From contig JBBTCT010000018.1 in NCBI GenBank assembly GCA_038060895.1, positions 32,001 through 96,000 of the forward strand: a stretch of DNA of 64,000 nt. Direction: 5' to 3'. Positions 1-64,000 of the stretch are shown in pieces (position 1 is the stretch's first letter; the number at the start of each line of letters is the position of its first letter). Under the pieces are notes generated by a model. That model was not told the DNA's origin. It did no database searches and saw only the letters and a list, made by a program, of their open reading frames with translations. The DNA is from Planctomycetota bacterium. GTDB taxonomy: Bacteria; Planctomycetota; MHYJ01; WSZJ01. Position numbers and translations under genes: made by a program.

Positions 1-372
1 AGGCGCGTAGACCGGGACACGGGTTGCGGAATGAAAGGCAGGCCCGCCGTCGATCGGGTCTCCGAGCGCGTTCACGACCCGCCCGAGGAGTTCGGGTCCG
101 GCCGGAACGGTCGCGCCGCCCGGAACTGCGACGACGGCGTCGTGGCGGCGCAATCCGCGCGTCTCGCCCAGCGGCATGAGAAGAGCCCGGTCCTCGCGGA
201 ACCCGACGCACTCCGCCCGGACGCGCTCCGCGCCGACTTCGCAGACCGCTCCCACCGGGACCGCGATCCCTTCCGCTTCGATCACGAGCCCCACGACCCG
301 CGCCACTCGTCCCGTGAGAAGAACAGGGGAGCTGTCGAAGAGACGGTCGGCCGCGGTGTCGAGGAAGTTCAC
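1..372 (-). CDS. fliI: Flagellar export ATPase FliI, N-terminal part (runs off window)
   Basis: Manual translation from GTG at 372: ...LTGRVARVVGLVIEAEG...AECVGFREDRALLMPLGE...GPELLGRVVNALGDPIDG; overlaps fliH stop (GTGA). Confidence 0.9.
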   Translation of the reverse strand, partial: MNFLDTAADRLFDSSPVLLTGRVARVVGLVIEAEGIAVPVGAVCEVGAERVRAECVGFREDRALLMPLGETRGLRRHDAVVAVPGGATVPAGPELLGRVVNALGDPIDGGPAFHSATRVPVYAP

Positions 373-1079
373 GACCGTTCACCCAGCAGCAGCCGTTCGA
401 TCTGGGCCAGCTGCTCCGCGATTCCTGCGTCGGAGGATCCCTCGGCCCAGGACACCTTCGCGCCTCCGCGGCCGACCGCTTCGTCTTCGACGACGCGGAC
501 GACTTCCAGGCCGTCGAAGCGCTCCGCCAGCTCGGGCGCGAACTGGTCCATCAACACCCGGTCGGCCGGGTGCACCCGGATTTCCAGGCCGCCGCGCCGC
601 GCCGCAAGCGCGATCGCCGCCGCCACGTTTCCCCGCACGATCGATTCGTCGAGCGCCACTTCGCGCTTCACCACGGTCCGCGCAATCGCCAGCGCCAGCT
701 TGATCACGCCTGCTTCGGCGTCGGTCGTTGCCCGGCGGACCGCGTCCTCGAGTGCCGGGCCGAGCTGGCCGAGAAGCGACGCCACGCGGGCCTCGCCGGG
801 CGAAAGCCGGCCTTGCGCATCCGCGAGCGCGGCGAGCCGCGACTCGGCACGCCCCTTTTCGATGCCCTGCTCACGCCCCGCGGCGACGCCGCGCTCCAGC
901 GCCGCGGCGCGCTCCGCGTCCGCCAACTTGACGATCCGGGTGGCTTCTTCCTTCGCTCCCCGGATGATCGCGTCGGCCTTCTTCCTGGCCTCCTCGATTT
1001 GCGCGGAGGCCTCGGCTTCCAGGTCGCGGATCTGGAAGGGGGAGGGGGAAGAGCCGGTCTTAGGTTTGAAAATTCCCAT
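369..1079 (-). CDS. fliH: Flagellar assembly protein FliH
   Basis: GxxxG repeats (GVAAGREQGIEKG), IRVHPAD, VGRGGAKV; between fliG and fliI. Confidence 0.9.
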   Translation of the reverse strand: MGIFKPKTGSSPSPFQIRDLEAEASAQIEEARKKADAIIRGAKEEATRIVKLADAERAAALERGVAAGREQGIEKGRAESRLAALADAQGRLSPGEARVASLLGQLGPALEDAVRRATTDAEAGVIKLALAIARTVVKREVALDESIVRGNVAAAIALAARRGGLEIRVHPADRVLMDQFAPELAERFDGLEVVRVVEDEAVGRGGAKVSWAEGSSDAGIAEQLAQIERLLLGERS

Positions 1080-1094
1080 GGTTTTGGGGGACGG

Positions 1095-2114
1095 TTACAC
1101 GACGATCTGCGAGCTCCCGCGGCCCTCTATGACGATGTCGCCCAGGTCCTCGTACTTGCGGACGACTTCGACGATTCCCTGCTGCGCCGCTTCCACATCG
1201 GACAGCCGCTGCGGGCCCAGGTACTCCATCTCCTCGCGCAGGAGGTCCTGCGCGCGCTTCGACATGTTTCTGAAGAACTTGTCCTTGAGGTCGTCGTCTG
1301 CCACCTTGAGCGCAAGCCCGAGCTGGCCGGTTTCGATGTCCTTGAGGATGATCTGGATCCCGTGGTCGTCGATCCGCTTGATGTCCTCGAACACGAACAT
1401 CAGCTTGCGGATCCGGTCCACCATCTGCGGGTCTTCTTCCTCGAGCGAATCGAGGATTGAGCGTTCCGTGGAGCGGTCGGTGAGATTGAGGATGGTGGCG
1501 ACGGACTTGACGCCGCCGGCGCGTCGAAGGTCTTCCGCGAAGAGCGAGGACAGGCGCTTTTCGAGCGCGCCCTCGACCTGGGCGATGACTTCGGGGCTGG
1601 TGACTTCCATCTGCGAGACGCGGCGGACGACCTCGATCTGGCGCTGCTGGGGGAGGCCCTGCAGGATCTCCGCAGCCTGGTGGGCCGGGAGGTAGCTGAG
1701 GATCAGCGCGACCGTCTGGGGGTGCTCGTCCGACAGGAACGTCGAGAGGTTCTGCGGGTCCGCCTTGCGCAGGAACCCGAAGGGCGTCGATCGCGTCGCC
1801 GCCTCGATCGTCTCAACGATTTTCTTCGCTTCGTCCGGATGCAGCACCCGGGAGAGCAGGTCGCGCGCCGCGGGAAGCCCGCCCTGCGCCGTCACGTCCA
1901 GCTGCATCGTGTTGCGCAGGAAGTCCTCGAGCACCTGGTCGCGCTCCTCGCGCGTCACGCCTTCGAGCTTCGCGATCTCAACCGAGACTTCGCGGAGCAT
2001 TTCCTTGTCCATCTCCCCGAGGATTTTCGCCGCGAGGTCAGGATCGATGGACACCAGCAGCACCGCACTCTTGCGGATGCCCGACTGTTCCAGCGCTTTA
2101 GCGGGACTCATCAC
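1095..2114 (-). CDS. fliG: Flagellar motor switch protein FliG
   Basis: EHPQTVALILSYL, GGVKSVATILN, MFVFEDI, NMSKRA motifs. Confidence 0.97.
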   Translation of the reverse strand: MMSPAKALEQSGIRKSAVLLVSIDPDLAAKILGEMDKEMLREVSVEIAKLEGVTREERDQVLEDFLRNTMQLDVTAQGGLPAARDLLSRVLHPDEAKKIVETIEAATRSTPFGFLRKADPQNLSTFLSDEHPQTVALILSYLPAHQAAEILQGLPQQRQIEVVRRVSQMEVTSPEVIAQVEGALEKRLSSLFAEDLRRAGGVKSVATILNLTDRSTERSILDSLEEEDPQMVDRIRKLMFVFEDIKRIDDHGIQIILKDIETGQLGLALKVADDDLKDKFFRNMSKRAQDLLREEMEYLGPQRLSDVEAAQQGIVEVVRKYEDLGDIVIEGRGSSQIVV

Positions 2115-3703
2115 TCACCTCGCACAATCCAGTTTCGGATCAGGTTCGCGCCGGCCTGCGGGTTCCTGCGCATCAGATCGGTCACTTTTTCCTGAAGGCG
2201 GGCGCTCCGGAGATCGGCCGCCGCCGTCGCCGGGTCGAGCGAAGGTCCTTCCGGCGGGATCGCGAGCTCGGCGCGGACGCGTTCAATCTCCGCGAGAACG
2301 TCCCGCGGGGCCGAAGCGCGCACGATGCGCCAGATGAAGAAGAGACCTGCCAGGACGAGCAGGACCAGCACGGCCTTTTCGCCGTACCGGGTCGCGATGT
2401 CGCGCCACTCGCTCGCGGCGATCGGCGCCACGACGGCCACGGGCTCCGGAAACGTCACCGGGTGCATCTTGATCTGCGCCGCCTCGACACTGCACGCCCG
2501 CGCTACCAGAAGCGTCCAGTCGCGCAGGTTGTTGGCGATGTTCTCCTGCGTCGCTTCGGCCGAGGCCGGCTTCGAACCGTCCGCTCCGAGCGACGCTTCG
2601 GCGTAGGGAACCACCACGGCCAGCGTCACTCCCTTGATCTTGCCGGGAGGCGTCACCGTGTGCGTCTTCTCCGATCCGAACACGTTGTCGAACTCTCGGC
2701 GCGAAGTGGTCTCGTTTCCAGCAACCGTTTCCGGCGAGCCGGGGACCGCGGTGCCGGGTTCGGCGAGGCCGCCGGGTTCGAGGGCGGAAGCGACTCCCGG
2801 GATGCCGCCCACGGCCGACGAGGGCTTTTCAGTCGTCTCCGAGACGCGAAGGGCGGACTCAGGCGCGAGGGCCTTGTTGGTCTCCTTCTCGACGCTTTCC
2901 ATGTCGAGTTCGACCGCCGCCTGCACCGACACCTTCGAGAGGAACGACAGCGCGTCCTTCGCCTTCTTCGCCGCGAACTCCTCGTGTTCCTTCTTGAGCT
3001 GAAGCGCCGTCCCCGCCAGCACGTGCGGCTGCCGCGGATCGGGGACCTCGTACGAGTTCATCGCCGTGTCCGTGATGATCACCGCTTCCGGCGCCAGGTT
3101 CGGGATGCTCGCCGCCACCATCTCGGCGATCGCCCGGCCGTTCACGTCCCCGGGCGTCCGGCCACGCTTCAGCTTGAGATGCACGCTCGCCTTCGCCGGC
3201 CGCGCGTTGATCGTCGTCTCCGGGTCTTCCCCCGGTGCGATCTGCACCGCGGCCGCTTCGACGGCGTCCATGGAAGCGATCGCGCCTTCGAGCCTGCGGC
3301 GAAGGGTGTCCGTCCACTGCAGCCGCTGGCGCGCTTCGGTCGTGGTCCACACGTCCTGCGTCCAGAGCCACTCGAACTGGTTCTTGCCCTGGGGGAGGAT
3401 GCCGTCGCCGTAGAGCTGGACGAAGAGCTCGTCGCGCTTTTCCGGGGGCACCATGACGATGCCGTTCTCCAGCTTATACGGGACGGCTTTGGCTTTGAGG
3501 GACTCGAGCACGGCCGCGGTCACGTCGGCGGGCGAACCGGCGGGCGTCAGGGGCACCATCGACCGTCCGGGCGCGGCCGCGAAGATCAGGAAGAAGGCGG
3601 CGACGACAACGAGCGCGAGCAGCGCGAGCGAGACGCGCTGGGCACCGGAGAGTTTCGCGAGGAACTCCTGGACCCGTTTGAGCTGCTCTCGAAGAACGTC
3701 CAT
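2111..3703 (-). CDS. fliF: Flagellar MS-ring protein FliF
   Basis: Two TM segments, AKASVHLKL, VAASIPNL..EAVIITD, C-terminal NPQAGANLIRNWI; upstream of fliG. Confidence 0.9.
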   Translation of the reverse strand: MDVLREQLKRVQEFLAKLSGAQRVSLALLALVVVAAFFLIFAAAPGRSMVPLTPAGSPADVTAAVLESLKAKAVPYKLENGIVMVPPEKRDELFVQLYGDGILPQGKNQFEWLWTQDVWTTTEARQRLQWTDTLRRRLEGAIASMDAVEAAAVQIAPGEDPETTINARPAKASVHLKLKRGRTPGDVNGRAIAEMVAASIPNLAPEAVIITDTAMNSYEVPDPRQPHVLAGTALQLKKEHEEFAAKKAKDALSFLSKVSVQAAVELDMESVEKETNKALAPESALRVSETTEKPSSAVGGIPGVASALEPGGLAEPGTAVPGSPETVAGNETTSRREFDNVFGSEKTHTVTPPGKIKGVTLAVVVPYAEASLGADGSKPASAEATQENIANNLRDWTLLVARACSVEAAQIKMHPVTFPEPVAVVAPIAASEWRDIATRYGEKAVLVLLVLAGLFFIWRIVRASAPRDVLAEIERVRAELAIPPEGPSLDPATAAADLRSARLQEKVTDLMRRNPQAGANLIRNWIVRGE

Positions 3704-3750
3704 GGCTGCTCCGTGTTAGGAGGGTGGCTTGTGCGGCTTTTTGAATCTTG

Positions 3751-3836
3751 GGTCTAAGGTCGAAGGTCGAAAGTCGAAGGGAACTGCCTCGAATTACGCT
3801 GATTTCCTTCGACCTTCGACCTTTGACATTCGACCC
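3751..3836. repeat. Inverted tandem heptamer repeat (GGTCGAA)x4 ... (TTCGACC)x4
   Basis: Read directly in the fliE-fliF gap. Confidence 0.85.
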
Positions 3837-3854
3837 TTCCCGGAAACGGTGTTC

Positions 3855-4157
3855 CTAGATCCGCATCCGCTGGATTTCCTCGTACGCATCAACAAGCTTG
3901 TTCCTGATCTGCATCAGCGCTTCGAACGCCAGCTCGGCCTTGCGGACTGCGGTGAAGACGCCCGCCACGTCATCCGTCTTTCCCGTCGCGAGCGCGGCCT
4001 GCGCCGAGTCCGCTTCCTTCTGGAGCGCGTTGACCTTCTCCATCGATTCCTTCAGGACGTCCTTGAACGCCTTCTCGGGAGCTTCCGCCTGCCCGGCCAG
4101 CTTCGGCCCCTCGGGTCGGATCGGCTGCGGCCCGATCGGCAGAATGAAATCGCTCAT
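3855..4157 (-). CDS. fliE: Hook-basal body protein FliE
   Basis: KAELAFEALMQIRNKLVDAYEEIQRMRI. Confidence 0.96.
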   Translation of the reverse strand: MSDFILPIGPQPIRPEGPKLAGQAEAPEKAFKDVLKESMEKVNALQKEADSAQAALATGKTDDVAGVFTAVRKAELAFEALMQIRNKLVDAYEEIQRMRI

Positions 4158-4558
4158 GCGAGGATCCTCAGGGCCGCGTTGAACAGACCCTTGGTGGCGT
4201 CCATCGCGGTGACGTTGAGTTCGTAGGCCCGGGTCGCGTCCATGAGATTGACCATCTCGACGACCGGGTTGACGTTGGGCATCTGCACGAAGCCTTCTGA
4301 GTTCGCGTCCGGGTGGCCCGGGTCGTGTTCCATCCGGAAAGGAGAAGAGTCGTTGACGATCCTCTCGACGTGCACGCCTGCGACTCCTGGCTGTCCCTTG
4401 GCGCCGACGCGGAATACCACGTCCTGCCGGCGATAGGGACTCACGCGGCCGTGCGCATCGCGCGTCGTGTGGGCGTTCGCGAGGTTGTTCGCGATGACTT
4501 CCGTGCGCATCCGCTGGGCGACGAGCGCGCTGGCCGAAACGTCGAGGGCGTTGAGCAT
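4154..4558 (-). CDS. flgC: Basal body rod protein FlgC
   Basis: ANNLANAHTTR, PYRRQ, DPGHPDA, MPNVNPVVEMVNL..ATRAYE. Confidence 0.97.
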   Translation of the reverse strand: MLNALDVSASALVAQRMRTEVIANNLANAHTTRDAHGRVSPYRRQDVVFRVGAKGQPGVAGVHVERIVNDSSPFRMEHDPGHPDANSEGFVQMPNVNPVVEMVNLMDATRAYELNVTAMDATKGLFNAALRILA

Positions 4559-4561
4559 GGT

Positions 4562-4990
4562 TTAGGGGCGCTCCCTGATGGCGGACTCGATGAGGTCGAA
4601 CTGCCGCGACAGCAGCTGCGTCAGCGCGGTGTAGAAGGCCGCGTTCTTCGCCATCTTCGCGGCCTCGACTTCTGCAACGACGTCGTTGCCGTCATGTCCG
4701 GGGATGCCCCCCGTGGGGATCGGCGACAGCGTGCGGAGGATGGAGAAATCGCTGCCGGAAGCGAACGCCGGCTGCGCCGGCATGCCGCCGAGCACGACGG
4801 GCTGGGTCGCGCGACCGGCGTCGGTCGCCCTGCGAAGCGCCGCCTGGAACTCATCGACCGGGAGGTCCTGCCCCCGGAATCCCGGCGTGCTCGCATTCGC
4901 GATGTTGTTGAGGATCACTTCATGGCGCTTCCACGAGAAGGCAAGGGCCGACTCGAGGGTGGGAATGGCGCCGGCGCTCGTGACGTCCAT
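4562..4990 (-). CDS. flgB: Basal body rod protein FlgB
   Basis: RHEVILNNIANASTPGF, DGNDV..E; start refined to ATG at 4990. Confidence 0.92.
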   Translation of the reverse strand: MDVTSAGAIPTLESALAFSWKRHEVILNNIANASTPGFRGQDLPVDEFQAALRRATDAGRATQPVVLGGMPAQPAFASGSDFSILRTLSPIPTGGIPGHDGNDVVAEVEAAKMAKNAAFYTALTQLLSRQFDLIESAIRERP

Positions 4991-5044
4991 CTTTCCTGTT
5001 TCCTCAACGTGGGCGGTGTCTAGACGGATTCCCGACCCAAAGAA

Positions 5045-5191
5045 AGCAAACCCGGGGCCGGGGGGGTGGTATTCCTGGACTCGCTTCAACTTCTTTAAGA
5101 ACAAGTACTTACAGATGAAGCGTCTGGACTGCCACCCGGCGGGGGTTTCCCTGCTTCTAGTTTCGGCAAGAACCGCCGGCGAAATTTGCCG
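5045..5191 (-). promoter_or_regulatory. Putative sigma54 promoter of flgB operon with IHF-like site and upstream activator sites
   Basis: Minus strand CGGCCCCGGGTTTGCT (GG-N10-GC) at 5060-5045; AT-rich site 5088-5112; two overlapping CGGC-N7-GCCG dyads 5164-5178 and 5177-5191. Confidence 0.6.
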
Positions 5192-5304
5192 GAATCCCGC
5201 GGGAAAGGTTCGTCATTCGGCCTCCCATCGAATGCCGAACTCTGCTCGCGAGAGTGGCCGCACTTCGGGGGTCCGAGTCTCACAGGGCTATACTCGCGGG
5301 CCAG

Positions 5305-8300
5305 ATGTCGGACATTCCCCGAACCTTGACCACCCGCGATCGCGCTCTGGCCGAGCTGGTCCGCTTGCGCGGGTGGGCCGATGAAGCCGCGATCCAGCGC
5401 GCGATCCAGGAAGCGTCGAGCGCCGCCGGGGCGCGCGACCTGGGCGCCATCCTTGCGGCTTCGGGCGTCCTCACTCCGAACCAACTCCGGGAACTCGAAG
5501 CCGCGATGGACGGCCGACCCTCCGGCGCCCAGGGCTCCGGATCCTCCTCCGCGCTGGACCGCACCGTGGCGAAATCCGACGCCGGCGTGACCATCGCCGC
5601 CGCTTCCGGCCGGAAGGTCGGCGATACCGTGGGGCCCTATCGCATTCTGCGCGAGCTCGGCCGCGGCGGGATGGGCGTCGTCTACCGCGCGCTCCAGCCT
5701 GAGTTGCGCCGGGAGGTCGCCCTCAAAGTCATGCTCTCCGGCGGCGACGAAAGCAGCTCTGACGTCGAGCGCTTTCGCCGCGAGGCCGCCGTCGTCGCCA
5801 GGATGGGCCGTCACCCGAGCCTCGTCCAGATCCACGACATCGGCCGCGACGGCGAGCGGCTCTATTTCACGATGGACTTCATCGAAGGGCGGTCACTGAA
5901 ACAGAGGATTGCCGAAGAAGGGCCGCTCTCCGGACGCGAGGCCGCGCGGATTGCCGCCGATCTTGCCTCCGCGCTCGCCTTTTCCCACGCGGCTGGCGTC
6001 GTGCATCGCGACGTGAAGCCGGCGAACGTGCTGATGGACCGCGAAGAGCGGGCTTTCCTCGGCGATTTCGGACTGGCGCGCGACCTGTCGAGCAGCGTCG
6101 CGCTCACGCAGAGCGGCGCGCCGATCGGGACGCCGGCTTACATGAGCCCGGAGCAGGCTGAAGGCCGGGCTTCGCGCATCACGCCGCTGTCCGACGTCTA
6201 CTCCCTAGGCGCGACCCTCTACGAGATGCTCACCGGCCGCCCGCCGTTCGACGGCGAGTCGCAGATGGACATCATCCGGCAGGTCCTCGAGAGGGACCCC
6301 GTCCCGCCGCGTTCGCTTCGTCCGGAGATTCATCGCGATCTCGACGTCATCTGCCTGAAGGCGATGCACAAGGTACCCGCCCGGCGATACGAGTCGGCGG
6401 CCGCGCTTGAGGCAGACCTGCGCCGCTTCCTGAACAACGACCCGATCCTCGCGCGCCCTCCCGGTTTTGGGGAAAAGCTCGTTTCGCGCGCCCGCCGCCA
6501 CCGCGTCGCGCTGGCCGCCGCGGCTTGCGTTCTCTTCGCCGGTGCAGGATTCGGCGGGTGGGCCGCATGGCGGGTGAAGAAGCGCGACGACGCCGAGAGC
6601 GACCGCGCCCGGACTCAGCGAGCGAAACAGGATGAGTACGCCCGGCGACAAAGCGAGGTGACGCCCCTGCTCATCGAGGGGAAAGACCTCATGACCCGCT
6701 GGGACGACGCGCGAAAGGTCGGCGATTGGCGCGGCCGCAACCGCTTCGCCGCCGCCGCGATCGCGACCCTGACCAGGGCCGCGGAGATCTTCCCCGAAGG
6801 CGCCGAAGTCCATTTCCAGCTCGGGATGGCCCTTCGCCGCGGGGGGTGGCATGAGAAGGCCCTCGCCTCCCTCGAGCGTGCCGTCTCCATCGACCCGCTT
6901 CATACCCTGGCCTGGTTCGAACATGGAGACATCACGGAGAGCCGCCTCCGCGAAGTTCGCGGCTCCCTGGTGCGAACCGGGATCGTCGCGATCCAGGGAA
7001 GCCAGGGATTCGTCCCCACCGGCATGAACAGGACGTTGATGTTCAGGAAAGAGGCCGGCGAGGGAGATGCCCCGCGCCTGCTTGAAACGGCGAAACGGGA
7101 CTTCCGCCGGACCCTCGAAACGGGCGCCGGCGCCGAACGGGCCGCCTACGGCCGCGCGATGCTCGCGTTCTACGCGGATCGCTTCGACGAGGCCCTCCGT
7201 GAGCTCGACGCCGCACTCGCCGCCAATCCCTACTTCACCGATGCGCTCGAAGCGCGCGCGTCGATCCTCGAGTTCTCGACGCGCGACATGGCGCGCGGGA
7301 TCGCCGACCGGGAAGCGATCCACCGCCTGGAACCCTACAACCCCTGGTATACGAACGAGCTCGCACTTTCTTTTCAGATGGCCGGCCGGGACAAGGAAGC
7401 GCTGGCGCTGGTCGCCGAGGCGGTCCTCAACTGCGACCACCCCGACGTCCTGACACGCGGCGCCTCGATCCGCTTCTCATCCGGCGACTACGATGGATGC
7501 CTGGAACTGGCGAAGCGCGCGCTGGCGACGAGGGAGGGAAGCCGTGCCGGCCGGGCCGATGCGGCGATCTACGTTCCCTACGTGGCGATGATGAGGCGCG
7601 AATTCGACGCCGCGCTTCGCGGGGTGGACGAGCTGGAGGGCGACCTGGGGCCCGATTTCGCGGGCGCGATGCGGGGGGAGATCCAGATGGCCCGCGGGGA
7701 CATGGGCGCTTCGGCCCGGGCGTTCCGAGGCATCACGCCGGGAAGCTATGTCGAGCAGGTCGAGTCGCTCGGGGCCGCCTTCGCAGAGTGGTGGTGCGGC
7801 AATCTCGATCGCGCGCGTCCCCTCTCCGAGACCGCCGTCCGGATGCGCGTCCTCCCGGCGGCGCCCGTCATCCGGGGAATCGTGCGAATGGACCAGGGCG
7901 ATCTTGCCGGCGCCCTCGGAGATTTCGAGACCGTCCGCCGCGACGAGCCGGCGCTCAACGTCAACTACTCAAACCTCGCCGGCGCACGCTTCCTGACGGG
8001 CGACTACACGGGCGCGATCACGGCGCTCGAAGAGGCCGTTTCGACGACGCTGACGTCGCCGGAGCAGAAGGAGGCCGTGAAGCGGTTTTTCGAGCCGCTG
8101 GCGAAACGCGCGGGCGCGGCGAAGTCACCGGCGGAGGCGGCGAAGGTCGTGGAAGGGATCGCGGGACTCCTCGTACTCGCGGGCGCCCAGGCGACCGACG
8201 AGACGATGCGCGCCGGGGTTCGTGAGGCGCAGCGCGGCGTGTTCTACATCCTGCAGGCGTTTTACATTCACCACGAAATGTGGAAGGAAGCGATCGGGGC

Positions 8301-8520
8301 AGGTGAGCGGATCGGGAGAATCACGAAGAGCGGAAGCGCGATGTACAAAGACGCCGTCGCCCGGGCGCGGGGAGGCCGGAAGCCGGAATCGGTGCTGAAG
8401 TCCCTGGAATCCGCCCTGGAGGCTGGCTTCGATGACGGAAAGCGGGTTGACGGCGAGAAGGCCTTCGATGCCCTGAGAAACGACGACGCCTTCAAAATCC
8501 TGCGCTCCCGCTGCCGGTAG
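5305..8520 (+). CDS. Hanks-type Ser/Thr kinase with TM helix and TPR-rich C-terminus
   Basis: LGRGGMGVVY, VALKV, HRDVKPANV, DFGLA, GTPAYMSPEQ, DVYSLG; TM segment then TPR-like repeats. Confidence 0.93.
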   Translation: MSDIPRTLTTRDRALAELVRLRGWADEAAIQRAIQEASSAAGARDLGAILAASGVLTPNQLRELEAAMDGRPSGAQGSGSSSALDRTVAKSDAGVTIAAASGRKVGDTVGPYRILRELGRGGMGVVYRALQPELRREVALKVMLSGGDESSSDVERFRREAAVVARMGRHPSLVQIHDIGRDGERLYFTMDFIEGRSLKQRIAEEGPLSGREAARIAADLASALAFSHAAGVVHRDVKPANVLMDREERAFLGDFGLARDLSSSVALTQSGAPIGTPAYMSPEQAEGRASRITPLSDVYSLGATLYEMLTGRPPFDGESQMDIIRQVLERDPVPPRSLRPEIHRDLDVICLKAMHKVPARRYESAAALEADLRRFLNNDPILARPPGFGEKLVSRARRHRVALAAAACVLFAGAGFGGWAAWRVKKRDDAESDRARTQRAKQDEYARRQSEVTPLLIEGKDLMTRWDDARKVGDWRGRNRFAAAAIATLTRAAEIFPEGAEVHFQLGMALRRGGWHEKALASLERAVSIDPLHTLAWFEHGDITESRLREVRGSLVRTGIVAIQGSQGFVPTGMNRTLMFRKEAGEGDAPRLLETAKRDFRRTLETGAGAERAAYGRAMLAFYADRFDEALRELDAALAANPYFTDALEARASILEFSTRDMARGIADREAIHRLEPYNPWYTNELALSFQMAGRDKEALALVAEAVLNCDHPDVLTRGASIRFSSGDYDGCLELAKRALATREGSRAGRADAAIYVPYVAMMRREFDAALRGVDELEGDLGPDFAGAMRGEIQMARGDMGASARAFRGITPGSYVEQVESLGAAFAEWWCGNLDRARPLSETAVRMRVLPAAPVIRGIVRMDQGDLAGALGDFETVRRDEPALNVNYSNLAGARFLTGDYTGAITALEEAVSTTLTSPEQKEAVKRFFEPLAKRAGAAKSPAEAAKVVEGIAGLLVLAGAQATDETMRAGVREAQRGVFYILQAFYIHHEMWKEAIGAGERIGRITKSGSAMYKDAVARARGGRKPESVLKSLESALEAGFDDGKRVDGEKAFDALRNDDAFKILRSRCR

Positions 8521-9834
8521 CTAAAGACCCCACTTCTTGATCTTGTCGCGCAACGTGCGCTCTGCAATCTGCAACGCGGCGGAGGTCCGCTGGCGATTGC
8601 CGCCGTGCGATTGGAGCGCCGCCGCGATGGCGCGCTTCTCGATTTCCTCCATGGTCAGTCCTTCGAATGCCGAAACGGGCGCCGGCGATGCGGCCGAGGC
8701 GGACGCCGGCGCGATGAGCCACGGCGCGATATCGGCGGCGCGGATCGTGTCCGCGGCGACGAGGACGCAGGCGCGTTCGAGGATATTGAAGAGCTCGCGG
8801 ATGTTGCCGGGCCAGCGGTAGTGACGCAGCGCGTCAACAGCATCGGCCGCCAGTTTTTTCCGGCCGCGCAGGAAGTGTGCGCAGAGCGCCTCCAGGTCGT
8901 CGAGCCGCTCGCGCAGCGGGGATACTTTCACCGGCACGACGTTGAGGCGGAAAAAGAGATCTTCGCGGAAGCGGCCCTTTTCGATTTCAGCGCGCAGATC
9001 GCGATTCGTGGTCGCGAGGACGCGGACGTCGGCGCGGCGGGCGATCGAGGAGCCGACGCGCTCAAACACGCGCTCCTGCAGGACGCGCAGCAGTTTCGCC
9101 TGGAGGTTCGTGTCAATCTCGGAGACTTCGTCCAGAAGCAGGGTCCCGCCTTCCGCCAGCTCGAAGCGGCCTTTGCGCTGCCGGTCTGCGCCCGTGAAAG
9201 CCCCCTTCTCGTGCCCGAACAGTTCGCTTTCGAGCAGTCCCGCCGACAGAGCGGCGCAATTCACCGCGAGGAACGGCCCCGCCGCGCGCGCCGAATCGGC
9301 GTGGATCGCGCGCGCCACGACTTCCTTCCCCGACCCCGTCTCCCCCAGGATCAGAACCGTCGCTTCCGTCGCCGCGATCCGCTTCAGTTCCTCCCGCATC
9401 CCCTTCAGCCCCACCAGCGCCGGACGCTCGCCGGCCACCTGCGCCCGCAGCGCCTCGTTTTCGCGCGACAGCCGGCCGTGCTCGAGCGCCCTTTTCGCCA
9501 GCAGCTCGAGTTCCTGCGCCTTGAATGGTTTCTGGATGAAGTGAAAGGCGCCGAGGCGCATGGCCTCCACCGCAGTTTCGATCGTGCCGTAGGCGGTCAT
9601 GACGATGACGGGAATGCCGGGGTGCAGCTTCTGCAACTCCGCCAGCACCTCCAGCCCGCTCATCGGGGCCATCTTGAGGTCGGTGATCGCGAGCTCCGGC
9701 GCCCACCGGCGCGCCTCCTCGATCGCCGCCGGGCCCTCGGAGAACGCCTTCACCTCGTGGCCCCCGCGCGACAGCGCTTCCGTGACCGATTCGCGCATGA
9801 TCGGCGTGTCTTCGATGAGCAGGACGCGGCTCAT
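8521..9834 (-). CDS. Sigma54-dependent response regulator (REC-AAA+-Fis HTH; FleR/FlgR-like)
   Basis: Start MSRVLLIED; [34 protein letters not shown]. Confidence 0.93.
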
Positions 9835-10655
9835 GGGGCCTCCGGAAGGTCGATGGTGAAGACGGCGCCGCCGCCGGCGTGGTTCGCGCCGGCAATGGTG
9901 CCGCCGTGAGCCTCGACGATGCGGTGAGCGATGGCAAGCCCGAGACCGGTGCCGCGCGAGCGCGACGTGTAGAACGGCGTGAACATCTTCGGCAGCGCAT
10001 CCGCCGAAATGCCGGGGCCGTTGTCGCGGAGGGTGATGCGGAGGCGGCCCGCGCTGCGGGAAACGGCGACTTCGATGCGGCCGCCCTCGGGGGCGGCCTG
10101 GGAGGCGTTGACGGCGATGTTGGCGAATACGCGCGTGAGAAGGGAAGGGTCGGCATGGAGAGGGAGGGGGCGGGCGAAGCTGCGGACCACCGAGATCTTC
10201 TTTTCGGCCAGCGCGCGCTCGGCAGCGAGAAGCGCGTCTTCGATCACCTCGGCCAGGTCGCAAGCCCGCCGCTGAGGCTGGATGTCGCGCGCGAAATCGA
10301 GCATGTCCTCGACCAGGCGGTCCAGGCCGCGCATGCCGCGCATCATCTTGTCCAGCGTGACGCGCGCTTCGCCGCCCGCCGGCAGATCCTCCTCGAGGAT
10401 CGAAGCCCACATCTGGATTCCGCCCAGGGGATTGCGGATTTCGTGGGCAAGGCAGGCCGCCATTTCACCGATCAGGGCGAGGCGGTTCTTGCGCGCAAGT
10501 TCCCGGTTCTTCTCCTCGAGCTCGCGCGTGAGCTCCGCGACGCGCGATTGAAGCGCGTCGTGAGAACCCTTGAGGCGCTCGGACGTCTCGTTGAAGGAGC
10601 GCATGAGCTCCATCAACGCGGCAACATCGGGTTTCTCGGTCAGTTTGTCCGGCAT
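9831..10655 (-). CDS. Cytoplasmic histidine kinase (FleS/FlgS-like)
   Basis: AHEIRNPL H-box, N box, DNGPG, GTGLGL; no TM. Confidence 0.92.
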
Positions 10656-10658
10656 TCT

Positions 10659-11111
10659 CTACTCCGCCCGATCCACAAACCTCGGCGCCGCAGGAGCCAC
10701 GTTCCGGCCATATGCCGCCGCCGCCCGCTTTCCCTCCGCCGCCGCTCGCATCTCCTCCGACACCGTCCCTCGCGCCGCCTCCGCCATGCGCCGCGCTTCT
10801 TCCTCGCTCTTCATCACCGCTTCCAGCACCTTCGCCGTCGCTTCCAGCTCGGCCTCCACCGGCGCCGCCTCGTCGCGAGACAGGCCCCCCCGGATCGCTT
10901 CCCATTCCTCCCGCAACCCCGGCGCCGCCGCGGCCAGCCGCTCCAGCTCGCCCATGACCGCCCGCTTGCGCTCCACCATCTCCGCGAGCCCCGCGGCGTC
11001 CCCGGCAATCAGCGCCCCCTGCTCGCGCGCCAGCTCCGCCAGCCGCTCGTACCACGCGCGCCTCGCCTTCAGGCTCTCCGCCAGCTTCGCCGCCCGCGCC
11101 GCAAAATTCAT
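10659..11111 (-). CDS. FlgN-like flagellar export chaperone
   Basis: Helical, YERLAELAREQ..LI..D..L..MVERK, C-terminal AAAAYG..FVDR; flagellar context. Confidence 0.6.
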   Translation of the reverse strand: MNFAARAAKLAESLKARRAWYERLAELAREQGALIAGDAAGLAEMVERKRAVMGELERLAAAAPGLREEWEAIRGGLSRDEAAPVEAELEATAKVLEAVMKSEEEARRMAEAARGTVSEEMRAAAEGKRAAAAYGRNVAPAAPRFVDRAE

Positions 11112-13426
11112 CGCCCCACCACCAGCCGCTCCAGCAGCCGTTCGGCGGCTTCCTCCGCGCGACCGCCGTCCATCCCCGCTTTCCACGCATCCAGCGCGGC
11201 CTTGGCCCGCTCGCGGAAGCGCGCCGCCTGCTTCAGGTCCCCCAGCTTCTCGTGGCAGTCCGCCATCCGCGCCAGCGCCACCGCCGTCTCCGAGCCGCCT
11301 TTCGTGGCCCACGCCTGCCCGAACGCCTCCAGCGCCCCCGCCGTCTCTCCCACCTGCCAGAGCGACTCGCCCAGCAGAAGAGAAGTCCTCCGGGCGTCCG
11401 CCTCGCTCGCCGCGTCACGCGCCCGGCCGGGAAGCGCCAGCGCCGATCTCAGCCGCTTCGCCGCTTCGTCCCATGCGCGGCGCGTCATGGAAAGCCGTCC
11501 GAGGGTCGCCTCCGCCGTGAAGCGCTGGGCCCAGGCGGCGGGAAAACGTCGAACCGCGTCCACCAGGTTGCGCTCTGAGCGCGCAGCGCTCGCCGCCGCT
11601 TCGGAATCTCTCCCCGCAGCGCGAAGCCCCGAGGAGATCCGTGCCTGCACCTCACCGAGGGCGAAGAGCGCGTCCCGCCAGCGAGGGGCTTCGGGCGTCA
11701 CGTTGTCGTACCCGAAGAGGAAGTCCGCCAGCGTCCGCTCCGCGGCTTCGAGATTCCCCAGTGCCTCCTGCGACCGCGCCAGGGCCACGAAGGCCTCGTG
11801 CGCCCACCGCGGCGCGTTCCGGTGCTCTTCGAGGAACTTCGCCAGCTCGGTCACCGCTTCGTCGTGCCGGCCCAGTTCCTGAAGCGACCGGGCGCCGAGC
11901 CAGCGGGCTTCTGCGGAGCGTTCGTCGCTTTCGCCGAACTCGTGGGCCAGGCGCCGGAGGGGGAGGACGGCGGCCTGGTGAAACCCGCCGAGGAAGAGCT
12001 CGCGCGCGCCCAGGAAGCGGTTGTCGCTGGAGCGGGACTTGACGACCAGCGGGCCATCGGCTGCGTGGAGCCGAAGTTCAGCGGCCCGGCCATGGAGGGC
12101 ACGCGCTTCGAGTGCGATTTCCGCAGCAGGTGTTCCGGCCTGATCGGAAGTCCGTGCCCGCTCGTCGGCCAGTTCCGCCCTTCGGGCCGCGACGGCGGCC
12201 GCGAGTTCCAGGGCGGCCTCGCTGTCGCCGAGCGAGTGCGCGAGGCCTTCGGACGCGCGCGCCAGCGCTGGCAGGTCGTTCGGATCGGGGCCGTACCGGA
12301 AGAGGTTTTCGAGGTCGCTCAAGGGATCCCCGGGGGGGACGAGGGCGGCGGGGAACGGGCGGGCGCCCAGATGCTCAAAGGCTGCGGCGTACGCGGCGGC
12401 GGCGTCGGCACGGCGGCCGGCTTCGAGACGGCGGCGGGCAATTCGGGCGCGCGCGGCGAAGAGAGCCTCTGCGGACGCGGGCAAATTGCGGAATTCGGAG
12501 AAATCGCCGTGGAAGAGCGGGTCGTCTGAGGTCGCGCCGGCCTCCAGCAGGGCGATTCCGGCGCGCTCGCGAAGATCCGTCCCGGGTCCCTGGCTCAGCA
12601 GCGCGCGCAGAAGGACCGCGGCTTCCGGGGCCCGTCCCAGCGAGATCAGCGCCCCGCCGCGGTCGAGCCGGGCTTCCGCCGCGTCGCGATCGAGTCCGGC
12701 CTTCTTCAATTCGTCTGCAGCATGGCTGAGCTCCGCTTCCGCTTCTTCTGCCTGCCCGATGCGCGCAAGAACACGGCCCAGGGTGCGCCGCGAGAGGCCC
12801 CTTTCGCGTCCTTCGGCGTCCTCGCGGACGAGCCTCCGGGCGGTTTCGACTGCGCGTGCGCGGTCGTCGGCGTTTCCCGAGGCGAGGGCGAGCGCGAGGT
12901 CGCGCCGTCCGTCCGAGCCGAGATCCCGCGCGGTCTCCAGTTTTTCGAGCTCCGCGATCGCCTCGGCCGAATATCCAAGCGCGATCATCCGCCGTGCGGC
13001 AGCAAGACGCAGCCGCCGGGCCTCGCGAGCATCCGCGCCGAGCGACGACGCCTGCGCGGCGCGCCACGCGGCGAATTCCAGCGCGCTGGTCAAGGGCGCC
13101 CGCTCAAGCCCCGCTTCCTCCAGGCGCGCTGCGGCGGCGAGGAGGGAAGCGTCGCCCGCCACCGCGCGGTGTTCCGCGGGAGAATCCGGCCCGGCGGGCC
13201 GCCGGGCGAGGACGACTTCCGCGCGGATTCGGGCTTCGGAGAATCGACCTTCCGCCATGGCCCTGCGAGCGCGGTCGAGCTCCGCTCGTTCGGCCGCGAC
13301 GCCGACGCCGCCACCGGCGAAGAGCCAGAGGATGGGGAGGGAGGCGAGGGCGGCGAGAAAGAGGGCGATGCGCCAGCGGGCGGCGAGGCGCCAGGGGGAG
13401 CGTGGGGAATCGGCGGGGGCGGCCAC
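11108..13426 (-). CDS. Membrane-anchored TPR repeat protein
   Basis: N-terminal TM helix followed by Ala-rich TPR-like helices. Confidence 0.7.
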   Translation of the reverse strand: MAAPADSPRSPWRLAARWRIALFLAALASLPILWLFAGGGVGVAAERAELDRARRAMAEGRFSEARIRAEVVLARRPAGPDSPAEHRAVAGDASLLAAAARLEEAGLERAPLTSALEFAAWRAAQASSLGADAREARRLRLAAARRMIALGYSAEAIAELEKLETARDLGSDGRRDLALALASGNADDRARAVETARRLVREDAEGRERGLSRRTLGRVLARIGQAEEAEAELSHAADELKKAGLDRDAAEARLDRGGALISLGRAPEAAVLLRALLSQGPGTDLRERAGIALLEAGATSDDPLFHGDFSEFRNLPASAEALFAARARIARRRLEAGRRADAAAAYAAAFEHLGARPFPAALVPPGDPLSDLENLFRYGPDPNDLPALARASEGLAHSLGDSEAALELAAAVAARRAELADERARTSDQAGTPAAEIALEARALHGRAAELRLHAADGPLVVKSRSSDNRFLGARELFLGGFHQAAVLPLRRLAHEFGESDERSAEARWLGARSLQELGRHDEAVTELAKFLEEHRNAPRWAHEAFVALARSQEALGNLEAAERTLADFLFGYDNVTPEAPRWRDALFALGEVQARISSGLRAAGRDSEAAASAARSERNLVDAVRRFPAAWAQRFTAEATLGRLSMTRRAWDEAAKRLRSALALPGRARDAASEADARRTSLLLGESLWQVGETAGALEAFGQAWATKGGSETAVALARMADCHEKLGDLKQAARFRERAKAALDAWKAGMDGGRAEEAAERLLERLVVGR

Positions 13427-13429
13427 GGC

Positions 13430-13765
13430 TCAGGCCTTCGGCGCGTAATAGTCGGGGAATTTCTTGGCCATGATCTCCTTGATCTCGAGGAGCTGGTGGT
13501 GCAGCTTGAGCAGCTTGATCCACTCGATGATCTTGAAGACGGGTTCGTCATAGAGCCGGTGGCCGGACTTGGTCGCCTCGGCGGCGTGGATGAGGCCGAG
13601 CATCGTGTAGTTGTGAACGGTCTGGCGTGTGAGTCCGGTGTACTGCATGACTTCGCCGATCTTGAAAAGTTTGCGTGGGCCTGAAGTCGGAGGGGCCGTG
13701 GCCGGCGCGGGCGCCGGTTCGGGGTCCTTGGCGGTGCGAGTTGTGCGGCGGGTGGAACCGGCCAT
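13430..13765 (-). CDS. MerR-family HTH regulator
   Basis: FKIGEV...GLTRQTVHNY...GLI......GHRLY. Confidence 0.85.
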   Translation of the reverse strand: MAGSTRRTTRTAKDPEPAPAPATAPPTSGPRKLFKIGEVMQYTGLTRQTVHNYTMLGLIHAAEATKSGHRLYDEPVFKIIEWIKLLKLHHQLLEIKEIMAKKFPDYYAPKA

Positions 13766-13838
13766 GGCGGGAACGACCTCCGGGGAAGGGGACTCGACGG
13801 AAATGGTACGGCATGAAAGAGGGGGGCGGGCAGGCGGA

Positions 13839-13873
13839 TTTACATTATGTCAGTCATAAAATGTAAAGTGTAA
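13839..13873 (-). promoter_or_regulatory. Putative promoter/operator of the MerR-led operon
   Basis: Dyad TTTACATT(13839-46)/AATGTAAA(13860-67); minus strand TTTACA-N19-CATAAT. Confidence 0.45.
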
Positions 13874-13886
13874 ATTAGTATCGGCA

Positions 13887-14030
13887 GACCGCGCACGAAA
13901 CCTTCGGCCTTCGACGCGCGACGCTGGCCCGTCCGGCGCGCTCAAGGAGCGGAATCTTGTGCCGGGGCTTACCGTGCGCGCCGGACGAGCCATCGCCGCA
14001 CGCCTCCGGCCGAAGGTTTCGCGCGCGGTC
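13887..14030. repeat. Long imperfect inverted repeat (~55-bp arms)
   Basis: Arms 13887-13941 and 13976-14030; most mismatches become G-T wobbles on the minus strand. Confidence 0.85.
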
Positions 14031-14055
14031 CGGGTCCTTGATCGATGGCCGCCGC

Positions 14056-15981
14056 CTAGACCCTTACTTCCAGATCGTCTCCTGAAGCCAGCTCCACCCC
14101 GCTCAGCGCCGGCTCCACTTCCTCGAGCAGGAACAGATCCACCTGCTCCGGGGCGCGCCCGACGTACCGCTTTGCATCCAGCAACTCCGCGCCCTTCCCC
14201 TTGAGCACGGCGAACGCCGGGTCCGCCGCGAGCCGCTCGAACAAGTCGTTCGGCTTGCCTTCTTCGCGGACTTTCGCGAAGGCCGCCACTGAGGCCTCGC
14301 GGATTTTCTCGTGAAGCTGCTGCCGGTCGCCGCCCGCCTTGACCGCCGCCATCAGGAGGTCCTCCGTCGCGAGGAACGGAAGCTCCTGTCGCAGATAGTT
14401 GTCGATCACCTTCGGGTAGACGACCAGCCCCTCGGCCACGCTGATCACGAGATTGAGAATCGCATCAGCGCCGAGGAACGCCTCCGGCACGCTCAGCCGC
14501 TTGTTCGCCGAATCGTCGAGCGTCCGCTCAAACCACTGCGCCGCCGCCGTGAGCGGCATGTTCGCTTCCAGCGAAATCACAAACCGCGCCAGCCCCGCGA
14601 TCCGCTCGCTCTTCGCGGGGTTCTGCTTGTACGCCATCGCGCTGGACCCGACCTGCCCTTTCCCGAACGGCTCCTGAAGCTCGCCGCGCGACTGCGCCAG
14701 ACGCACGTCGTTTGAAAATTTCGCCGCACTCTGCGCGATCCCGGACAGCGCCGCCATCACCTGCGCGTCCACCTTGCGCGTGTACGTCTGCCCTGTGACC
14801 CGGAACGCGCTCTTGAACCCCATCTTCTTGGTCAGCCGCCGATCCAGGTCCTCCACTTTCTCCTTGTCCCCTTCGAACAGCGCCAGGAACGACGCCTGCG
14901 TCCCAATCGCTCCCTTCACGCCCAGGAACCGAAGCGAGTCCCTCCGCGCGATCAGCTCCTTGAGGTCGATGAGCAGGTCCTGCAGCCACAGGCAAGCGCG
15001 CCGCCCCACCGTCGTCACCTGCGCGGGCTGAAAGTGCGTGAAACCGAGGCAGGGAGTGTTCTTCCACTTCGCCGCAAAGTCCGCGAGCGCCCGGCATGCC
15101 CTCGCCACCTTCGGAATCAGCAGCCCCAGCGCTTCCCGCATCACGATCAGGTCCGTGTTGTCCACCACGAACATGCTCGTCGCGCCCAGGTGGATGATCC
15201 CCGCCGCGCCCGGCGCCTGCTCGCCGTAATGGCGGATGTGCGCCATCACGTCGTGCCGCGTCTCGCGTTCGATCTCCGAAGCCCGGCTCGCGTCCACACG
15301 GTCGCGCGCCGACTTCAGCTCGCCGATCTGCGTCTCCGTGATCGGCAGTCCCAGCTCCTTCTCCGCCTCCGCCAGCGCAATCCAAAGGTCGCGCCACGTC
15401 GTAAACCGCTTCCTGTCCCCGAAGAGCTCGATCATCCTCCGCCCCGCATACCGCTGAGTCAGCGGGTTCACCCAGTCCGTCGCCGTCCCTCCCGGGGTGA
15501 CGTTGCGCGGCACCGCGGGAAGGGGAGTGAGCGGCCGCGATGACGACGGCCGCACCCCACGACGTACTTCGGCCTTGTCGTAATCCTGCGGCCCGTTTGC
15601 AGGCGCCACGGGCGGCGGCCGGTCCTTCCTGCGGAACGAACGCGTCGCTTCGTCCCGGCTCTTGTACCGCTTCAGGAAATCGTTCAGCCCCAGCGTGTCG
15701 AACTGCGCCTGGACCCGCGTCCCAACCTGCACCAGCGCGACCGACCCGCCCGCCGTTTCGTTCTCGTCCGTAAACGTCACGAGCATCGCAATCCCTACGC
15801 TCGCCACGAAATCCACCGCTTCCATGTCGATCACGAAATCCCGCATCCCGCCGCGCCTCAGGTTTTCCAGCGCTTCCTGCAGAAGCGGAGTCCCCGACTG
15901 GTCGATTTTCCCGCGGAGCACGATGAGCCGCGCGTTCGAGTCCTCCGGGAGCCTCGAGACGGCGATATCGAGCTCGCTCAC
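14056..15981 (-). CDS. purB: Adenylosuccinate lyase with N-terminal STAS domain
   Basis: aa ~1-115 STAS (LRGKID, IDMEAVDFVASVG); then NPLTQRYA, TRHDVMAH, IHLGATS, GFTHFQPAQ, GSSAMAYKQNP. Confidence 0.92.
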   Translation of the reverse strand: MSELDIAVSRLPEDSNARLIVLRGKIDQSGTPLLQEALENLRRGGMRDFVIDMEAVDFVASVGIAMLVTFTDENETAGGSVALVQVGTRVQAQFDTLGLNDFLKRYKSRDEATRSFRRKDRPPPVAPANGPQDYDKAEVRRGVRPSSSRPLTPLPAVPRNVTPGGTATDWVNPLTQRYAGRRMIELFGDRKRFTTWRDLWIALAEAEKELGLPITETQIGELKSARDRVDASRASEIERETRHDVMAHIRHYGEQAPGAAGIIHLGATSMFVVDNTDLIVMREALGLLIPKVARACRALADFAAKWKNTPCLGFTHFQPAQVTTVGRRACLWLQDLLIDLKELIARRDSLRFLGVKGAIGTQASFLALFEGDKEKVEDLDRRLTKKMGFKSAFRVTGQTYTRKVDAQVMAALSGIAQSAAKFSNDVRLAQSRGELQEPFGKGQVGSSAMAYKQNPAKSERIAGLARFVISLEANMPLTAAAQWFERTLDDSANKRLSVPEAFLGADAILNLVISVAEGLVVYPKVIDNYLRQELPFLATEDLLMAAVKAGGDRQQLHEKIREASVAAFAKVREEGKPNDLFERLAADPAFAVLKGKGAELLDAKRYVGRAPEQVDLFLLEEVEPALSGVELASGDDLEVRV

Positions 15982-16397
15982 TGGATCGTCGCCTTCTGCG
16001 CCGGCAGCCAGAGCGCAATCGCGACGTAGACCCCGAGGACAAGCAGGAGCAGAGTCGAAACGAGCCAGACGCGGGTCAGGCGCCGCGGCATCACGAGTTC
16101 GGCGAGGACGAACGCGCCGAGAGGCAGGAAGAGCAGCGCGCCCAGCTGCGCTACGGCGCCGAAGAGCGGCTTCGAAAATGCCGGAATCACGCTTCCGCCG
16201 ATTTCAAGGCGCGACGCCAGCGCATTGACGTGATAGACGCTCCAGCCCGCAAGCGTTCCGTAGAGAAGAAGGGTCAGCCCGAGGTACGAATAGTGAACCG
16301 CCGGTTCCGCGCGATCGTTCCCGGTCTGCGGCGTCGCCCCCGGCAGCCCCGCCGGAGTCGGATTCGCCTGTCCCGCCGGCATTGTCTCGTCAGTCAC
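15978..16397 (-). CDS. Hypothetical 3-TM membrane protein
   Basis: Hydrophobic helices; overlaps neighbours like an operon member. Confidence 0.55.
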   Translation of the reverse strand: MTDETMPAGQANPTPAGLPGATPQTGNDRAEPAVHYSYLGLTLLLYGTLAGWSVYHVNALASRLEIGGSVIPAFSKPLFGAVAQLGALLFLPLGAFVLAELVMPRRLTRVWLVSTLLLLVLGVYVAIALWLPAQKATIQ

Positions 16398-16668
16398 GCG
16401 GCCTCCCCGCTCCTGCTTCCTCGAGCATCCGGGCAAAACGCGCGGGTTCCATCCGGAACTTGCACGCCAGCTGACCGTCGATGAAGGCCTGCGGCACCGA
16501 CTCCGCGTACTCCGCCGCCAGCGCCGCATCTTCCAGCACGTTGACCACCTCGACCTCGAACCCGTACCACATCAGGAACGCCTCGGCCGCCCCCTTCATC
16601 TCGTCACAAAGAGGGCAGCCGGGTCGTGAGAGGATCTTGACGCGGACGTCAGTGCTTGGGGAACTCAA
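16390..16668 (-). CDS. Glutaredoxin-like protein (DUF836 type)
   Basis: ILSRPGCPLCDE...EVVNV......YAESVP..FIDG; start uncertain (TTG). Confidence 0.75.
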   Translation of the reverse strand: MSSPSTDVRVKILSRPGCPLCDEMKGAAEAFLMWYGFEVEVVNVLEDAALAAEYAESVPQAFIDGQLACKFRMEPARFARMLEEAGAGRPRD

Positions 16669-17512
16669 ACTTCGCCTCGTTCTCCTTCCACCACGCCTTC
16701 CACTTGTCCGCCACCGCCCAGCGGTCTTCCTTCCCCGCATACATCTTGTAACCCATGTCGAACCCCGTTCCCCACTTCAGCCCCTCGATCGCCATCATCC
16801 GGATCTCGGGAACCTCGCTGTACAGGAAGTCGATCAGTGACTTCACGCCGTCGCGACACTCCGCTCTCGTCAGCGCATCGGCCAGCATCACCCTCCATGC
16901 TTCCGTGCCTTCGTTGGAGTGCTTGAGAAGCGCCTGCCGGGTCGCGTCGTGCGGATCCCACGCGGACATGATCTTCAGCAACTCGCCGCGAACGCTTCCG
17001 TCGCTGAGATACGGCTCCAGGATGGGTGCGGCCTCCGCCGGCTTCGATTTCGTGAGAACCAGGATCGCGTTCGGCCGGGAGGGTGACTGAAGCTTGCGGA
17101 CGAGGAGGACGAGGTAGGGAAGCAGCTTGTCCGAAGGAAGGGCCAGTCCTTCCTCGATGGCCTTTTCGGGCTTCAGCTCATGAAGCGCCTTGAGGTACGC
17201 GTCGATATTGGCGCGGACCACGGGGTCCATCGGGGTGCCGGCGAGCGCGCTTTCGAGATCATCTCCGCTCAGCGGACGAGAGGGGGGCGAGAGCGCGTCC
17301 ACCTTCCGCTGCAGCACGGTCATAAGCTGGTTGAGGGCGCGGACATCCCGTTCGAGTTCCGCGACGTGCTTGATCATCTCGCGCACGGTGTTGTCGGAAG
17401 CGGCCTGCCGCTCCGCGACGTTGTCCAACCCCACGGAAACCTTTTCGACGTCGCCGGGCGTCGCACAACCCGCTGCGGCAACGGCAAAGAGCAAGGCAGA
17501 GAACTTCTTCAC
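16649..17512 (-). CDS. Lipoprotein with coiled coil and HEAT-like repeats
   Basis: GTG start with RBS; lipobox AAGC; C-terminal WKAWW typical of HEAT proteins. Confidence 0.7.
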   Translation of the reverse strand: MKKFSALLFAVAAAGCATPGDVEKVSVGLDNVAERQAASDNTVREMIKHVAELERDVRALNQLMTVLQRKVDALSPPSRPLSGDDLESALAGTPMDPVVRANIDAYLKALHELKPEKAIEEGLALPSDKLLPYLVLLVRKLQSPSRPNAILVLTKSKPAEAAPILEPYLSDGSVRGELLKIMSAWDPHDATRQALLKHSNEGTEAWRVMLADALTRAECRDGVKSLIDFLYSEVPEIRMMAIEGLKWGTGFDMGYKMYAGKEDRWAVADKWKAWWKENEAKFEFPKH

Positions 17513-17624
17513 GGGCGATCCTCCAAGTCGCGGCGTTGGCCGCGTGTGTCCCCCCGGGGACGAAGGGCTGAGCGTCGGGCGAAGGGGGGATTGTAGTGAT
17601 CTGCCGCTCGTTCGGCCAGAGCGA

Positions 17625-17746
17625 CTCATAGCGTGAGAAACAATCCGGTGGGTCAGGCTGCGTCGGCCCAGTGGTGGTTGTTTGCAGGGCTCTTCTTTTT
17701 CGGGCCGACTCCGCCCGACCCACCGGATTGTTTCTCACGCTATGAG
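17625..17746. repeat. Long inverted repeat (45-bp arms, 3 mismatches)
   Basis: 17625-17669 vs 17702-17746. Confidence 0.9.
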
Positions 17747-17819
17747 GGAAAACGACTCTTCTGAACGAAGTGTCTGAACATTCCTCATCGCGGGCCCGAT
17801 TTCAGCACGCAGTTTTCCC

Positions 17820-17940
17820 AGCGCGCGTGAACCTTGCGAGCGACGGCGAGCGGTCGGGGCTCGCGGCACGGCGTCGAGCCTTTCCGACGCCGGGCCGCGA
17901 GGTCCGACCGCCGACGGCGTTCGCAAGGTTCACGCGCGCT
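17820..17940. repeat. Long imperfect inverted repeat downstream of purM
   Basis: AGCGCGCGTGAACCTTGCGA...TCGCAAGGTTCACGCGCGCT with a continuing imperfect stem and short loop. Confidence 0.85.
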
Positions 17941-19004
17941 CACCACTTGATCGCGACTTCGCGCTTGCCCCGCTTGACGGTGCCTACGATGGCGGCGGTC
18001 TCGCCGGATTCCTGCAGCCGGCGGACGACGGCCTTCGCGTAGTACGGATCGACGATCATGACCAGTCCCAGGCCCATGTTGAAGACGCGGACCATTTCGT
18101 CGTCCGGGATGCCGCCCTTCTCCTGCAGGAAGCTGAAAATGCGCGGGACGGGGATTTCGCCGATCTTGATTTCGACGTCCACGTCCGGAGGAATCACGCG
18201 CGGGACATTTTCCACGATCCCGCCGCCCGTGATGTGAGCGATTGCTTTCACCACCTTCTTTGTCCGGTAGGGCGCAAGCACGTGTTTCATGGACCGGACG
18301 TAAATCCGGGTCGGCGTCAGCAGTTCCTCGCCGAGCGTGCCGCGGAGCCCTTCGATCCGGTCCTCGAGCTTCAACCCCGCTTTTTCGAGAAGGACCTTGC
18401 GCACGAGGGTGAAGCCGTTCGAGTGAAGCCCGCTCGACCCGACGCCGATCACCGCGTCGCCGACGCAGACCGATTTCCCGTCGATGATCCGGTCGCGTTC
18501 CACGATTCCCGTGCAGAATCCGCCCATCTCGTATTCGCCTGTCCCATAGTCGTCAGGGTGCTGCGCCGTCTCGCCGCCGAGCAGAACACAGTCCGACAAT
18601 TCGCAGCCGCGAACCAGGCCCTTCACCACGTCCAGCATCAGCGCCTCGTCCATTGGCCCGACGGCAATGTAGTCGAGGAAGAACAGCGGCTCGGCACCGG
18701 AGACGATGAGGTCGTTCACGCTCATGGCGACCAGGTCGATCCCGACCGTGTCGTGCTTCCCGGTGGCCTGCGCGATCTTCAGTTTCGTTCCGACTCCGTC
18801 CGCGCAACCGACCAGGACGGGGTCCTTGTATTGCTTCTTGAAGAGGTTCGCGGGGCCGTTCAGGGCGAAGAAGCCGGCGTACCCCCAGTCGTTCTGGATG
18901 ACGCGCGGGTTGTAAGTGCGGCGCATGAGGCCGAAGAGTTTGTCGATGAAGCGGTCTTTGGCGACCGTATCGACGCCGGCGTCCTTGTAGGTCATGCGCG
19001 CCAT
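17940..19004 (-). CDS. purM: AIR synthase
   Basis: YKDAGVD, DGVGTK, GIDLVAMSVND, GAEPLFFLDY, GGETA, SSGLHSNG, HITGGG. Confidence 0.98.
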   Translation of the reverse strand: MARMTYKDAGVDTVAKDRFIDKLFGLMRRTYNPRVIQNDWGYAGFFALNGPANLFKKQYKDPVLVGCADGVGTKLKIAQATGKHDTVGIDLVAMSVNDLIVSGAEPLFFLDYIAVGPMDEALMLDVVKGLVRGCELSDCVLLGGETAQHPDDYGTGEYEMGGFCTGIVERDRIIDGKSVCVGDAVIGVGSSGLHSNGFTLVRKVLLEKAGLKLEDRIEGLRGTLGEELLTPTRIYVRSMKHVLAPYRTKKVVKAIAHITGGGIVENVPRVIPPDVDVEIKIGEIPVPRIFSFLQEKGGIPDDEMVRVFNMGLGLVMIVDPYYAKAVVRRLQESGETAAIVGTVKRGKREVAIKW

Positions 19005-19055
19005 GGATCGTGGGCTCCTGTTGATTGCGGGCGCGGGATGCTAACCGAGGGAGGA

Positions 19056-19137
19056 GGTAGTTGGTAGGAGGTAGGGGGTAGTAAAGACGCGCGTGCCCAA
19101 AGTGCCGTAACTACCCCCTACCCACTACCCCCTGCCC
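19056..19137. repeat. Inverted tandem heptamer repeat (GGTAGNN)x4 ... (CTACCCC)-like x4
   Basis: Read directly in the purF-purM gap. Confidence 0.8.
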
Positions 19138-20561
19138 TAGCATTTCTGCTGTTCGTGCTGCAACTTCTCGAATTTCTCATTCACCGGGACGCGGTAACTC
19201 CCGCTGTAGCAGGCGGTGCAGTAGTGATCCTTCGGGCTCGACACCGCGCCCAGAAGTCCCTCAAGCGAGAGGTATCCCAGCGAGTCGAGGTCGAGATGCC
19301 GCCGGATCTCCTCGACATTCATGCGCGCGGCGATCAGTTCCTCCGGATTTGGGAAGTCGATCCCATAGAAACACGGATGGGCGATCGGCGGGCAGGAGAT
19401 GCGCATGTGGACCTCCTTCGCTCCCGCCTGCCGCAGCATCTTGACGCGGCCGCGGCTGGTCGTGCCGCGGATGATCGAGTCATCGACGACCACAACGCGC
19501 TTCCCGCGCACGACCTCGGCGATCACGTTGAGCTTGAGCCCGACCCCCGAGATGCGCGCTCCCTGTGTCGGGGCGATGAAGGTGCGCCCGATGTAATGGT
19601 TGCGGACGAAGCCGTGGTCGAGCGGGATTCCCGACGCATGCGAGAAGCCGAGCGCCGCGTCGTTCCCGCTGTCGGGGATCGGCACCACGATGTCTCCCTG
19701 CGCGGGATGCTCCTTCGCCAGCGCCCGCCCGAGATTCATGCGCACCCCGTGCACGTTGTCGCCGAAAACACGCGAGTCCGGGCGCGCAAAGTAGACGTGC
19801 TCGAAGATGCAGTGCGCAGGCGTCTCGGGCTTTTCGTGGAAAAAGAACGAACGCTCGCCCTTCGAGGAAAACTCCACCACCTCTCCCGCCTTGACGTCCC
19901 GCACGTACTTCGCGCCCACGATGTCCAGCGCGCACGTTTCGCTCGCCACCACCGGCACGCCGTCCAGCTCCCCGATGCACAGCGGACGGAACGCGTGCCG
20001 GTCCCGGATCGCGTAGAGCCGGTCCTTCGAGAGGATGAGAAGCGAAAACGCGCCGCGAAGCTGCCGGAGCGCGCGGATCATCCTCTCGTCCTCCGATCCG
20101 TCCCAGGGCTGCGCCAGCAGGTGCATGATCGTCTCGCTGTCGGTCGAAGTCTGGAAAATCGACCCGCGCGACTCAAACTCACGGCGAAGCTGCCCGCTGT
20201 TCACGAGGTTCCCGTTGTGCGCGATCGCGAGCGGACCCGCGGCGTAGTTAAAGAGAAGCGGCTGCGCGTTCTGGATCGTGCTCGACCCCGTCGTGCTGTA
20301 GCGGACGTGCCCGATGGCGACCGGATTGCGCAGCGAAGCGAGGACTTCATCCGTAAAAATGTCGCCGACCTGTCCCATTTCCCGGTGCGCCAGGAGATTT
20401 CCGCCGCTCGTCGAGCAGATCCCCGCGCTTTCCTGTCCGCGATGCTGAAGCGAGTAAAGCCCGTAGTACGTCTTGTGCACCGCTTCCGGGTGCCCGTAGA
20501 TCCCGAAGAGCCCGCAGAATTCCCGCGGCCCTTCACCCGTCGCGTCGCGTTCGTCGCTCAT
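19137..20561 (-). CDS. purF: Amidophosphoribosyltransferase
   Basis: Propeptide then CGLFG, LQHRGQESAG, GHVRYST, VVVDDSIIRGTT, Fe-S Cys (CFYG, CTAC). Confidence 0.97.
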   Translation of the reverse strand: MSDERDATGEGPREFCGLFGIYGHPEAVHKTYYGLYSLQHRGQESAGICSTSGGNLLAHREMGQVGDIFTDEVLASLRNPVAIGHVRYSTTGSSTIQNAQPLLFNYAAGPLAIAHNGNLVNSGQLRREFESRGSIFQTSTDSETIMHLLAQPWDGSEDERMIRALRQLRGAFSLLILSKDRLYAIRDRHAFRPLCIGELDGVPVVASETCALDIVGAKYVRDVKAGEVVEFSSKGERSFFFHEKPETPAHCIFEHVYFARPDSRVFGDNVHGVRMNLGRALAKEHPAQGDIVVPIPDSGNDAALGFSHASGIPLDHGFVRNHYIGRTFIAPTQGARISGVGLKLNVIAEVVRGKRVVVVDDSIIRGTTSRGRVKMLRQAGAKEVHMRISCPPIAHPCFYGIDFPNPEELIAARMNVEEIRRHLDLDSLGYLSLEGLLGAVSSPKDHYCTACYSGSYRVPVNEKFEKLQHEQQKC

Positions 20562-20608
20562 GATCCCCCAGTAGATCGACTTTCCGACTTCGTTGCAAAT
20601 CTGCCGCT

Positions 20609-21136
20609 TCAGGCGTCTTTCAGTTCCCTGGCTACTTCGGCTTCCCATTTCCTCCACGGGTCGAGGACGAGCGACTTCCTGAAGTGTTTTCTTGCGAGCC
20701 GGGGCATTCCCTCGCGCTTATAGGTCATTCCGATGTGGAAATGGGCGTCGGGGTCGTCGCGGTCGAGTTTGAGGACGGAGCGCAGCTTGATGCGTGCGCG
20801 CGGGTATTCGCCGCGGAGGTAATAGCCGAACGCGCTGAGGAATCGTTCGCGTTTTCGCTCGTCGAGCGCCCTCCTGCGCCGCCAGACGAGGATGCGAAGG
20901 AGGTCGAGGGTGGCATAGAGCCAGATGACGCCGGCTGCGACAGCGCAGCCGCGGGCGTCGACCCGGGTTCCGAGGGCGCCCAGGACCGGCGAAACTGCCG
21001 TGGCGTTGGCGAAGAACGTGAACCACACGAAGAACCAGAGGCCGCGGCCGATCCGGCCCAGGACGACATGGCCGACACCGGGGAGAACGAATCCCAGGCA
21101 GGCGGCGAGCTTGGTGGTTCTGGAAAAATCAGGCAT
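20609..21136 (-). CDS. Membrane protein with C-terminal TPR
   Basis: LPGVGH TM motif, 3 TMs, TPR (DAHFHIG..Y..G...A...F). Confidence 0.65.
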   Translation of the reverse strand: MPDFSRTTKLAACLGFVLPGVGHVVLGRIGRGLWFFVWFTFFANATAVSPVLGALGTRVDARGCAVAAGVIWLYATLDLLRILVWRRRRALDERKRERFLSAFGYYLRGEYPRARIKLRSVLKLDRDDPDAHFHIGMTYKREGMPRLARKHFRKSLVLDPWRKWEAEVARELKDA

Positions 21137-21161
21137 GACCGCCGCGATCCTCGCCCACGTG

Positions 21162-21920
21162 TTACTTCGACATGCGCATGGCGGGGATCGGGTCCGAGCC
21201 CGTGTACTGGCGCTCCCAGGACCGGATGTGGTCGATGCGAAGGGCTCGCTCCGCGACCTGGTAGTCCTCGCCCGTGATCGGAACGGCCTTCATCGGGGGG
21301 GTCACTCCCTGGCCGTTTTTCTTCGAAGGCGCCCAATCCTCCGTAAACAGCAGCGAGATGCGGTCGGTCGGCGCAAGCGCCGCGGTTCTCCCGGGAGGCG
21401 CCGTGTAGCGCTTTGTGTTGCCCGTGCTTCGGACCAGTTCCGGCGGCGCGTCGCCGACGGGAGCGGCCACTTCAACTCCCGCGCCGGTGGAAAGCCCGTA
21501 GTACTTCTTGAGCGCGTCCTGGACTTCCGCCTCAGGCGCGACCACGACCTTGACCTTCAGCCCGGTCGATTTCCTCACGTCCACCACGGCCGCGCGATTG
21601 AAGAAATTCGCCTTGGCAATGAACACGATCCCCGCGGCTTTCTCGACCGGTACGATTTCGTGCTTTTCCGCCAGTTCCTTCGAGACGCAGGCGATCACGT
21701 CCGCCGCGATGTTCAGCGAAGCGATCGATACGTGGGGAATCTGGTATGTGGCTGCCAGAAACCGGGCCAGCTCGCCCCGTGCGGGAGCGCCGGCGCCAAC
21801 CAGCGCGGCCAGGATGGGGGAGCCTTTACGCTCTTCCCCTGCGCGCGCAATGTCTTCAGCAAGAACGGCGCCTTCCTCGATCAGGATCTCGCCGACACGC
21901 TGAAGGTCTTCACCGGCCAT
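21162..21920 (-). CDS. Standalone MshEN/T2SSE_N domain protein (no ATPase)
   Basis: RVGEILIEEG...EDIARA; LA..YQIP.VSI, ELAEKHEIVP, TGLKVKVVVA. Confidence 0.75.
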   Translation of the reverse strand: MAGEDLQRVGEILIEEGAVLAEDIARAGEERKGSPILAALVGAGAPARGELARFLAATYQIPHVSIASLNIAADVIACVSKELAEKHEIVPVEKAAGIVFIAKANFFNRAAVVDVRKSTGLKVKVVVAPEAEVQDALKKYYGLSTGAGVEVAAPVGDAPPELVRSTGNTKRYTAPPGRTAALAPTDRISLLFTEDWAPSKKNGQGVTPPMKAVPITGEDYQVAERALRIDHIRSWERQYTGSDPIPAMRMSK

Positions 21921-22063
21921 GTGCTTCTCCGGGAGTGGGTTCGTGGAGAGCCTGATTATAAGGGGAAGCGAGCGGACCTTCCAATTCAAATCGAAGTTCA
22001 ACCCGCCAGCAGGGCCCCGCCAGGCCCTGAATCTCTCTCGCCTCGGAAGTCATTGTCCTTCTG

Positions 22064-22180
22064 AAGTTTGCGAGTACGCGGGGTGTGGATCGCGGGGGCG
22101 CAGGGGAGCCGGGCCGGAGCCGTTCCCGGCCCGTGCGACCCGGAGCCCCCGCGATCCACACCCCGCGTACTCGCAAACTT
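22064..22180. repeat. Long inverted repeat (36-bp perfect arms plus inner stem)
   Basis: 22064-22099 vs 22145-22180; inner CGGGCCGG/CCGGCCCG. Confidence 0.9.
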
Positions 22181-22330
22181 GACCGGCCCCTCCCGCCGCT
22201 GCTAGCATTTCCCGAGCGTCGTGCCGAGCCGCGCCCGGGGCGGAGGTGAACGGCAGACGCAGACCGGGCGGGGCGCGCCCCCTTCCCGGCCGACAGGCCT
22301 GCTCCCTGGCGTCCGACAACTGGAGGATGC

Positions 22331-23353
22331 ATGCCGGATCTCACCTGGGACGTTCAGAAAGTCAATCAGCAGGCCGCCGTCATCATTCTGTCCGGCTCCA
22401 TCGATGCCAAGACGGTCCCGTCCTTCCAGGAACAGATGAACAAGGTCAAGGATGACGGGGTCATCAAGTTCGTCCTCGACATGGAAGCCATCAAGTACGT
22501 GAACTCGACGGGCCTCGGGTTCCTCGTCAACCTCGCCGATTCGCTCGACCCGCGCGGCGGCGGCATCGCCCTCGTCAAGCTCCACCCGAAGGTCAAAGTC
22601 GTTTTCGACATGCTCGGGCTCAATGCGTTCTTCAAGATCTTCGGCAGCCGCAACGACGCCGTCGCTTCCATGACGGGCGCGGGCAAGAAAGAAACCGTGG
22701 AGTCCGCCCCTGCCCCCGTCGCCACTGCAACCGCGCCGCTGCCCCCGTCACAGCCGCAACCCGCCACGCTGGCGCGCGGAACAACGCAGTCCTTCGCCCC
22801 CGTCCCCCAGGGCGAGGAAGTCGCCGTCTCCGGGCAGCAGCTCGAGTGCGCTTCCTGCAAGGCCACCCTCCTCGTTCCCGAGCCCGGCAACTACAAGTGC
22901 CCCCGCTGCAGCGCGATCTTCACCTATACGCGCGACGGCAAGGCCAACTTCCTCCCGCGCCGCCGCCTCACCCCGATCCAGATGACCCTGACCTGCTCGC
23001 CCGAGTGCACCGAGGGACTCGTGACAATGGCGGGGCTGCTCGCAAAGCGCGCCGGGTTCAACGACGGCCTGGCGAAATCCATGGAAGCGAGCGTCCGGGA
23101 ATCCGCTTCCACGATCTGCGACAAGGCGTACGGTTCGAACGAGCAGGCGACGTACCAGGTGCTGATGGTTGCGAGCGACAACGAGGTGTCGATCAAGTTC
23201 AGCGACTACGGCAAGAAGATCGAAGCGGACATGCGCGACGCGAGCGGGAAGTCGGTGTTCACCGTGACGCGGCAGTCGATGGACGTGTTCGACCTGAAGG
23301 CGCATCCGAAGGGCGGGAACATCCTGACCTTGAGCAAGAGAGCGAGCGCTTAA
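22331..23353 (+). CDS. STAS - Zn ribbon - degenerate RsbW/HATPase fusion protein
   Basis: LSGSIDA, LDMEAIKYVNSTGLG; CASC...CPRC; C-terminal SDYG, MD, GGNILTLSK. Confidence 0.8.
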   Translation: MPDLTWDVQKVNQQAAVIILSGSIDAKTVPSFQEQMNKVKDDGVIKFVLDMEAIKYVNSTGLGFLVNLADSLDPRGGGIALVKLHPKVKVVFDMLGLNAFFKIFGSRNDAVASMTGAGKKETVESAPAPVATATAPLPPSQPQPATLARGTTQSFAPVPQGEEVAVSGQQLECASCKATLLVPEPGNYKCPRCSAIFTYTRDGKANFLPRRRLTPIQMTLTCSPECTEGLVTMAGLLAKRAGFNDGLAKSMEASVRESASTICDKAYGSNEQATYQVLMVASDNEVSIKFSDYGKKIEADMRDASGKSVFTVTRQSMDVFDLKAHPKGGNILTLSKRASA

Positions 23354-23380
23354 GGCGGGACGGGAGTCGGGAGAAACGAC

Positions 23381-23411
23381 AAGGACCTGCGGAAACGCGG
23401 GTCCTTTTTTT
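23381..23411 (+). terminator. Intrinsic terminator
   Basis: AAGGACCTGCG-GAAA-CGCGGGTCCTT plus T tract. Confidence 0.8.
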
Positions 23412-23418
23412 CGGCGCG

Positions 23419-25125
23419 CTACGCCCGAAGGTCGCGAATCGCCTGGAGCGTGAGCAGGACGCCGATCAGGACGATGAGTGCGCTTGACGCGACGGCGAGG
23501 CGTCGCAGCCACGGCCCGCTGGCCTCCATCCGGGCGGCCATGTACTTCTTGGCGGAAATCAACAGGACGCCGATCACGGTGAGGACGCCGCCCAGGCCGA
23601 GTGAGAACGCAGTGAGGAGGATCAATCCCCACCCGACGCGCTGCACGGACAGGGAGAGGACGAGGATGAGGATGCCGGCGGGGCAGGGGACCATGCCGCC
23701 CAGGATGCCGGTGGTGATGAGGTCCCACGCGGTGATTCCCGGGGCATCGAGGGGCTGAAGGGTCTCGATGGCGTCCGCATTGCCGGCTTCGGTTTCGCGA
23801 GTTTCCGTGGCCACCGCGTGGCCGGAATGATCGTGAGTGTGGCCGTGTCCGTGGTCATGATCGTGTGAATGAGCGTGATCGTGTCCGTGGTCGTGCGCGT
23901 GGACCAGCCCGTGCAGGTGGTCGTCCCCGTGCGAGTGACCGTGCCCGGGGAGATGCGTATGCCCGCCCGGACCGTGTGCGTGACCGAGGCCGAAGCGCCA
24001 GCGGGAGTAGAAGAGCCACGATCCCATGCCGATGATCGTGATGCCGCTGAAGAGCGAGATCCACCTGGCGACTCCTTCGTCGCTGACTTTCCAGAACAGG
24101 AGGGCGAGCCCGACGGCGAGCACAACGCCGACGTGCGCCAGCGTGACCGTCAAGCCGAGCAGGAGCGCGTGACTGAGCCGGCCGTGTGAACCGACGAGGT
24201 ACGCCGCGACGAGGGTTTTCCCGTGCCCGGGGCCGATCGCGTGCGCGGCGCCATAGCCGAACGCGATCAGGATCATGATGAGTGCAAGCCCGATCGGCGG
24301 CGACGCGTCTCCTTTGATGAACGCACGGATCCGGTCGTCCCAGGCGCGATTCAGTTTTTCGAACCATCCACGCGGCGGTGGCCGGTCTGACAGCTGTCCG
24401 GTCGTCATGTCCACCCACTTGCCGTCGGTCGTGAAGAAGTCCCCCGGCCGATCCAGCGTCCCGGGAACCTCAAACCAGAGCGGGAAAATGAACCCCCGGG
24501 CCATCGGCGCATTCCGGCCCGTCCCCACCGTCGCGAACGATTCCGTCGAGCCCGGCGGCTGGCCGATCGCGATGTTGCCTTCGCGGATCACCCGGCCGAC
24601 AAGCAGCGTGGCGTAGCGAAGCGGGTTGCTGTACGTCAGGATCGCGACGTACTTCTTCCCCGGGACGGGAGTGAAGTCCTTGACCGTCCATTGGAAATTC
24701 ATTTTCACGCGGCCATCCGTGGTGGTGCGGTCCCCCCCGATGTCCGCGGCCTCCTTCTCGAGCTTCATGGAGCACACCGCAGCCTTGCCGTCGTCCCCTT
24801 CGATTTCGAGCAACAGGCCGTACTCGTTGACCAGTGCTCGGGTTCCAGCGAGGACCAGCGCCAGTTCTTCATCCGAAATCGACTTGTCCTGCGACTCGTC
24901 CGCCACCTGGCGCCATTCGAGCGCCGAGAGATCCGTGAACTGCATCCAGAGGTCCACCAGCAGCTTGTCGTGGTGGATCTGCAATTCCACCGACGTCGAG
25001 AACCCCTTCACCCGCGGGTCCGTCAGGTCGTGCGCCCACATTTCTTCCGTGCGGACATCCGCGGGATCCGACTCGGCCGAGACCGGGCCGGCGAGGGCGC
25101 ACAACAACAGGAGAAGGCGCTTCAC
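23419..25125 (-). CDS. RcnA/HoxN-type Ni/Co transporter with N-terminal extracytoplasmic domain and His-rich loop
   Basis: HAIGPGHGKT, TLAH, long His tract, GGMVPCP, FSLGL; signal peptide. Confidence 0.88.
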   Translation of the reverse strand: MKRLLLLLCALAGPVSAESDPADVRTEEMWAHDLTDPRVKGFSTSVELQIHHDKLLVDLWMQFTDLSALEWRQVADESQDKSISDEELALVLAGTRALVNEYGLLLEIEGDDGKAAVCSMKLEKEAADIGGDRTTTDGRVKMNFQWTVKDFTPVPGKKYVAILTYSNPLRYATLLVGRVIREGNIAIGQPPGSTESFATVGTGRNAPMARGFIFPLWFEVPGTLDRPGDFFTTDGKWVDMTTGQLSDRPPPRGWFEKLNRAWDDRIRAFIKGDASPPIGLALIMILIAFGYGAAHAIGPGHGKTLVAAYLVGSHGRLSHALLLGLTVTLAHVGVVLAVGLALLFWKVSDEGVARWISLFSGITIIGMGSWLFYSRWRFGLGHAHGPGGHTHLPGHGHSHGDDHLHGLVHAHDHGHDHAHSHDHDHGHGHTHDHSGHAVATETRETEAGNADAIETLQPLDAPGITAWDLITTGILGGMVPCPAGILILVLSLSVQRVGWGLILLTAFSLGLGGVLTVIGVLLISAKKYMAARMEASGPWLRRLAVASSALIVLIGVLLTLQAIRDLRA

Positions 25126-25214
25126 AATCGCGAGTATCGTCCGAACCCTGCCACCGGGCAAGCGCAGCCCGGATTCCTCTCGACTTGCCCCGGACGCTCG
25201 GGTAAATTCCCTGC

Positions 25215-25451
25215 ATGATCACGCTCGTCGGGATTTTCGGACTGGGCGGCACCGAAATGGTCGTCATCTTCGGGCTCGCCGTCCTGCTTTTCGGCGCCGC
25301 CAAGCTCCCTCAGCTTGCCCGAAGCATGGGCAAGAGCATCAACGAGTTCAAGAAGGGGATGTCCGAGGGAGGTAAGGAAGAAGAGGGCGAAAAGAAGGAC
25401 GAGGACGCGCCCCGGAAGAGCGAAGAAGCCCCCTCGGGGAAGAAGGAATAG
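25215..25451 (+). CDS. tatA: Twin-arginine translocase TatA
   Basis: GLGGTE...LLFGAAKLPQLARSMGKSINEFKKG. Confidence 0.95.
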   Translation: MITLVGIFGLGGTEMVVIFGLAVLLFGAAKLPQLARSMGKSINEFKKGMSEGGKEEEGEKKDEDAPRKSEEAPSGKKE

Positions 25452-25578
25452 GACCGATTCGCGGCTGGCATTCGCCGCCGCGCGGACCTTGGATGCAGTC
25501 ACGCCATTCAGCGGCTTGTGCGCTTCCGCCACCACGGCGGATCAGAGGTTCGCGTTGCCCTGATGGGGGCTCGGCCTG

Positions 25579-26649
25579 ATGGAAATCGCGCTTCTCACCC
25601 GCAAGCTGGACGTGCGCGGCTCGACGATCTACACGCTGAATCTCGCGACGCAGCTCGTGGCGCGCGGCCACGGCGTCCGGCTGATCTGCGGGGGCGGGAG
25701 GCTGCTGCCAGATTTCGAGCGGGGGGGCGTGCCGGTCGTGTTGTTCCCCGGGCTGGGGGACTCAACGGACCTGTTTCTCACGCGGAAAATCGCGCGCAAG
25801 ATCCGCGAAAAGCCGCCGGCCCTCCTCCACGTCATGAGCCCCGCCGCCGCGTCTACAGGCGCTTCTGTCGCAAAGGCCGTTGGCATCCCGTATTTCATCA
25901 GCGTGCACTCGCCGCTCGAGCAGGTGCGGATGGCGACGAGTTCGAAGTACCTGCGCGGCGTCCTGGTGGCGAGCGAGTCGGTGCGCGAAAGCCTGGTCAA
26001 CGAGACGCGGGTAAGGAAGGACCTGATCCGCGTGGTGCTGCCGGGGGTGGACGTGAAGCGTCTGAAAGAGACGCCGCCGTTCTCTTCGGAGGGCGCGCCG
26101 GTGGTCGGGATTCTAGGGCCGCTGGAGACCGTGCGAGGGCACGACACGTTTCTGGAAGCGGCGAAGGTGATCCTCGTGTCGCATCCCGAGGTGCAATTCC
26201 TCGTGATCGGCGAAGGGCCGGAGGAGGAACGGCTGCGCAAGAAAACGGAGGAGCTCGGGATCCGCAAGAACGTCACGTTTCACGCCGACCCGGACAATTA
26301 CTTTACCGTGCTCTCGGGAGTGGACATCTTCCTGATGCCGTTCCTTCAGATCGGGCTCGGCAACACCGTGCTCGAGGCGATGGCGTGTGGCAAGCCGGTG
26401 GTCGCCAGCAGCGTCGGGGGCGTGTTCTACGTCATCAAGGAGAACGAGACCGGCCTCCTTCGCCCCAAGAACGACCCGCCTGCGTTCGCGGAGGCCGTGT
26501 GCGCCCTTCTCAGGGACCGCGACAAGGCGCGCCGCATCGGCCACGCCGCTCGCCTCCACGTCGAACAGAATTTCACCGCCGAGCGCATGGCCGCCGAGAC
26601 GCTCGAGGCCTACCAGCGCGCGCTGGAGTCCGCCGCCCCGAATGGATAG
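25579..26649 (+). CDS. GT4 family glycosyltransferase
   Basis: GLGNTVLEAMACGKPVVASSVGG, ETGLL. Confidence 0.92.
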   Translation: MEIALLTRKLDVRGSTIYTLNLATQLVARGHGVRLICGGGRLLPDFERGGVPVVLFPGLGDSTDLFLTRKIARKIREKPPALLHVMSPAAASTGASVAKAVGIPYFISVHSPLEQVRMATSSKYLRGVLVASESVRESLVNETRVRKDLIRVVLPGVDVKRLKETPPFSSEGAPVVGILGPLETVRGHDTFLEAAKVILVSHPEVQFLVIGEGPEEERLRKKTEELGIRKNVTFHADPDNYFTVLSGVDIFLMPFLQIGLGNTVLEAMACGKPVVASSVGGVFYVIKENETGLLRPKNDPPAFAEAVCALLRDRDKARRIGHAARLHVEQNFTAERMAAETLEAYQRALESAAPNG

Positions 26650-27607
26650 CCGGGACTGCTCCGTGATCGTCGTCTCGTGGAACACGCGCGAGCTTCTGGA
26701 AGCGTGCCTGGCGAGCGTGCGGTCAAAGGCGGCGGGGGCGGAGATCGTCGTGGTAGACAATGCCAGCGAAGACAAGTCCGCCGAAATGGTGCGCGACCGG
26801 TTTCCGGAAGCGGCGCTCGTCGCCAACCCTTCGAATCGCGGATTCGCGCGGGCCGTAAATCAGGGGATTGCGCTGTCGAAACGGCCCGTAGTCCTGCTGC
26901 TGAATCCCGACGCGACGCTCACCGAAGGAGCGGTTGACGAACTGCTCCGCGCGATGGACGCGGACCCGAAAATAGGAATCGCCGGCGCGCAGCTCCTCGA
27001 CGAGGACGGCGAACGCCAGCACTCGTTCGACGGCTTCCCCTCGCTGGCGACCGAGTGCCTCAACAAGTGGCTCCTCCGCACCCTCTTCCCGGGCCGCTTC
27101 CCCGGCAAGCGCCTCGCGTTCGACGCCGTCACCGACGTCGACAGCGTCATCGGCGCCTGCCTCGCCGTTCGCCGCTCCACCATCGATCGCGTCGGCGCGC
27201 TCGACGAGCGCTTCTTCGTTTTCCTCGAGGAGACCGACTGGTGCCTGCGCATGAAGCGCGCGGGGCTCCGGGTGGTCCACGTCCCGGCGTCGCGCGTCGT
27301 GCACCTCCAGGGGAAATCGAAAGCCCGGCGCCCTGTTCTCGCGCGCATCGAGTACCTCCGCTCCCTCTTCATCTATTTCCGCAAGAACTCCGGCGCCGTG
27401 GCCTGGCTCGTTCTCCACGCCGCGCGTTTCTTGAAATCCGCCGTCAACGCCCTATTCTGCGGAATAGCCATGCTCCTCACCCTCGGCCTCGTCCCGTCGC
27501 TTCGCCGCCGCTGCGCGATCCACGCCGGCCTTTTCGGCTGGCAGATCCTCGGCTGCCCGCGCTTCATCGGCCTTCAGCCCCCCGACCTGCCCGAGGCCGT
27601 CCGATGA
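26642..27607 (+). CDS. GT2 family glycosyltransferase (WbbL-like)
   Basis: SVIVVSWN, VVDNASED, NRGFARAVNQG, LLNPD, EETDWC. Confidence 0.92.
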   Translation: MDSRDCSVIVVSWNTRELLEACLASVRSKAAGAEIVVVDNASEDKSAEMVRDRFPEAALVANPSNRGFARAVNQGIALSKRPVVLLLNPDATLTEGAVDELLRAMDADPKIGIAGAQLLDEDGERQHSFDGFPSLATECLNKWLLRTLFPGRFPGKRLAFDAVTDVDSVIGACLAVRRSTIDRVGALDERFFVFLEETDWCLRMKRAGLRVVHVPASRVVHLQGKSKARRPVLARIEYLRSLFIYFRKNSGAVAWLVLHAARFLKSAVNALFCGIAMLLTLGLVPSLRRRCAIHAGLFGWQILGCPRFIGLQPPDLPEAVR

Positions 27608-29037
27608 GCGGCAGCATCGACCTGGATGTCGCCGGCGCCCGGTGGACGGTGGATCCGTCCGACCCGGAGGCGGCGCAGCCGGCCTTCCTCCAGAAAGTCG
27701 CGGACGGCACCGGCGACCTGCTGAAGGAAGTTCGGATCAAGCGCCTCCTTCGAATCCGCTCGGCGAGCGGGCGTCCCTACCTCGTGAAACACTACCGCGG
27801 ACGCTCCTTCGTAGATTCCCTCAAGAACTTCTGGCGCGGCTCCGCGGCGTTCGAGGAATACGAACTGGTGCTGGAGGCGCTGAAGCGCGGGATCCCGACG
27901 ATCGCGCCGGCGTTCTTCGGCGAACGCGGGCACGACTCCTGGATCGGATTCCCCGAATTGCTCGAACTCATCCCCGCCGACAAGTACCTCCGCGGGCAGC
28001 GCAACGATATCCCTTCGGCAGGGGAACCGCGCAAACGCCTCGTCCGCGCGTACGGGCGATTCGCCCGCCGCGTGCACGACCTCGGGCTGGACCAGGACGA
28101 CTTTGACCCCAACAACGTGATGTTCCGCGTCACACCCGACGGGGCGCCGCACTTCGTCATCGTGGACTTCGAACGCGCGTCGTTCGCGGCCCCGGACCTG
28201 GCGCGCCGCGTGTGGCTCCTCGCGAAGATGAACCGCTTCGACGGCGCTTCCATGACTGACCGGCTTCGCTTCCTCGCCGGTTATTGCGAGGGCGCCCCGC
28301 GGATGCACCTGAAGGGGACCGCCTCGTCGATTCTGTCCGAGCATCGCAAGGTGCTGCTGCGCGATCTGTCGCGCGGCTCACGCAACGCTACCGAGGAATC
28401 ACGCAACATCGGCCGCATCGAGACCGGCTATTTCCGGAAGAAGATCGGCCGCGAGTCCGGCGACGGGCTGAACGAAGAAACGGCACGCGGTCTCGCGCAG
28501 GTCGCCCCGGGACTGTTCGGGGAGCCGTTCGCCATCGCTCCGACGGGCGCCCGCATCGTCCGCGTCGAGGCAGGCAAGGAAGGCGAACTCTGGCGTGCCG
28601 CCAACGCCTGCCTTCGCGCCGGGTTGCCCGTGCTCCCGCCCCTCGCTCACGGCGCCGGCTGGATCGCCTTCGCCGGGCTGGGGCGCGACCTTCCGGATTT
28701 CCTTGGCGGCCATCGCGGCCGTCCTGAATTCGGTCAAGCCCTCGAACAGCTGGGCCGCTCCTTCGGCCGCTTCGAAACCCTGGGACTCGACGTCCCGGGC
28801 CCATTCCCCCCGGACCCGCTCACCATCTTCGTTCACGACGGCCGGGTGCTCTTTACCTGCCTCGGCCCCCTGGGAGAACCCGCAGGCAGCACGAGGACTG
28901 GCGTGGAAGAGCGGCTCGCGGCCGTCACCGCCCCCCTGCGAAAGCGGTTCGACCTGACGCGCGCCGACGAAGAGCGCTTCGTGGAGGGCCTGCGCCGCGC
29001 AGGCGGACACACCGGTGTTTCCCGGAAGCCTCACTGA
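27604..29037 (+). CDS. LPS kinase-like protein (Kdo/WaaP/InaA family)
   Basis: YLVKHY, HDLG..QDDFDPNNV, VDFE; follows glycosyltransferases. Confidence 0.72.
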   Translation: MSGSIDLDVAGARWTVDPSDPEAAQPAFLQKVADGTGDLLKEVRIKRLLRIRSASGRPYLVKHYRGRSFVDSLKNFWRGSAAFEEYELVLEALKRGIPTIAPAFFGERGHDSWIGFPELLELIPADKYLRGQRNDIPSAGEPRKRLVRAYGRFARRVHDLGLDQDDFDPNNVMFRVTPDGAPHFVIVDFERASFAAPDLARRVWLLAKMNRFDGASMTDRLRFLAGYCEGAPRMHLKGTASSILSEHRKVLLRDLSRGSRNATEESRNIGRIETGYFRKKIGRESGDGLNEETARGLAQVAPGLFGEPFAIAPTGARIVRVEAGKEGELWRAANACLRAGLPVLPPLAHGAGWIAFAGLGRDLPDFLGGHRGRPEFGQALEQLGRSFGRFETLGLDVPGPFPPDPLTIFVHDGRVLFTCLGPLGEPAGSTRTGVEERLAAVTAPLRKRFDLTRADEERFVEGLRRAGGHTGVSRKPH

Positions 29038-29126
29038 GGGTGGGCGGGATTCTCCGAACTCGCTTCTTCCGGCGAGCGATACAATCTTGCGACGCGTGAG
29101 CCGTGCGACTAGTATTCGCGCCGCTT

Positions 29127-29199
29127 GCTGGGCTAGCTCAATTGGCAGAGCCCGTGTTTTGTAAACACGAGGTTGCGGGTTCAAGTCCCGCGCCCAGCT
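29127..29199 (+). tRNA. tRNA-Thr(UGU)
   Basis: GCTGGGC/GCCCAGC acceptor stem, anticodon loop TT-TGT-AA, GTTCAAGTC T loop. Confidence 0.96.
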
Positions 29200-29200
29200 T
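29156..29200 (+). repeat. attL core
   Basis: GTTTTGTAAACACGAGGTTGCGGGTTCAAGTCCCGCGCCCAGCTT. Confidence 0.93.
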
Positions 29201-29263
29201 AGACTTACGTCAATTTGGTTCTCCCGGCACCGTCCTAGGCACCGTTCATGCCTCCGATTCCGC

Positions 29264-30421
29264 CTAAACCGCCTTGCTCTCCGTGGCACCGTCCGAGCCG
29301 GGGGACAGGTTGAGAACCTCGCTCAGGCCTTGAATCGCACGGAGAGCATTTGACGGGTGCGCGTGCGCGTAGTGCCGAGCCGTCACGCGGACGTCGGAGT
29401 GCCCGAGGACCCGGGAGATATCGAGAATCGGCGTTCCCTTCATGGCGAGCAAGGTCCCCGTAGTGTGCCGGAGAACGTGCGTTCCGATATGGCCCCGCTT
29501 CTCCGCCGGGATCGCATCGCCCGCGCCCCGAACCGCCCGCTTGAGTGCCCGCTTGACCGCTTCGCCAGTCAGGGGCCGACCGTCCCTCTGCCGGAGAATC
29601 GGTGACGTCGTTTCGTCCAACGGAGCCGGAGAGGTCGCGCGTAGATTGCTCAGGACCGCGTGAGCGTCGGGGGTCAGGGGGATTTCCCGAGCCCGGGAAG
29701 TCTTGGCGGTCTTGGCGACAATAACAAGCGACCGGCGGGACAGGTCAACGGCACCCCAGGTCAATCCGAGAAGCTCGCCCCGGCGGGCTCCGGTCGAAAC
29801 CGCGACCACGAGGAACGGCTTGAACCAGTCCTCCGCCGCGTTGACGAGCGCCCGAACCTCGGCGGGCTCTAGGTAGAGTTGCCGCTCCCTGCCCGCTTCC
29901 GAGAAGCGAGGAATCCGGCGGACCGGGTTTCCTTCGACGAGCGACCGACGTTCGGCCCACTTGAAGAACGTGCTAAGAACCGAGAGGTAACGATTCATGC
30001 TCGCCCCGCTCGTGCCCGCCTTCAACCGAGCATCGCACCACTTTTCGAGGTCGGCGCTCGTCACGGCGGAGAGGTTCTTCCCGCCCCAAGATTCGCGGAG
30101 CATGAAGTCGAACTTGTCCGAGTGCCCTTTGTGGGTAGACGGCTTGAGCCGCGGGCCGACCGCTTCAAGGAACATCGGCGCGGCTTCCCGAAGGGTCAGG
30201 GTTGAGCCCGTTACTTCGTTGAAAATCCGCCCGAGCGTCTCGTCGAGTCCCGCTCCCTCGGCGAGCAGGGATTCAATCGCGGCGAGTTTCCGCGTTGCGT
30301 GAGCCCGCGTTGGCCCCGCGTTCCGCATGATTTCCCGCCCCTCAGCGTGGAACACAACGTAGTACCCCGGCCTTCCGGCACGTCGCTTGACCTGTCCGAA
30401 GTCGCGTCGAGACTGACTCAT
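29264..30421 (-). CDS. Tyrosine integrase
   Basis: TGARRGE, KT, HVLRH, LGHS, ARHY catalytic motifs. Confidence 0.95.
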   Translation of the reverse strand: MSQSRRDFGQVKRRAGRPGYYVVFHAEGREIMRNAGPTRAHATRKLAAIESLLAEGAGLDETLGRIFNEVTGSTLTLREAAPMFLEAVGPRLKPSTHKGHSDKFDFMLRESWGGKNLSAVTSADLEKWCDARLKAGTSGASMNRYLSVLSTFFKWAERRSLVEGNPVRRIPRFSEAGRERQLYLEPAEVRALVNAAEDWFKPFLVVAVSTGARRGELLGLTWGAVDLSRRSLVIVAKTAKTSRAREIPLTPDAHAVLSNLRATSPAPLDETTSPILRQRDGRPLTGEAVKRALKRAVRGAGDAIPAEKRGHIGTHVLRHTTGTLLAMKGTPILDISRVLGHSDVRVTARHYAHAHPSNALRAIQGLSEVLNLSPGSDGATESKAV

Positions 30422-30615
30422 GCCTTGCCCCCTTTCCGCTGAGCGCCCGAACCGCCCTCGCGCGTGGCGAGGTAATCGGAGAGCGCAATCCTCAGAAAAT
30501 CACTCAACCCCCGGCGATCCGCTTCCGCCGCCTTTTCGAGCGCGGCGCGAAGCTCCGTCGGAACGCGAACGACGAGCGTTTCACTCATCCCCTTCTCCTC
30601 CGGTTTGTGTTTCAT
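30418..30615 (-). CDS. Ribbon-helix-helix DNA-binding protein
   Basis: TLVVRVPTELRAALEKAA....LSDFLR. Confidence 0.75.
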   Translation of the reverse strand: MKHKPEEKGMSETLVVRVPTELRAALEKAAEADRRGLSDFLRIALSDYLATREGGSGAQRKGGKA

Positions 30616-31400
30616 GCAACACATTGTATCGCAACGTATCGCACAAGTCAAGCGACAATCTGGGGAGGAAGTGATATCACTCGCTCGGCGACAGGCTCAA
30701 CGCGGAGGCGGTACGCGCGCGTTGGGTTCGCGCGAGCCGGGCCGGGAAGCGAGGGCGGAGAGAGCGAAGCGAGTCGATTTGCCGCATTTCGCCCATTCGC
30801 GGGACCCGCGCACCGAATAGGTAAACCCGGACCCCCGTTTGCGGGCGGACTGGCAACGCGCCGGAGTCGCGGATTAGATCGGTTTTCGCGAGGTTCCATC
30901 GGCCTGCTTGGATAGGTTGCGCGGGAGTCTCGCGCGGCGGAATGAGAATGAAGCGAGCGGTCCGGGCGCGTCCCCTGCCGCACGTCCTCGCGCTCTAACC
31001 CGCAAGGCCGGGCCGCTCGCTCCGGCGGGACGATATCACGGGGCGCGGGGTGGCGAGCGGGCGAACCGGTGCGGGGCAGGTGGAAGGCGTCGCGGGTCCT
31101 CCGCGCTTGCCCTGTATGTCCCCGCGGAGAGAGCCTCTCCCGACGAAATCAAAACCCCGGTCGGGTCGGCTCGATACGTCCAATGGTAGGGCTCAGGGTA
31201 TGGCAGGGAGGGAACGCAACCCGACCGGGACACAAATTCTACGAAGGTCCGGGAGACCGGCAAGTAAGCGGAGGGGCCGGGGGAGGGTCGCGGTCATCAG
31301 GTCCATTTCCGTTCGCGTTCGGAGTCCCGTGTCCCATACGATCCACCGACGGGGGAAGCGGCTCGACCTTTCTAAGTGGCACTCTAGGAAGCGCGAAAAC

Positions 31401-32384
31401 ATGGAGATGACTCCTCGCGAGGCGTTCGACGCAAGCCTCGAAGATTTCAGGGGCTTTCAGGCGGAGATCGCCAAATTTGGCCTCACTTGGCTTCAGAAGC
31501 TATCTGCCCACATGAAGCCGTCGGTGGGTGCTCAGCAACTTCGCGAGATCGCCGACCAAGAGGCTGGGAGACTCATGCGGTACATCATCCTTCGAGTAGG
31601 CGCAGGCATTCCCGAATCGAACACTCGCGCGAAGGCGCTCCCCGCACTCTTCTACCGAGGGCTATTCCCAGAGACGGGCCCTGCGGAAACCCTAGCTCAG
31701 ATTGCGGACTACAGAGCCGACGGTCCGGTTGCGTTCTCTCGCTGCTTGTTCAAGCGGAGCGGCATGATCCCACCGCTTGAGTTGCAGGTTCTCGCGGCGA
31801 AGCAGACGAAGGGCCAGATGGACGACTATGAGAAGATTTTTCGCCTTTTTGCGGAGGGTCTCGCCGAGAAACACGGTCTCCCTGACACACTGGATGCAGA
31901 ACCGGCCCAGAGGGGACGTCCTGTCGCGGTCGATGAGATTGAGGAAATCAGTCCGCTGAGAGGGGCCGAGTCAGCGACGGACCAGCGCGCCGCTTGGGAG
32001 CTTCTGAGTTCCGCGATGCGCTCCGGAGCCGTGGACATAGGAGTTCGCGAGAATCACGCGAACAATCTCCTGGCGAACACAAGCTCGACAGGAGCGGGAC
32101 TAAATTACATCTTTTCCGTCGGATGTCTGGCAGTACCGGTCGTTTTCTACTTCGGGGGCTGGAAAATCGGACTCGCCGTACTGGTCCCCCTTGCGCTGAT
32201 CTACCAGCTCATCGGAGTCATGGCCCGTTCACGAGTGCGGCGATTCGCGATGGAGGACCGGATCTTATTTCACACGATGATCGAAACGGATTCGATTCGA
32301 CCAAGGATCAACCCGAACGCCTTTCCGCCTCCATTCACCGCGGAGGAGTTGGCAAGGCTCATCGACCAATCTCGACCGCGCTAA
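31401..32384 (+). CDS. Hypothetical protein with two C-terminal TM helices
   Basis: 327-aa ORF from MEMTPRE; cargo region. Confidence 0.6.
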   Translation: MEMTPREAFDASLEDFRGFQAEIAKFGLTWLQKLSAHMKPSVGAQQLREIADQEAGRLMRYIILRVGAGIPESNTRAKALPALFYRGLFPETGPAETLAQIADYRADGPVAFSRCLFKRSGMIPPLELQVLAAKQTKGQMDDYEKIFRLFAEGLAEKHGLPDTLDAEPAQRGRPVAVDEIEEISPLRGAESATDQRAAWELLSSAMRSGAVDIGVRENHANNLLANTSSTGAGLNYIFSVGCLAVPVVFYFGGWKIGLAVLVPLALIYQLIGVMARSRVRRFAMEDRILFHTMIETDSIRPRINPNAFPPPFTAEELARLIDQSRPR

Positions 32385-32471
32385 AGTTCGCCCGTCGAAC
32401 AGGTCATCCCTCCGCGAGTCCAGTTCCATCGCCGAGGAACCGTTCCGTCGAGAACCGGAAGAGTGTCCCGG

Positions 32472-33194
32472 CTACTTCTCCATTGCGCGTCGCTTCTCAA
32501 TTCGCTCTTTGGCTTTGCGAGCGAAATCCTCATCGGATGCTGAGTCCTTGAACAGGTCCTTGAACGGGTTAACCCGGCTCGCCGCGAAGCTGTCGCGGCA
32601 TGCCGACTGGACTCGCAGGATCATTGCCAAATAGCGAAGCCGCTTTTCCTCCTGGGGAGCGGTCCCGAGGTCCTCAAGGACCGAGTCTTCGACTTCCTTC
32701 CAGAGAGCCCCTCTCGCATCGTCGGTTTTCACCTGAAGAAACGTCTGAATCCATGAGACTTCGCTTTCAGGAAGAGGGCTCTGGAGTCGAAGTAGGTTGG
32801 ACAGGCCGCTCGGTTGCAACTTGATGCGGTCCATGTAAAGGGCGTGCATGACGCCTTCGGAGGGAGTCGAGTGGTAGGCCACGCGGTTCATCGACCATCG
32901 GAAACTAGAACTTTGCTCGGACAGATTCAGGTTGCCACGCTCTCCGTCGATGGTGTACCACGTGACCCTTCCATCGACCGCTTGAGCCTCCCACAACTCC
33001 GCACGCGCCGCCGCCGCTTCGATGATTTGTTGAATTGAGTCTTCCTTCGCCTTCCTCTCCGCTGAGAAGCGCGCTTCCAGTTCTTGCCGCTCGTCGCGCC
33101 GTTTGGAATACAGCACGCCACCAACCGAGACGCCAGCAACCGAGACGATGGCAAGCGCCAAGAATCCATATGCTCGCTTCAGTCGTGGCTCCAT
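32472..33194 (-). CDS. Hypothetical N-terminally anchored protein
   Basis: TM GFLALAIVSVAGVSVGGVLY then coiled coil; start uncertain. Confidence 0.55.
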   Translation of the reverse strand: MEPRLKRAYGFLALAIVSVAGVSVGGVLYSKRRDERQELEARFSAERKAKEDSIQQIIEAAAARAELWEAQAVDGRVTWYTIDGERGNLNLSEQSSSFRWSMNRVAYHSTPSEGVMHALYMDRIKLQPSGLSNLLRLQSPLPESEVSWIQTFLQVKTDDARGALWKEVEDSVLEDLGTAPQEEKRLRYLAMILRVQSACRDSFAASRVNPFKDLFKDSASDEDFARKAKERIEKRRAMEK

Positions 33195-33312
33195 GCTCCC
33201 GATCATACCTTCCGGGATGTCCGATTCTCGGAACGTGTACGGCAGGAAATCGAGCGAGTAGGCTTGTCCCGGAAGCTCACGCTCTTGCGTCGCATCATTC
33301 GGAGGAAGGTCC

Positions 33313-33711
33313 GTGGAGATTCCGTTCGCGATGTTTGCCGACCACGTCAGTACGACGAACGACGGCAAGCTGAACATCCTCGGCGTCTTTGAGACTGTCA
33401 AAGTCTCCGCCGGGTCAGCGCTGGCCCAGTGCTTCCTCCTCTATCGCGTCGAAGCTAATCGCGAGGAATTGCTGAATCCGCAGGCCGTGGCGGCATCCGT
33501 CCACAAGCCGGACGGAACCGAAGTGATGAGGTTCGAGACTTCCTTGATGTTCGGAAATGTCAGCGGATCGCCTGCGGGAACTGTTTTTCGGGCGAACGTC
33601 GCCCTGTGCCTTCAGGGCGTGAGATTCGACATAGCGGGCGAATGGAAGGCGCGATTCATGGGCGGGGGCGGGGAACTTGCCCAGATCACTCTTCTGGTTG
33701 AATTGCGGTAG
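33313..33711 (+). CDS. DUF6941-like beta protein
   Basis: FADHV...DGKLNILGVF...F...GEW; GGAGG RBS. Confidence 0.7.
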   Translation: MEIPFAMFADHVSTTNDGKLNILGVFETVKVSAGSALAQCFLLYRVEANREELLNPQAVAASVHKPDGTEVMRFETSLMFGNVSGSPAGTVFRANVALCLQGVRFDIAGEWKARFMGGGGELAQITLLVELR

Positions 33712-33734
33712 AGGCCAAACGTCCGGAGCGTGGC

Positions 33735-33986
33735 ATGGTAGGGTCTGCCGCCAAGAAACTTCTCGACCAGATGCGGGCCACCTCGGCGGGATGGTCCGAA
33801 CAGGACTTCTCGCGCTTGTTCCTCGGCTACGGCTTCGACAAAAAGGGCGGCGGCGGTCACACGAAATACTCCCACCCTCGCTATCCTGCGTTGCTCATCA
33901 CGGTGCCTCGTCACCGAAAATTGAAGAATTGGGTAGCCCGAGAAGCCGTTAAACTGATCGAGAAGCTGGAGGCCCTCGGAGGTTAG
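33735..33986 (+). CDS. hicA: HicA-family toxin
   Basis: YGF...GGGGH.KY.HP.....ITVPRH. Confidence 0.85.
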   Translation: MVGSAAKKLLDQMRATSAGWSEQDFSRLFLGYGFDKKGGGGHTKYSHPRYPALLITVPRHRKLKNWVAREAVKLIEKLEALGG

Positions 33987-33990
33987 CCGC

Positions 33991-34407
33991 ATGAAGAGCA
34001 AAGAAGGAAAGAGCAAGGTAGTGGGAGTCATCGTCGGAACAAAAGGCCGAGTGCAGCACTTCGGCGTTGAGTTGAGTCTTGAAACCGACGATGACGGGAG
34101 TAGCTACTACCTCGCTCGGTCCATCGAAATTCCTGGATGTATGAGTGATGGATCTAGCATCGAAGAAGCGCTGATGAACTTGGGGGACGCGATTCAGCTC
34201 TGCCTTACCACGAGCGAGAGTGCGACGTCAAAGCGAGCGCCCATCGACAAGGGTTATGGTTCGGACTTGTTCGTAAAGGGAGCAAGTTTGCAGCTCTTCC
34301 AAACGAAGTCCTCATCCTCCCCTGCGTCTGCGGTCTCTGGTCCGATTGCGGAATCCAACCTGTATCCGCTGCCGACCAGACGTGGAGCGCTGGCGAACGC
34401 AAAGTAG
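33991..34407 (+). CDS. hicB: HicB-family antitoxin
   Basis: DDDGS.Y.A...EIPGCMSDG.SIEEAL.NL.DAI. Confidence 0.85.
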   Translation: MKSKEGKSKVVGVIVGTKGRVQHFGVELSLETDDDGSSYYLARSIEIPGCMSDGSSIEEALMNLGDAIQLCLTTSESATSKRAPIDKGYGSDLFVKGASLQLFQTKSSSSPASAVSGPIAESNLYPLPTRRGALANAK

Positions 34408-34497
34408 GCGTCGAGTGAAGGGCCGTTCGGAGAGTCTCAGGCTCAAGCTCCCCTTATGGCGCGAGAGGCTTCGATGGCCACGGCGAGCCGCACAGGT

Positions 34498-34725
34498 TCA
34501 TGGCCCAAGCTTCCTTCCGGCAGCGCGCTTCCGGTAGGGGCGGTATCCCTCCGCAAGCCGCTCGCGCCTGAGCTTCTCCACCGCGTCGAGGGGGACACGG
34601 ATTGCACGGCCAAAGCGAAAGGAGGGAAGGACCCCGGCCCTGACCATTCTGTAGATCGTGGTCTGGCTTACTTCGAGAAGCCGGGCGACAGTCCTCATGC
34701 TTGCATCGATGGAGTGATCGGGCAT
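34498..34725 (-). CDS. Excisionase-like HTH_17 protein
   Basis: VARLLEVSQTTIYRMVRAG.LPSFRFGRAIRVP. Confidence 0.82.
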   Translation of the reverse strand: MPDHSIDASMRTVARLLEVSQTTIYRMVRAGVLPSFRFGRAIRVPLDAVEKLRRERLAEGYRPYRKRAAGRKLGP

Positions 34726-34894
34726 GACGGGCTCCAAGTAGGGGGAGGGAGGCACGAATCGGAGGGGCGGTCATTAGGTGCATTCCCCGTGAAAAAAGGG
34801 GGGTCCACGGTGGATCGTTCCACCGACTGAGCTTGGTAGACTGCGGCAGCAGGGCATGGGGAGTTTCTGGCCGCATAAGTCGGAAGAGAGAGCG

Positions 34895-35116
34895 ATGGGA
34901 ACAGCCGAGCGAATCGCGGGATGGCTAACGCCCCTCCTAATCCTCGGTCACATTTTCGCCTTCTTCGGCGTGGCAATTCGCCTCTGGGACCACGGCGCTT
35001 GGTTTTGGATTTGGATTTGTGGAGGTGGTGAGATCGCCTGCGGGACGGCATACGCCATAGTGACGTGGCCGATTGCTTGGGTGCTGGCGGGTATCTCAAA
35101 GCTGCTTGGAGAGTGA
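34895..35116 (+). CDS. Small hydrophobic membrane protein
   Basis: 73-aa Trp-rich ORF with two TM helices. Confidence 0.45.
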   Translation: MGTAERIAGWLTPLLILGHIFAFFGVAIRLWDHGAWFWIWICGGGEIACGTAYAIVTWPIAWVLAGISKLLGE

Positions 35117-35144
35117 CTTCGCTCCCGCCTCAACGAGGGAGAAG

Positions 35145-35546
35145 TCACGCCCGCGCCTTGATCGTGGCGACAAGGATCGTTGAGGAAAACTTCAACATGC
35201 CTGTTAGCGCCTCCGCCCTTTGAAGCGGCGTCATCTTCGAGTCCGGGTCGGAAATCAATTTCAGGACGAAGCAGAGCGCCGCCTCAATTTCGTCCGGGCA
35301 GGGAAGAGCCTTCTTCGTCTCGCTCCAATCGAACCGCTTGTCCCTCTCCGCGACTGGATTGGGGACGCGGATTTCGTAGCGCCTGAAGTCGTCGTCCTCC
35401 TCGATTTCCTCTTCCTCGCCCCCGGCTTCGGTCTCCGGTTCCGGCGGCGTCAGGACTTCCTTCAGGTGCGAGCCAAGCGTCCCCTCCCGCGCCCGCTCGC
35501 TCGCCCGGCGGTTGTAGGCGTTGACTTCCTCGTTAGACATGGCCAT
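35145..35546 (-). CDS. Hypothetical protein with acidic tract
   Basis: Overlaps upstream HTH gene, same orientation as replication module. Confidence 0.5.
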   Translation of the reverse strand: MAMSNEEVNAYNRRASERAREGTLGSHLKEVLTPPEPETEAGGEEEEIEEDDDFRRYEIRVPNPVAERDKRFDWSETKKALPCPDEIEAALCFVLKLISDPDSKMTPLQRAEALTGMLKFSSTILVATIKARA

Positions 35547-35787
35547 TCGATGCCCCCTTCCGGTTCTCACGCTTCCAAGGCTTCGCGGGCGCTTCCAGTT
35601 GGCCCCGTAGCCAAGCGTCGAGGGCCGGGATAACAACGCGCAGATTCCTTCCGATCCGAACGGCCTTGATTTCCCCTGAGTAGATCAGCCGCTCAACCGT
35701 CCGCGTACAGCACTCCAAGGCTTGCGCCGTCTCGCGGATCGTTGCGAAGTTCCTTCCGTCTCCAAGCGTTTCAACGCGCGGAATCAT
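35533..35787 (-). CDS. Excisionase-like HTH_17 protein
   Basis: TIRETAQALECCTRTVERLIYSGEIKAVRIGRNLRV. Confidence 0.85.
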   Translation of the reverse strand: MIPRVETLGDGRNFATIRETAQALECCTRTVERLIYSGEIKAVRIGRNLRVVIPALDAWLRGQLEAPAKPWKRENRKGASNGHV

Positions 35788-35790
35788 TCG

Positions 35791-36189
35791 CTATCCGTCC
35801 TTTCGAGTGGGGGGAGGAACGAAGCGAATCCCTTTCCCGGACAACGCTGCACAGTTTTTTCCGGAGAGCGCCGAGGACAAGCCGGGCTCCGGGAAAGCGT
35901 GGACAGAATGGACACAATTCGACCCTCTCTGAATTCTGTCCATTTCGTCCAAGGTTCCGGAGCCCCCTTCCCGGATTTCAGCCTCCCGGCGGGAGAGTTC
36001 GGCGCTTGCCTCTTGAAGCCAGCCGACGAGTTCGAGCAGAGCGGCCTTGTGATCGCGAACGCGGGCGAGCAGGTCCGGGGTCAGCGCGGCTGTTTGGCCC
36101 CTGACTCGAAGCTCGCCTTCCTCCACGCGAAGCCGGATGCCAGCGGCGTAGAGGTCGGCGACGATGTTGGAGGGATAGGGCAGGGTCAT
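35791..36189 (-). CDS. Small protein with TubC N-terminal docking-like domain
   Basis: GIRLRVEEGELRVRG...LTPDLLARVRDHKAALL. Confidence 0.6.
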   Translation of the reverse strand: MTLPYPSNIVADLYAAGIRLRVEEGELRVRGQTAALTPDLLARVRDHKAALLELVGWLQEASAELSRREAEIREGGSGTLDEMDRIQRGSNCVHSVHAFPEPGLSSALSGKNCAALSGKGIRFVPPPTRKDG

Positions 36190-36292
36190 ACCGTGATCTC
36201 CTCGTCGCCACTTTCCGGGGCTGGTGGATCGCCCCCTGTCGGCTCTTGTTCCCGAGGTTGGGTGGCAGGGGTCGGGACAGAATGGACAGAAT
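35900..36292. repeat. Iteron-like (GGACAGAAT)x2 repeats, putative origin
   Basis: 35900-35920, inverted copy 35931-35951, and 36275-36292. Confidence 0.7.
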
Positions 36293-38993
36293 CCGCTGCA
36301 ACCGCCTGCGGGGCGTGTTCGGCAACCTGGGGGTGAACGTCGAAGACGGCGGAGGGGGGGCGGCCCGGTCCCTTGCGCGTCGGCGCGGGTTGCTCCCGGA
36401 GGAAGCCGTGCGCGACAAGGGCATCGAGGGGCGCGTCAACGCCGTCCACGCTGTCAACCGTCCCACGAAGAGCGCGGTACGCATCGCGTCGGGAAATCGT
36501 CAGCGCGCGCGAATCCGCAAGGAAGACGAGCAGCTCGCACGCGGCCTCAATGTTCGGGTCCATGCCCATAGCGCCATGCGCGGCGCGAGCGTGCGCTTCG
36601 GCGTAGCGCGCGAGCTTGACTCCCCGCTCCATCGTCGCGGAGGTGACGGGCGCGCCCATGGACTTGCCCGGCCCGATGCTGTCCCCGCAATGAAGAATCC
36701 CGGCGACACGAAGAGCGAGCCCGCGCGCGCGGTTTGCCCAGTCGCGCAGGTGCGCCAGGTCGCCACCCGGCTTCATGCGCGCTTCAACGTCGGCGGCGTA
36801 TTCTCCGAGAGTAACTTGCGCTTCGGGCGCGAGCTTGAGCGTCAGGACTTCGGGGCGAACCGTCGAGCCCGGCGGAGCTTGCGGCAGAGGCAGGGTGAGC
36901 AAGTCCTTCACGCGCGCGCCGTACGCTTCGTGCGCGTCGAAGTCACGATGCCGGGGCTTCCACTCGCGGGAACCAATCCTCGTTACCGGCTTCGAGTAGA
37001 ACAGGCGGGCAAGTAGGCCACGTCCACGGAGTTCGCGCCGAGCGCCGAAGCCAGAGAGGATTTCCGGCTGGACCGTCAGCCCCACCGTGAGAAGCGGCTC
37101 CCGAAGAATCACGGGCGGACGCGATATCCGATCCACGCGCACGCGGTCCCCGCCGTAGGCTCCGAGGAACAAGTCGAGATTTGCCGGGCCATCGTTGTAG
37201 CGCCCGGTCACGGTTTCGATAACTCCGCCCTCTGCCGCCGCAAAGAGCATCCGCTCCCCGTTCGCTTGCATCAGGTCGCCGAGCTTCTCCGGCGTCACGT
37301 CGCCAACGGTGAGAATCGGCGCGGACGGGATGACGTGCGCCCCCAGCACAAGCTCTGCCTCGCGGAGCGCGGACTCTGCCGTTGCCTTCGCATCCTTCGT
37401 TGCGTTCAACAGCGCTTTCTCTGCCGCCTTGACCTTTGCTCCAAGCACCCGCTGTTCTGCCTTCGCGTTCGCAATCTTAGGTTCCGCATTGCTCGCTAGG
37501 GTCCGCTCGAATTCCCAAACTGGCGCCAGCACCTTCCCGAAAACCGCTGACTTCATTTCGCCGGAAGGCAGGACCAAAACGATGTAGAGGTTGAGAGGTT
37601 CCCTCCATCCCGGCCACGCTTCGATCTGGTACTTACCGGCCAGCGCGGACGCGGCAACCGCTAGCCCGAGCAACGCGGGCAGGTCCGGCGGGCATTGGAG
37701 AGATTCCGCCAACGACTCCGCCGAATCGCCGAGCCACTTGGGGAGAGTGTCGAGCGAGAAGGCGGGCAGGTTCGCTTCCGCGATCATGGGAATCGGATCG
37801 CCCCACGGTTCGGGGGCGGTGCTAGTCGCGGTCGTCCCGTTCGCTCCGGCCTTGCCATTTCGCGGCGTCCCGTAGCCGAGAGCGAGCAGCGCCTTCGCCG
37901 CTTCGGAATCTCTGCCGCCGTGCCGGAGCCGGGAGAAAACCTGCGACGGGCTGTAGCTCTTGTTCACTTCGAATTCGGAGACGTTCGAGCTGAAAGCGTG
38001 GAGGAGCGGCCCGCCCTCCGAGGTCTTGTTATGTCCCAGCGTCGCGCACCTGCCGTCGCCGCCGGGCCGGGTCCAACTCGATTCCCCGTCACGCTCCACG
38101 CCGTACCGCTTCCATCCCGCCCCTTCGAGCAGCGCGGCCACGTCGCCGCGAGAATTGAAATCCTCAAAGGGAGAGAGCCCTTCACCCTCCGCCCGCGCCT
38201 TCATCGCCGGATTGTTCTTTTTCTCTTCCGCCGGGACGAGCCGTGCGACGGCTTCGAGCTTCTCGCGGGAGACGATGCCGAGCGAACCGGGGGAGACGTA
38301 GACGAGTGCGGCGAGCCGGTGCGGACGTTCGGGAGTAGAGCTACCCTTCCGCGCAATCGTTCCGTAGAGCTTCGCGATTCGAGACGCGTTGAAGCAAGAC
38401 GGATCGACCTTGACCTGATCGGTTCCGAAACGAGCGTTGAGCGCGAGCAGGACACGGCGGAGCAGGTCTTTCGAAGCCTCGTCGTTCGGCAGGTCCAAGG
38501 GGTAGAGAACGTGCGCGCCATTGCCGGAGAGGGCGCGGACTCCCGCCACCCACCCTTGTTCACTCTCAAGCCAAGTCCGCGCTGTCCTGGCTATCTCGCA
38601 CGCTGCTTTGACTTCTGCTTTCGTTGAGGAGATTCCGGCCCGCCGTGTCGCGTCGAAATCGAGGTACAGCCAGCGGACCCGGAGAATGTCCGCGTCTTGC
38701 GTCGTGGACTTCGCGTAGTCGTGAAGCTTGTTCACCTCTGCGAGCGCGAGCAGGTCCGGCGACACGGGATTCAAGACCTGATAAATGCCCTTCGCCGTCG
38801 CGCGCGCTTCGAGCTTGGCAACTTCGGCGGCGACTTTCGCGGGATCGTTGAAGAATCCCGCCGCCGTGAAGGGCTTGCCGCTTCCGCGCGTCGAGGAACA
38901 GTCGAGCGCCCGCACCTCGAAGACGGAGCCGGATTCATGGAACAGGCGAAGTGTCCGCTCAATTTCTGCGGGATTGATGGTAAGCGCGGTCAC
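36186..38993 (-). CDS. Replication protein: AEP primase-like N-terminus plus DUF3987 (YfjI) helicase-like domain
   Basis: WLYLDFD, SGNGAH, FNASRIAKLYGT; W.EPLNLY..LV.PSGEMKS, DVTPEKL, LTVQP, GLLARL. Confidence 0.85.
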   Translation of the reverse strand: MTALTINPAEIERTLRLFHESGSVFEVRALDCSSTRGSGKPFTAAGFFNDPAKVAAEVAKLEARATAKGIYQVLNPVSPDLLALAEVNKLHDYAKSTTQDADILRVRWLYLDFDATRRAGISSTKAEVKAACEIARTARTWLESEQGWVAGVRALSGNGAHVLYPLDLPNDEASKDLLRRVLLALNARFGTDQVKVDPSCFNASRIAKLYGTIARKGSSTPERPHRLAALVYVSPGSLGIVSREKLEAVARLVPAEEKKNNPAMKARAEGEGLSPFEDFNSRGDVAALLEGAGWKRYGVERDGESSWTRPGGDGRCATLGHNKTSEGGPLLHAFSSNVSEFEVNKSYSPSQVFSRLRHGGRDSEAAKALLALGYGTPRNGKAGANGTTATSTAPEPWGDPIPMIAEANLPAFSLDTLPKWLGDSAESLAESLQCPPDLPALLGLAVAASALAGKYQIEAWPGWREPLNLYIVLVLPSGEMKSAVFGKVLAPVWEFERTLASNAEPKIANAKAEQRVLGAKVKAAEKALLNATKDAKATAESALREAELVLGAHVIPSAPILTVGDVTPEKLGDLMQANGERMLFAAAEGGVIETVTGRYNDGPANLDLFLGAYGGDRVRVDRISRPPVILREPLLTVGLTVQPEILSGFGARRELRGRGLLARLFYSKPVTRIGSREWKPRHRDFDAHEAYGARVKDLLTLPLPQAPPGSTVRPEVLTLKLAPEAQVTLGEYAADVEARMKPGGDLAHLRDWANRARGLALRVAGILHCGDSIGPGKSMGAPVTSATMERGVKLARYAEAHARAAHGAMGMDPNIEAACELLVFLADSRALTISRRDAYRALRGTVDSVDGVDAPLDALVAHGFLREQPAPTRKGPGRPPSAVFDVHPQVAEHAPQAVAADSVHSVPTPATQPREQEPTGGDPPAPESGDEEITV

Positions 38994-39304
38994 TTGAGTT
39001 TCTCCGAATTGAGCGGGCTGGGCGCGCGTTCGAGAACTTCGACCTCGTAGACCTTCGCGCGCACCTGATCGAAACCGGTGAATGTGATGCGAACGCGGTC
39101 GCCGATGCATGGATCGGCGGCTCTCCACGCGGCGCGCAGGCGCGGAGGGATGTAGACCGCTTGCAGGATCGACCCAGCGTCGATGAACGCGCGATCCAGC
39201 AGCCCAAACCGGGCGCGGACGTCGCGCTTTACGGCTATGACGCACCCCAAGAGCGAGTCTCCCGGGACCTGGAACCTGTAGCGCAGAAGTGTCGATGTTT
39301 TCAT
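38990..39304 (-). CDS. Possible OB-fold ssDNA-binding protein
   Basis: PGDSLLG...IGDRVRITFTG...KVYEVEV; directly upstream of replicase. Confidence 0.4.
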   Translation of the reverse strand: MKTSTLLRYRFQVPGDSLLGCVIAVKRDVRARFGLLDRAFIDAGSILQAVYIPPRLRAAWRAADPCIGDRVRITFTGFDQVRAKVYEVEVLERAPSPLNSEKLK

Positions 39305-39451
39305 CTCAGGGACTCCGAAGGCAGGGTTGCGAGGGCGGAGGGAAGGTCCAAGTGGGAGGTGAGGTTCACGGGCGGGCTCGATCCACGCCGAGCCGAACGT
39401 AGCCAAGCGCCCACTTCAGCAGGGGGGATTCGAGAAGGTTGGAGTTCGAGT

Positions 39452-39775
39452 TCACGATTCCTTCCCGTCTCCGCTGCGCTCGTGCGGCAGAGGGTAGGCC
39501 TTCCGCAACGCGTCGAGGATCGCCGGGTTGCCGACCCTTGCCCTTGCTGGGGCTCGGACTGTGATTTCACGGCGGCGGAGCGCGTCGAGAAACGACACTC
39601 TCCGGAGGAGCAGCCTGCGACCGCATCGAGTGAAGGGGCCGCAGAGTCCCTTCCGGATCGCCTTCCATGCGGCGTCTACGCCGACACCCAGGACGCGGGC
39701 CACGTCCTCGACGCGCAGGATTTCAGGCAGACAGGCGCGAGCAACGTCTACTTCGAACGAGGTTTCGTTTTCCAT
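39452..39775 (-). CDS. HTH DNA-binding protein (excisionase/AlpA-like)
   Basis: LPEILRVEDVARVLGV......IRKG......GRRLL. Confidence 0.75.
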   Translation of the reverse strand: MENETSFEVDVARACLPEILRVEDVARVLGVGVDAAWKAIRKGLCGPFTRCGRRLLLRRVSFLDALRRREITVRAPARARVGNPAILDALRKAYPLPHERSGDGKES

Positions 39776-39817
39776 ACCCCCTTACGGGGGCAAAGACTCC
39801 CGACTTGAAGAAGAATT

Positions 39818-40948
39818 TCAGAATTCCGAGGGGCCTATTTCCCGAGTCAACCAAGCCTCTTCCGCGGAGAGCGCATGGCTCAGGGAGTCGGGGCGGATCG
39901 TCGGGTGCCGAGCGAGCAAGTCAGCCGGTGACACGGAGGTTTCGTCCGGTATGCCGTGGCGTCCCAGCAGCAGCTGAAGCAGGTTCGCACGGACCACCCG
40001 AACGGCCTCGGACCTGCTTTCGATCCTCGACCGCTGCCTGCAAAGTTCCCGCAATCGCTCTACTTGGCGACAGACAATCCGCTTGCGTTCTTCGTCCTCG
40101 ACCGGAATTGTCCCTTCGACTCCGCCGCCGACTTGCTCCAAGTTCTCGACCTGATACTCCCTCGACACAAGTCGGAGCAGTACCTCGCGAATCCGGTCAG
40201 CCGTGACGCGGATTCGAAAAGCTCCCCCACGTTGGCGGGTAAGAAATGGGCCTCCGGCACGGAGAATCCCCGCGACCGTCTCTTGCCGAATGTCCTCATC
40301 CGGAAGTTCGCAACGCAGCGACTTGACGCTCTTTCGGACTCGATAATCGCGATCCAGCCGCCGGGCCGTCTTGCTTCGTGCCGAGTGAAACAGGGCTTGG
40401 TTGAAGGGGTCTTGGAGGGAGCCGTAGCGAATCTGATCAACGGCGTCTAGGTCTTCGGACCAAATGCCCGGGCCGAAGTCGAGAACCTTGAACTGAGCGA
40501 GCATCCGGCCGTACTTCGAGCGATCCTCGCGGCATCGCTGATCGGTCAGAGCGTCCCACGCAACCCAGGCTCGCATGAGGTCTTGCCGATTCTGTCCCGG
40601 CCGGAGCAAGCTACGCTCGCGAATTTCATCGCCGAGGATGGAAAAAAAGCGGGTGCAGACGCGAACGATTTGCAACCGGCGAACTTCGTAGGTGAGGTAC
40701 GTCTCGGCGGGCATGGAATCCCAAATCTCTCGTCGGATGATCCCGCCAAGCTCGTCTATGCGGGTCAGACCATAGGTCGTGTAGGTATCGAGCCAAGCGA
40801 GCGCCATCTGTCGCGTGAACTTGACCCTCGATACCGACGTGATCGGCCGGTAAAAGGGTCGCTTACTTTTGGGGGGTTCCACGTCTCGCCCTTCCGTGAA
40901 AGCGGGCCGAGGAAGTCGGGGGCGAGTCCGACTTACCTCGGTCCGCAA
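39818..40948 (-). CDS. Hypothetical protein, C-terminal half sigma-factor-like
   Basis: DEDIRQET...RVTADRIREVL resembles region 2; possible terminal HTH; start uncertain. Confidence 0.45.
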   Translation of the reverse strand: MRTEVSRTRPRLPRPAFTEGRDVEPPKSKRPFYRPITSVSRVKFTRQMALAWLDTYTTYGLTRIDELGGIIRREIWDSMPAETYLTYEVRRLQIVRVCTRFFSILGDEIRERSLLRPGQNRQDLMRAWVAWDALTDQRCREDRSKYGRMLAQFKVLDFGPGIWSEDLDAVDQIRYGSLQDPFNQALFHSARSKTARRLDRDYRVRKSVKSLRCELPDEDIRQETVAGILRAGGPFLTRQRGGAFRIRVTADRIREVLLRLVSREYQVENLEQVGGGVEGTIPVEDEERKRIVCRQVERLRELCRQRSRIESRSEAVRVVRANLLQLLLGRHGIPDETSVSPADLLARHPTIRPDSLSHALSAEEAWLTREIGPSEF

Positions 40949-41176
40949 GCCTCGCGGGGAGCTACCCCGCGTCAGTCATTCTACCGTCAGAGCAGAGCCA
41001 ACTAGCATCGAGGTTGGCACCGTCCCCGGCCCCGTCCGCGCATCGGTTCTCTTCGGCTGAGGTCGGTCCACGTCGGTTTGAACGTGAACCTCCGTTCGGC
41101 TTCAAGCGTTGACCCTGCAAGGGTTTCCCTCTAGGATTCCGCCCGCCGCGGGGTTGAATCCGCGACGGGCGAAACG

Positions 41177-41221
41177 GTTTTGTAAACACGAGGTTGCGGG
41201 TTCAAGTCCCGCGCCCAGCTT
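41177..41221 (+). repeat. attR core (duplicated tRNA-Thr 3' half)
   Basis: Identical to 29156-29200. Confidence 0.93.
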
Positions 41222-41343
41222 CGAATCGAGGTGAGGGAGTCGGTGGAGGCTGCGTCGGGCGGCGGGCAGGGCGATGGCGGAGAACTTCAGCATTTGGCGC
41301 CGCCCGACTCCGCCTCCACACGACTCCCTCACCTCGATTCGAA
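41220..41343. repeat. Long inverted repeat (~45-bp arms)
   Basis: 41220-41264 vs 41298-41343. Confidence 0.88.
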
Positions 41344-41400
41344 ATTGAACGACCCGGCGTATTGACAACAGGCGTTTTGACCTTCAAGAATTCGTGACTC

Positions 41401-41482
41401 GGGCAGATACCCAAGTGGCTAAAGGGGCCAGACTGTAAATCTGGTGGCTATGCCTTCGGGGGTTCGAATCCCTCTCTGCCCA
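41401..41482 (+). tRNA. tRNA-Tyr(GUA)
   Basis: GGGCAGA/TCTGCCC stem, CT-GTA-AA loop, long variable arm. Confidence 0.96.
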
Positions 41483-41502
41483 TCGAAACGCGCCATTCAC
41501 GC

Positions 41503-41575
41503 GCGGGTGTAGCTCAATTGGCAGAGCGCCAGCCTTCCAAGCTGGCCGTTGTGGGTTCGAGCCCCATCACCCGCT
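41503..41575 (+). tRNA. tRNA-Gly(UCC)
   Basis: GCGGGTG/CACCCGC stem, CT-TCC-AA loop. Confidence 0.96.
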
Positions 41576-41860
41576 TCAGGTTCCGACTTTTCTGACGGCC
41601 CGACGATGAGGGCTGATGATCGAGCGTTTCCGCCGCACAGTTCGCGCAATTTAAGGAACAGTGCGCCCGAGAGGGCCGTGTTTTTTCGTTTCTTGACGAG
41701 CGAAGCTAACTGGTTTTTGCCGTGTCGGAGAAGGAAGTGGTTCTGTTTTGGTCCAGCCAGTCAGCCTGCAGCGGCCCTAACTTTCGCGCGAGCGGTTCGT
41801 CCGTAACTTGCAGCCCCTCAGAGGCTTTGCTATTTTGCCGCCCCCTTGAGAGGAGGGCAC

Positions 41861-43009
41861 ATGTCCCGCAACATCTTCATCACGGCCACGCGGCCGAACG
41901 AAGGCAAGACGGCGCTCACGCTCGGGCTCAGCGCCGCGTTCGTGAAAAAGGGCAAGCGCATCGGGTTCATCAAGCCGGTCGGGACCGCGGACATCGACGC
42001 GGGGAATTCCCGGTCAATCGATGAGGACACGCTCCTCATCGAGCGCGCCTGCCGCGTGCACTGCAACATCGAGGACATGAACCCCGTGACGCTCAAGCCG
42101 GGGTTCCCGGACCAGTTCGCGACGCCGGCGGCACGGCAGGGACTCATCGACCGCGTCAGGCGCGCCTACGACCGCGTCGCACAGGACAAGGAATTCGTCG
42201 TCATCGAAGGCACCGGCCACGCGGCGGTCGGGTCGAGCTGGGGCGTCTCCAACGCGGACATGGCCAAGCTCCTCAACGCCAAGGTCCTCCTCGTCGCTTC
42301 CGGCGGCGTCGGCCAGCCGATCGATGACATCCTCCTCAACAAGAAATTCTTCGAGGCCCAGGGCGTCGGCCTCCTCGGCGTCGTCATCAACAAGGTCTAT
42401 CCCGGCGAAATGGAGCGCATCGACAAGGTCGCCCGCAAGATCCTCGCCGAACACGACGTCGCCCTCCTCGGCGCCATCCCCTACGAGCGCGACCTCTACA
42501 CGCCCACCGTCCTCCAGGTCCTCGAAACGCTTCGCGGCGACCTCCTCAACGGCGAGTCCGCCCTCAACACCCGCATCGGGAACGTCCTCATCGGCGCCAT
42601 GACCCCTCATAACGCCATGGACAAGTTCGAGGGCTCCTGCCTCCTCATCACCCCCGGAGACCGCGAGGACATGATCCTCGCCGCCCTCTCCATGACCCTC
42701 GTCGACCAGAAGAACCGCTTCTGCCTCGCAGGCCTCGTCCTCACCGGGGACATCTACCCGCGCAAGAACATCCTCGAGATCATCAAGAGGACGGGCGTGC
42801 CGGTGATGGTCGTGAAGAGCGACTCGTACGCGACGGCGAGCCGGGTGAACAACCTGGTAGTGAAGATCAGCCCGTGGGACAGCGCGAAGATCAACTACAT
42901 CGTGGACCTCGTCGGGAAATACGTGGAGGTCGACGAGGTGCTGAAGCGGATTGCGGAGGACGGCGGCGGGCCGAAGAGGGGGAAGAGTGGCGACAAGAAA
43001 GCCGAGTAG
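41861..43009 (+). CDS. Pta N-terminal-like protein (BioD-type P-loop plus DRTGG domain, no PTA catalytic domain)
   Basis: FITAT..NEGKT, GFIKPVG, IEGTGH, ITPGDREDM. Confidence 0.85.
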   Translation: MSRNIFITATRPNEGKTALTLGLSAAFVKKGKRIGFIKPVGTADIDAGNSRSIDEDTLLIERACRVHCNIEDMNPVTLKPGFPDQFATPAARQGLIDRVRRAYDRVAQDKEFVVIEGTGHAAVGSSWGVSNADMAKLLNAKVLLVASGGVGQPIDDILLNKKFFEAQGVGLLGVVINKVYPGEMERIDKVARKILAEHDVALLGAIPYERDLYTPTVLQVLETLRGDLLNGESALNTRIGNVLIGAMTPHNAMDKFEGSCLLITPGDREDMILAALSMTLVDQKNRFCLAGLVLTGDIYPRKNILEIIKRTGVPVMVVKSDSYATASRVNNLVVKISPWDSAKINYIVDLVGKYVEVDEVLKRIAEDGGGPKRGKSGDKKAE

Positions 43010-43022
43010 CGGGCCGAAGGCC

Positions 43023-43817
43023 GTGCTGGACGTCGCGGTGGGCGGCGCGTGCGGCAAGATGGGGGAGCGCATCCTCGCCGTCCTGGCGGGCGAGGCCGGG
43101 TGCCGGCTGGCCGCGGCGATCGAGCGCGAGGGGCACCCGGGAGCGGGGAAGGATGTCGGGGAAGCGCTGGGGCAGGCGAAGCGCGGCGTGCCGCTCGAGT
43201 CGGCGCTGTCGCGCAAAGTGGACGTGCTCATCGACTTCTCGCACTTTTCAGCGACGGCGGCCCGGCTTGCGGAGTGCGTGAAGCTCGGCGTGCCGATGCT
43301 GGTGGGGACGACCGGCCTCGAGGCGGCGACGCGCGAAGCACTGCAGGCCGCGGGGAAGAAGATCCCCGTGTGCGTCGCTTCGAACGTGTCCGTCGGCGCG
43401 AATCTTCTGTTCAGGCTGGCGGCCGAGGCGGCCAAGGTTCTTGGCGACGCGTACGACGTCGAAATCGTGGAAGCGCATCACCGCATGAAAAAGGACGCGC
43501 CTTCGGGCACGGCGCTCACGCTGGCGCAGCGCGTCGCGGAGGCACTCGGGCGCGATCTTGAAAAGGAGCGCCGCGACGGGCGCAAGGGGGACGTCGGGGC
43601 GAGGACGACCGGCGAGATCGGGATCCATGCGGTTCGCGCCGGCGACATCGTCGGCGAGCACACGATTACTTTCGCGGGACTCGGGGAGCGCATCGAGATC
43701 GTCCATCGCGCTTCAACCCGGGATACTTTCGCTCGCGGCGCGGTCCGTGCGGCCTGCTGGCTGGCGGGGGCGAAAGCGGGGTACTACAAGATTGAGGAAG
43801 CGCTCGGGATGGAGTAA
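43023..43817 (+). CDS. dapB: 4-hydroxy-tetrahydrodipicolinate reductase
   Basis: GACGKMG, DFS, GTTG, EAHHRMKKDAPSGTA, FARGA; start may be 42987. Confidence 0.96.
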   Translation: MLDVAVGGACGKMGERILAVLAGEAGCRLAAAIEREGHPGAGKDVGEALGQAKRGVPLESALSRKVDVLIDFSHFSATAARLAECVKLGVPMLVGTTGLEAATREALQAAGKKIPVCVASNVSVGANLLFRLAAEAAKVLGDAYDVEIVEAHHRMKKDAPSGTALTLAQRVAEALGRDLEKERRDGRKGDVGARTTGEIGIHAVRAGDIVGEHTITFAGLGERIEIVHRASTRDTFARGAVRAACWLAGAKAGYYKIEEALGME

Positions 43818-43824
43818 GCGGTCG

Positions 43825-44097
43825 CTACTTGATCTTCTCTTCCATCATGCGTCCGGGCTTGAACGTCACCACGCGTTTCTCCGCCACGAAGACCTCGGCT
43901 CCCGTGCGGGGATTTCGCGCCTTGCGCGCCTTGCGCATCTTGACCTCGAACACGCCGAAATTACGAAGCTCGATACGTCCGTTGGCGATCAGCGTCTCGA
44001 GGATGGCATCGAACGTCCCCTGGACGACTTTCTTCGCGTCGACCTGTGAGAGCGTGAAGCGGTCGGCGAGGGTCTTGACGATGTCCTTCTTCGTCAC
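43825..44097 (-). CDS. IHF/HU DNA-binding protein
   Basis: [25 protein letters not shown]. Confidence 0.95.
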
Positions 44098-44374
44098 GGG
44101 GGAGCCTCCTTAACTTGCGTCGGGGCGTCGCTTCTAAAGCGCGGAACTAAAACGATTTAAGTACAGAGGAAGAACATAAGCCTCTTGCGGGGGGCGAGTC
44201 AAGCGGCTTTTTTTGCAAATCGCTCGCAAGTCGTTATGGCGAAGGGATTTCGTGGAAGCGTGATGCCGCCGGCGGTTTGTCCCGGCCGATGGCGATGCCG
44301 CCGCAACTTCCCTTCCCACGGAGTCTTGCGATGGAACCCGCTCCGCGGCGGTCGCGCGTGGGTATGATCCCGGA

Positions 44375-46522
44375 ATGGCCGCTTCCACCCGAACTTCGCT
44401 GGCGCTCAAGGGAATGACCTGCGCGAGTTGCGTGGGGCGCGTCCAGACTGCGCTGGCGGCGGTCCCCGGGGTGTCCCGTGCGAACGTCAATCTGGCGACG
44501 GAGCGCGCCACGGTCGAGTCGGAGGGCGTCGATCCGGTCGCGCTGGTTGCGGCGGTGCGTGGCGCCGGGTACGAGGCGTCGCTGGTCGAAACGGGGGCGC
44601 CTCCGGCCGCGGCGGAGGCTGCGCGCGGCGACCTCCGTCTGCCGGTCGCGCTCGCTGGAGCGGCCGCGCTGATGGCGCTCTCGATGGACGAGATGTTCCT
44701 CGGCCACGGACGCCATTTCGTTCCCGACCCTCCACTCCGGTGGATCCTGCTCGCGATCGCCACTCCGGTCCAGCTGTGGTGCGGTTGGCCCTTCCTGCGC
44801 GGCGCCATCGCCTCGGCCAGGCACTTCGCCGCCGACATGAACACGCTCGTCGCGGTGGGCACCTGGTCGTCGTTCCTCGTCTCGTTCGCGGCGGCGCTCG
44901 GCCACGGCCATGGTTTTTATTTCGAAACCGGCGCGACGATCATCGCGCTGATCCTGCTCGGGCGAACGCTCGAACACCGTGCCCGGCGGCGCGCCGGAGC
45001 GGCGATCCGCAAGCTCATGGAACTGCGGCCCGCGACGGCGCGCGTCGTCGTCGCGGGGACGGAATCGGAGGTGCCCGTCGAGCGGGTCCGCGCCGGAGAC
45101 CTCGTGCGCGTCCGCCCTGGCGAGCGGCTCGCCGTGGACGGCGAGGTCGTCGAGGGCGAGTCGCCGATCGACGAATCCATGGTCACCGGCGAATCCATGC
45201 CCGTCACCCGTCGCCCCGGCGACCCCGTCACCGGCGGCACCGTCAACGGAAGCGGCTCGCTGCTCTTCAAGGCCACGCGCGTCGGCGGCGAAACCCTGCT
45301 CGCGCAGATCGTCCGCGCGGTCGAGGAGGCGCAGACGCGCAAGGCGCCGGTCGAGCGGTTGGCCGACCGGGCTGCGGGCGTCTTCGTGCCCTTCGTTCTC
45401 ATCGCCGCCGCCGTGACTTTCGCCGGCTGGTGGATCGCGAAGAACGACCCCGCCGCCGGTTTTCTCCCGGCCGTCGCGGTCCTCGTCATTGCATGCCCCT
45501 GTGCTCTGGGCCTGGCAACGCCGACCGCGGTGATGGCCGGCATCGGCCGCGGCGCGGAAAAAGGGATTCTCATCCGGGGCGGGGAAGCGCTGGAAGTCGC
45601 GCACAAACTGAGGACGATCGTCTTCGACAAGACGGGCACGCTCACCGAGGGCCGCCCCGAGGTCGTTGACGTCCTGACGCTCAGTCCAGACTTCCTCCCA
45701 CTCGCGCTCGCCGCAGAAAAGCGCAGCGAGCACCCGCTTGCCCGCGCCATCGTCCGCTTCTCAGAAAAGAAAACATCGGGCTCCCCCGAGCCCGACGATT
45801 TCTTCTCGTACTCGGGAAGCGGTGTCGAAGCGACCCTCCAGGGACGCACCGTCGTCGTGGGCTCGCCGGAATTCCTCGCCGGCCGTGGAATCGACGTCGC
45901 CCCCGCCGGGACGTTCGTGATGCGGAACCGCGTCGAGGGGCGCACCGTCGTGGCGGCAGCCATGGAAGAGCGCCTGCTCGGCGCCTTCGCCGTCGCCGAC
46001 CCCGTCCGCCCCGCCGCCCGCGAAGCCGTAGATTCCCTCAAGCGCCGCGGACTTGCCGTCGTCATGCTCACCGGCGACAACGCCGTCACAGCAGAATCCG
46101 TCGCAAAGGCCGCCGGCATCGACCGCGTCGTCGCCCAGGTCCTCCCGAAGGAAAAGGCCGCGAAGATCACGGAGCTCCAGTCCGCCGGCCCTGTCGCCAT
46201 GGTCGGCGACGGCATCAACGACGCCCCCGCCCTCGCCACCGCCGACGTCGGCATCGCGATGGGCACCGGGACGGACATCGCGGCCGAAGCGGGACACATC
46301 GTGCTGGTGCGGGGCGACATCCGCGACGTGGAGACGGCCATCAACCTGAGCGCGCGCACCCTGCGCACCATCCGCCAGAACCTGTTCTGGGCGTTCTTCT
46401 ACAACCTCGTGCTCATTCCCGCCGCGGCGCTCGGCTGGCTCAACCCGATGCTCGCGGCGCTTGCAATGGCGTTCTCGAGCGTGAGCGTGGTGATGAATTC
46501 GCTGAGGTTGAGGCGGGCTTAG
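44375..46522 (+). CDS. copA: Cu(I)-translocating P1B ATPase
   Basis: GMTCASC HMA, TGES, CPC, DKTGT, SEHP, GDGINDAP, YN, MAFSS. Confidence 0.93.
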   Translation: MAASTRTSLALKGMTCASCVGRVQTALAAVPGVSRANVNLATERATVESEGVDPVALVAAVRGAGYEASLVETGAPPAAAEAARGDLRLPVALAGAAALMALSMDEMFLGHGRHFVPDPPLRWILLAIATPVQLWCGWPFLRGAIASARHFAADMNTLVAVGTWSSFLVSFAAALGHGHGFYFETGATIIALILLGRTLEHRARRRAGAAIRKLMELRPATARVVVAGTESEVPVERVRAGDLVRVRPGERLAVDGEVVEGESPIDESMVTGESMPVTRRPGDPVTGGTVNGSGSLLFKATRVGGETLLAQIVRAVEEAQTRKAPVERLADRAAGVFVPFVLIAAAVTFAGWWIAKNDPAAGFLPAVAVLVIACPCALGLATPTAVMAGIGRGAEKGILIRGGEALEVAHKLRTIVFDKTGTLTEGRPEVVDVLTLSPDFLPLALAAEKRSEHPLARAIVRFSEKKTSGSPEPDDFFSYSGSGVEATLQGRTVVVGSPEFLAGRGIDVAPAGTFVMRNRVEGRTVVAAAMEERLLGAFAVADPVRPAAREAVDSLKRRGLAVVMLTGDNAVTAESVAKAAGIDRVVAQVLPKEKAAKITELQSAGPVAMVGDGINDAPALATADVGIAMGTGTDIAAEAGHIVLVRGDIRDVETAINLSARTLRTIRQNLFWAFFYNLVLIPAAALGWLNPMLAALAMAFSSVSVVMNSLRLRRA

Positions 46523-46776
46523 CGTCTTGGAGGCACCCGTCGGAACCGAAAATGCGCGCCTCGGCCCTCGGCGCAATAACCAAATGACGAGATCGGTCGA
46601 GCTCGTCGTGGTTTGCGCAATACGGACCGAATCTTACTCTCGTCCTCCCCTCGAGTTCCCCGAATGCCGATTTGCTTCATCATCGACTCGGGAGCGAGGC
46701 CGAGCAAATCCGCGCTGTTGGCAACGATCGCGGCCGTCGTCAAAAAGTCGCTGTAATCCGAGCTGCCTGGGAGCTC

Positions 46777-47715
46777 CTACTTGATGGCTTGGGGCGTTCT
46801 CTCCCATACCTTTCGGAGTACGGTTTCCAGGCGGTCGCGCACTTCCTGGTCCGCGTGACTCTTCATCAGGTCCGCGATCACGGCCGCTGCCGACGCCCCC
46901 TTAGCAACGATCGCGTCGCTCGCGCTCAGCCGCTCGTTCGTGTCCTTCGACACGAGGTGGTCGGCGAGCGCGCGGACCCTGTCCTCGTCCTCCTTGGCGA
47001 GCTTCGGCGGGCTCGTCGCCGCGAGCTCGGCCAGGATCTCCTCGACCTCGGGGCGCATGACGTAGACGTACTCGAACGTCACTCGCGGGTTCTTGAACTC
47101 GCGCACGCGGATGTGAACGTAGCCGCCCTCGCCGCTGCGGAGGCGGAAGCCGTTGGTGGCGGGCTGTGTCTCTTTGAGGTCCACCTCGCCGGCCTGAAGC
47201 GCCTCTGCCATCTCCTTGCGCTTTGTCGCGTCGATTTTTCCGAAACCCTCCGGGACGCCGGGGGCGATGCCGTGGAGGCCGCGGATGGTGATCATCGAAG
47301 CGCCGCCCGCGGAGCGGACGATCGCGACGTCGCCCTTGTGGCCTTCGCCGACTTTGTCCTCCTCGAAGCGCCACGTTTCGCGGCCGAAGCAGTCGAGCTG
47401 GAACTGGCCGATTTTGAAGTACGTCGGGAACGCGCCGGCGACGCCGCGGTGGATGATCTTGTCCTCCTTGTTGATGCGGGCGCGGATCTCGAGTGAGTAG
47501 AGCTTGAATCGTTCGGCGTCAAAGGTGCAGGAGGCTTCGCCCGTCTTTGCGATTTCCTTCTCAATGCCGGGCTCGACGAGGAAGACGTGGTACTGGTCGA
47601 CGTCCTCATTTTTCGGCCAGGTCACGGTGAGCTTGCCATCCTTGAACGTGCTCTTGAGGTCGTCGGCAACGGAGGGGAGGCAGAGGAGGCTGGCGAGTGC
47701 GAATGCGAGGCGCAT
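46777..47715 (-). CDS. Secreted hypothetical protein with C-terminal HEAT-like domain
   Basis: Signal peptide; DQEVRDR motif. Confidence 0.65.
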   Translation of the reverse strand: MRLAFALASLLCLPSVADDLKSTFKDGKLTVTWPKNEDVDQYHVFLVEPGIEKEIAKTGEASCTFDAERFKLYSLEIRARINKEDKIIHRGVAGAFPTYFKIGQFQLDCFGRETWRFEEDKVGEGHKGDVAIVRSAGGASMITIRGLHGIAPGVPEGFGKIDATKRKEMAEALQAGEVDLKETQPATNGFRLRSGEGGYVHIRVREFKNPRVTFEYVYVMRPEVEEILAELAATSPPKLAKEDEDRVRALADHLVSKDTNERLSASDAIVAKGASAAAVIADLMKSHADQEVRDRLETVLRKVWERTPQAIK

Positions 47716-47954
47716 GAAGCGGGGTCTCCGGGAGGGGAGTTTCTAAAGATTCCGGTTGCGGAAGGCGGCCGTTCGATCCTGAAGGACATCGATCCATAAG
47801 TGATTGTAGGCGAAGGGCTTGCGTTGCGAGAAGCGACACCTGTCACGTCAACTACAAAAACACATCAGCTTGTGATAACCGAGCCCCTTCTGGACATCCC
47901 CCTCCCGCGAAAATAAAATCTCCACTTCACCCTTTCCCCCCGGAGACCCTTGAC

Positions 47955-49418
47955 ATGATCAAAGTCTCTTCCACCAAGCGCCTCGACCGCACCGACGTCC
48001 TCATTCTCTTTGCCGAGGAGCCGTCGTCGAAGGACGTCAGGGCGCTTCACAAGTGGGACGCGCTCTCCGGGGATTCGAGCCGGCGGCTGGCCGCGGCGCT
48101 CGAGAAGGAGAATTTCCGGGGCAAGGTGGGGCAGACTTTCGTGTGGCACGCGGGGGACTCCCGCGCGGAGCGCGTCATCGTCGCGGGCGTCGGAAAGGCG
48201 GCGACGCGCGACGTGGACCTGACGATCAGGGCGGCCGGCGCGGCGGCGAAGAAGGCGAAGGAGATCGGTGCCACGAAGGTGATGTGCGCGCTTCCGCCGG
48301 CAGGCAAGCTCGGCGAGGAACGCAACGCGCAGGCGGTGACGGAAGGGCTGATCCTGGGCGCGTACGAGTTCGACAAGTACCGGCAGCCGAAGGAGACGAA
48401 GGCGTTTGAGGCGGCCGAGATTCTCGGCGCGCCGGAGCGGGCGGTGAAGCTCGCGGAGATTTTTTCGCGCGCGACCGTTTACGCGCGGGATCTCGTGAAT
48501 ACGCCGGCCGGCGACTGCGCGCCGCGGCATCTTGCGGAAGCCGCGAAGCGGCTGGCCGGGTCGAACGTGAAGGTGACGGTGTGGGGGCAGAAGGAGATCG
48601 AGAAAAAGGGGATGGGCGGGCTGATCGGGATCGGGAAAGGCTCGGACGAGCCGTATCACTTCATCATGCTGAAGTGGGAGGGGAAGAAGGGCTCGAAGAA
48701 GGTCGCGATTCTCGGGAAGGGGATTACGTTTGATTCGGGCGGGCTGTGCATCAAGCCGGCGGACGGGATGGGGACGATGAAGTGCGACATGAGCGGCGCG
48801 GCGGCGGTGCTGGCGATGTTCAGCGCGCTGCCGGACCTGAAGCCGGACTGCACGGTGTACGGCTACATTCCCGCGGCGGAGAACATGACGGGCGGGAGCG
48901 CGGTGAAGACGGGCGACGTCCTGCGCACGGCGAGCGGGCGGACGATCGAGGTGAACAACACCGACGCCGAAGGGCGCGTCGTCCTTGCCGACGCGATGGT
49001 CATCGCGCGCGAGGACAAGCCTGACGAGATGATCGATCTCGCGACGCTCACGGGCGCCTGCGTCGTCGCGCTGGGCGACCAGGTCGCCGGCATGTTCTCC
49101 AACGACGACAACCTCGCCGCCGGCCTCGACGCCGCTTCCAAGCGCGCCGGCGAGCGTCTCTGGCGGATGCCGATCGTCGCCGAATACCGCGACCTCCTCC
49201 GGTCCGACATCGCCGACATCAAGAATTCCGGCGGCCGCGGCGGCGGCGCGATCCAAGGGGCGCTCTTCCTGCAGGAATGGGCGGGGGACCAGCCTTGGGC
49301 GCACCTGGACATCGCGGGGCCGGCGTGGACTGACAAGGGGATGTCCTTCTGCCAGCCGGGAGGGACCGGGTTCGGGGTGCGGACGTTGCTTGAGTACGTG
49401 ACGGCGCAAGGAAAGTAG
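47955..49418 (+). CDS. pepA: Leucyl aminopeptidase (M17)
   Basis: GKGITFDSGG, MKCDMSG, NTDAEGR, ATLTGA, HLDIAG. Confidence 0.97.
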   Translation: MIKVSSTKRLDRTDVLILFAEEPSSKDVRALHKWDALSGDSSRRLAAALEKENFRGKVGQTFVWHAGDSRAERVIVAGVGKAATRDVDLTIRAAGAAAKKAKEIGATKVMCALPPAGKLGEERNAQAVTEGLILGAYEFDKYRQPKETKAFEAAEILGAPERAVKLAEIFSRATVYARDLVNTPAGDCAPRHLAEAAKRLAGSNVKVTVWGQKEIEKKGMGGLIGIGKGSDEPYHFIMLKWEGKKGSKKVAILGKGITFDSGGLCIKPADGMGTMKCDMSGAAAVLAMFSALPDLKPDCTVYGYIPAAENMTGGSAVKTGDVLRTASGRTIEVNNTDAEGRVVLADAMVIAREDKPDEMIDLATLTGACVVALGDQVAGMFSNDDNLAAGLDAASKRAGERLWRMPIVAEYRDLLRSDIADIKNSGGRGGGAIQGALFLQEWAGDQPWAHLDIAGPAWTDKGMSFCQPGGTGFGVRTLLEYVTAQGK

Positions 49419-49474
49419 GGAGTGAGGAGTGTTGAGGGTTGAGCAGGGAGCAGGGAGGAGTCGGGAGATTTGAG

Positions 49475-49723
49475 ATGACCGCGATCTCTGAACTTGGACC
49501 ATCGCTTGTGATCGGGGCTACCTTTACGGCCTTCTCCGCCGTGAAGTTCTATGGCCTCGCCCGCGGCATCGAGGGCGGAGGCGGCAAGCCGCTTCAGACG
49601 CGCCTCTGCGGATCCTGACCGACCTGGCCGTCGTGGGCGCGGTTCGCGGCCCCGGTCGTGATGCTGGCCATCGGGCTGGCTAACTTCGGCTACGCCATCG
49701 CCGTCCTGTCGCGCAGCTCGTGA
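49475..49723 (+). CDS. Candidate selenoprotein, 82 aa, two TM helices, CGSU motif (UGA at 49616-49618)
   Basis: Manual translation MTAISELGPSLVIGATFTAFSAVKFYGLARGIEGGGGKPLQTRLCGS-U-PTWPSWARFAAPVVMLAIGLANFGYAIAVLSRSS; hairpin 49620-49658. Confidence 0.65.
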
Positions 49724-49726
49724 GAC

Positions 49727-50932
49727 TTAGCAGGCGCAGATTCCTCCGAACATGGAGGGGCCGCGCCTTCTCGACCGCATTCGCTGCGCGTAGCGTGAAA
49801 GTGTCAGTGCGCGGGATTTGCGTGGCGAAATCGGCGCGAGGCGGGCGACGATGAGGCACGCGATGCAGGCGAGGAAGAGCGTGCCGGCGGCAATGGCGAG
49901 AGTCCGGAGGGCGGATACGGTCCAAGGGTCGAGGCGCGGAGGCCTTGCCGGATTGGATCGCGGCGGCTCGGGCCGCGGCTCGGCCGCAATCAGCTCGGCC
50001 TCGCCGATCGGAAGTTCCGCGAAGTCCCCCGCCGCGGCCCGCGAGATCCCGCACCTCCTGCACTCCGCCAGGACTTCCGCAATGCCTGGCTCCCGTCCTT
50101 CGAGCACCAGCCTCCATTCGACTCGCTGAAACCCGGTGCGCCACCTTTCCGCTGTCGAAACATTGCGCCGGATGGCGGCCATCGCCGCGTCAATACTCGC
50201 TTCCGCACGCCCCGAACCCACGCGCCAGAGGAAAAACGTCGTCTCGAGGCGCCTGCTCAGTTCGCTCTTCGCCGGGTGACCGAGGTCGAGCGCCCGGACC
50301 CAGGCCCAGATCGCCAGGTTCTGAGCGCCCCGGCGGCTGAGTTCGTCGCCCAGGACGAGCATGGCGTCGGGGAAGCGCGGGCAGCGGGTGGCGAGCAGGA
50401 GGAGGCGGAAGTAATCGACGCGGGGCCCGGCGCCCGGCGTTGGCCAGGTCGAGTACGGCTCGTCCAGAAAGCCGATGTTCCGCTGAGAAGCGCTCCACCG
50501 CAGCGCCCGAAGATGAAAATCGCCGAGGCCCGGGCAGACGTCCTGGTTGCGCAGAAGCGCCGCCGACAGCGATTCGGCGGCGCTCAGGAATCCGCCCGCG
50601 CGCTCCCGCAGGTCCGCAAGAAGCGCCGCGGCGCCGGCGTTTCCTGGGTCGAGCTGTTCGATCGAGGCGAGTACGGTGCCAGCCTCGCCGTCGCGTCCCA
50701 GCGCCGCCCGGGCTTCCGCGAGAAACAGCCGCGTCGGCAAATCCATAATGTTCGACCGGAGCCTTGTGTCCAAACGGACTTCCCGAAGCGTCCAGTATGT
50801 CTCGCCGTGCGAGGGAACCTGACCCGAGACCAGGTCGAACACGTCTTCCGGCTCCGCAGCCGCCGATGGCGGGCAGGCCCGGGAAAACGAACCGGACAGA
50901 ATCGTGGCAAGCAGGGCGAGCCGAATCGTCAT
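49727..50932 (-). CDS. Exported TPR-like protein with C-terminal TM
   Basis: Signal peptide, TPR-like helices, TM then basic tail. Confidence 0.6.
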   Translation of the reverse strand: MTIRLALLATILSGSFSRACPPSAAAEPEDVFDLVSGQVPSHGETYWTLREVRLDTRLRSNIMDLPTRLFLAEARAALGRDGEAGTVLASIEQLDPGNAGAAALLADLRERAGGFLSAAESLSAALLRNQDVCPGLGDFHLRALRWSASQRNIGFLDEPYSTWPTPGAGPRVDYFRLLLLATRCPRFPDAMLVLGDELSRRGAQNLAIWAWVRALDLGHPAKSELSRRLETTFFLWRVGSGRAEASIDAAMAAIRRNVSTAERWRTGFQRVEWRLVLEGREPGIAEVLAECRRCGISRAAAGDFAELPIGEAELIAAEPRPEPPRSNPARPPRLDPWTVSALRTLAIAAGTLFLACIACLIVARLAPISPRKSRALTLSRYAQRMRSRRRGPSMFGGICAC

Positions 50933-51055
50933 TCCTGTGCGAACGAAAGCCCGGGTGCGCGGTTCAGCTCTTCCGCGTGAGGATCATCTCGACGAACCGC
51001 AACGCGCGCTTCCCACCTCTTGCGGGAATTCAGGCATCCAGCATCTCCCGAAACA

Positions 51056-51271
51056 TCACTTCCGGACCGCGGCCAGTCCCATGTCGAGGAGCGTCTGCTT
51101 TCCCTTACCGCCGCAGCCGTTGCAGCGAAGGTCGACGACTTCGCCTATTTTCACGCCGGCGATGCCGTGGCACCGCTCGCAGGTGCGGAGCGGGACGAAA
51201 ATCGCCGCGGCCAGGAGGCCCGCCCCGGCCAGGACAAACAGGAAGCGGCTTCCGCCTTTTTTGCTGCTCAT
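51056..51271 (-). CDS. Small membrane-anchored protein with DnaJ-type Cys motifs
   Basis: TM then CERCHG...CNGCGGKG. Confidence 0.6.
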   Translation of the reverse strand: MSSKKGGSRFLFVLAGAGLLAAAIFVPLRTCERCHGIAGVKIGEVVDLRCNGCGGKGKQTLLDMGLAAVRK

Positions 51272-51317
51272 GCGCCCCATCCTACCGCCGCCGGGGGGCG
51301 GGTACAATCCGCGCCCC

Positions 51318-51950
51318 GTGCCATCCTTCCTGTCCCTCTGCGTCTTCGCGCGCCGCCCCGAGCGCGGCAAGGTCAAGACGCGCCTTGCCGCCGAGATCGG
51401 GGAGGAGGCGGCGCTGGAGGCGTATCGCGACTGCCTGCGGGCGACCTCGGCCCGGGTGGCGGAAGCGGCGCCGCAAGGGGCGCAGCGGGGGCCCTTCGTG
51501 TTCGGGACGCCGGACGGGTGCTCGGTGGACCTGGCGGCGTACTTCCCGCGATGGAGCGCGTTCATGGATCAGGGGGACGGCGACCTGGGCGAACGGATGG
51601 CGCGTGCTTTCCGGAGGCTGTCACCGGCGGTGCTGGTGGGGACGGACTCGCCTGACCTGCCGCTGGAGTATTTTGAACGCGCGTTCAAGGATCTGGAGAC
51701 GCACGATGTCGTGATTGGTCCCGCGGAAGACGGCGGTTACGTGCTGATCGGGATGCGGGAACCGCGCGAAGAGCTTTTCCGGGGGGTGCCGTGGTCGTCG
51801 CCGGACACGCTGAAGGTGACGCTGGAGAAGGCGAAGGGACTGAAAGTATCGCTCCTGCCGGCGTGGTATGACGTGGACACGAAAGCCGGCCTCGAGAGGT
51901 GGAGAGGTCGCCCCATCGTCCCGGCTGGCCCGAAAACGAAAAAGGCATGA
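51318..51950 (+). CDS. TIGR04282/DUF2064-type glycosyltransferase-fold protein
   Basis: FARRP..GKVKTRL, QG.GDLGERM, VGTDSP, IGPAEDGGYVLIG, VPWS, DVDT. Confidence 0.88.
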   Translation: MPSFLSLCVFARRPERGKVKTRLAAEIGEEAALEAYRDCLRATSARVAEAAPQGAQRGPFVFGTPDGCSVDLAAYFPRWSAFMDQGDGDLGERMARAFRRLSPAVLVGTDSPDLPLEYFERAFKDLETHDVVIGPAEDGGYVLIGMREPREELFRGVPWSSPDTLKVTLEKAKGLKVSLLPAWYDVDTKAGLERWRGRPIVPAGPKTKKA

Positions 51951-52031
51951 GCCACAGAGGACACAGAGGCCGCAGAGAAAACTCCCAATTGTCGGATGGG
52001 CTTTCTCTGTGCTCTCTGTGTCCTCTGTGGC
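51951..52031. repeat. Inverted tandem 9-mer repeat (CACAGAGGN)x3 ... (CTCTGTG)x3
   Basis: Read directly in intergenic gap. Confidence 0.85.
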
Positions 52032-52071
52032 AACGCCCTTTCCTTTGCCCCCCATGTGGGCGCCTCGCAGC

Positions 52072-52764
52072 GTGAGTTCTTCGCCCAGGATCGCCGTCGT
52101 CATTCCCGCGCTGAACGAGGAGAAGTCGCTCCCCCTCGTCCTCGCCGCCCTTCCGAAAGTCGACGACGTCATCGTGGTGGACAACGGCTCCACCGACCGC
52201 ACCGCCGACGTCGCGCGCACCGGCGGCGCCCGGATCGTGAGCGAATCGCGGCGTGGCTACGGAAGCGCCTGTCTCGCGGGAATCGCCGCCCTTCGCGAGC
52301 CCGACATCGTCGTCTTCGTGGACGCGGACTTCAGCGACCACCCCGACGAGTTGCCGCTTCTCGTCGCACCGATCGCGGAGGACCGCGCGGACATGGTGAT
52401 CGGCTCTCGCGCGCTCGGGAACCGCGAGAAAGGCGCGCTGCTTCCCCAGGCCCGCTTCGGCAACATGCTCGCCTGCTTCCTGATGCGCGTGATCTACGGC
52501 CACCGCTACACCGACCTCGGGCCGTTCCGTGCGATCCGCCTCTCTTCCCTCCGGAAAATCGGCATGCGCGACCGCAATTTCGGGTGGACCGTCGAGATGC
52601 AGATCCGCGCGCTGCGACACGGCCTGCGCGTCACGGAAGTCCCCGTCAGCTACCGCAAGCGCGTCGGCGTCTCGAAAATCACCGGAACGCTCTCCGGCAC
52701 GCTGCGTGCAGGGTATAAGATCCTCTTCACCATCTTCCGCCACGCATTGTCGCGGAAGGGGTAA
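52072..52764 (+). CDS. GT2 glycosyltransferase (Dpm1-like)
   Basis: VIPALNEE, DNGSTD, GYGSAC, DADFSD, TDLGPFRA. Confidence 0.92.
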   Translation: MSSSPRIAVVIPALNEEKSLPLVLAALPKVDDVIVVDNGSTDRTADVARTGGARIVSESRRGYGSACLAGIAALREPDIVVFVDADFSDHPDELPLLVAPIAEDRADMVIGSRALGNREKGALLPQARFGNMLACFLMRVIYGHRYTDLGPFRAIRLSSLRKIGMRDRNFGWTVEMQIRALRHGLRVTEVPVSYRKRVGVSKITGTLSGTLRAGYKILFTIFRHALSRKG

Positions 52765-52772
52765 CGTCAACC

Positions 52773-54038
52773 ATGATGGCCCTTCGTAAAGCGGCTTTCC
52801 TTGCGTTCGCGCTCGCCGCGCTTCCCGCGCCGGCGTACGAACTCTGGTACAAGGACCGCGTGCTCTTCGACGACCTGCCGCTGAGAGAGATCGAGGATGG
52901 AGCTTCCCTCACGTTCAAGGTCATCCCTCAGGGCAAGTACCGCTTCGGCTGGTGCGCCGTCACGTACCCCGACGGAACGACGGGGAGCTTACAGGACGCC
53001 GAAATAAAAAACGGGAAGGCGACGCAGAAGGTGAAGTTCGACCAGGGGAAGGGGAAGTACGTGGTGGAGTTCCTGATGGAGGGGCCTCTCGGGCCGGCGG
53101 TGGGGGCGATCTTTCACTACTGGGTCGGGGTGCCGGAGGAGAAGGAGGAAGTCCGGGACTTCAAGTGGGACGTGCGAGGCGCGGAGGAGATCGAGAAGGA
53201 CGTCTTTGACCGGATCAACGCGTTCCGGAAGACGTGCAAGGCGCCGGAGGTGAAGTGGGACGACCGGATCTGCGCGATCGGGCGGGAGCACTGCGACGAC
53301 ATGATCGAGGGGCGTTACTTCGCGCACATTTCGCCGAAGCACGGTGACCTGGGGACTCGGGCGAAGGTGAAGTACGGGTGGAAGAACGTGATCTGGGGGA
53401 TGCCGGACCGCGGCTACGTGGAGAAGCCGGACGGACCGATTTTCATCGGGGAGGACATTGCGTACGACAACAACCCCGCGGGGGCGATGGATGCGTGGCT
53501 CGGCTCGCCGGGGCACCGCGCGGTCTTCATGAACAAGTTCGTGACGCACTGCGGGGTGGGAGTGAAGAAGTACGAGGCGATGGAAAACGGATTCCTCGTG
53601 CGGAAGATCTATTTTGTGGCGGCGTTCGCGCTTTACGCGGACACGAACATCGAAAAGGCGGAGAAAGAAGCGGAGCTGCGTCGGGTCGAGGCGAAGGCTC
53701 TTCCGCAGTTCGAGCGTGCGCAGGCGCTGGAGGCGATCGACCCGCCGGCGGCGGTGAAGCAGTACGAGGAGCTTGCCGCGAAGTTTCCGGACTCGGCGAG
53801 CGGGCGGAAGGCGGCGGCGCGGGCGAAGGAGCTGACAGGCGCGCCGGACTGGGCGGAAACGGTGAAGAAGGCAGATGGCCGGCGGGAAGCGCGGCAGTGG
53901 ATGGATCGGGCGAAGATGCTGATCGACAACAAGCGGCCCGACAATGCGAGGACGTGGCTGGAAAAAGTGGTCGCGGGGCATCCCGGGACGCCGGAGGCGG
54001 AGGAGGCGCGGCGGTTGATCAAGACGCTGCAGGAGTAA
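52773..54038 (+). CDS. Secreted CAP/SCP domain protein with TPR-like tail
   Basis: IN.FR, H..DM, FAH.SP, GEDIA, WLGSPGHR, GVGV. Confidence 0.82.
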   Translation: MMALRKAAFLAFALAALPAPAYELWYKDRVLFDDLPLREIEDGASLTFKVIPQGKYRFGWCAVTYPDGTTGSLQDAEIKNGKATQKVKFDQGKGKYVVEFLMEGPLGPAVGAIFHYWVGVPEEKEEVRDFKWDVRGAEEIEKDVFDRINAFRKTCKAPEVKWDDRICAIGREHCDDMIEGRYFAHISPKHGDLGTRAKVKYGWKNVIWGMPDRGYVEKPDGPIFIGEDIAYDNNPAGAMDAWLGSPGHRAVFMNKFVTHCGVGVKKYEAMENGFLVRKIYFVAAFALYADTNIEKAEKEAELRRVEAKALPQFERAQALEAIDPPAAVKQYEELAAKFPDSASGRKAAARAKELTGAPDWAETVKKADGRREARQWMDRAKMLIDNKRPDNARTWLEKVVAGHPGTPEAEEARRLIKTLQE

Positions 54039-54159
54039 GGGGATAGGGTTGGGATTTGGAGTTGTCGTGGCCTTTTTTTCGCATTTCCAACAATACGGCA
54101 GCTCTCTCCCCGTTCCTGATGCAAGGGGGACGACCAGACCTCACACTGGGAGACAGCCG

Positions 54160-54705
54160 ATGCTTCACAGAATTTTCGCCGGGTTGCTGGCCTGCGCGTT
54201 CCTGGCCACGCACGCCGGCGCGGATGGACCGCCGCCGCCGCCGAAGCCGCCAAAACCGCCGCCGCCGCCTGCTGGGGGTGACCCGGGGGACGAAAAGCCG
54301 AAGCCGCCGAAAAAAAAGAAGGGCAAGAAGCCGCCTCCTCCGCCGAAGGACGGCGAGAAGCCGCCGATGCCCCCGCCTCCTCCCCCCCCGAAGGACGGCG
54401 AGGGGGGCTGACCCGACATGGATGACGGCGGGAAACCGCCGATGCCTCCGGACGGAGGCACGGGTGACGAAAAGGATGGGAAGAAACCGAAGCCGCCGAA
54501 GGGCGCCAAGGGCGGAAAGCCGCCGCTGCCTCCGCTCCCGAAGGACGGAAAAGGCCCGAAACCGCCGCTCCCGCCTCCGCTTCCTCCGCCAGACGGCGAG
54601 GGCGACCCCGATGGTCCGAAGCCTCCTTTGCCGCCGAAGCCGCCGATGCCTCCTGCCGAAGAGGGTGAGGGCGAGGAAGAGGATCCGATGGACGATCTCA
54701 AGTAA
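54160..54705 (+). CDS. Secreted Pro/Lys-rich protein interrupted by in-frame TGA at 54409-54411 (Sec, pseudogene or error)
   Basis: Signal peptide; the two ORF-track halves are in one frame with the same repeat composition. Confidence 0.6.
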
Positions 54706-54732
54706 TCCTAAGTCCCGACAGGACCTTCGCTT

Positions 54733-54764
54733 CGGGCCCGGCTTCGGCCGGGCCCGTTTTTTTT
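54733..54764 (+). terminator. Intrinsic terminator
   Basis: CGGGCCCGGC-TTCG-GCCGGGCCCG plus T8. Confidence 0.88.
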
Positions 54765-54847
54765 GTAAGGTCCCGTAACGTTTTTCTTCCCCCCCCGTCC
54801 TTCTAGGCGTCGGGGGGACCAGAAAAACCAACTCAGCGAGGTCGAAA

Positions 54848-55441
54848 ATGAACCGGATTCTCACGATCGCTGCGCTCGCGCTCTTCGTGTTCGGGACTAA
54901 TGGCTACGCCGAAGACGACAAGCGGGCCGAGCCCGGATCTGACGGCAAAGCCGAGGGCAAAGAGGGAAAAGTAGACGAGAAGAAGGACCGCGAGGCGCGG
55001 GCGTGGGCCGAGAAGAAGGCCGCCGAGTTCAAGCGCTGGAGCGACGAGAAGAAGAAGTGCGAACGCGACGGGCATCATCGCTGCGGAGCGGGCGCGCGGA
55101 AGGGCTGTGAGAACCGCGATTGCGAGCGGAAGGGCCACAGGAAGTGCCAGGACGAAGCCCGCGCGAAGTGCAAGGGCGCGTGCGAGGAGATTCGCGCGAA
55201 GGCGAAGAAGGACAAGGCCGTTGACATCAAGGGTGACGAGAAGAAGAAAATCGATGCGAAGCCGGGCGACATCGTTCCTGGCGGCAAGAAGGACGGCGAC
55301 GGGAAGTGCGACAAGGACGAAAAGCCTGCGGATGGCGACGGGAAGTGCGACAAGGGCTGCGACGACAAGGCGAAGGACGAAGAGAAGGCAAAGGACGAAC
55401 CGAAGGACGAGGAAGGCGACGGCCTGGGCGACCTGAAGTAA
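54848..55441 (+). CDS. Secreted Lys/Asp/Glu- and Cys-rich protein
   Basis: Signal peptide; Cys/His cluster; DGDGKCDK x2. Confidence 0.75.
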   Translation: MNRILTIAALALFVFGTNGYAEDDKRAEPGSDGKAEGKEGKVDEKKDREARAWAEKKAAEFKRWSDEKKKCERDGHHRCGAGARKGCENRDCERKGHRKCQDEARAKCKGACEEIRAKAKKDKAVDIKGDEKKKIDAKPGDIVPGGKKDGDGKCDKDEKPADGDGKCDKGCDDKAKDEEKAKDEPKDEEGDGLGDLK

Positions 55442-55461
55442 CGGTTCGCAGCGCAAACTCG

Positions 55462-55489
55462 AAGGCCCGGCCAAAAGCCGGGCCTTTTT
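55462..55489 (+). terminator. Intrinsic terminator
   Basis: AAGGCCCGGC-CAAAA-GCCGGGCCTT plus T tract. Confidence 0.8.
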
Positions 55490-55519
55490 ATATTGGGTCG
55501 CGTCCGACTCGCTCCGGAC

Positions 55520-57016
55520 TTAGCGAACCGACTGGATCGCCGCGTTGCACCACTCGAGGACTTTCGCGGGGCAGATGCCCAGCGCGATCGTCGCAATCGA
55601 CGCCAGTCCGAGCCCGAGAACGGCGCCCCAGCGGTCTTCACCCTTCGGGAATTCCTCGCCCTTCGCGGGATCGCGCATGTACATCGCGACGACGATCTTC
55701 AGGTAGTAGTACGCGCTCACGACGGAAGCGGCGATGCCGGTGATGGCCAGCCAGAGGAATTCACGGTTCTGGATCGCTTCGCGGAAGATGAGGAACTTGC
55801 CCATGAATCCCGCAGTGGGGGGGATTCCGGCGAGGGATGCCATGAATAGGGTCATGGCGGCGGCCGCGGCGGGACGCCGGGAGGCGAGGCCGGAGAACTG
55901 GGAAATGTCCTCCAGTTCGCCGCCTTCGCGGGCGAGCAGCGAGATCAGGCCGAAAGACCCGGCGGTCATGACGACGTACGCGATGACGTAGAAAAGGACA
56001 GCGGCGGCCGCGTGTTCCGTTTCGCTCGCGACGACGATGCCCACCAGGATCACGCCCGTATGGCCGATCGAGCTGTACGCGAGGAGCCGCTTCAGATTCG
56101 TCTGCGCCAGCGCGCACACGTTTCCAACGACCATGGTGGCGGCCGCGAGGAAAGCCAGCGCTCCGCCCCACTCAAGACCGAGGTGCGGGAACGCGACCGT
56201 GGCGCTTCGAAGGAGCGCCGCGAACACGCCCGCCTTGACGACGCCGGCCATGAAGCCGGTGACGGGCGCGGGGGCGCCTTCGTAGGCGTCGGGGGTCCAG
56301 GCGTGGAAGGGGACGGCGCCGACCTTGAAGGCGGCGCCGACGAGAAAGAGCGCGAGGCCGGCGGCGAGGAGAGGCGTATTGGCGGGGACGCGGGCGAGCG
56401 CGTCGAGGCGGAGAAGGGAAGACTGGGACGGAGACTGGAGGATGCCCTCGGTGCCGCCGGTCGTGACGACGGCGCCATAGAGGAGGGCGATGCCGAAGAG
56501 GAGGAAGCCGGTGGAGAAGGCGCCCATGATGAAGTATTTCATCGCTGCCTCGGTGGACTTCTCGCGGTCGCGGGTGATGCCGGTGAGGCAGTAGACGGCG
56601 ATGGACATGATCTCGATGCCGAGGAAGACGGACATGAGGTCGTTGGCCTGGGCGAGCATGACGGCGCCCGCTGCGGCGGTGAGCATGAGGCCGTAATACT
56701 CGCCGAAATCGATGCCGGAGGAGCGGACGTAAGAAGCGCTCATGAGGACGGAGAGGGCGGTGGCGGCGCAGGCGGCGAGGCCCATGACGACGGCGAGGCC
56801 GTCGATGCGGAGCGCGCCGCCAAAGGCTTCCTCGTTGCGGCCCCAGAGCGACAGCAGGGAGATCGCCGCGGCGACGGTGCCGCCGAGCGAGATGAACGGA
56901 AGGGCGCCGCGCTCGATCTTGCCGGAGTAAAGGTCGGCCGTGACGGCGACCGCGGCGGTGCCGAGGAGGATGAGGACGGGGCTGAAGAGCTGGAGGTCGT
57001 GGGCGCCGAGGGTCAT
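55520..57016 (-). CDS. nuoN: NADH-quinone oxidoreductase subunit N
   Basis: EAAMKYF, FKVGAVPFHAWTPDAYEGAP, KRLLAYSSIGH, SLAGIPP. Confidence 0.96.
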   Translation of the reverse strand: MTLGAHDLQLFSPVLILLGTAAVAVTADLYSGKIERGALPFISLGGTVAAAISLLSLWGRNEEAFGGALRIDGLAVVMGLAACAATALSVLMSASYVRSSGIDFGEYYGLMLTAAAGAVMLAQANDLMSVFLGIEIMSIAVYCLTGITRDREKSTEAAMKYFIMGAFSTGFLLFGIALLYGAVVTTGGTEGILQSPSQSSLLRLDALARVPANTPLLAAGLALFLVGAAFKVGAVPFHAWTPDAYEGAPAPVTGFMAGVVKAGVFAALLRSATVAFPHLGLEWGGALAFLAAATMVVGNVCALAQTNLKRLLAYSSIGHTGVILVGIVVASETEHAAAAVLFYVIAYVVMTAGSFGLISLLAREGGELEDISQFSGLASRRPAAAAAMTLFMASLAGIPPTAGFMGKFLIFREAIQNREFLWLAITGIAASVVSAYYYLKIVVAMYMRDPAKGEEFPKGEDRWGAVLGLGLASIATIALGICPAKVLEWCNAAIQSVR

Positions 57017-58602
57017 TTGCGCGAATCTCCCGGGCCGGGCGCTTCCAGTGGCGTCATGAGGGCGCGATGGCGGTTCTCCGCTTCACGCCGTTCGTTTTCG
57101 TGCCGGATCGCCGCGCGGATCTGGCGGTTGTAGTTCTCGACGGTGGGGGCGACGCGATTGAGAAAGACGTTGGGCGCGACGCCGATGGCGAAGATGAGGA
57201 CGAGCAGCGGGAGGAGCGTGGCCCACTCGCGGCCGCGGAGGTCGCCGAGGTGTTCGTTTTCTTCGTGGGTGACCCGGCCGAACAGGACGCGCTGGGCCAT
57301 CCAGAGCATGTACGCGGCGCCCAGGACGACGCCGGTGGAAGCGAAGATGGCCGGAAGCTTCTTCACCTGGAAGGTGCCGAGCAGGATCAGGAACTCCCCG
57401 ATGAACCCGTTGGTGCCCGGGAGGCCGATGGAACTGAGCGTCACGATGATCAGCACCGCTGCGTACCACGGCATGACCTTCGCAATCCCGCCGAAATCCT
57501 CGAGGAGGCGCGTGTGTCGGCGCTCGTAGAGGACGCCGACGCAGAGGAAGAGGGCGCCCGTCGAGATGCCGTGGTTCACCATCTGGAGGATCGATCCGGA
57601 GAGCGCCTTGTCGTTCCAGACGAACATCCCCAGAACGCAGAAGCCGAGGTGCGCGACCGACGAGTACGCGATCAGTTTCTTCATGTCCTCCTGCGCGAGG
57701 CACATGAGCGACCCGTAGATCACGCCGATCACGGCGAGCACGATCATGATCGGCGCGAACTCGGCGGCGGTGCCGGGGAAGAGCGGGATGGCGAAGCGCA
57801 GGAGCCCGTAAGTCCCCATCTTGAGCAGCACTCCCGCGAGAATGACGGAGCCCGCGGTCGGCGCTTCGACGTGCGCGTCGGGGAGCCAGGTGTGAAGCGG
57901 CCAGATCGGGACTTTGACGGCGAACGCGAGGGCAAACGCGAAGAAGCACCAGCGGGCGGCGGAGACGGTGAGCGGGAGGGGCTCGTTGCCGGCCGGGTTG
58001 AGGGCGGCGCGCAGCGTCTCGAGATCGAAGGTCTGGGCGCCCGATTTGAAGTACAGGTAGATGATCGCTACGAACATCGGCAGCGAACCGACGATCGTGA
58101 ACAGGAAGAATTTCAGCGCCGCGTACACCCGGCGGCGGCCGCCCCAGACGCCGATGATCAGAAGCATCGGGATGAGCATGGCTTCCCAGAACACGTAGAA
58201 GAGGAGCAGGTCCTGGGCGACGAACGACCCGATCATGGCGCTTTCGAGGATGAGGAAAGCGGCCATGTATTCCTTCACGCGGTCCGTGATCGACCAGCTT
58301 GCGAGGACGCAGATCGGCATGAGGAGGGTCGTGAGGATGACGAGGAGGACGGAGATCCCGTCCACGCCCACCTTGTAAGTCAGCCCGAGGGCCGGCACCC
58401 ACGCGCGCGTCTCGACGAACTGCATTGCGGCGTTTCCGGGGCGGAACTGCGTCCAGAGGGGGATGGAGACCAGGAAGGTGAGGAGTGCCGTGAGAAGCGC
58501 GGCGAGCTTGGCCTCGCGGGCGTTTTCGCGCGGGAGGAGCGCGACCAGCGCGGCCCCCGCGACGGGAATGACGAGCAGTGCGGAGAGGATGGGGGCGCTC
58601 AT
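57013..58602 (-). CDS. nuoM: NADH-quinone oxidoreductase subunit M
   Basis: GVDGIS, FWEAMLIP, LHTWLPDAHVEAPT, LLKMG, GLPGT.GF.GEF. Confidence 0.96.
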   Translation of the reverse strand: MSAPILSALLVIPVAGAALVALLPRENAREAKLAALLTALLTFLVSIPLWTQFRPGNAAMQFVETRAWVPALGLTYKVGVDGISVLLVILTTLLMPICVLASWSITDRVKEYMAAFLILESAMIGSFVAQDLLLFYVFWEAMLIPMLLIIGVWGGRRRVYAALKFFLFTIVGSLPMFVAIIYLYFKSGAQTFDLETLRAALNPAGNEPLPLTVSAARWCFFAFALAFAVKVPIWPLHTWLPDAHVEAPTAGSVILAGVLLKMGTYGLLRFAIPLFPGTAAEFAPIMIVLAVIGVIYGSLMCLAQEDMKKLIAYSSVAHLGFCVLGMFVWNDKALSGSILQMVNHGISTGALFLCVGVLYERRHTRLLEDFGGIAKVMPWYAAVLIIVTLSSIGLPGTNGFIGEFLILLGTFQVKKLPAIFASTGVVLGAAYMLWMAQRVLFGRVTHEENEHLGDLRGREWATLLPLLVLIFAIGVAPNVFLNRVAPTVENYNRQIRAAIRHENERREAENRHRALMTPLEAPGPGDSRK

Positions 58603-60611
58603 GCGGCCCCCAGGATGTAGAGGAAGTACCCGAGGAGGAGCATGGCGCCGGCGAGGAACCAGACGGCATAGGTCCCGACCACTCCGTCCTGCAGGCGCCT
58701 GGCGGCTTCCGAAACTACTTCTGCAACCAGGGCCGCGACGTTGATGAACATGTCGATAATCAGGACGTCGACAAAGATCCAGAGCGCGAACGCCGTCAGC
58801 TTCACGGGACGCACGACGACACGGTCGTAGGCCTCGTCGATGTAGAACTTGTCGCGGACGAGCGCGTACAGCTGCCCGAGCCCGGGCGACTTCTGGATCA
58901 CTTCTGCCGGCAGCCCGGGACGCTTCAGGTAAATCCACAGCGCAAACCCGCTGACACCGAATGCGATGAGCGTCGAGACGACCATGAGCCCGCGCTCGGC
59001 CGAGTGATGGGATACGTGCTGGGCGGTCGCAATTTCGGGCCAGGCGGCGACGACGGGCTGGAGCCAGGCGGAGAAGTGCGCGCCTCCGTGGAGGGCGTGT
59101 GGAACGTTGAGGAATCCTGCGGCGACGGAGCAGATGGCGAGGACGATGAGGGGAAGCGTCATGGTCCAGGGCGATTCGTGGGCATGGGAATGCGCTTCGG
59201 CCGAACCGCGCGGGGCGCCCAGGAACGCCATGGTGAGGAGGCGGAACATGTAGAAGGCGGTCATTGCGCTGGCGACGGTGCCCAGCAGGCCGAGAACGAG
59301 GCCGTGTCCCACGTTCTGGCCCGTGAGGCAGCCTTCCCACGCCTTCCAGAGGATCTCGTCCTTCGAGAAGAACCCGGCGAAGGGCGGAATGCCGGTGATG
59401 GCGAGCGTGCCGATGAGCATGGTGGCGAAGGTGGCGGGAAGCTTGTTCTTCAGTCCACCCATGCGCCGCAGGTCCTGCTCGCCCGACAGGGCGTGGATGA
59501 CGGACCCGGCGCCGAGGAAGAGGAGGGCCTTGAAGAAGGCGTGGGTGAAGACATGGAAGAAGCCGGCGGAGAACCCGCCGGTGCCGAGCGCGAGGAACAT
59601 GAGGCCGAGTTGCGAGACCGTGGAGTAGGCGAGGACCTTCTTGATGTCGTTCTGCGCGAGCGCCATCAGGGCCGCGAAAACGGCCGTGGCGCCGCCGACG
59701 CCGGCGATGATGTCCATGGTGGGCGGAGCCATGACGAAAAGGTGCGAGAGGCGGCAGATCATGTAGATGCCGCTCGTCACCATCGTCGCGGCGTGGATAA
59801 GTGCGGAAACCGGTGTCGGGCCCGCCATCGCGTCGGGGAGCCAGACGTAGAGCGGGATCTGCGCGGACTTGCCCGCAGCGCCGAGGAAGAACGCGAGCGT
59901 GATCGCGCCGACGAGCGACAGCTTCACATCGACGAACCAGATCCCCAGATCAAACGTGTGCAGCAACTTTTCCCGGATGTTCGAGTCGCCCAGGTTCGCG
60001 CGGATCGTCTCGTAGTCGAACGAGTGGAAGACCATGAAGATCGCAAAGAGCCCGAGCGCGAACCCGAAGTCGCCGATGCGATTGACGATGAACGCCTTGC
60101 GCCCCGCGTACGCCTTTTCGGGGTCCTCGAACCAGAACCCGATCAGCAGGTACGAGCAGAGGCCGACCCCTTCCCACCCGACGAACATCAACAGCAGGTT
60201 GTCGCCGAGGACGAGAAGGAGCATCGAGAACATGAAGAGGTTCAGGTACGCGAAGTACCGCGGAACGCTGGCGTCGTGCGCCATGTAGCCGGCGCTGTAG
60301 AGATGGATGAGCGAACCGACGCCCGTGACGACGAGGAGCATGATCACGCTCAGCCGGTCGCACAGGAACGCGAACTTCACCTGCAGGTCCGACACGTCGA
60401 TCCACGAGAACAGGTCCGCTTTCACGGCTTCGCCCGTCGAGAAGACCTCCCGGGCGACCGGAATCGAGAACAGGAAGGACGCGATCGCCGCAGCGACGCC
60501 GACGGCCGCGCCTCCGTTCCGGCCCAGACGGCGTCCCAGCAGGCCGTTCGCCAGGAACCCGGCGAGGCACAGGAAGGGGACGACCGCGAGGCAGCGGGAG
60601 GCTTCGTTCAC
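58599..60611 (-). CDS. nuoL: NADH-quinone oxidoreductase subunit L
   Basis: GWEGVGLCSYLLIGFW, KSAQIPLYVWLPDAMAGPTPVSALIHAATMV. Confidence 0.97.
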   Translation of the reverse strand: MNEASRCLAVVPFLCLAGFLANGLLGRRLGRNGGAAVGVAAAIASFLFSIPVAREVFSTGEAVKADLFSWIDVSDLQVKFAFLCDRLSVIMLLVVTGVGSLIHLYSAGYMAHDASVPRYFAYLNLFMFSMLLLVLGDNLLLMFVGWEGVGLCSYLLIGFWFEDPEKAYAGRKAFIVNRIGDFGFALGLFAIFMVFHSFDYETIRANLGDSNIREKLLHTFDLGIWFVDVKLSLVGAITLAFFLGAAGKSAQIPLYVWLPDAMAGPTPVSALIHAATMVTSGIYMICRLSHLFVMAPPTMDIIAGVGGATAVFAALMALAQNDIKKVLAYSTVSQLGLMFLALGTGGFSAGFFHVFTHAFFKALLFLGAGSVIHALSGEQDLRRMGGLKNKLPATFATMLIGTLAITGIPPFAGFFSKDEILWKAWEGCLTGQNVGHGLVLGLLGTVASAMTAFYMFRLLTMAFLGAPRGSAEAHSHAHESPWTMTLPLIVLAICSVAAGFLNVPHALHGGAHFSAWLQPVVAAWPEIATAQHVSHHSAERGLMVVSTLIAFGVSGFALWIYLKRPGLPAEVIQKSPGLGQLYALVRDKFYIDEAYDRVVVRPVKLTAFALWIFVDVLIIDMFINVAALVAEVVSEAARRLQDGVVGTYAVWFLAGAMLLLGYFLYILGAA

Positions 60612-60922
60612 CAGCGCAAGCTCCTCATCTCTTCCGTGTCCGTCGTCTTCCGGTTCCGGAACCAGGCAATGACGATCGCGAGCCCGACCGCCGCTTCCGC
60701 CGCCGCGACGGCCATCGTGAGCAGGACGAACACATGGCCGGCGGGCGCCTGGGAAGACCCGGGGTAGAAGCGCGCGAACGACACGAACGCGATGTTCACG
60801 CCGTTGAGCATCAGCTCGATCGACATGAGGACGATGAGCACGTTGCGCCGTGCGATGACCCCGAAGACGCCGGTGGCGAAGAGGATCGCGGAGAGAAGGA
60901 GGCAGTTGTGAAGGGTCAGCAT
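60608..60922 (-). CDS. nuoK: NADH-quinone oxidoreductase subunit K
   Basis: RRN....MSIELMLN, VAAAEAAVGLAI. Confidence 0.95.
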   Translation of the reverse strand: MLTLHNCLLLSAILFATGVFGVIARRNVLIVLMSIELMLNGVNIAFVSFARFYPGSSQAPAGHVFVLLTMAVAAAEAAVGLAIVIAWFRNRKTTDTEEMRSLRW

Positions 60923-61470
60923 CAGTGTGTCCCTCCGTGGTCCTTCGGCGCGTCGACGGCGGGCCCCTCCGGCTTGCCGAGATTCTTCTTGGCCAGCACG
61001 ACCGCCCCCATGGTGGCGGCCAGGATCAGCACGGACACCACTTCGAAGGGCAGCACGAACTCGGCAAACATCGTTCTGCCGACCTGTTCCGGCGAGCCAA
61101 ACTCCGGGCCCACTTTGGGAAGCGCCTGGAACGGAGCGCGCAGCATGGCGGCGGCGATGAGGCCGAAGAGGACGGCGCAGCCGATGCCGGCAAGGAGCTG
61201 GAGGGGCCACGGTCGCTCGCCGCCGATTTCTTCGCCGCGGAGGGCCAGGAGCATGATGACGAAGATGAAAAGGACCAGGATGGCCCCGGCGTAAACCATG
61301 AGCTGCATGAGGGCGAGGAACGGCGCCGCAAGGATCATCATGACGCCGCTGATGGCGCCGAAGAACAGGATCAGGGACAGGGCGGAGTACATCGGGTCCC
61401 GGCGCGAGACGGTGAGAAACCCGCCGAAGATCGCGAGGAACGAGAACGCGACGAAGAAGGCGTCTCTCAT
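60922..61470 (-). CDS. nuoJ: NADH-quinone oxidoreductase subunit J
   Basis: APFLA..Q.MVYAGAILVLFIFVIMLL, LPFEVVS. Confidence 0.95.
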   Translation of the reverse strand: MRDAFFVAFSFLAIFGGFLTVSRRDPMYSALSLILFFGAISGVMMILAAPFLALMQLMVYAGAILVLFIFVIMLLALRGEEIGGERPWPLQLLAGIGCAVLFGLIAAAMLRAPFQALPKVGPEFGSPEQVGRTMFAEFVLPFEVVSVLILAATMGAVVLAKKNLGKPEGPAVDAPKDHGGTH

Positions 61471-62489
61471 AGTTGCGCCACCACCCCGGTCGTCGCGATG
61501 TTCGCGAGGCCGAGCGGAATGAGCGTCTTCCAGCCGAGGTGCATGAGCTGGTCGAAACGGAAGCGGGGGAGGGTCCAGCGGACGACGATGAAGAAGAAGA
61601 GAAGGACGGAGACTTTGGCGAAGAAGACTGCGATCGTCAGGAGGCTGAAGAGGATCCCGGTCTGGCCCGCGGGCATGCCTGGGAACGACCATCCGCCGAG
61701 GAAGAGCGTCGTGATCATGCAGCACGAGGAGAACATTGCCGCGTATTCCGCGAGGAAGAACAGGGAGAACTTCATGGAGCTGTATTCCGTGTGGTAGCCG
61801 CCGATCAGCTCCGCTTCGCACTCCGCGAGGTCGAACGGCAGCCTGTTGGTCTCGGCGAAGGCGGCGATGAAAAAGATCACGAACGCGACCGGCTGCTTGA
61901 GGGCATTCCACTTCGGCACGAAGCCCATCCACGTTCCGGTCTGGTCGGCGACGATGACGTTGAGGTCGACGCTCTGGGACGTCATGAACACGCTGATCAG
62001 TGCGATCCCCATGGCGATCTCATACGAGAGGACCTGGGCGCTGGCGCGCATGCTGCCGAGCATGGCGTACTTGTTGTTGGAGGCCCAGCCGCCGAACGCG
62101 ATGCCGTAGACGCCGAGGCCGGTGAGGGCGAGGAAGAGCAGCATGCCGACGTTGCCGCGGCAGACCTGCAGGTCGAGCTGGTAGTCGCCGATCGTCATCG
62201 GCGCGCCGAACGGGATGACGGTGGCGGTCATCGCCGCGGGGAAGAAGGCGAGTGCCGGCGCCAGGACGAAGAGAAACCTGTCCGCGCCGTCGGGGATCAC
62301 GTCTTCCTTGAACAGCAGCTTGATGGCGTCCGCCAGCGGCTGAAACAGCCCGAACGGCCCGACGCGGTTGGGCCCTACGCGGTCCTGGATCAACGCGGAG
62401 ATGCGGCGCTCCGCCCACACGAGTAGCGGAACGATCTGCATGACGATCGCGAAGACGCCGAAGGCGACGACGAAATCCCAGAAGCGGAT
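61467..62489 (-). CDS. nuoH: NADH-quinone oxidoreductase subunit H (first ATG at 62441; frame extends to ATC at 62489)
   Basis: ERRISALIQDRVGPNRVG, QPLADAIKL.KE, AETNRLPFDL.E.E.EL.GGY.TEYS. Confidence 0.95.
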   Translation of the reverse strand: MRFWDFVVAFGVFAIVMQIVPLLVWAERRISALIQDRVGPNRVGPFGLFQPLADAIKLLFKEDVIPDGADRFLFVLAPALAFFPAAMTATVIPFGAPMTIGDYQLDLQVCRGNVGMLLFLALTGLGVYGIAFGGWASNNKYAMLGSMRASAQVLSYEIAMGIALISVFMTSQSVDLNVIVADQTGTWMGFVPKWNALKQPVAFVIFFIAAFAETNRLPFDLAECEAELIGGYHTEYSSMKFSLFFLAEYAAMFSSCCMITTLFLGGWSFPGMPAGQTGILFSLLTIAVFFAKVSVLLFFFIVVRWTLPRFRFDQLMHLGWKTLIPLGLANIATTGVVAQL

Positions 62490-62555
62490 GGCGAAGACTC
62501 CTAAGCCGGGCCGATGACAACATCGTTTTTACCAACACCCCGCTCCGCCCGGCTT

Positions 62556-62589
62556 ACCCTGAGCGAGCCCGTAGGGCGAGTCGAAGGGT
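62556..62589. repeat. Short REP-like palindromic unit
   Basis: ACCCTGAGCGAGCCC-GTA-GGGCGAGTCGAAGGGT in the nuoG-nuoH gap. Confidence 0.5.
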
Positions 62590-62635
62590 CTACGTAACTT
62601 GCAGCCTGTTTCGTGAGAATCCTGTTTGACATGTC

Positions 62636-64000
62636 CTAAACCTTCACCGCCGTACGCGCCGGCACGCCGAGGTCCCCGACTTCGCGGTAGGTCAACTCGC
62701 GGAACGCCTCGACTTCTGCCCCGATCTGGCGGAAGACTCCGTCACCTGACAGGACACCCGAACCGCCGGGCGGATGCCGGTTCACGATTTCCTGCAGGAT
62801 CTCGAGCGACGGCGCCGCATCCCCCGGCGGCTGGATCACCGGCCGGACCCTCTGCACGCGCCCGTCGACATTCACGAACGTTCCGTCCTGCTCCCAGTGC
62901 ATCGTCGCGGGAAGGCGCACCTTCGCGTACTTCGACGCGGACGATGACTCGAGCACGTCCAGCACCACCAGCGTCTTGACGCGCGCGAACATCGCTTCCA
63001 GCTCCGGCGAAATCGCCAGCTCCGGCGCGCTGGAGACGACGAGAAGCGCGCTGACTTTCCCGGCCTCGAACTCCTTGCGCACGGCCGTCGCTCCGACCTC
63101 GACGGCAAGGTCCCCGAGAATCGCCCTGGCCCCGGCGCGGTTGGGGTTCCGGTCCGCTTCGATCACGAACCCGCCCTTGAACTGCTTCCGCTCACCGCCC
63201 GGCTTCTCAAGCGTCCCAACCGGGGCCTGCGCGTTGAGGAGTTTCATGAGGCGCTTGAAAAGAAAGAACTCCTCGTTCGTGTTCCACAGGCTGATGAGCC
63301 CCGCGACGGCGCCGCCCGCCGCCGACAGCCGTTGCCACGCCGCAAGCACCGCCTCCGCGCGCGTCACGCCCTTCCCGTCGACCTGCGCTTCGACGAGTCT
63401 TCCAGGAAGCGCGTGCTGCTTGTAGGAAAGGCGCCCGGCGTCGCACATCCACCAGTCGTTGACGGCGAGATTCTCGCGCGGCTTGAGGCGCGCGATTTCT
63501 TCGTTCAGCTGTTCGGCATCGACGTTGCAGCCGACCGAACAGCCGGCGCAGAGCGTCTTCTGTTCCTTCGTGAACCAGACGCGCGCCTTGTACTTGAAGT
63601 CCTCGCTGATGAGCGCGCCGACCGGACAGACGTCCTCGGCGCACATCGAGAGTGCGTTGTCGAGCGGCCTGCCGGGGAACACGTCGACGACAGAATGGTC
63701 TCCGCGGTTGACCACGCAGAGCTCTCCGGTGCCCGAGATTTCGTCCGTGAAGCGCACGCACCGCGTGCAGACGATGCAGCGGCTTCCCCAGATCGAGATC
63801 GTCGGGCCGAGCGCCTTGGTGTGCTTCATCTGCCGTTCTTCGTAGAAGCGGCCATGGCTGCGGCCGTGGGCGTAGGAATGGTCCTGGAGGTAGCACTCGC
63901 CGGCCTGGTCGCAGGTGGGGCAGTCGAGCGGGTGATTGATGAGCTCGAATTCCATGACGCCTTCGCGGGCCTTGATCACGTCGGGCGTCTTTGTCTCGAC
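62636..64000 (-). CDS. nuoG: NADH-quinone oxidoreductase subunit G (5' end outside window)
   Basis: INHPLDCPTCDQAGECYLQD, RCIVCTRCVRF, CPVGAL, CAGCSVGC...CDAGR. Confidence 0.92.
   Translation of the reverse strand, partial: VETKTPDVIKAREGVMEFELINHPLDCPTCDQAGECYLQDHSYAHGRSHGRFYEERQMKHTKALGPTISIWGSRCIVCTRCVRFTDEISGTGELCVVNRGDHSVVDVFPGRPLDNALSMCAEDVCPVGALISEDFKYKARVWFTKEQKTLCAGCSVGCNVDAEQLNEEIARLKPRENLAVNDWWMCDAGRLSYKQHALPGRLVEAQVDGKGVTRAEAVLAAWQRLSAAGGAVAGLISLWNTNEEFFLFKRLMKLLNAQAPVGTLEKPGGERKQFKGGFVIEADRNPNRAGARAILGDLAVEVGATAVRKEFEAGKVSALLVVSSAPELAISPELEAMFARVKTLVVLDVLESSSASKYAKVRLPATMHWEQDGTFVNVDGRVQRVRPVIQPPGDAAPSLEILQEIVNRHPPGGSGVLSGDGVFRQIGAEVEAFRELTYREVGDLGVPARTAVKV

Follow-up and report, generated by a model that had tools for sequence, protein, structure and literature searches.

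We conclude that positions 49475-49723 (forward strand) of the window, which is the whole 64,000-nucleotide stretch of Planctomycetota DNA analyzed here, very probably hold a genuine gene for an 82-residue inner-membrane selenoprotein, one whose internal TGA would be read as selenocysteine (Sec) with the SelA, SelB, SelD and tRNA-Sec encoded by the same genome. Judged from its sequence and those of its relatives, the gene is a member of a rare, unnamed selenoprotein family for which searches of Pfam, NCBIfam and the PDB gave no relative; we regard it as a new family inside a well-known kind of system. An earlier note, made from the letters of the sequence alone, had proposed a candidate selenoprotein at this place, a reading that the present analysis bears out: a conserved TGA, homologues with Cys in its position, conservation downstream of the TGA and Sec machinery were all found.

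The gene, delimited from its translation and its homologues, comprises 82 codons from an ATG at 49475 to a stop TGA at 49721-49723. Read from the sequence, a purine-rich ribosome-binding region precedes it (49453-49467, 7-21 nt 5' of the ATG), as the earlier note had observed, with the stretches GGGAGGAG at 49453-49460 and GGGAG at 49463-49467. Homologues begin at most 1-2 residues away from this annotated start (alignment A1), and their N-termini thus support ATG 49475 as the likely point of initiation. Translated, the frame reads MTAISELGPSLVIGATFTAFSAVKFYGLARGIEGGGGKPLQTRLCGS-TGA-PTWPSWARFAAPVVMLAIGLANFGYAIAVLSRSS-TGA, or 82 residues with the internal TGA taken as U, and it has the order described previously: a membrane segment, the TGA, PTW and a second membrane segment in one reading frame, whose stop lies 3 nt from that of a convergent gene on the reverse strand (49727-50932; 401 aa, no Pfam family). 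The internal TGA is codon 48 (49616-49618), probably read as Sec on the basis of the homologue codons and of the X8 contig considered below, and it stands three codons after the TGC of Cys45 (49607-49609), which the alignment of representatives marks as the partner of Sec in a CxxU motif; this spacing, too, had been noted correctly. No start codon follows the internal TGA closely. Elsewhere in the window TGA is an ordinary stop, as had been claimed, and ends 15 of the 40 coding-like ORFs of at least 150 aa. The ORF with its TGA is nevertheless more than a chance arrangement, since other genomes conserve all three of its elements, the TGA, the frame and the peptide downstream.

It had also been predicted that ORF callers would miss such a gene, and they do. 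The protein collection we searched holds the window's own product cut at the UGA as a 47-aa piece (P0002), and about 40 other cluster representatives stop at the same column. The possibility that the site might prove to be TGC or TGG was checked in other sequencing runs: a contig from an independent run, X8, which is not flagged as a possible source, spans 49542-49692 with 0 differences and so bridges the TGA unchanged, while contigs of runs X5, X6 and X9 end near the TGA without bridging it. The runs holding the stretch are 12 DNA runs, mostly labelled groundwater or aquifer metagenomes, with 0 RNA runs listed.

Homologues that share the internal TGA were found at two scales. A six-frame search of 41 related genomes gave clear homologues in five, including the assembly of this window (G000, G001, G007, G008 and G010), each with exactly one TGA within the motif LCG[ST]-U-P[TD]W. 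A profile run against 401 genomes sampled from the phylum matched six, all of them with one TGA, and added G063, G077 and G161. In total, TGA forms are known from eight genomes, the window's own among them, in six GTDB families (f1, f2, f4, f37, f51 and f83), a result that fits the proposal of other homologues with a conserved TGA. The context of the codon in all eight is L/I-C-G-[ST]-U-P-[TDS]-W, and in all eight the second hydrophobic helix continues in frame; the G007 copy is without its 5' part and the other seven are full length. Weak matches in G022, in G038 and at a second place in G010 (E 0.002-0.006) had no such motif and were dropped.

What residue do homologues carry where the TGA is absent? 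In a collection of 5.8 billion proteins, the full-length relatives P0003 and P0004 read CGSCPTW, which is the Cys form (CGxCPTW) that the earlier note had envisaged, and the same collection holds three 47-residue proteins ending ...LCGS or ...LCGT, one of them P0002. A family profile made from four Sec and two Cys forms and searched against 1.84 billion representatives returned 104 proteins at E<=0.001, 47 of them at E<=1e-10, which we sorted by the residue in the Sec column from their sequences, partly by eye. Forty-one of the 104 end exactly one residue before the Sec column, the stop codon behind them being confirmed as TGA from DNA for the window's own piece (P0002) only; Cys fills the column in 42, and another residue does so in five (Arg 3, Gly 1, Trp 1). 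One further representative is ambiguous, and another 15, being fragmentary or frameshifted, do not extend over the column. Where DNA was available for Cys forms, at four loci, the codon is TGC or TGT. These column counts, together with the invariance of C48 in alignment A3, identify the Sec/Cys column as the most conserved residue of the family.

The partner Cys at -3 is distributed differently in the two kinds of protein. It is present in 39 of the 41 shortened, presumed Sec forms vs 21 of the 42 Cys forms, which suggests that the partner is nearly obligatory only where the column is Sec, and seven further Cys forms have a Cys at -6, as xCRLxGxC. That half of the Cys forms are without a Cys at -3 weakens the case for a strict two-residue redox cycle. 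All ten Cys forms whose entries we consulted are metagenome "hypothetical protein" or unnamed records, for the most part in singleton clusters. Longer, fused relatives were sought and none scored; a 269-aa representative with a histidine-phosphatase domain is a single case that we regard as a one-off, two matches in Nitrospira were dropped since they lie inside a 1156-aa ORF, and the match at locus L041 comprises 17 residues.

The Sec machinery whose presence the earlier note had called for is complete in the genome concerned. In the assembly of this window (G000, 86.5% complete) we detected selA (541 bits), selB (310.7 bits, plus its C-terminal part), selD (364 bits, itself with one in-frame TGA) and tRNA-Sec (71.7 bits), the last also reported by ARAGORN as tRNA-SeC with anticodon TCA. 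selA is above its cut-off in all seven other genomes with a TGA form and below it in G419, the sole Cys-form genome with DNA, where the best match reaches 31 bits. As 285 of the 401 genomes of the phylum sample have selA above the cut-off, the association of selA with TGA forms is weak and says little. From the conserved TGA, its Cys counterparts and the machinery together, we infer with high confidence that UGA48 is decoded as Sec.

The evidence from RNA structure is more modest. A SECIS-like stem-loop can be folded at 49620-49658 (forward strand), with outer stems CGACC/GGTCG and GGCCG/CGGCC and two options for the apical hairpin: GGGC-GCG-GTTC, whose loop (49639-49641) begins 20 nt past the UGA, or CGCG-GTT-CGCG, whose loop (49642-49644) begins 23 nt past it. 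The stem-loop drawn in the earlier note is approximately the minimum-energy fold, at -23.2 kcal/mol, so that both the pairing it described and its G-started loop 20 nt past the UGA stand, but they are weaker evidence than was implied. Compared with dinucleotide shuffles, the stability of the hairpin has a z of +0.97; 174 of 200 shuffles reach an equal or better fold, and 79 of 500 give an equally good hairpin fitting the SECIS model. Taken alone, in this GC-rich window, the hairpin of the gene is indistinguishable from chance.

In the bacterial SECIS model a loop of 3-9 nt starts 16-37 nt past the UGA on a stem of 4-16 bp, with an MFE of at most -7.5 kcal/mol and a G within the first two loop positions, mostly as G[G/U] (PMC13188914, Fig. 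2 legend). All eight TGA forms satisfy this model (52-nt MFE -10.0 to -28.0), each having a hairpin of at least 4 bp whose loop starts with G[G/U] or NG[G/U] 17-23 nt past the UGA. The hairpins are CGCG-GUU-CGCG or a 9-bp form with a GCG loop in the window's gene, one with a GUC loop in G007, GCUCC-GGU-GGGGC in G001, GGUCU loops on CCGC/GCGG stems in G010 and G008, UGGCU on a 7-bp stem in G063 (-13.4 kcal/mol), AUGC-AGGUCG-GCAU in G077 and GACGACC-GUU-GGUCGUC in G161 (-9.5 kcal/mol); the stem sequence varies among them, and the position of the hairpin and the start of the loop are kept. Among 500 shuffles per gene, 38-79 yield a hairpin of equal quality for the six GC-rich genes, vs 2 (G063, locus L034) and 0 (G161, locus L036) for the less GC-rich ones. 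On the ungapped alignment, a helix whose register is kept fixed has paired bases in 67.5% of cells vs 53.9 +/- 5.8 in shuffles, 9 of 500 being as high, and moving the helix by +2 or +3 columns lowers the score only slightly. RNAalifold found no consensus hairpin in the ungapped alignment of the eight sequences, as their hairpins are displaced by 1-5 nt from lineage to lineage. The model itself is loose and weakly discriminating, as two of the four Cys-form loci also pass it. The hairpin evidence in the eight TGA forms is consistent and supportive, not decisive.

What kind of protein would this gene encode? A first membrane helix is predicted at about residues 5-23 (49487-49543) from an AlphaFold2 (AF2) model, hydropathy, charge counts and conservation, and a second at about residues 57-77 (49643-49705) from the model, a Kyte-Doolittle mean of ~1.9 and the conserved L64 and G67. 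Between them lies a basic, Gly-rich loop (residues 24-56, 49544-49642), predicted to be cytoplasmic from charge counts, the model and conservation, which contains GGGGKP, a short helix and the motif C45-G-S-U48-P-T-W51, with the nearly invariant Lys24 at the interface directly after the first helix. The AF2 model, computed with 32 family rows (mean pLDDT 82.9, pTM 0.61), has helices at 4-30, 40-45 and 53-81 and the shape of a helical hairpin with a short helix within the loop. Across 32 members the loop averages 4.7 K/R vs 0.9 D/E, and the N-terminal tail 0.09 K/R with about one acidic residue. The positive-inside rule is used to orient membrane proteins; by this rule, the basic loop and the K/R-poor tail would place both tails outside and the CxxU loop in the cytoplasm. 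We hold this two-pass topology, with the cytoplasmic loop just before the second helix, with moderate confidence, as it comes from models and charge counts. Invariant columns in alignment A1 are G31, G34, G35, P39, L40, C45, G46, C/U48, P49 and W51, and nearly invariant residues in alignment A2 are G14, F17, K24, G27, G35, G46, C/U48, L64 and G67; the window's copy retains every conserved residue.

Structural comparison brought no relative. A Foldseek search of the AF2 model against the PDB gave 0 matches at E<=0.001, its hits being KcsA-like and other helical ones, all at E >1; a KcsA-type channel fold was considered and rejected, the best matches being KcsA chains at E >=1.4 and a TM of ~0.43-0.45. 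Complex prediction with two copies of a natural Cys form gave no answer (score 0.00) and carries no weight in either direction. Sequence searches were equally unproductive. The window's own protein matched 0 NCBIfam families at E<=10, and its best Pfam match was DUF5822 at 0.32; among 32 members searched against family models, none scored better than E 0.0075 and no family was matched by more than three members. A profile search of PDB sequences gave nothing below E 0.96, PADLOC and Rfam searches gave nothing usable, and an ESM Atlas search with the Cys form P0003 led to unnamed clusters, the named ones being at chance level. A 2026 review lists 119 prokaryotic selenoprotein families, all of them keyed to an identifier from Pfam, TIGR, NF, cd or PTHR, and none of these fits, the cd-only and PTHR-only families having been compared through their table entries (PMC13188914, Table 1). 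Literature searches on the motif, and on selenoproteins of membranes or of Planctomycetes, returned nothing relevant, a statement that leaves aside the supplementary family tables of deep-Sep (PMC12013277) and BSepDB (PMC13326102), which could list the family. Within this scope, the earlier suggestion that the family lies outside the known bacterial selenoproteins agrees with the lack of any Pfam or NCBIfam model match and of any fit among the 119 tabulated families.

The candidate resembles bacterial selenoproteins with an in-ORF SECIS in its in-frame UGA aligned with the Cys of homologues, its CxxU motif, its G-started loop 16-37 nt past the UGA and the accompanying selA, selB, selD and tRNA-Sec. 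It matches none of the Pfam, TIGR or NF models of the 119 tabulated families and is modelled as an 82-residue two-helix membrane protein, not one of thioredoxin-like fold. With SelW, SelT and SelH (Rdx, PF10262) it shares CxxU with Sec as the second of the pair, but it does not match PF10262 and is modelled as a transmembrane helical hairpin, not as an alpha/beta thioredoxin-like protein. DsbB and VKOR offer another likeness, a CxxC-type pair at the end of a membrane helix, placed to react in or at the membrane. They are, however, four-helix bundles whose pair faces the periplasm, whereas the candidate has two helices, a pair predicted to be cytoplasmic and no Pfam match. The eukaryotic SELENOK and SELENOS are likewise very small and membrane-anchored with a Gly-rich cytosolic segment, but they are single-pass proteins with Sec beside the C-terminus and a SECIS in the 3'-UTR, and no search detected a sequence relationship between them and the candidate.

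How might such a protein be made and work? The ribosome would read UGA48 as Sec by means of the genome's SelA, SelB, SelD and tRNA-Sec, probably aided by a SelB-binding hairpin ~20 nt past the UGA and within the coding sequence, and translation would terminate at the second TGA. The product would have a short acidic N-terminal tail outside, a first helix, a basic Gly-rich cytoplasmic loop of ~32 residues and a second helix, with the loop ending in Cys45-Gly-Ser-Sec48-Pro-Thr-Trp just ahead of that helix. The Sec/Cys column would be the functional residue of the family, and in the Sec forms Sec may pair with the Cys at -3, most simply cycling between selenol/thiol and selenenylsulfide. Such a redox center could act on a membrane-borne or membrane-proximal oxidant and be regenerated by a thiol reductant of the cytoplasm, for instance thioredoxin. 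A membrane-tethered selenol/thiol center with recycling of the thioredoxin type is the reading of the chemistry that we prefer, tentatively. It is feasible, if doubtful, to go further and see in the gene the founding member of a family of ~80-residue two-pass peroxidases or reductases, tethered to the membrane, serving lipid-phase or membrane-proximal substrates and recycled by thioredoxin; if true, the family would be a functional bacterial counterpart of the phospholipid-hydroperoxide glutathione peroxidase on a wholly different scaffold. Other roles, such as that of a subunit of a membrane complex or one in sulphur/selenium trafficking, share the remaining probability.

Among alternatives, the one that survives best keeps the Sec reading and differs about the chemistry: Cys-x-x-Sec-Pro may bind or pass a soft metal or metalloid (Hg, Cu, Cd, As, Se or Te), in the manner of the paired cysteines of small Mer transport proteins or the CPx motif of P1B ATPases. 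We think this unlikely, although several observations would suit it. A thiol/selenol pair followed by Pro is located at the membrane interface, a heavy-metal P-type ATPase with an HMA domain is encoded 3 kb upstream in the window, and a weak TerB-like ORF lies by the G161 copy (24.3 bits vs a cut-off of 24.4). In addition, a putative mercuric transport selenoprotein, a MerT-like membrane protein (PF02411) with C/SxxU, has been tabulated (PMC13188914, Table 1). Like the candidate, this is a small protein integral to the membrane, and it too has a thiol/selenol pair of the xxU type. However, PF02411 was matched neither by the window's own protein (E<=10) nor by the 32 members (E<=0.1), nor was any metal-transport family; MerT has three helices whereas the candidate has two, and mer genes are absent near the copies examined. 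Two other genes, moreover, lie between the P-type ATPase gene and the selenoprotein gene, one on the opposite strand, no metal-resistance neighbor recurs at the eight TGA or four Cys forms, and in half of the Cys forms the site has only one Cys.

The neighborhood is also compatible, in places, with the redox center that we prefer. A thioredoxin gene lies directly upstream of the G161 copy, that with the TerB-like ORF, and the G008 copy has a divergent gene for a DUF255 thioredoxin-domain protein and a downstream GNAT gene; these thioredoxin-type neighbors in two of the eight copies may point to a partner, as a hint, not a pattern. The other neighbors seen are an MMPL transporter gene at the G077 copy and, on one Cys-form contig, a glyoxalase-fold gene and a molybdopterin oxidoreductase gene. 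The neighborhood is conserved only within the genus, and no neighbor recurs across families. In the window, the upstream neighbor is a 487-aa ORF on the same strand (47955-49418, from the ORF list) called pepA in the earlier note. No sigma-70-like promoter was found in 49250-49950, and therefore co-transcription with pepA can be supposed, which makes pepA the probable transcription partner of the selenoprotein gene.

The same locus records the loss of the gene. pepA lies upstream in G000 and in its congeners G001 and G007, and its 3' end is conserved in five further congeners. In these five, which gave no match to the gene, DNA homology reaches the pepA stop and goes no further: in G002 a 30-codon relic remains in which the first 14 residues are fused to the last 15, in G004 the second half of the gene survives alone, and in G003, G005 and G006 no remnant is recognizable. 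Within the genus, then, the gene is intact only in G000 and G001 and deleted or a relic in the other six genomes, from which it follows that it is accessory, dispensable and being lost there.

Could the internal TGA be simply a true stop, so that the gene makes a 47-residue one-helix peptide and the downstream frame is a relic or a chance extension? The decay of the gene in congeners would agree with this, as would the hairpin of the window's copy, which is not significant, and the gene callers' 47-aa form here and in ~40 other clusters. We nevertheless consider it very unlikely. Across six GTDB families the peptide directly after the TGA is conserved, both P-[TDS]-W and the second helix with its L64 and G67, and it aligns with the Cys forms; the TGA column is Cys in 42 representatives, and the TGA has no close downstream start codon. 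Further, changes after the TGA are biased to third positions. Between the window's gene and that of G007, 20 of the 32 codons after the TGA differ (12 identical, 10 synonymous, 10 non-synonymous), with base differences of 7/5/15 by codon position, or 15 of 27 at the third; for G010 and G008 the codon counts are 14 identical, 8 synonymous and 8 non-synonymous, and the base differences 5/6/13, or 13 of 24 at the third. In the window's gene, GC3 on the 3' side of the TGA is 0.97. The excess of third-position and synonymous changes implies that the region is under coding constraint in this frame, so that the conservation downstream of the TGA anticipated by the earlier note is present. That a standard near-cognate tRNA (for Trp, Cys or Arg), or leakage at a low level, instead accounts for read-through of the UGA is the least credible reading of all: it could draw on the Arg, Gly or Trp in the column of 5 of the 104 representatives and on the modest hairpin evidence, but selA is present in all eight carriers and selB, selD and tRNA-Sec too in the window's own genome, homologues have Cys at the site, the residue that usually corresponds to Sec, and the TGA has been kept in eight genomes instead of drifting to a sense codon.

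Our analysis, which favors decoding of UGA48 as Sec, illustrates that the catalogue of the bacterial selenoproteome is still growing and that gene callers systematically truncate such genes at the UGA. In annotation this family is invisible, appearing as 47-residue "hypothetical proteins" or as nothing. It adds an integral-membrane scaffold to a list of selenoproteins made up mostly of soluble thioredoxin-like proteins, and the conservation of the Sec/Cys residue is a sign of chemical activity in a tiny membrane protein that has no other distinguishing features. Sec and Cys versions of the protein occur naturally, as do 1-Cys and 2-Cys versions, and form a ready series on the benefit of selenium at a membrane interface, and the frequent loss of the gene within one genus provides a small case study of selenoprotein turnover.

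The selD gene of the genome that holds the window lies outside the window itself (locus L010, G000:C2:48628-49548) and contains one in-frame TGA, so that selD is itself a selenoprotein gene. Within the window, 3 kb upstream of the small gene, a plus-strand gene (44375-46522) encodes a heavy-metal P-type ATPase of 715 aa that contains HMA, E1-E2 ATPase and HAD domains; two genes lie in between, and a link between the ATPase and the small gene is therefore unproven. No Pfam family was found for either of two flanking genes on the minus strand, one encoding 312 aa with a signal-peptide-like start (46777-47715) and the other 401 aa (49727-50932).

Relics of the small gene were observed in three congeneric genomes, all downstream of pepA. 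That of G002 (L050) is an in-frame remnant of 30 codons in which the N-terminal 14 and C-terminal 15 residues are fused, that of G004 (L049) retains the second half only, and the copy in G007 (L021/L042) carries a deletion that has removed the 3' end of pepA together with ~20 codons from the start of the small gene. Gene decay is one explanation for these relics, and artefacts of MAG assembly are the other.

Five family representatives have neither Sec nor Cys at the alignment column of the in-frame TGA: the residue is Arg in P0026, P0030 and P0038, Gly in P0066 and Trp in P0070. Each of these amino acids has at least one codon that is a single base from TGA, and TGA itself encodes Gly in genetic code 25 and Trp in genetic code 4. 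The five may be mutated copies or, alternatively, proteins translated under another code.

Directly upstream of the TGA-form copy in G161, and on the same strand, is a thioredoxin gene (L048, region 2182-3133; PF00085, E 1.6e-20), itself preceded by an ORF whose TerB-like match is borderline (24.3 bits versus a cut-off of 24.4). Around a Cys-form gene in a MAG titled Planctomycetota (L039, identical to L028), at least six paralogous ORFs of ~135-185 aa form a run (1481-6456), most of them starting with MKHRKLRIAWSVAWG..., and the array resembles a tandem family encoding small membrane proteins.
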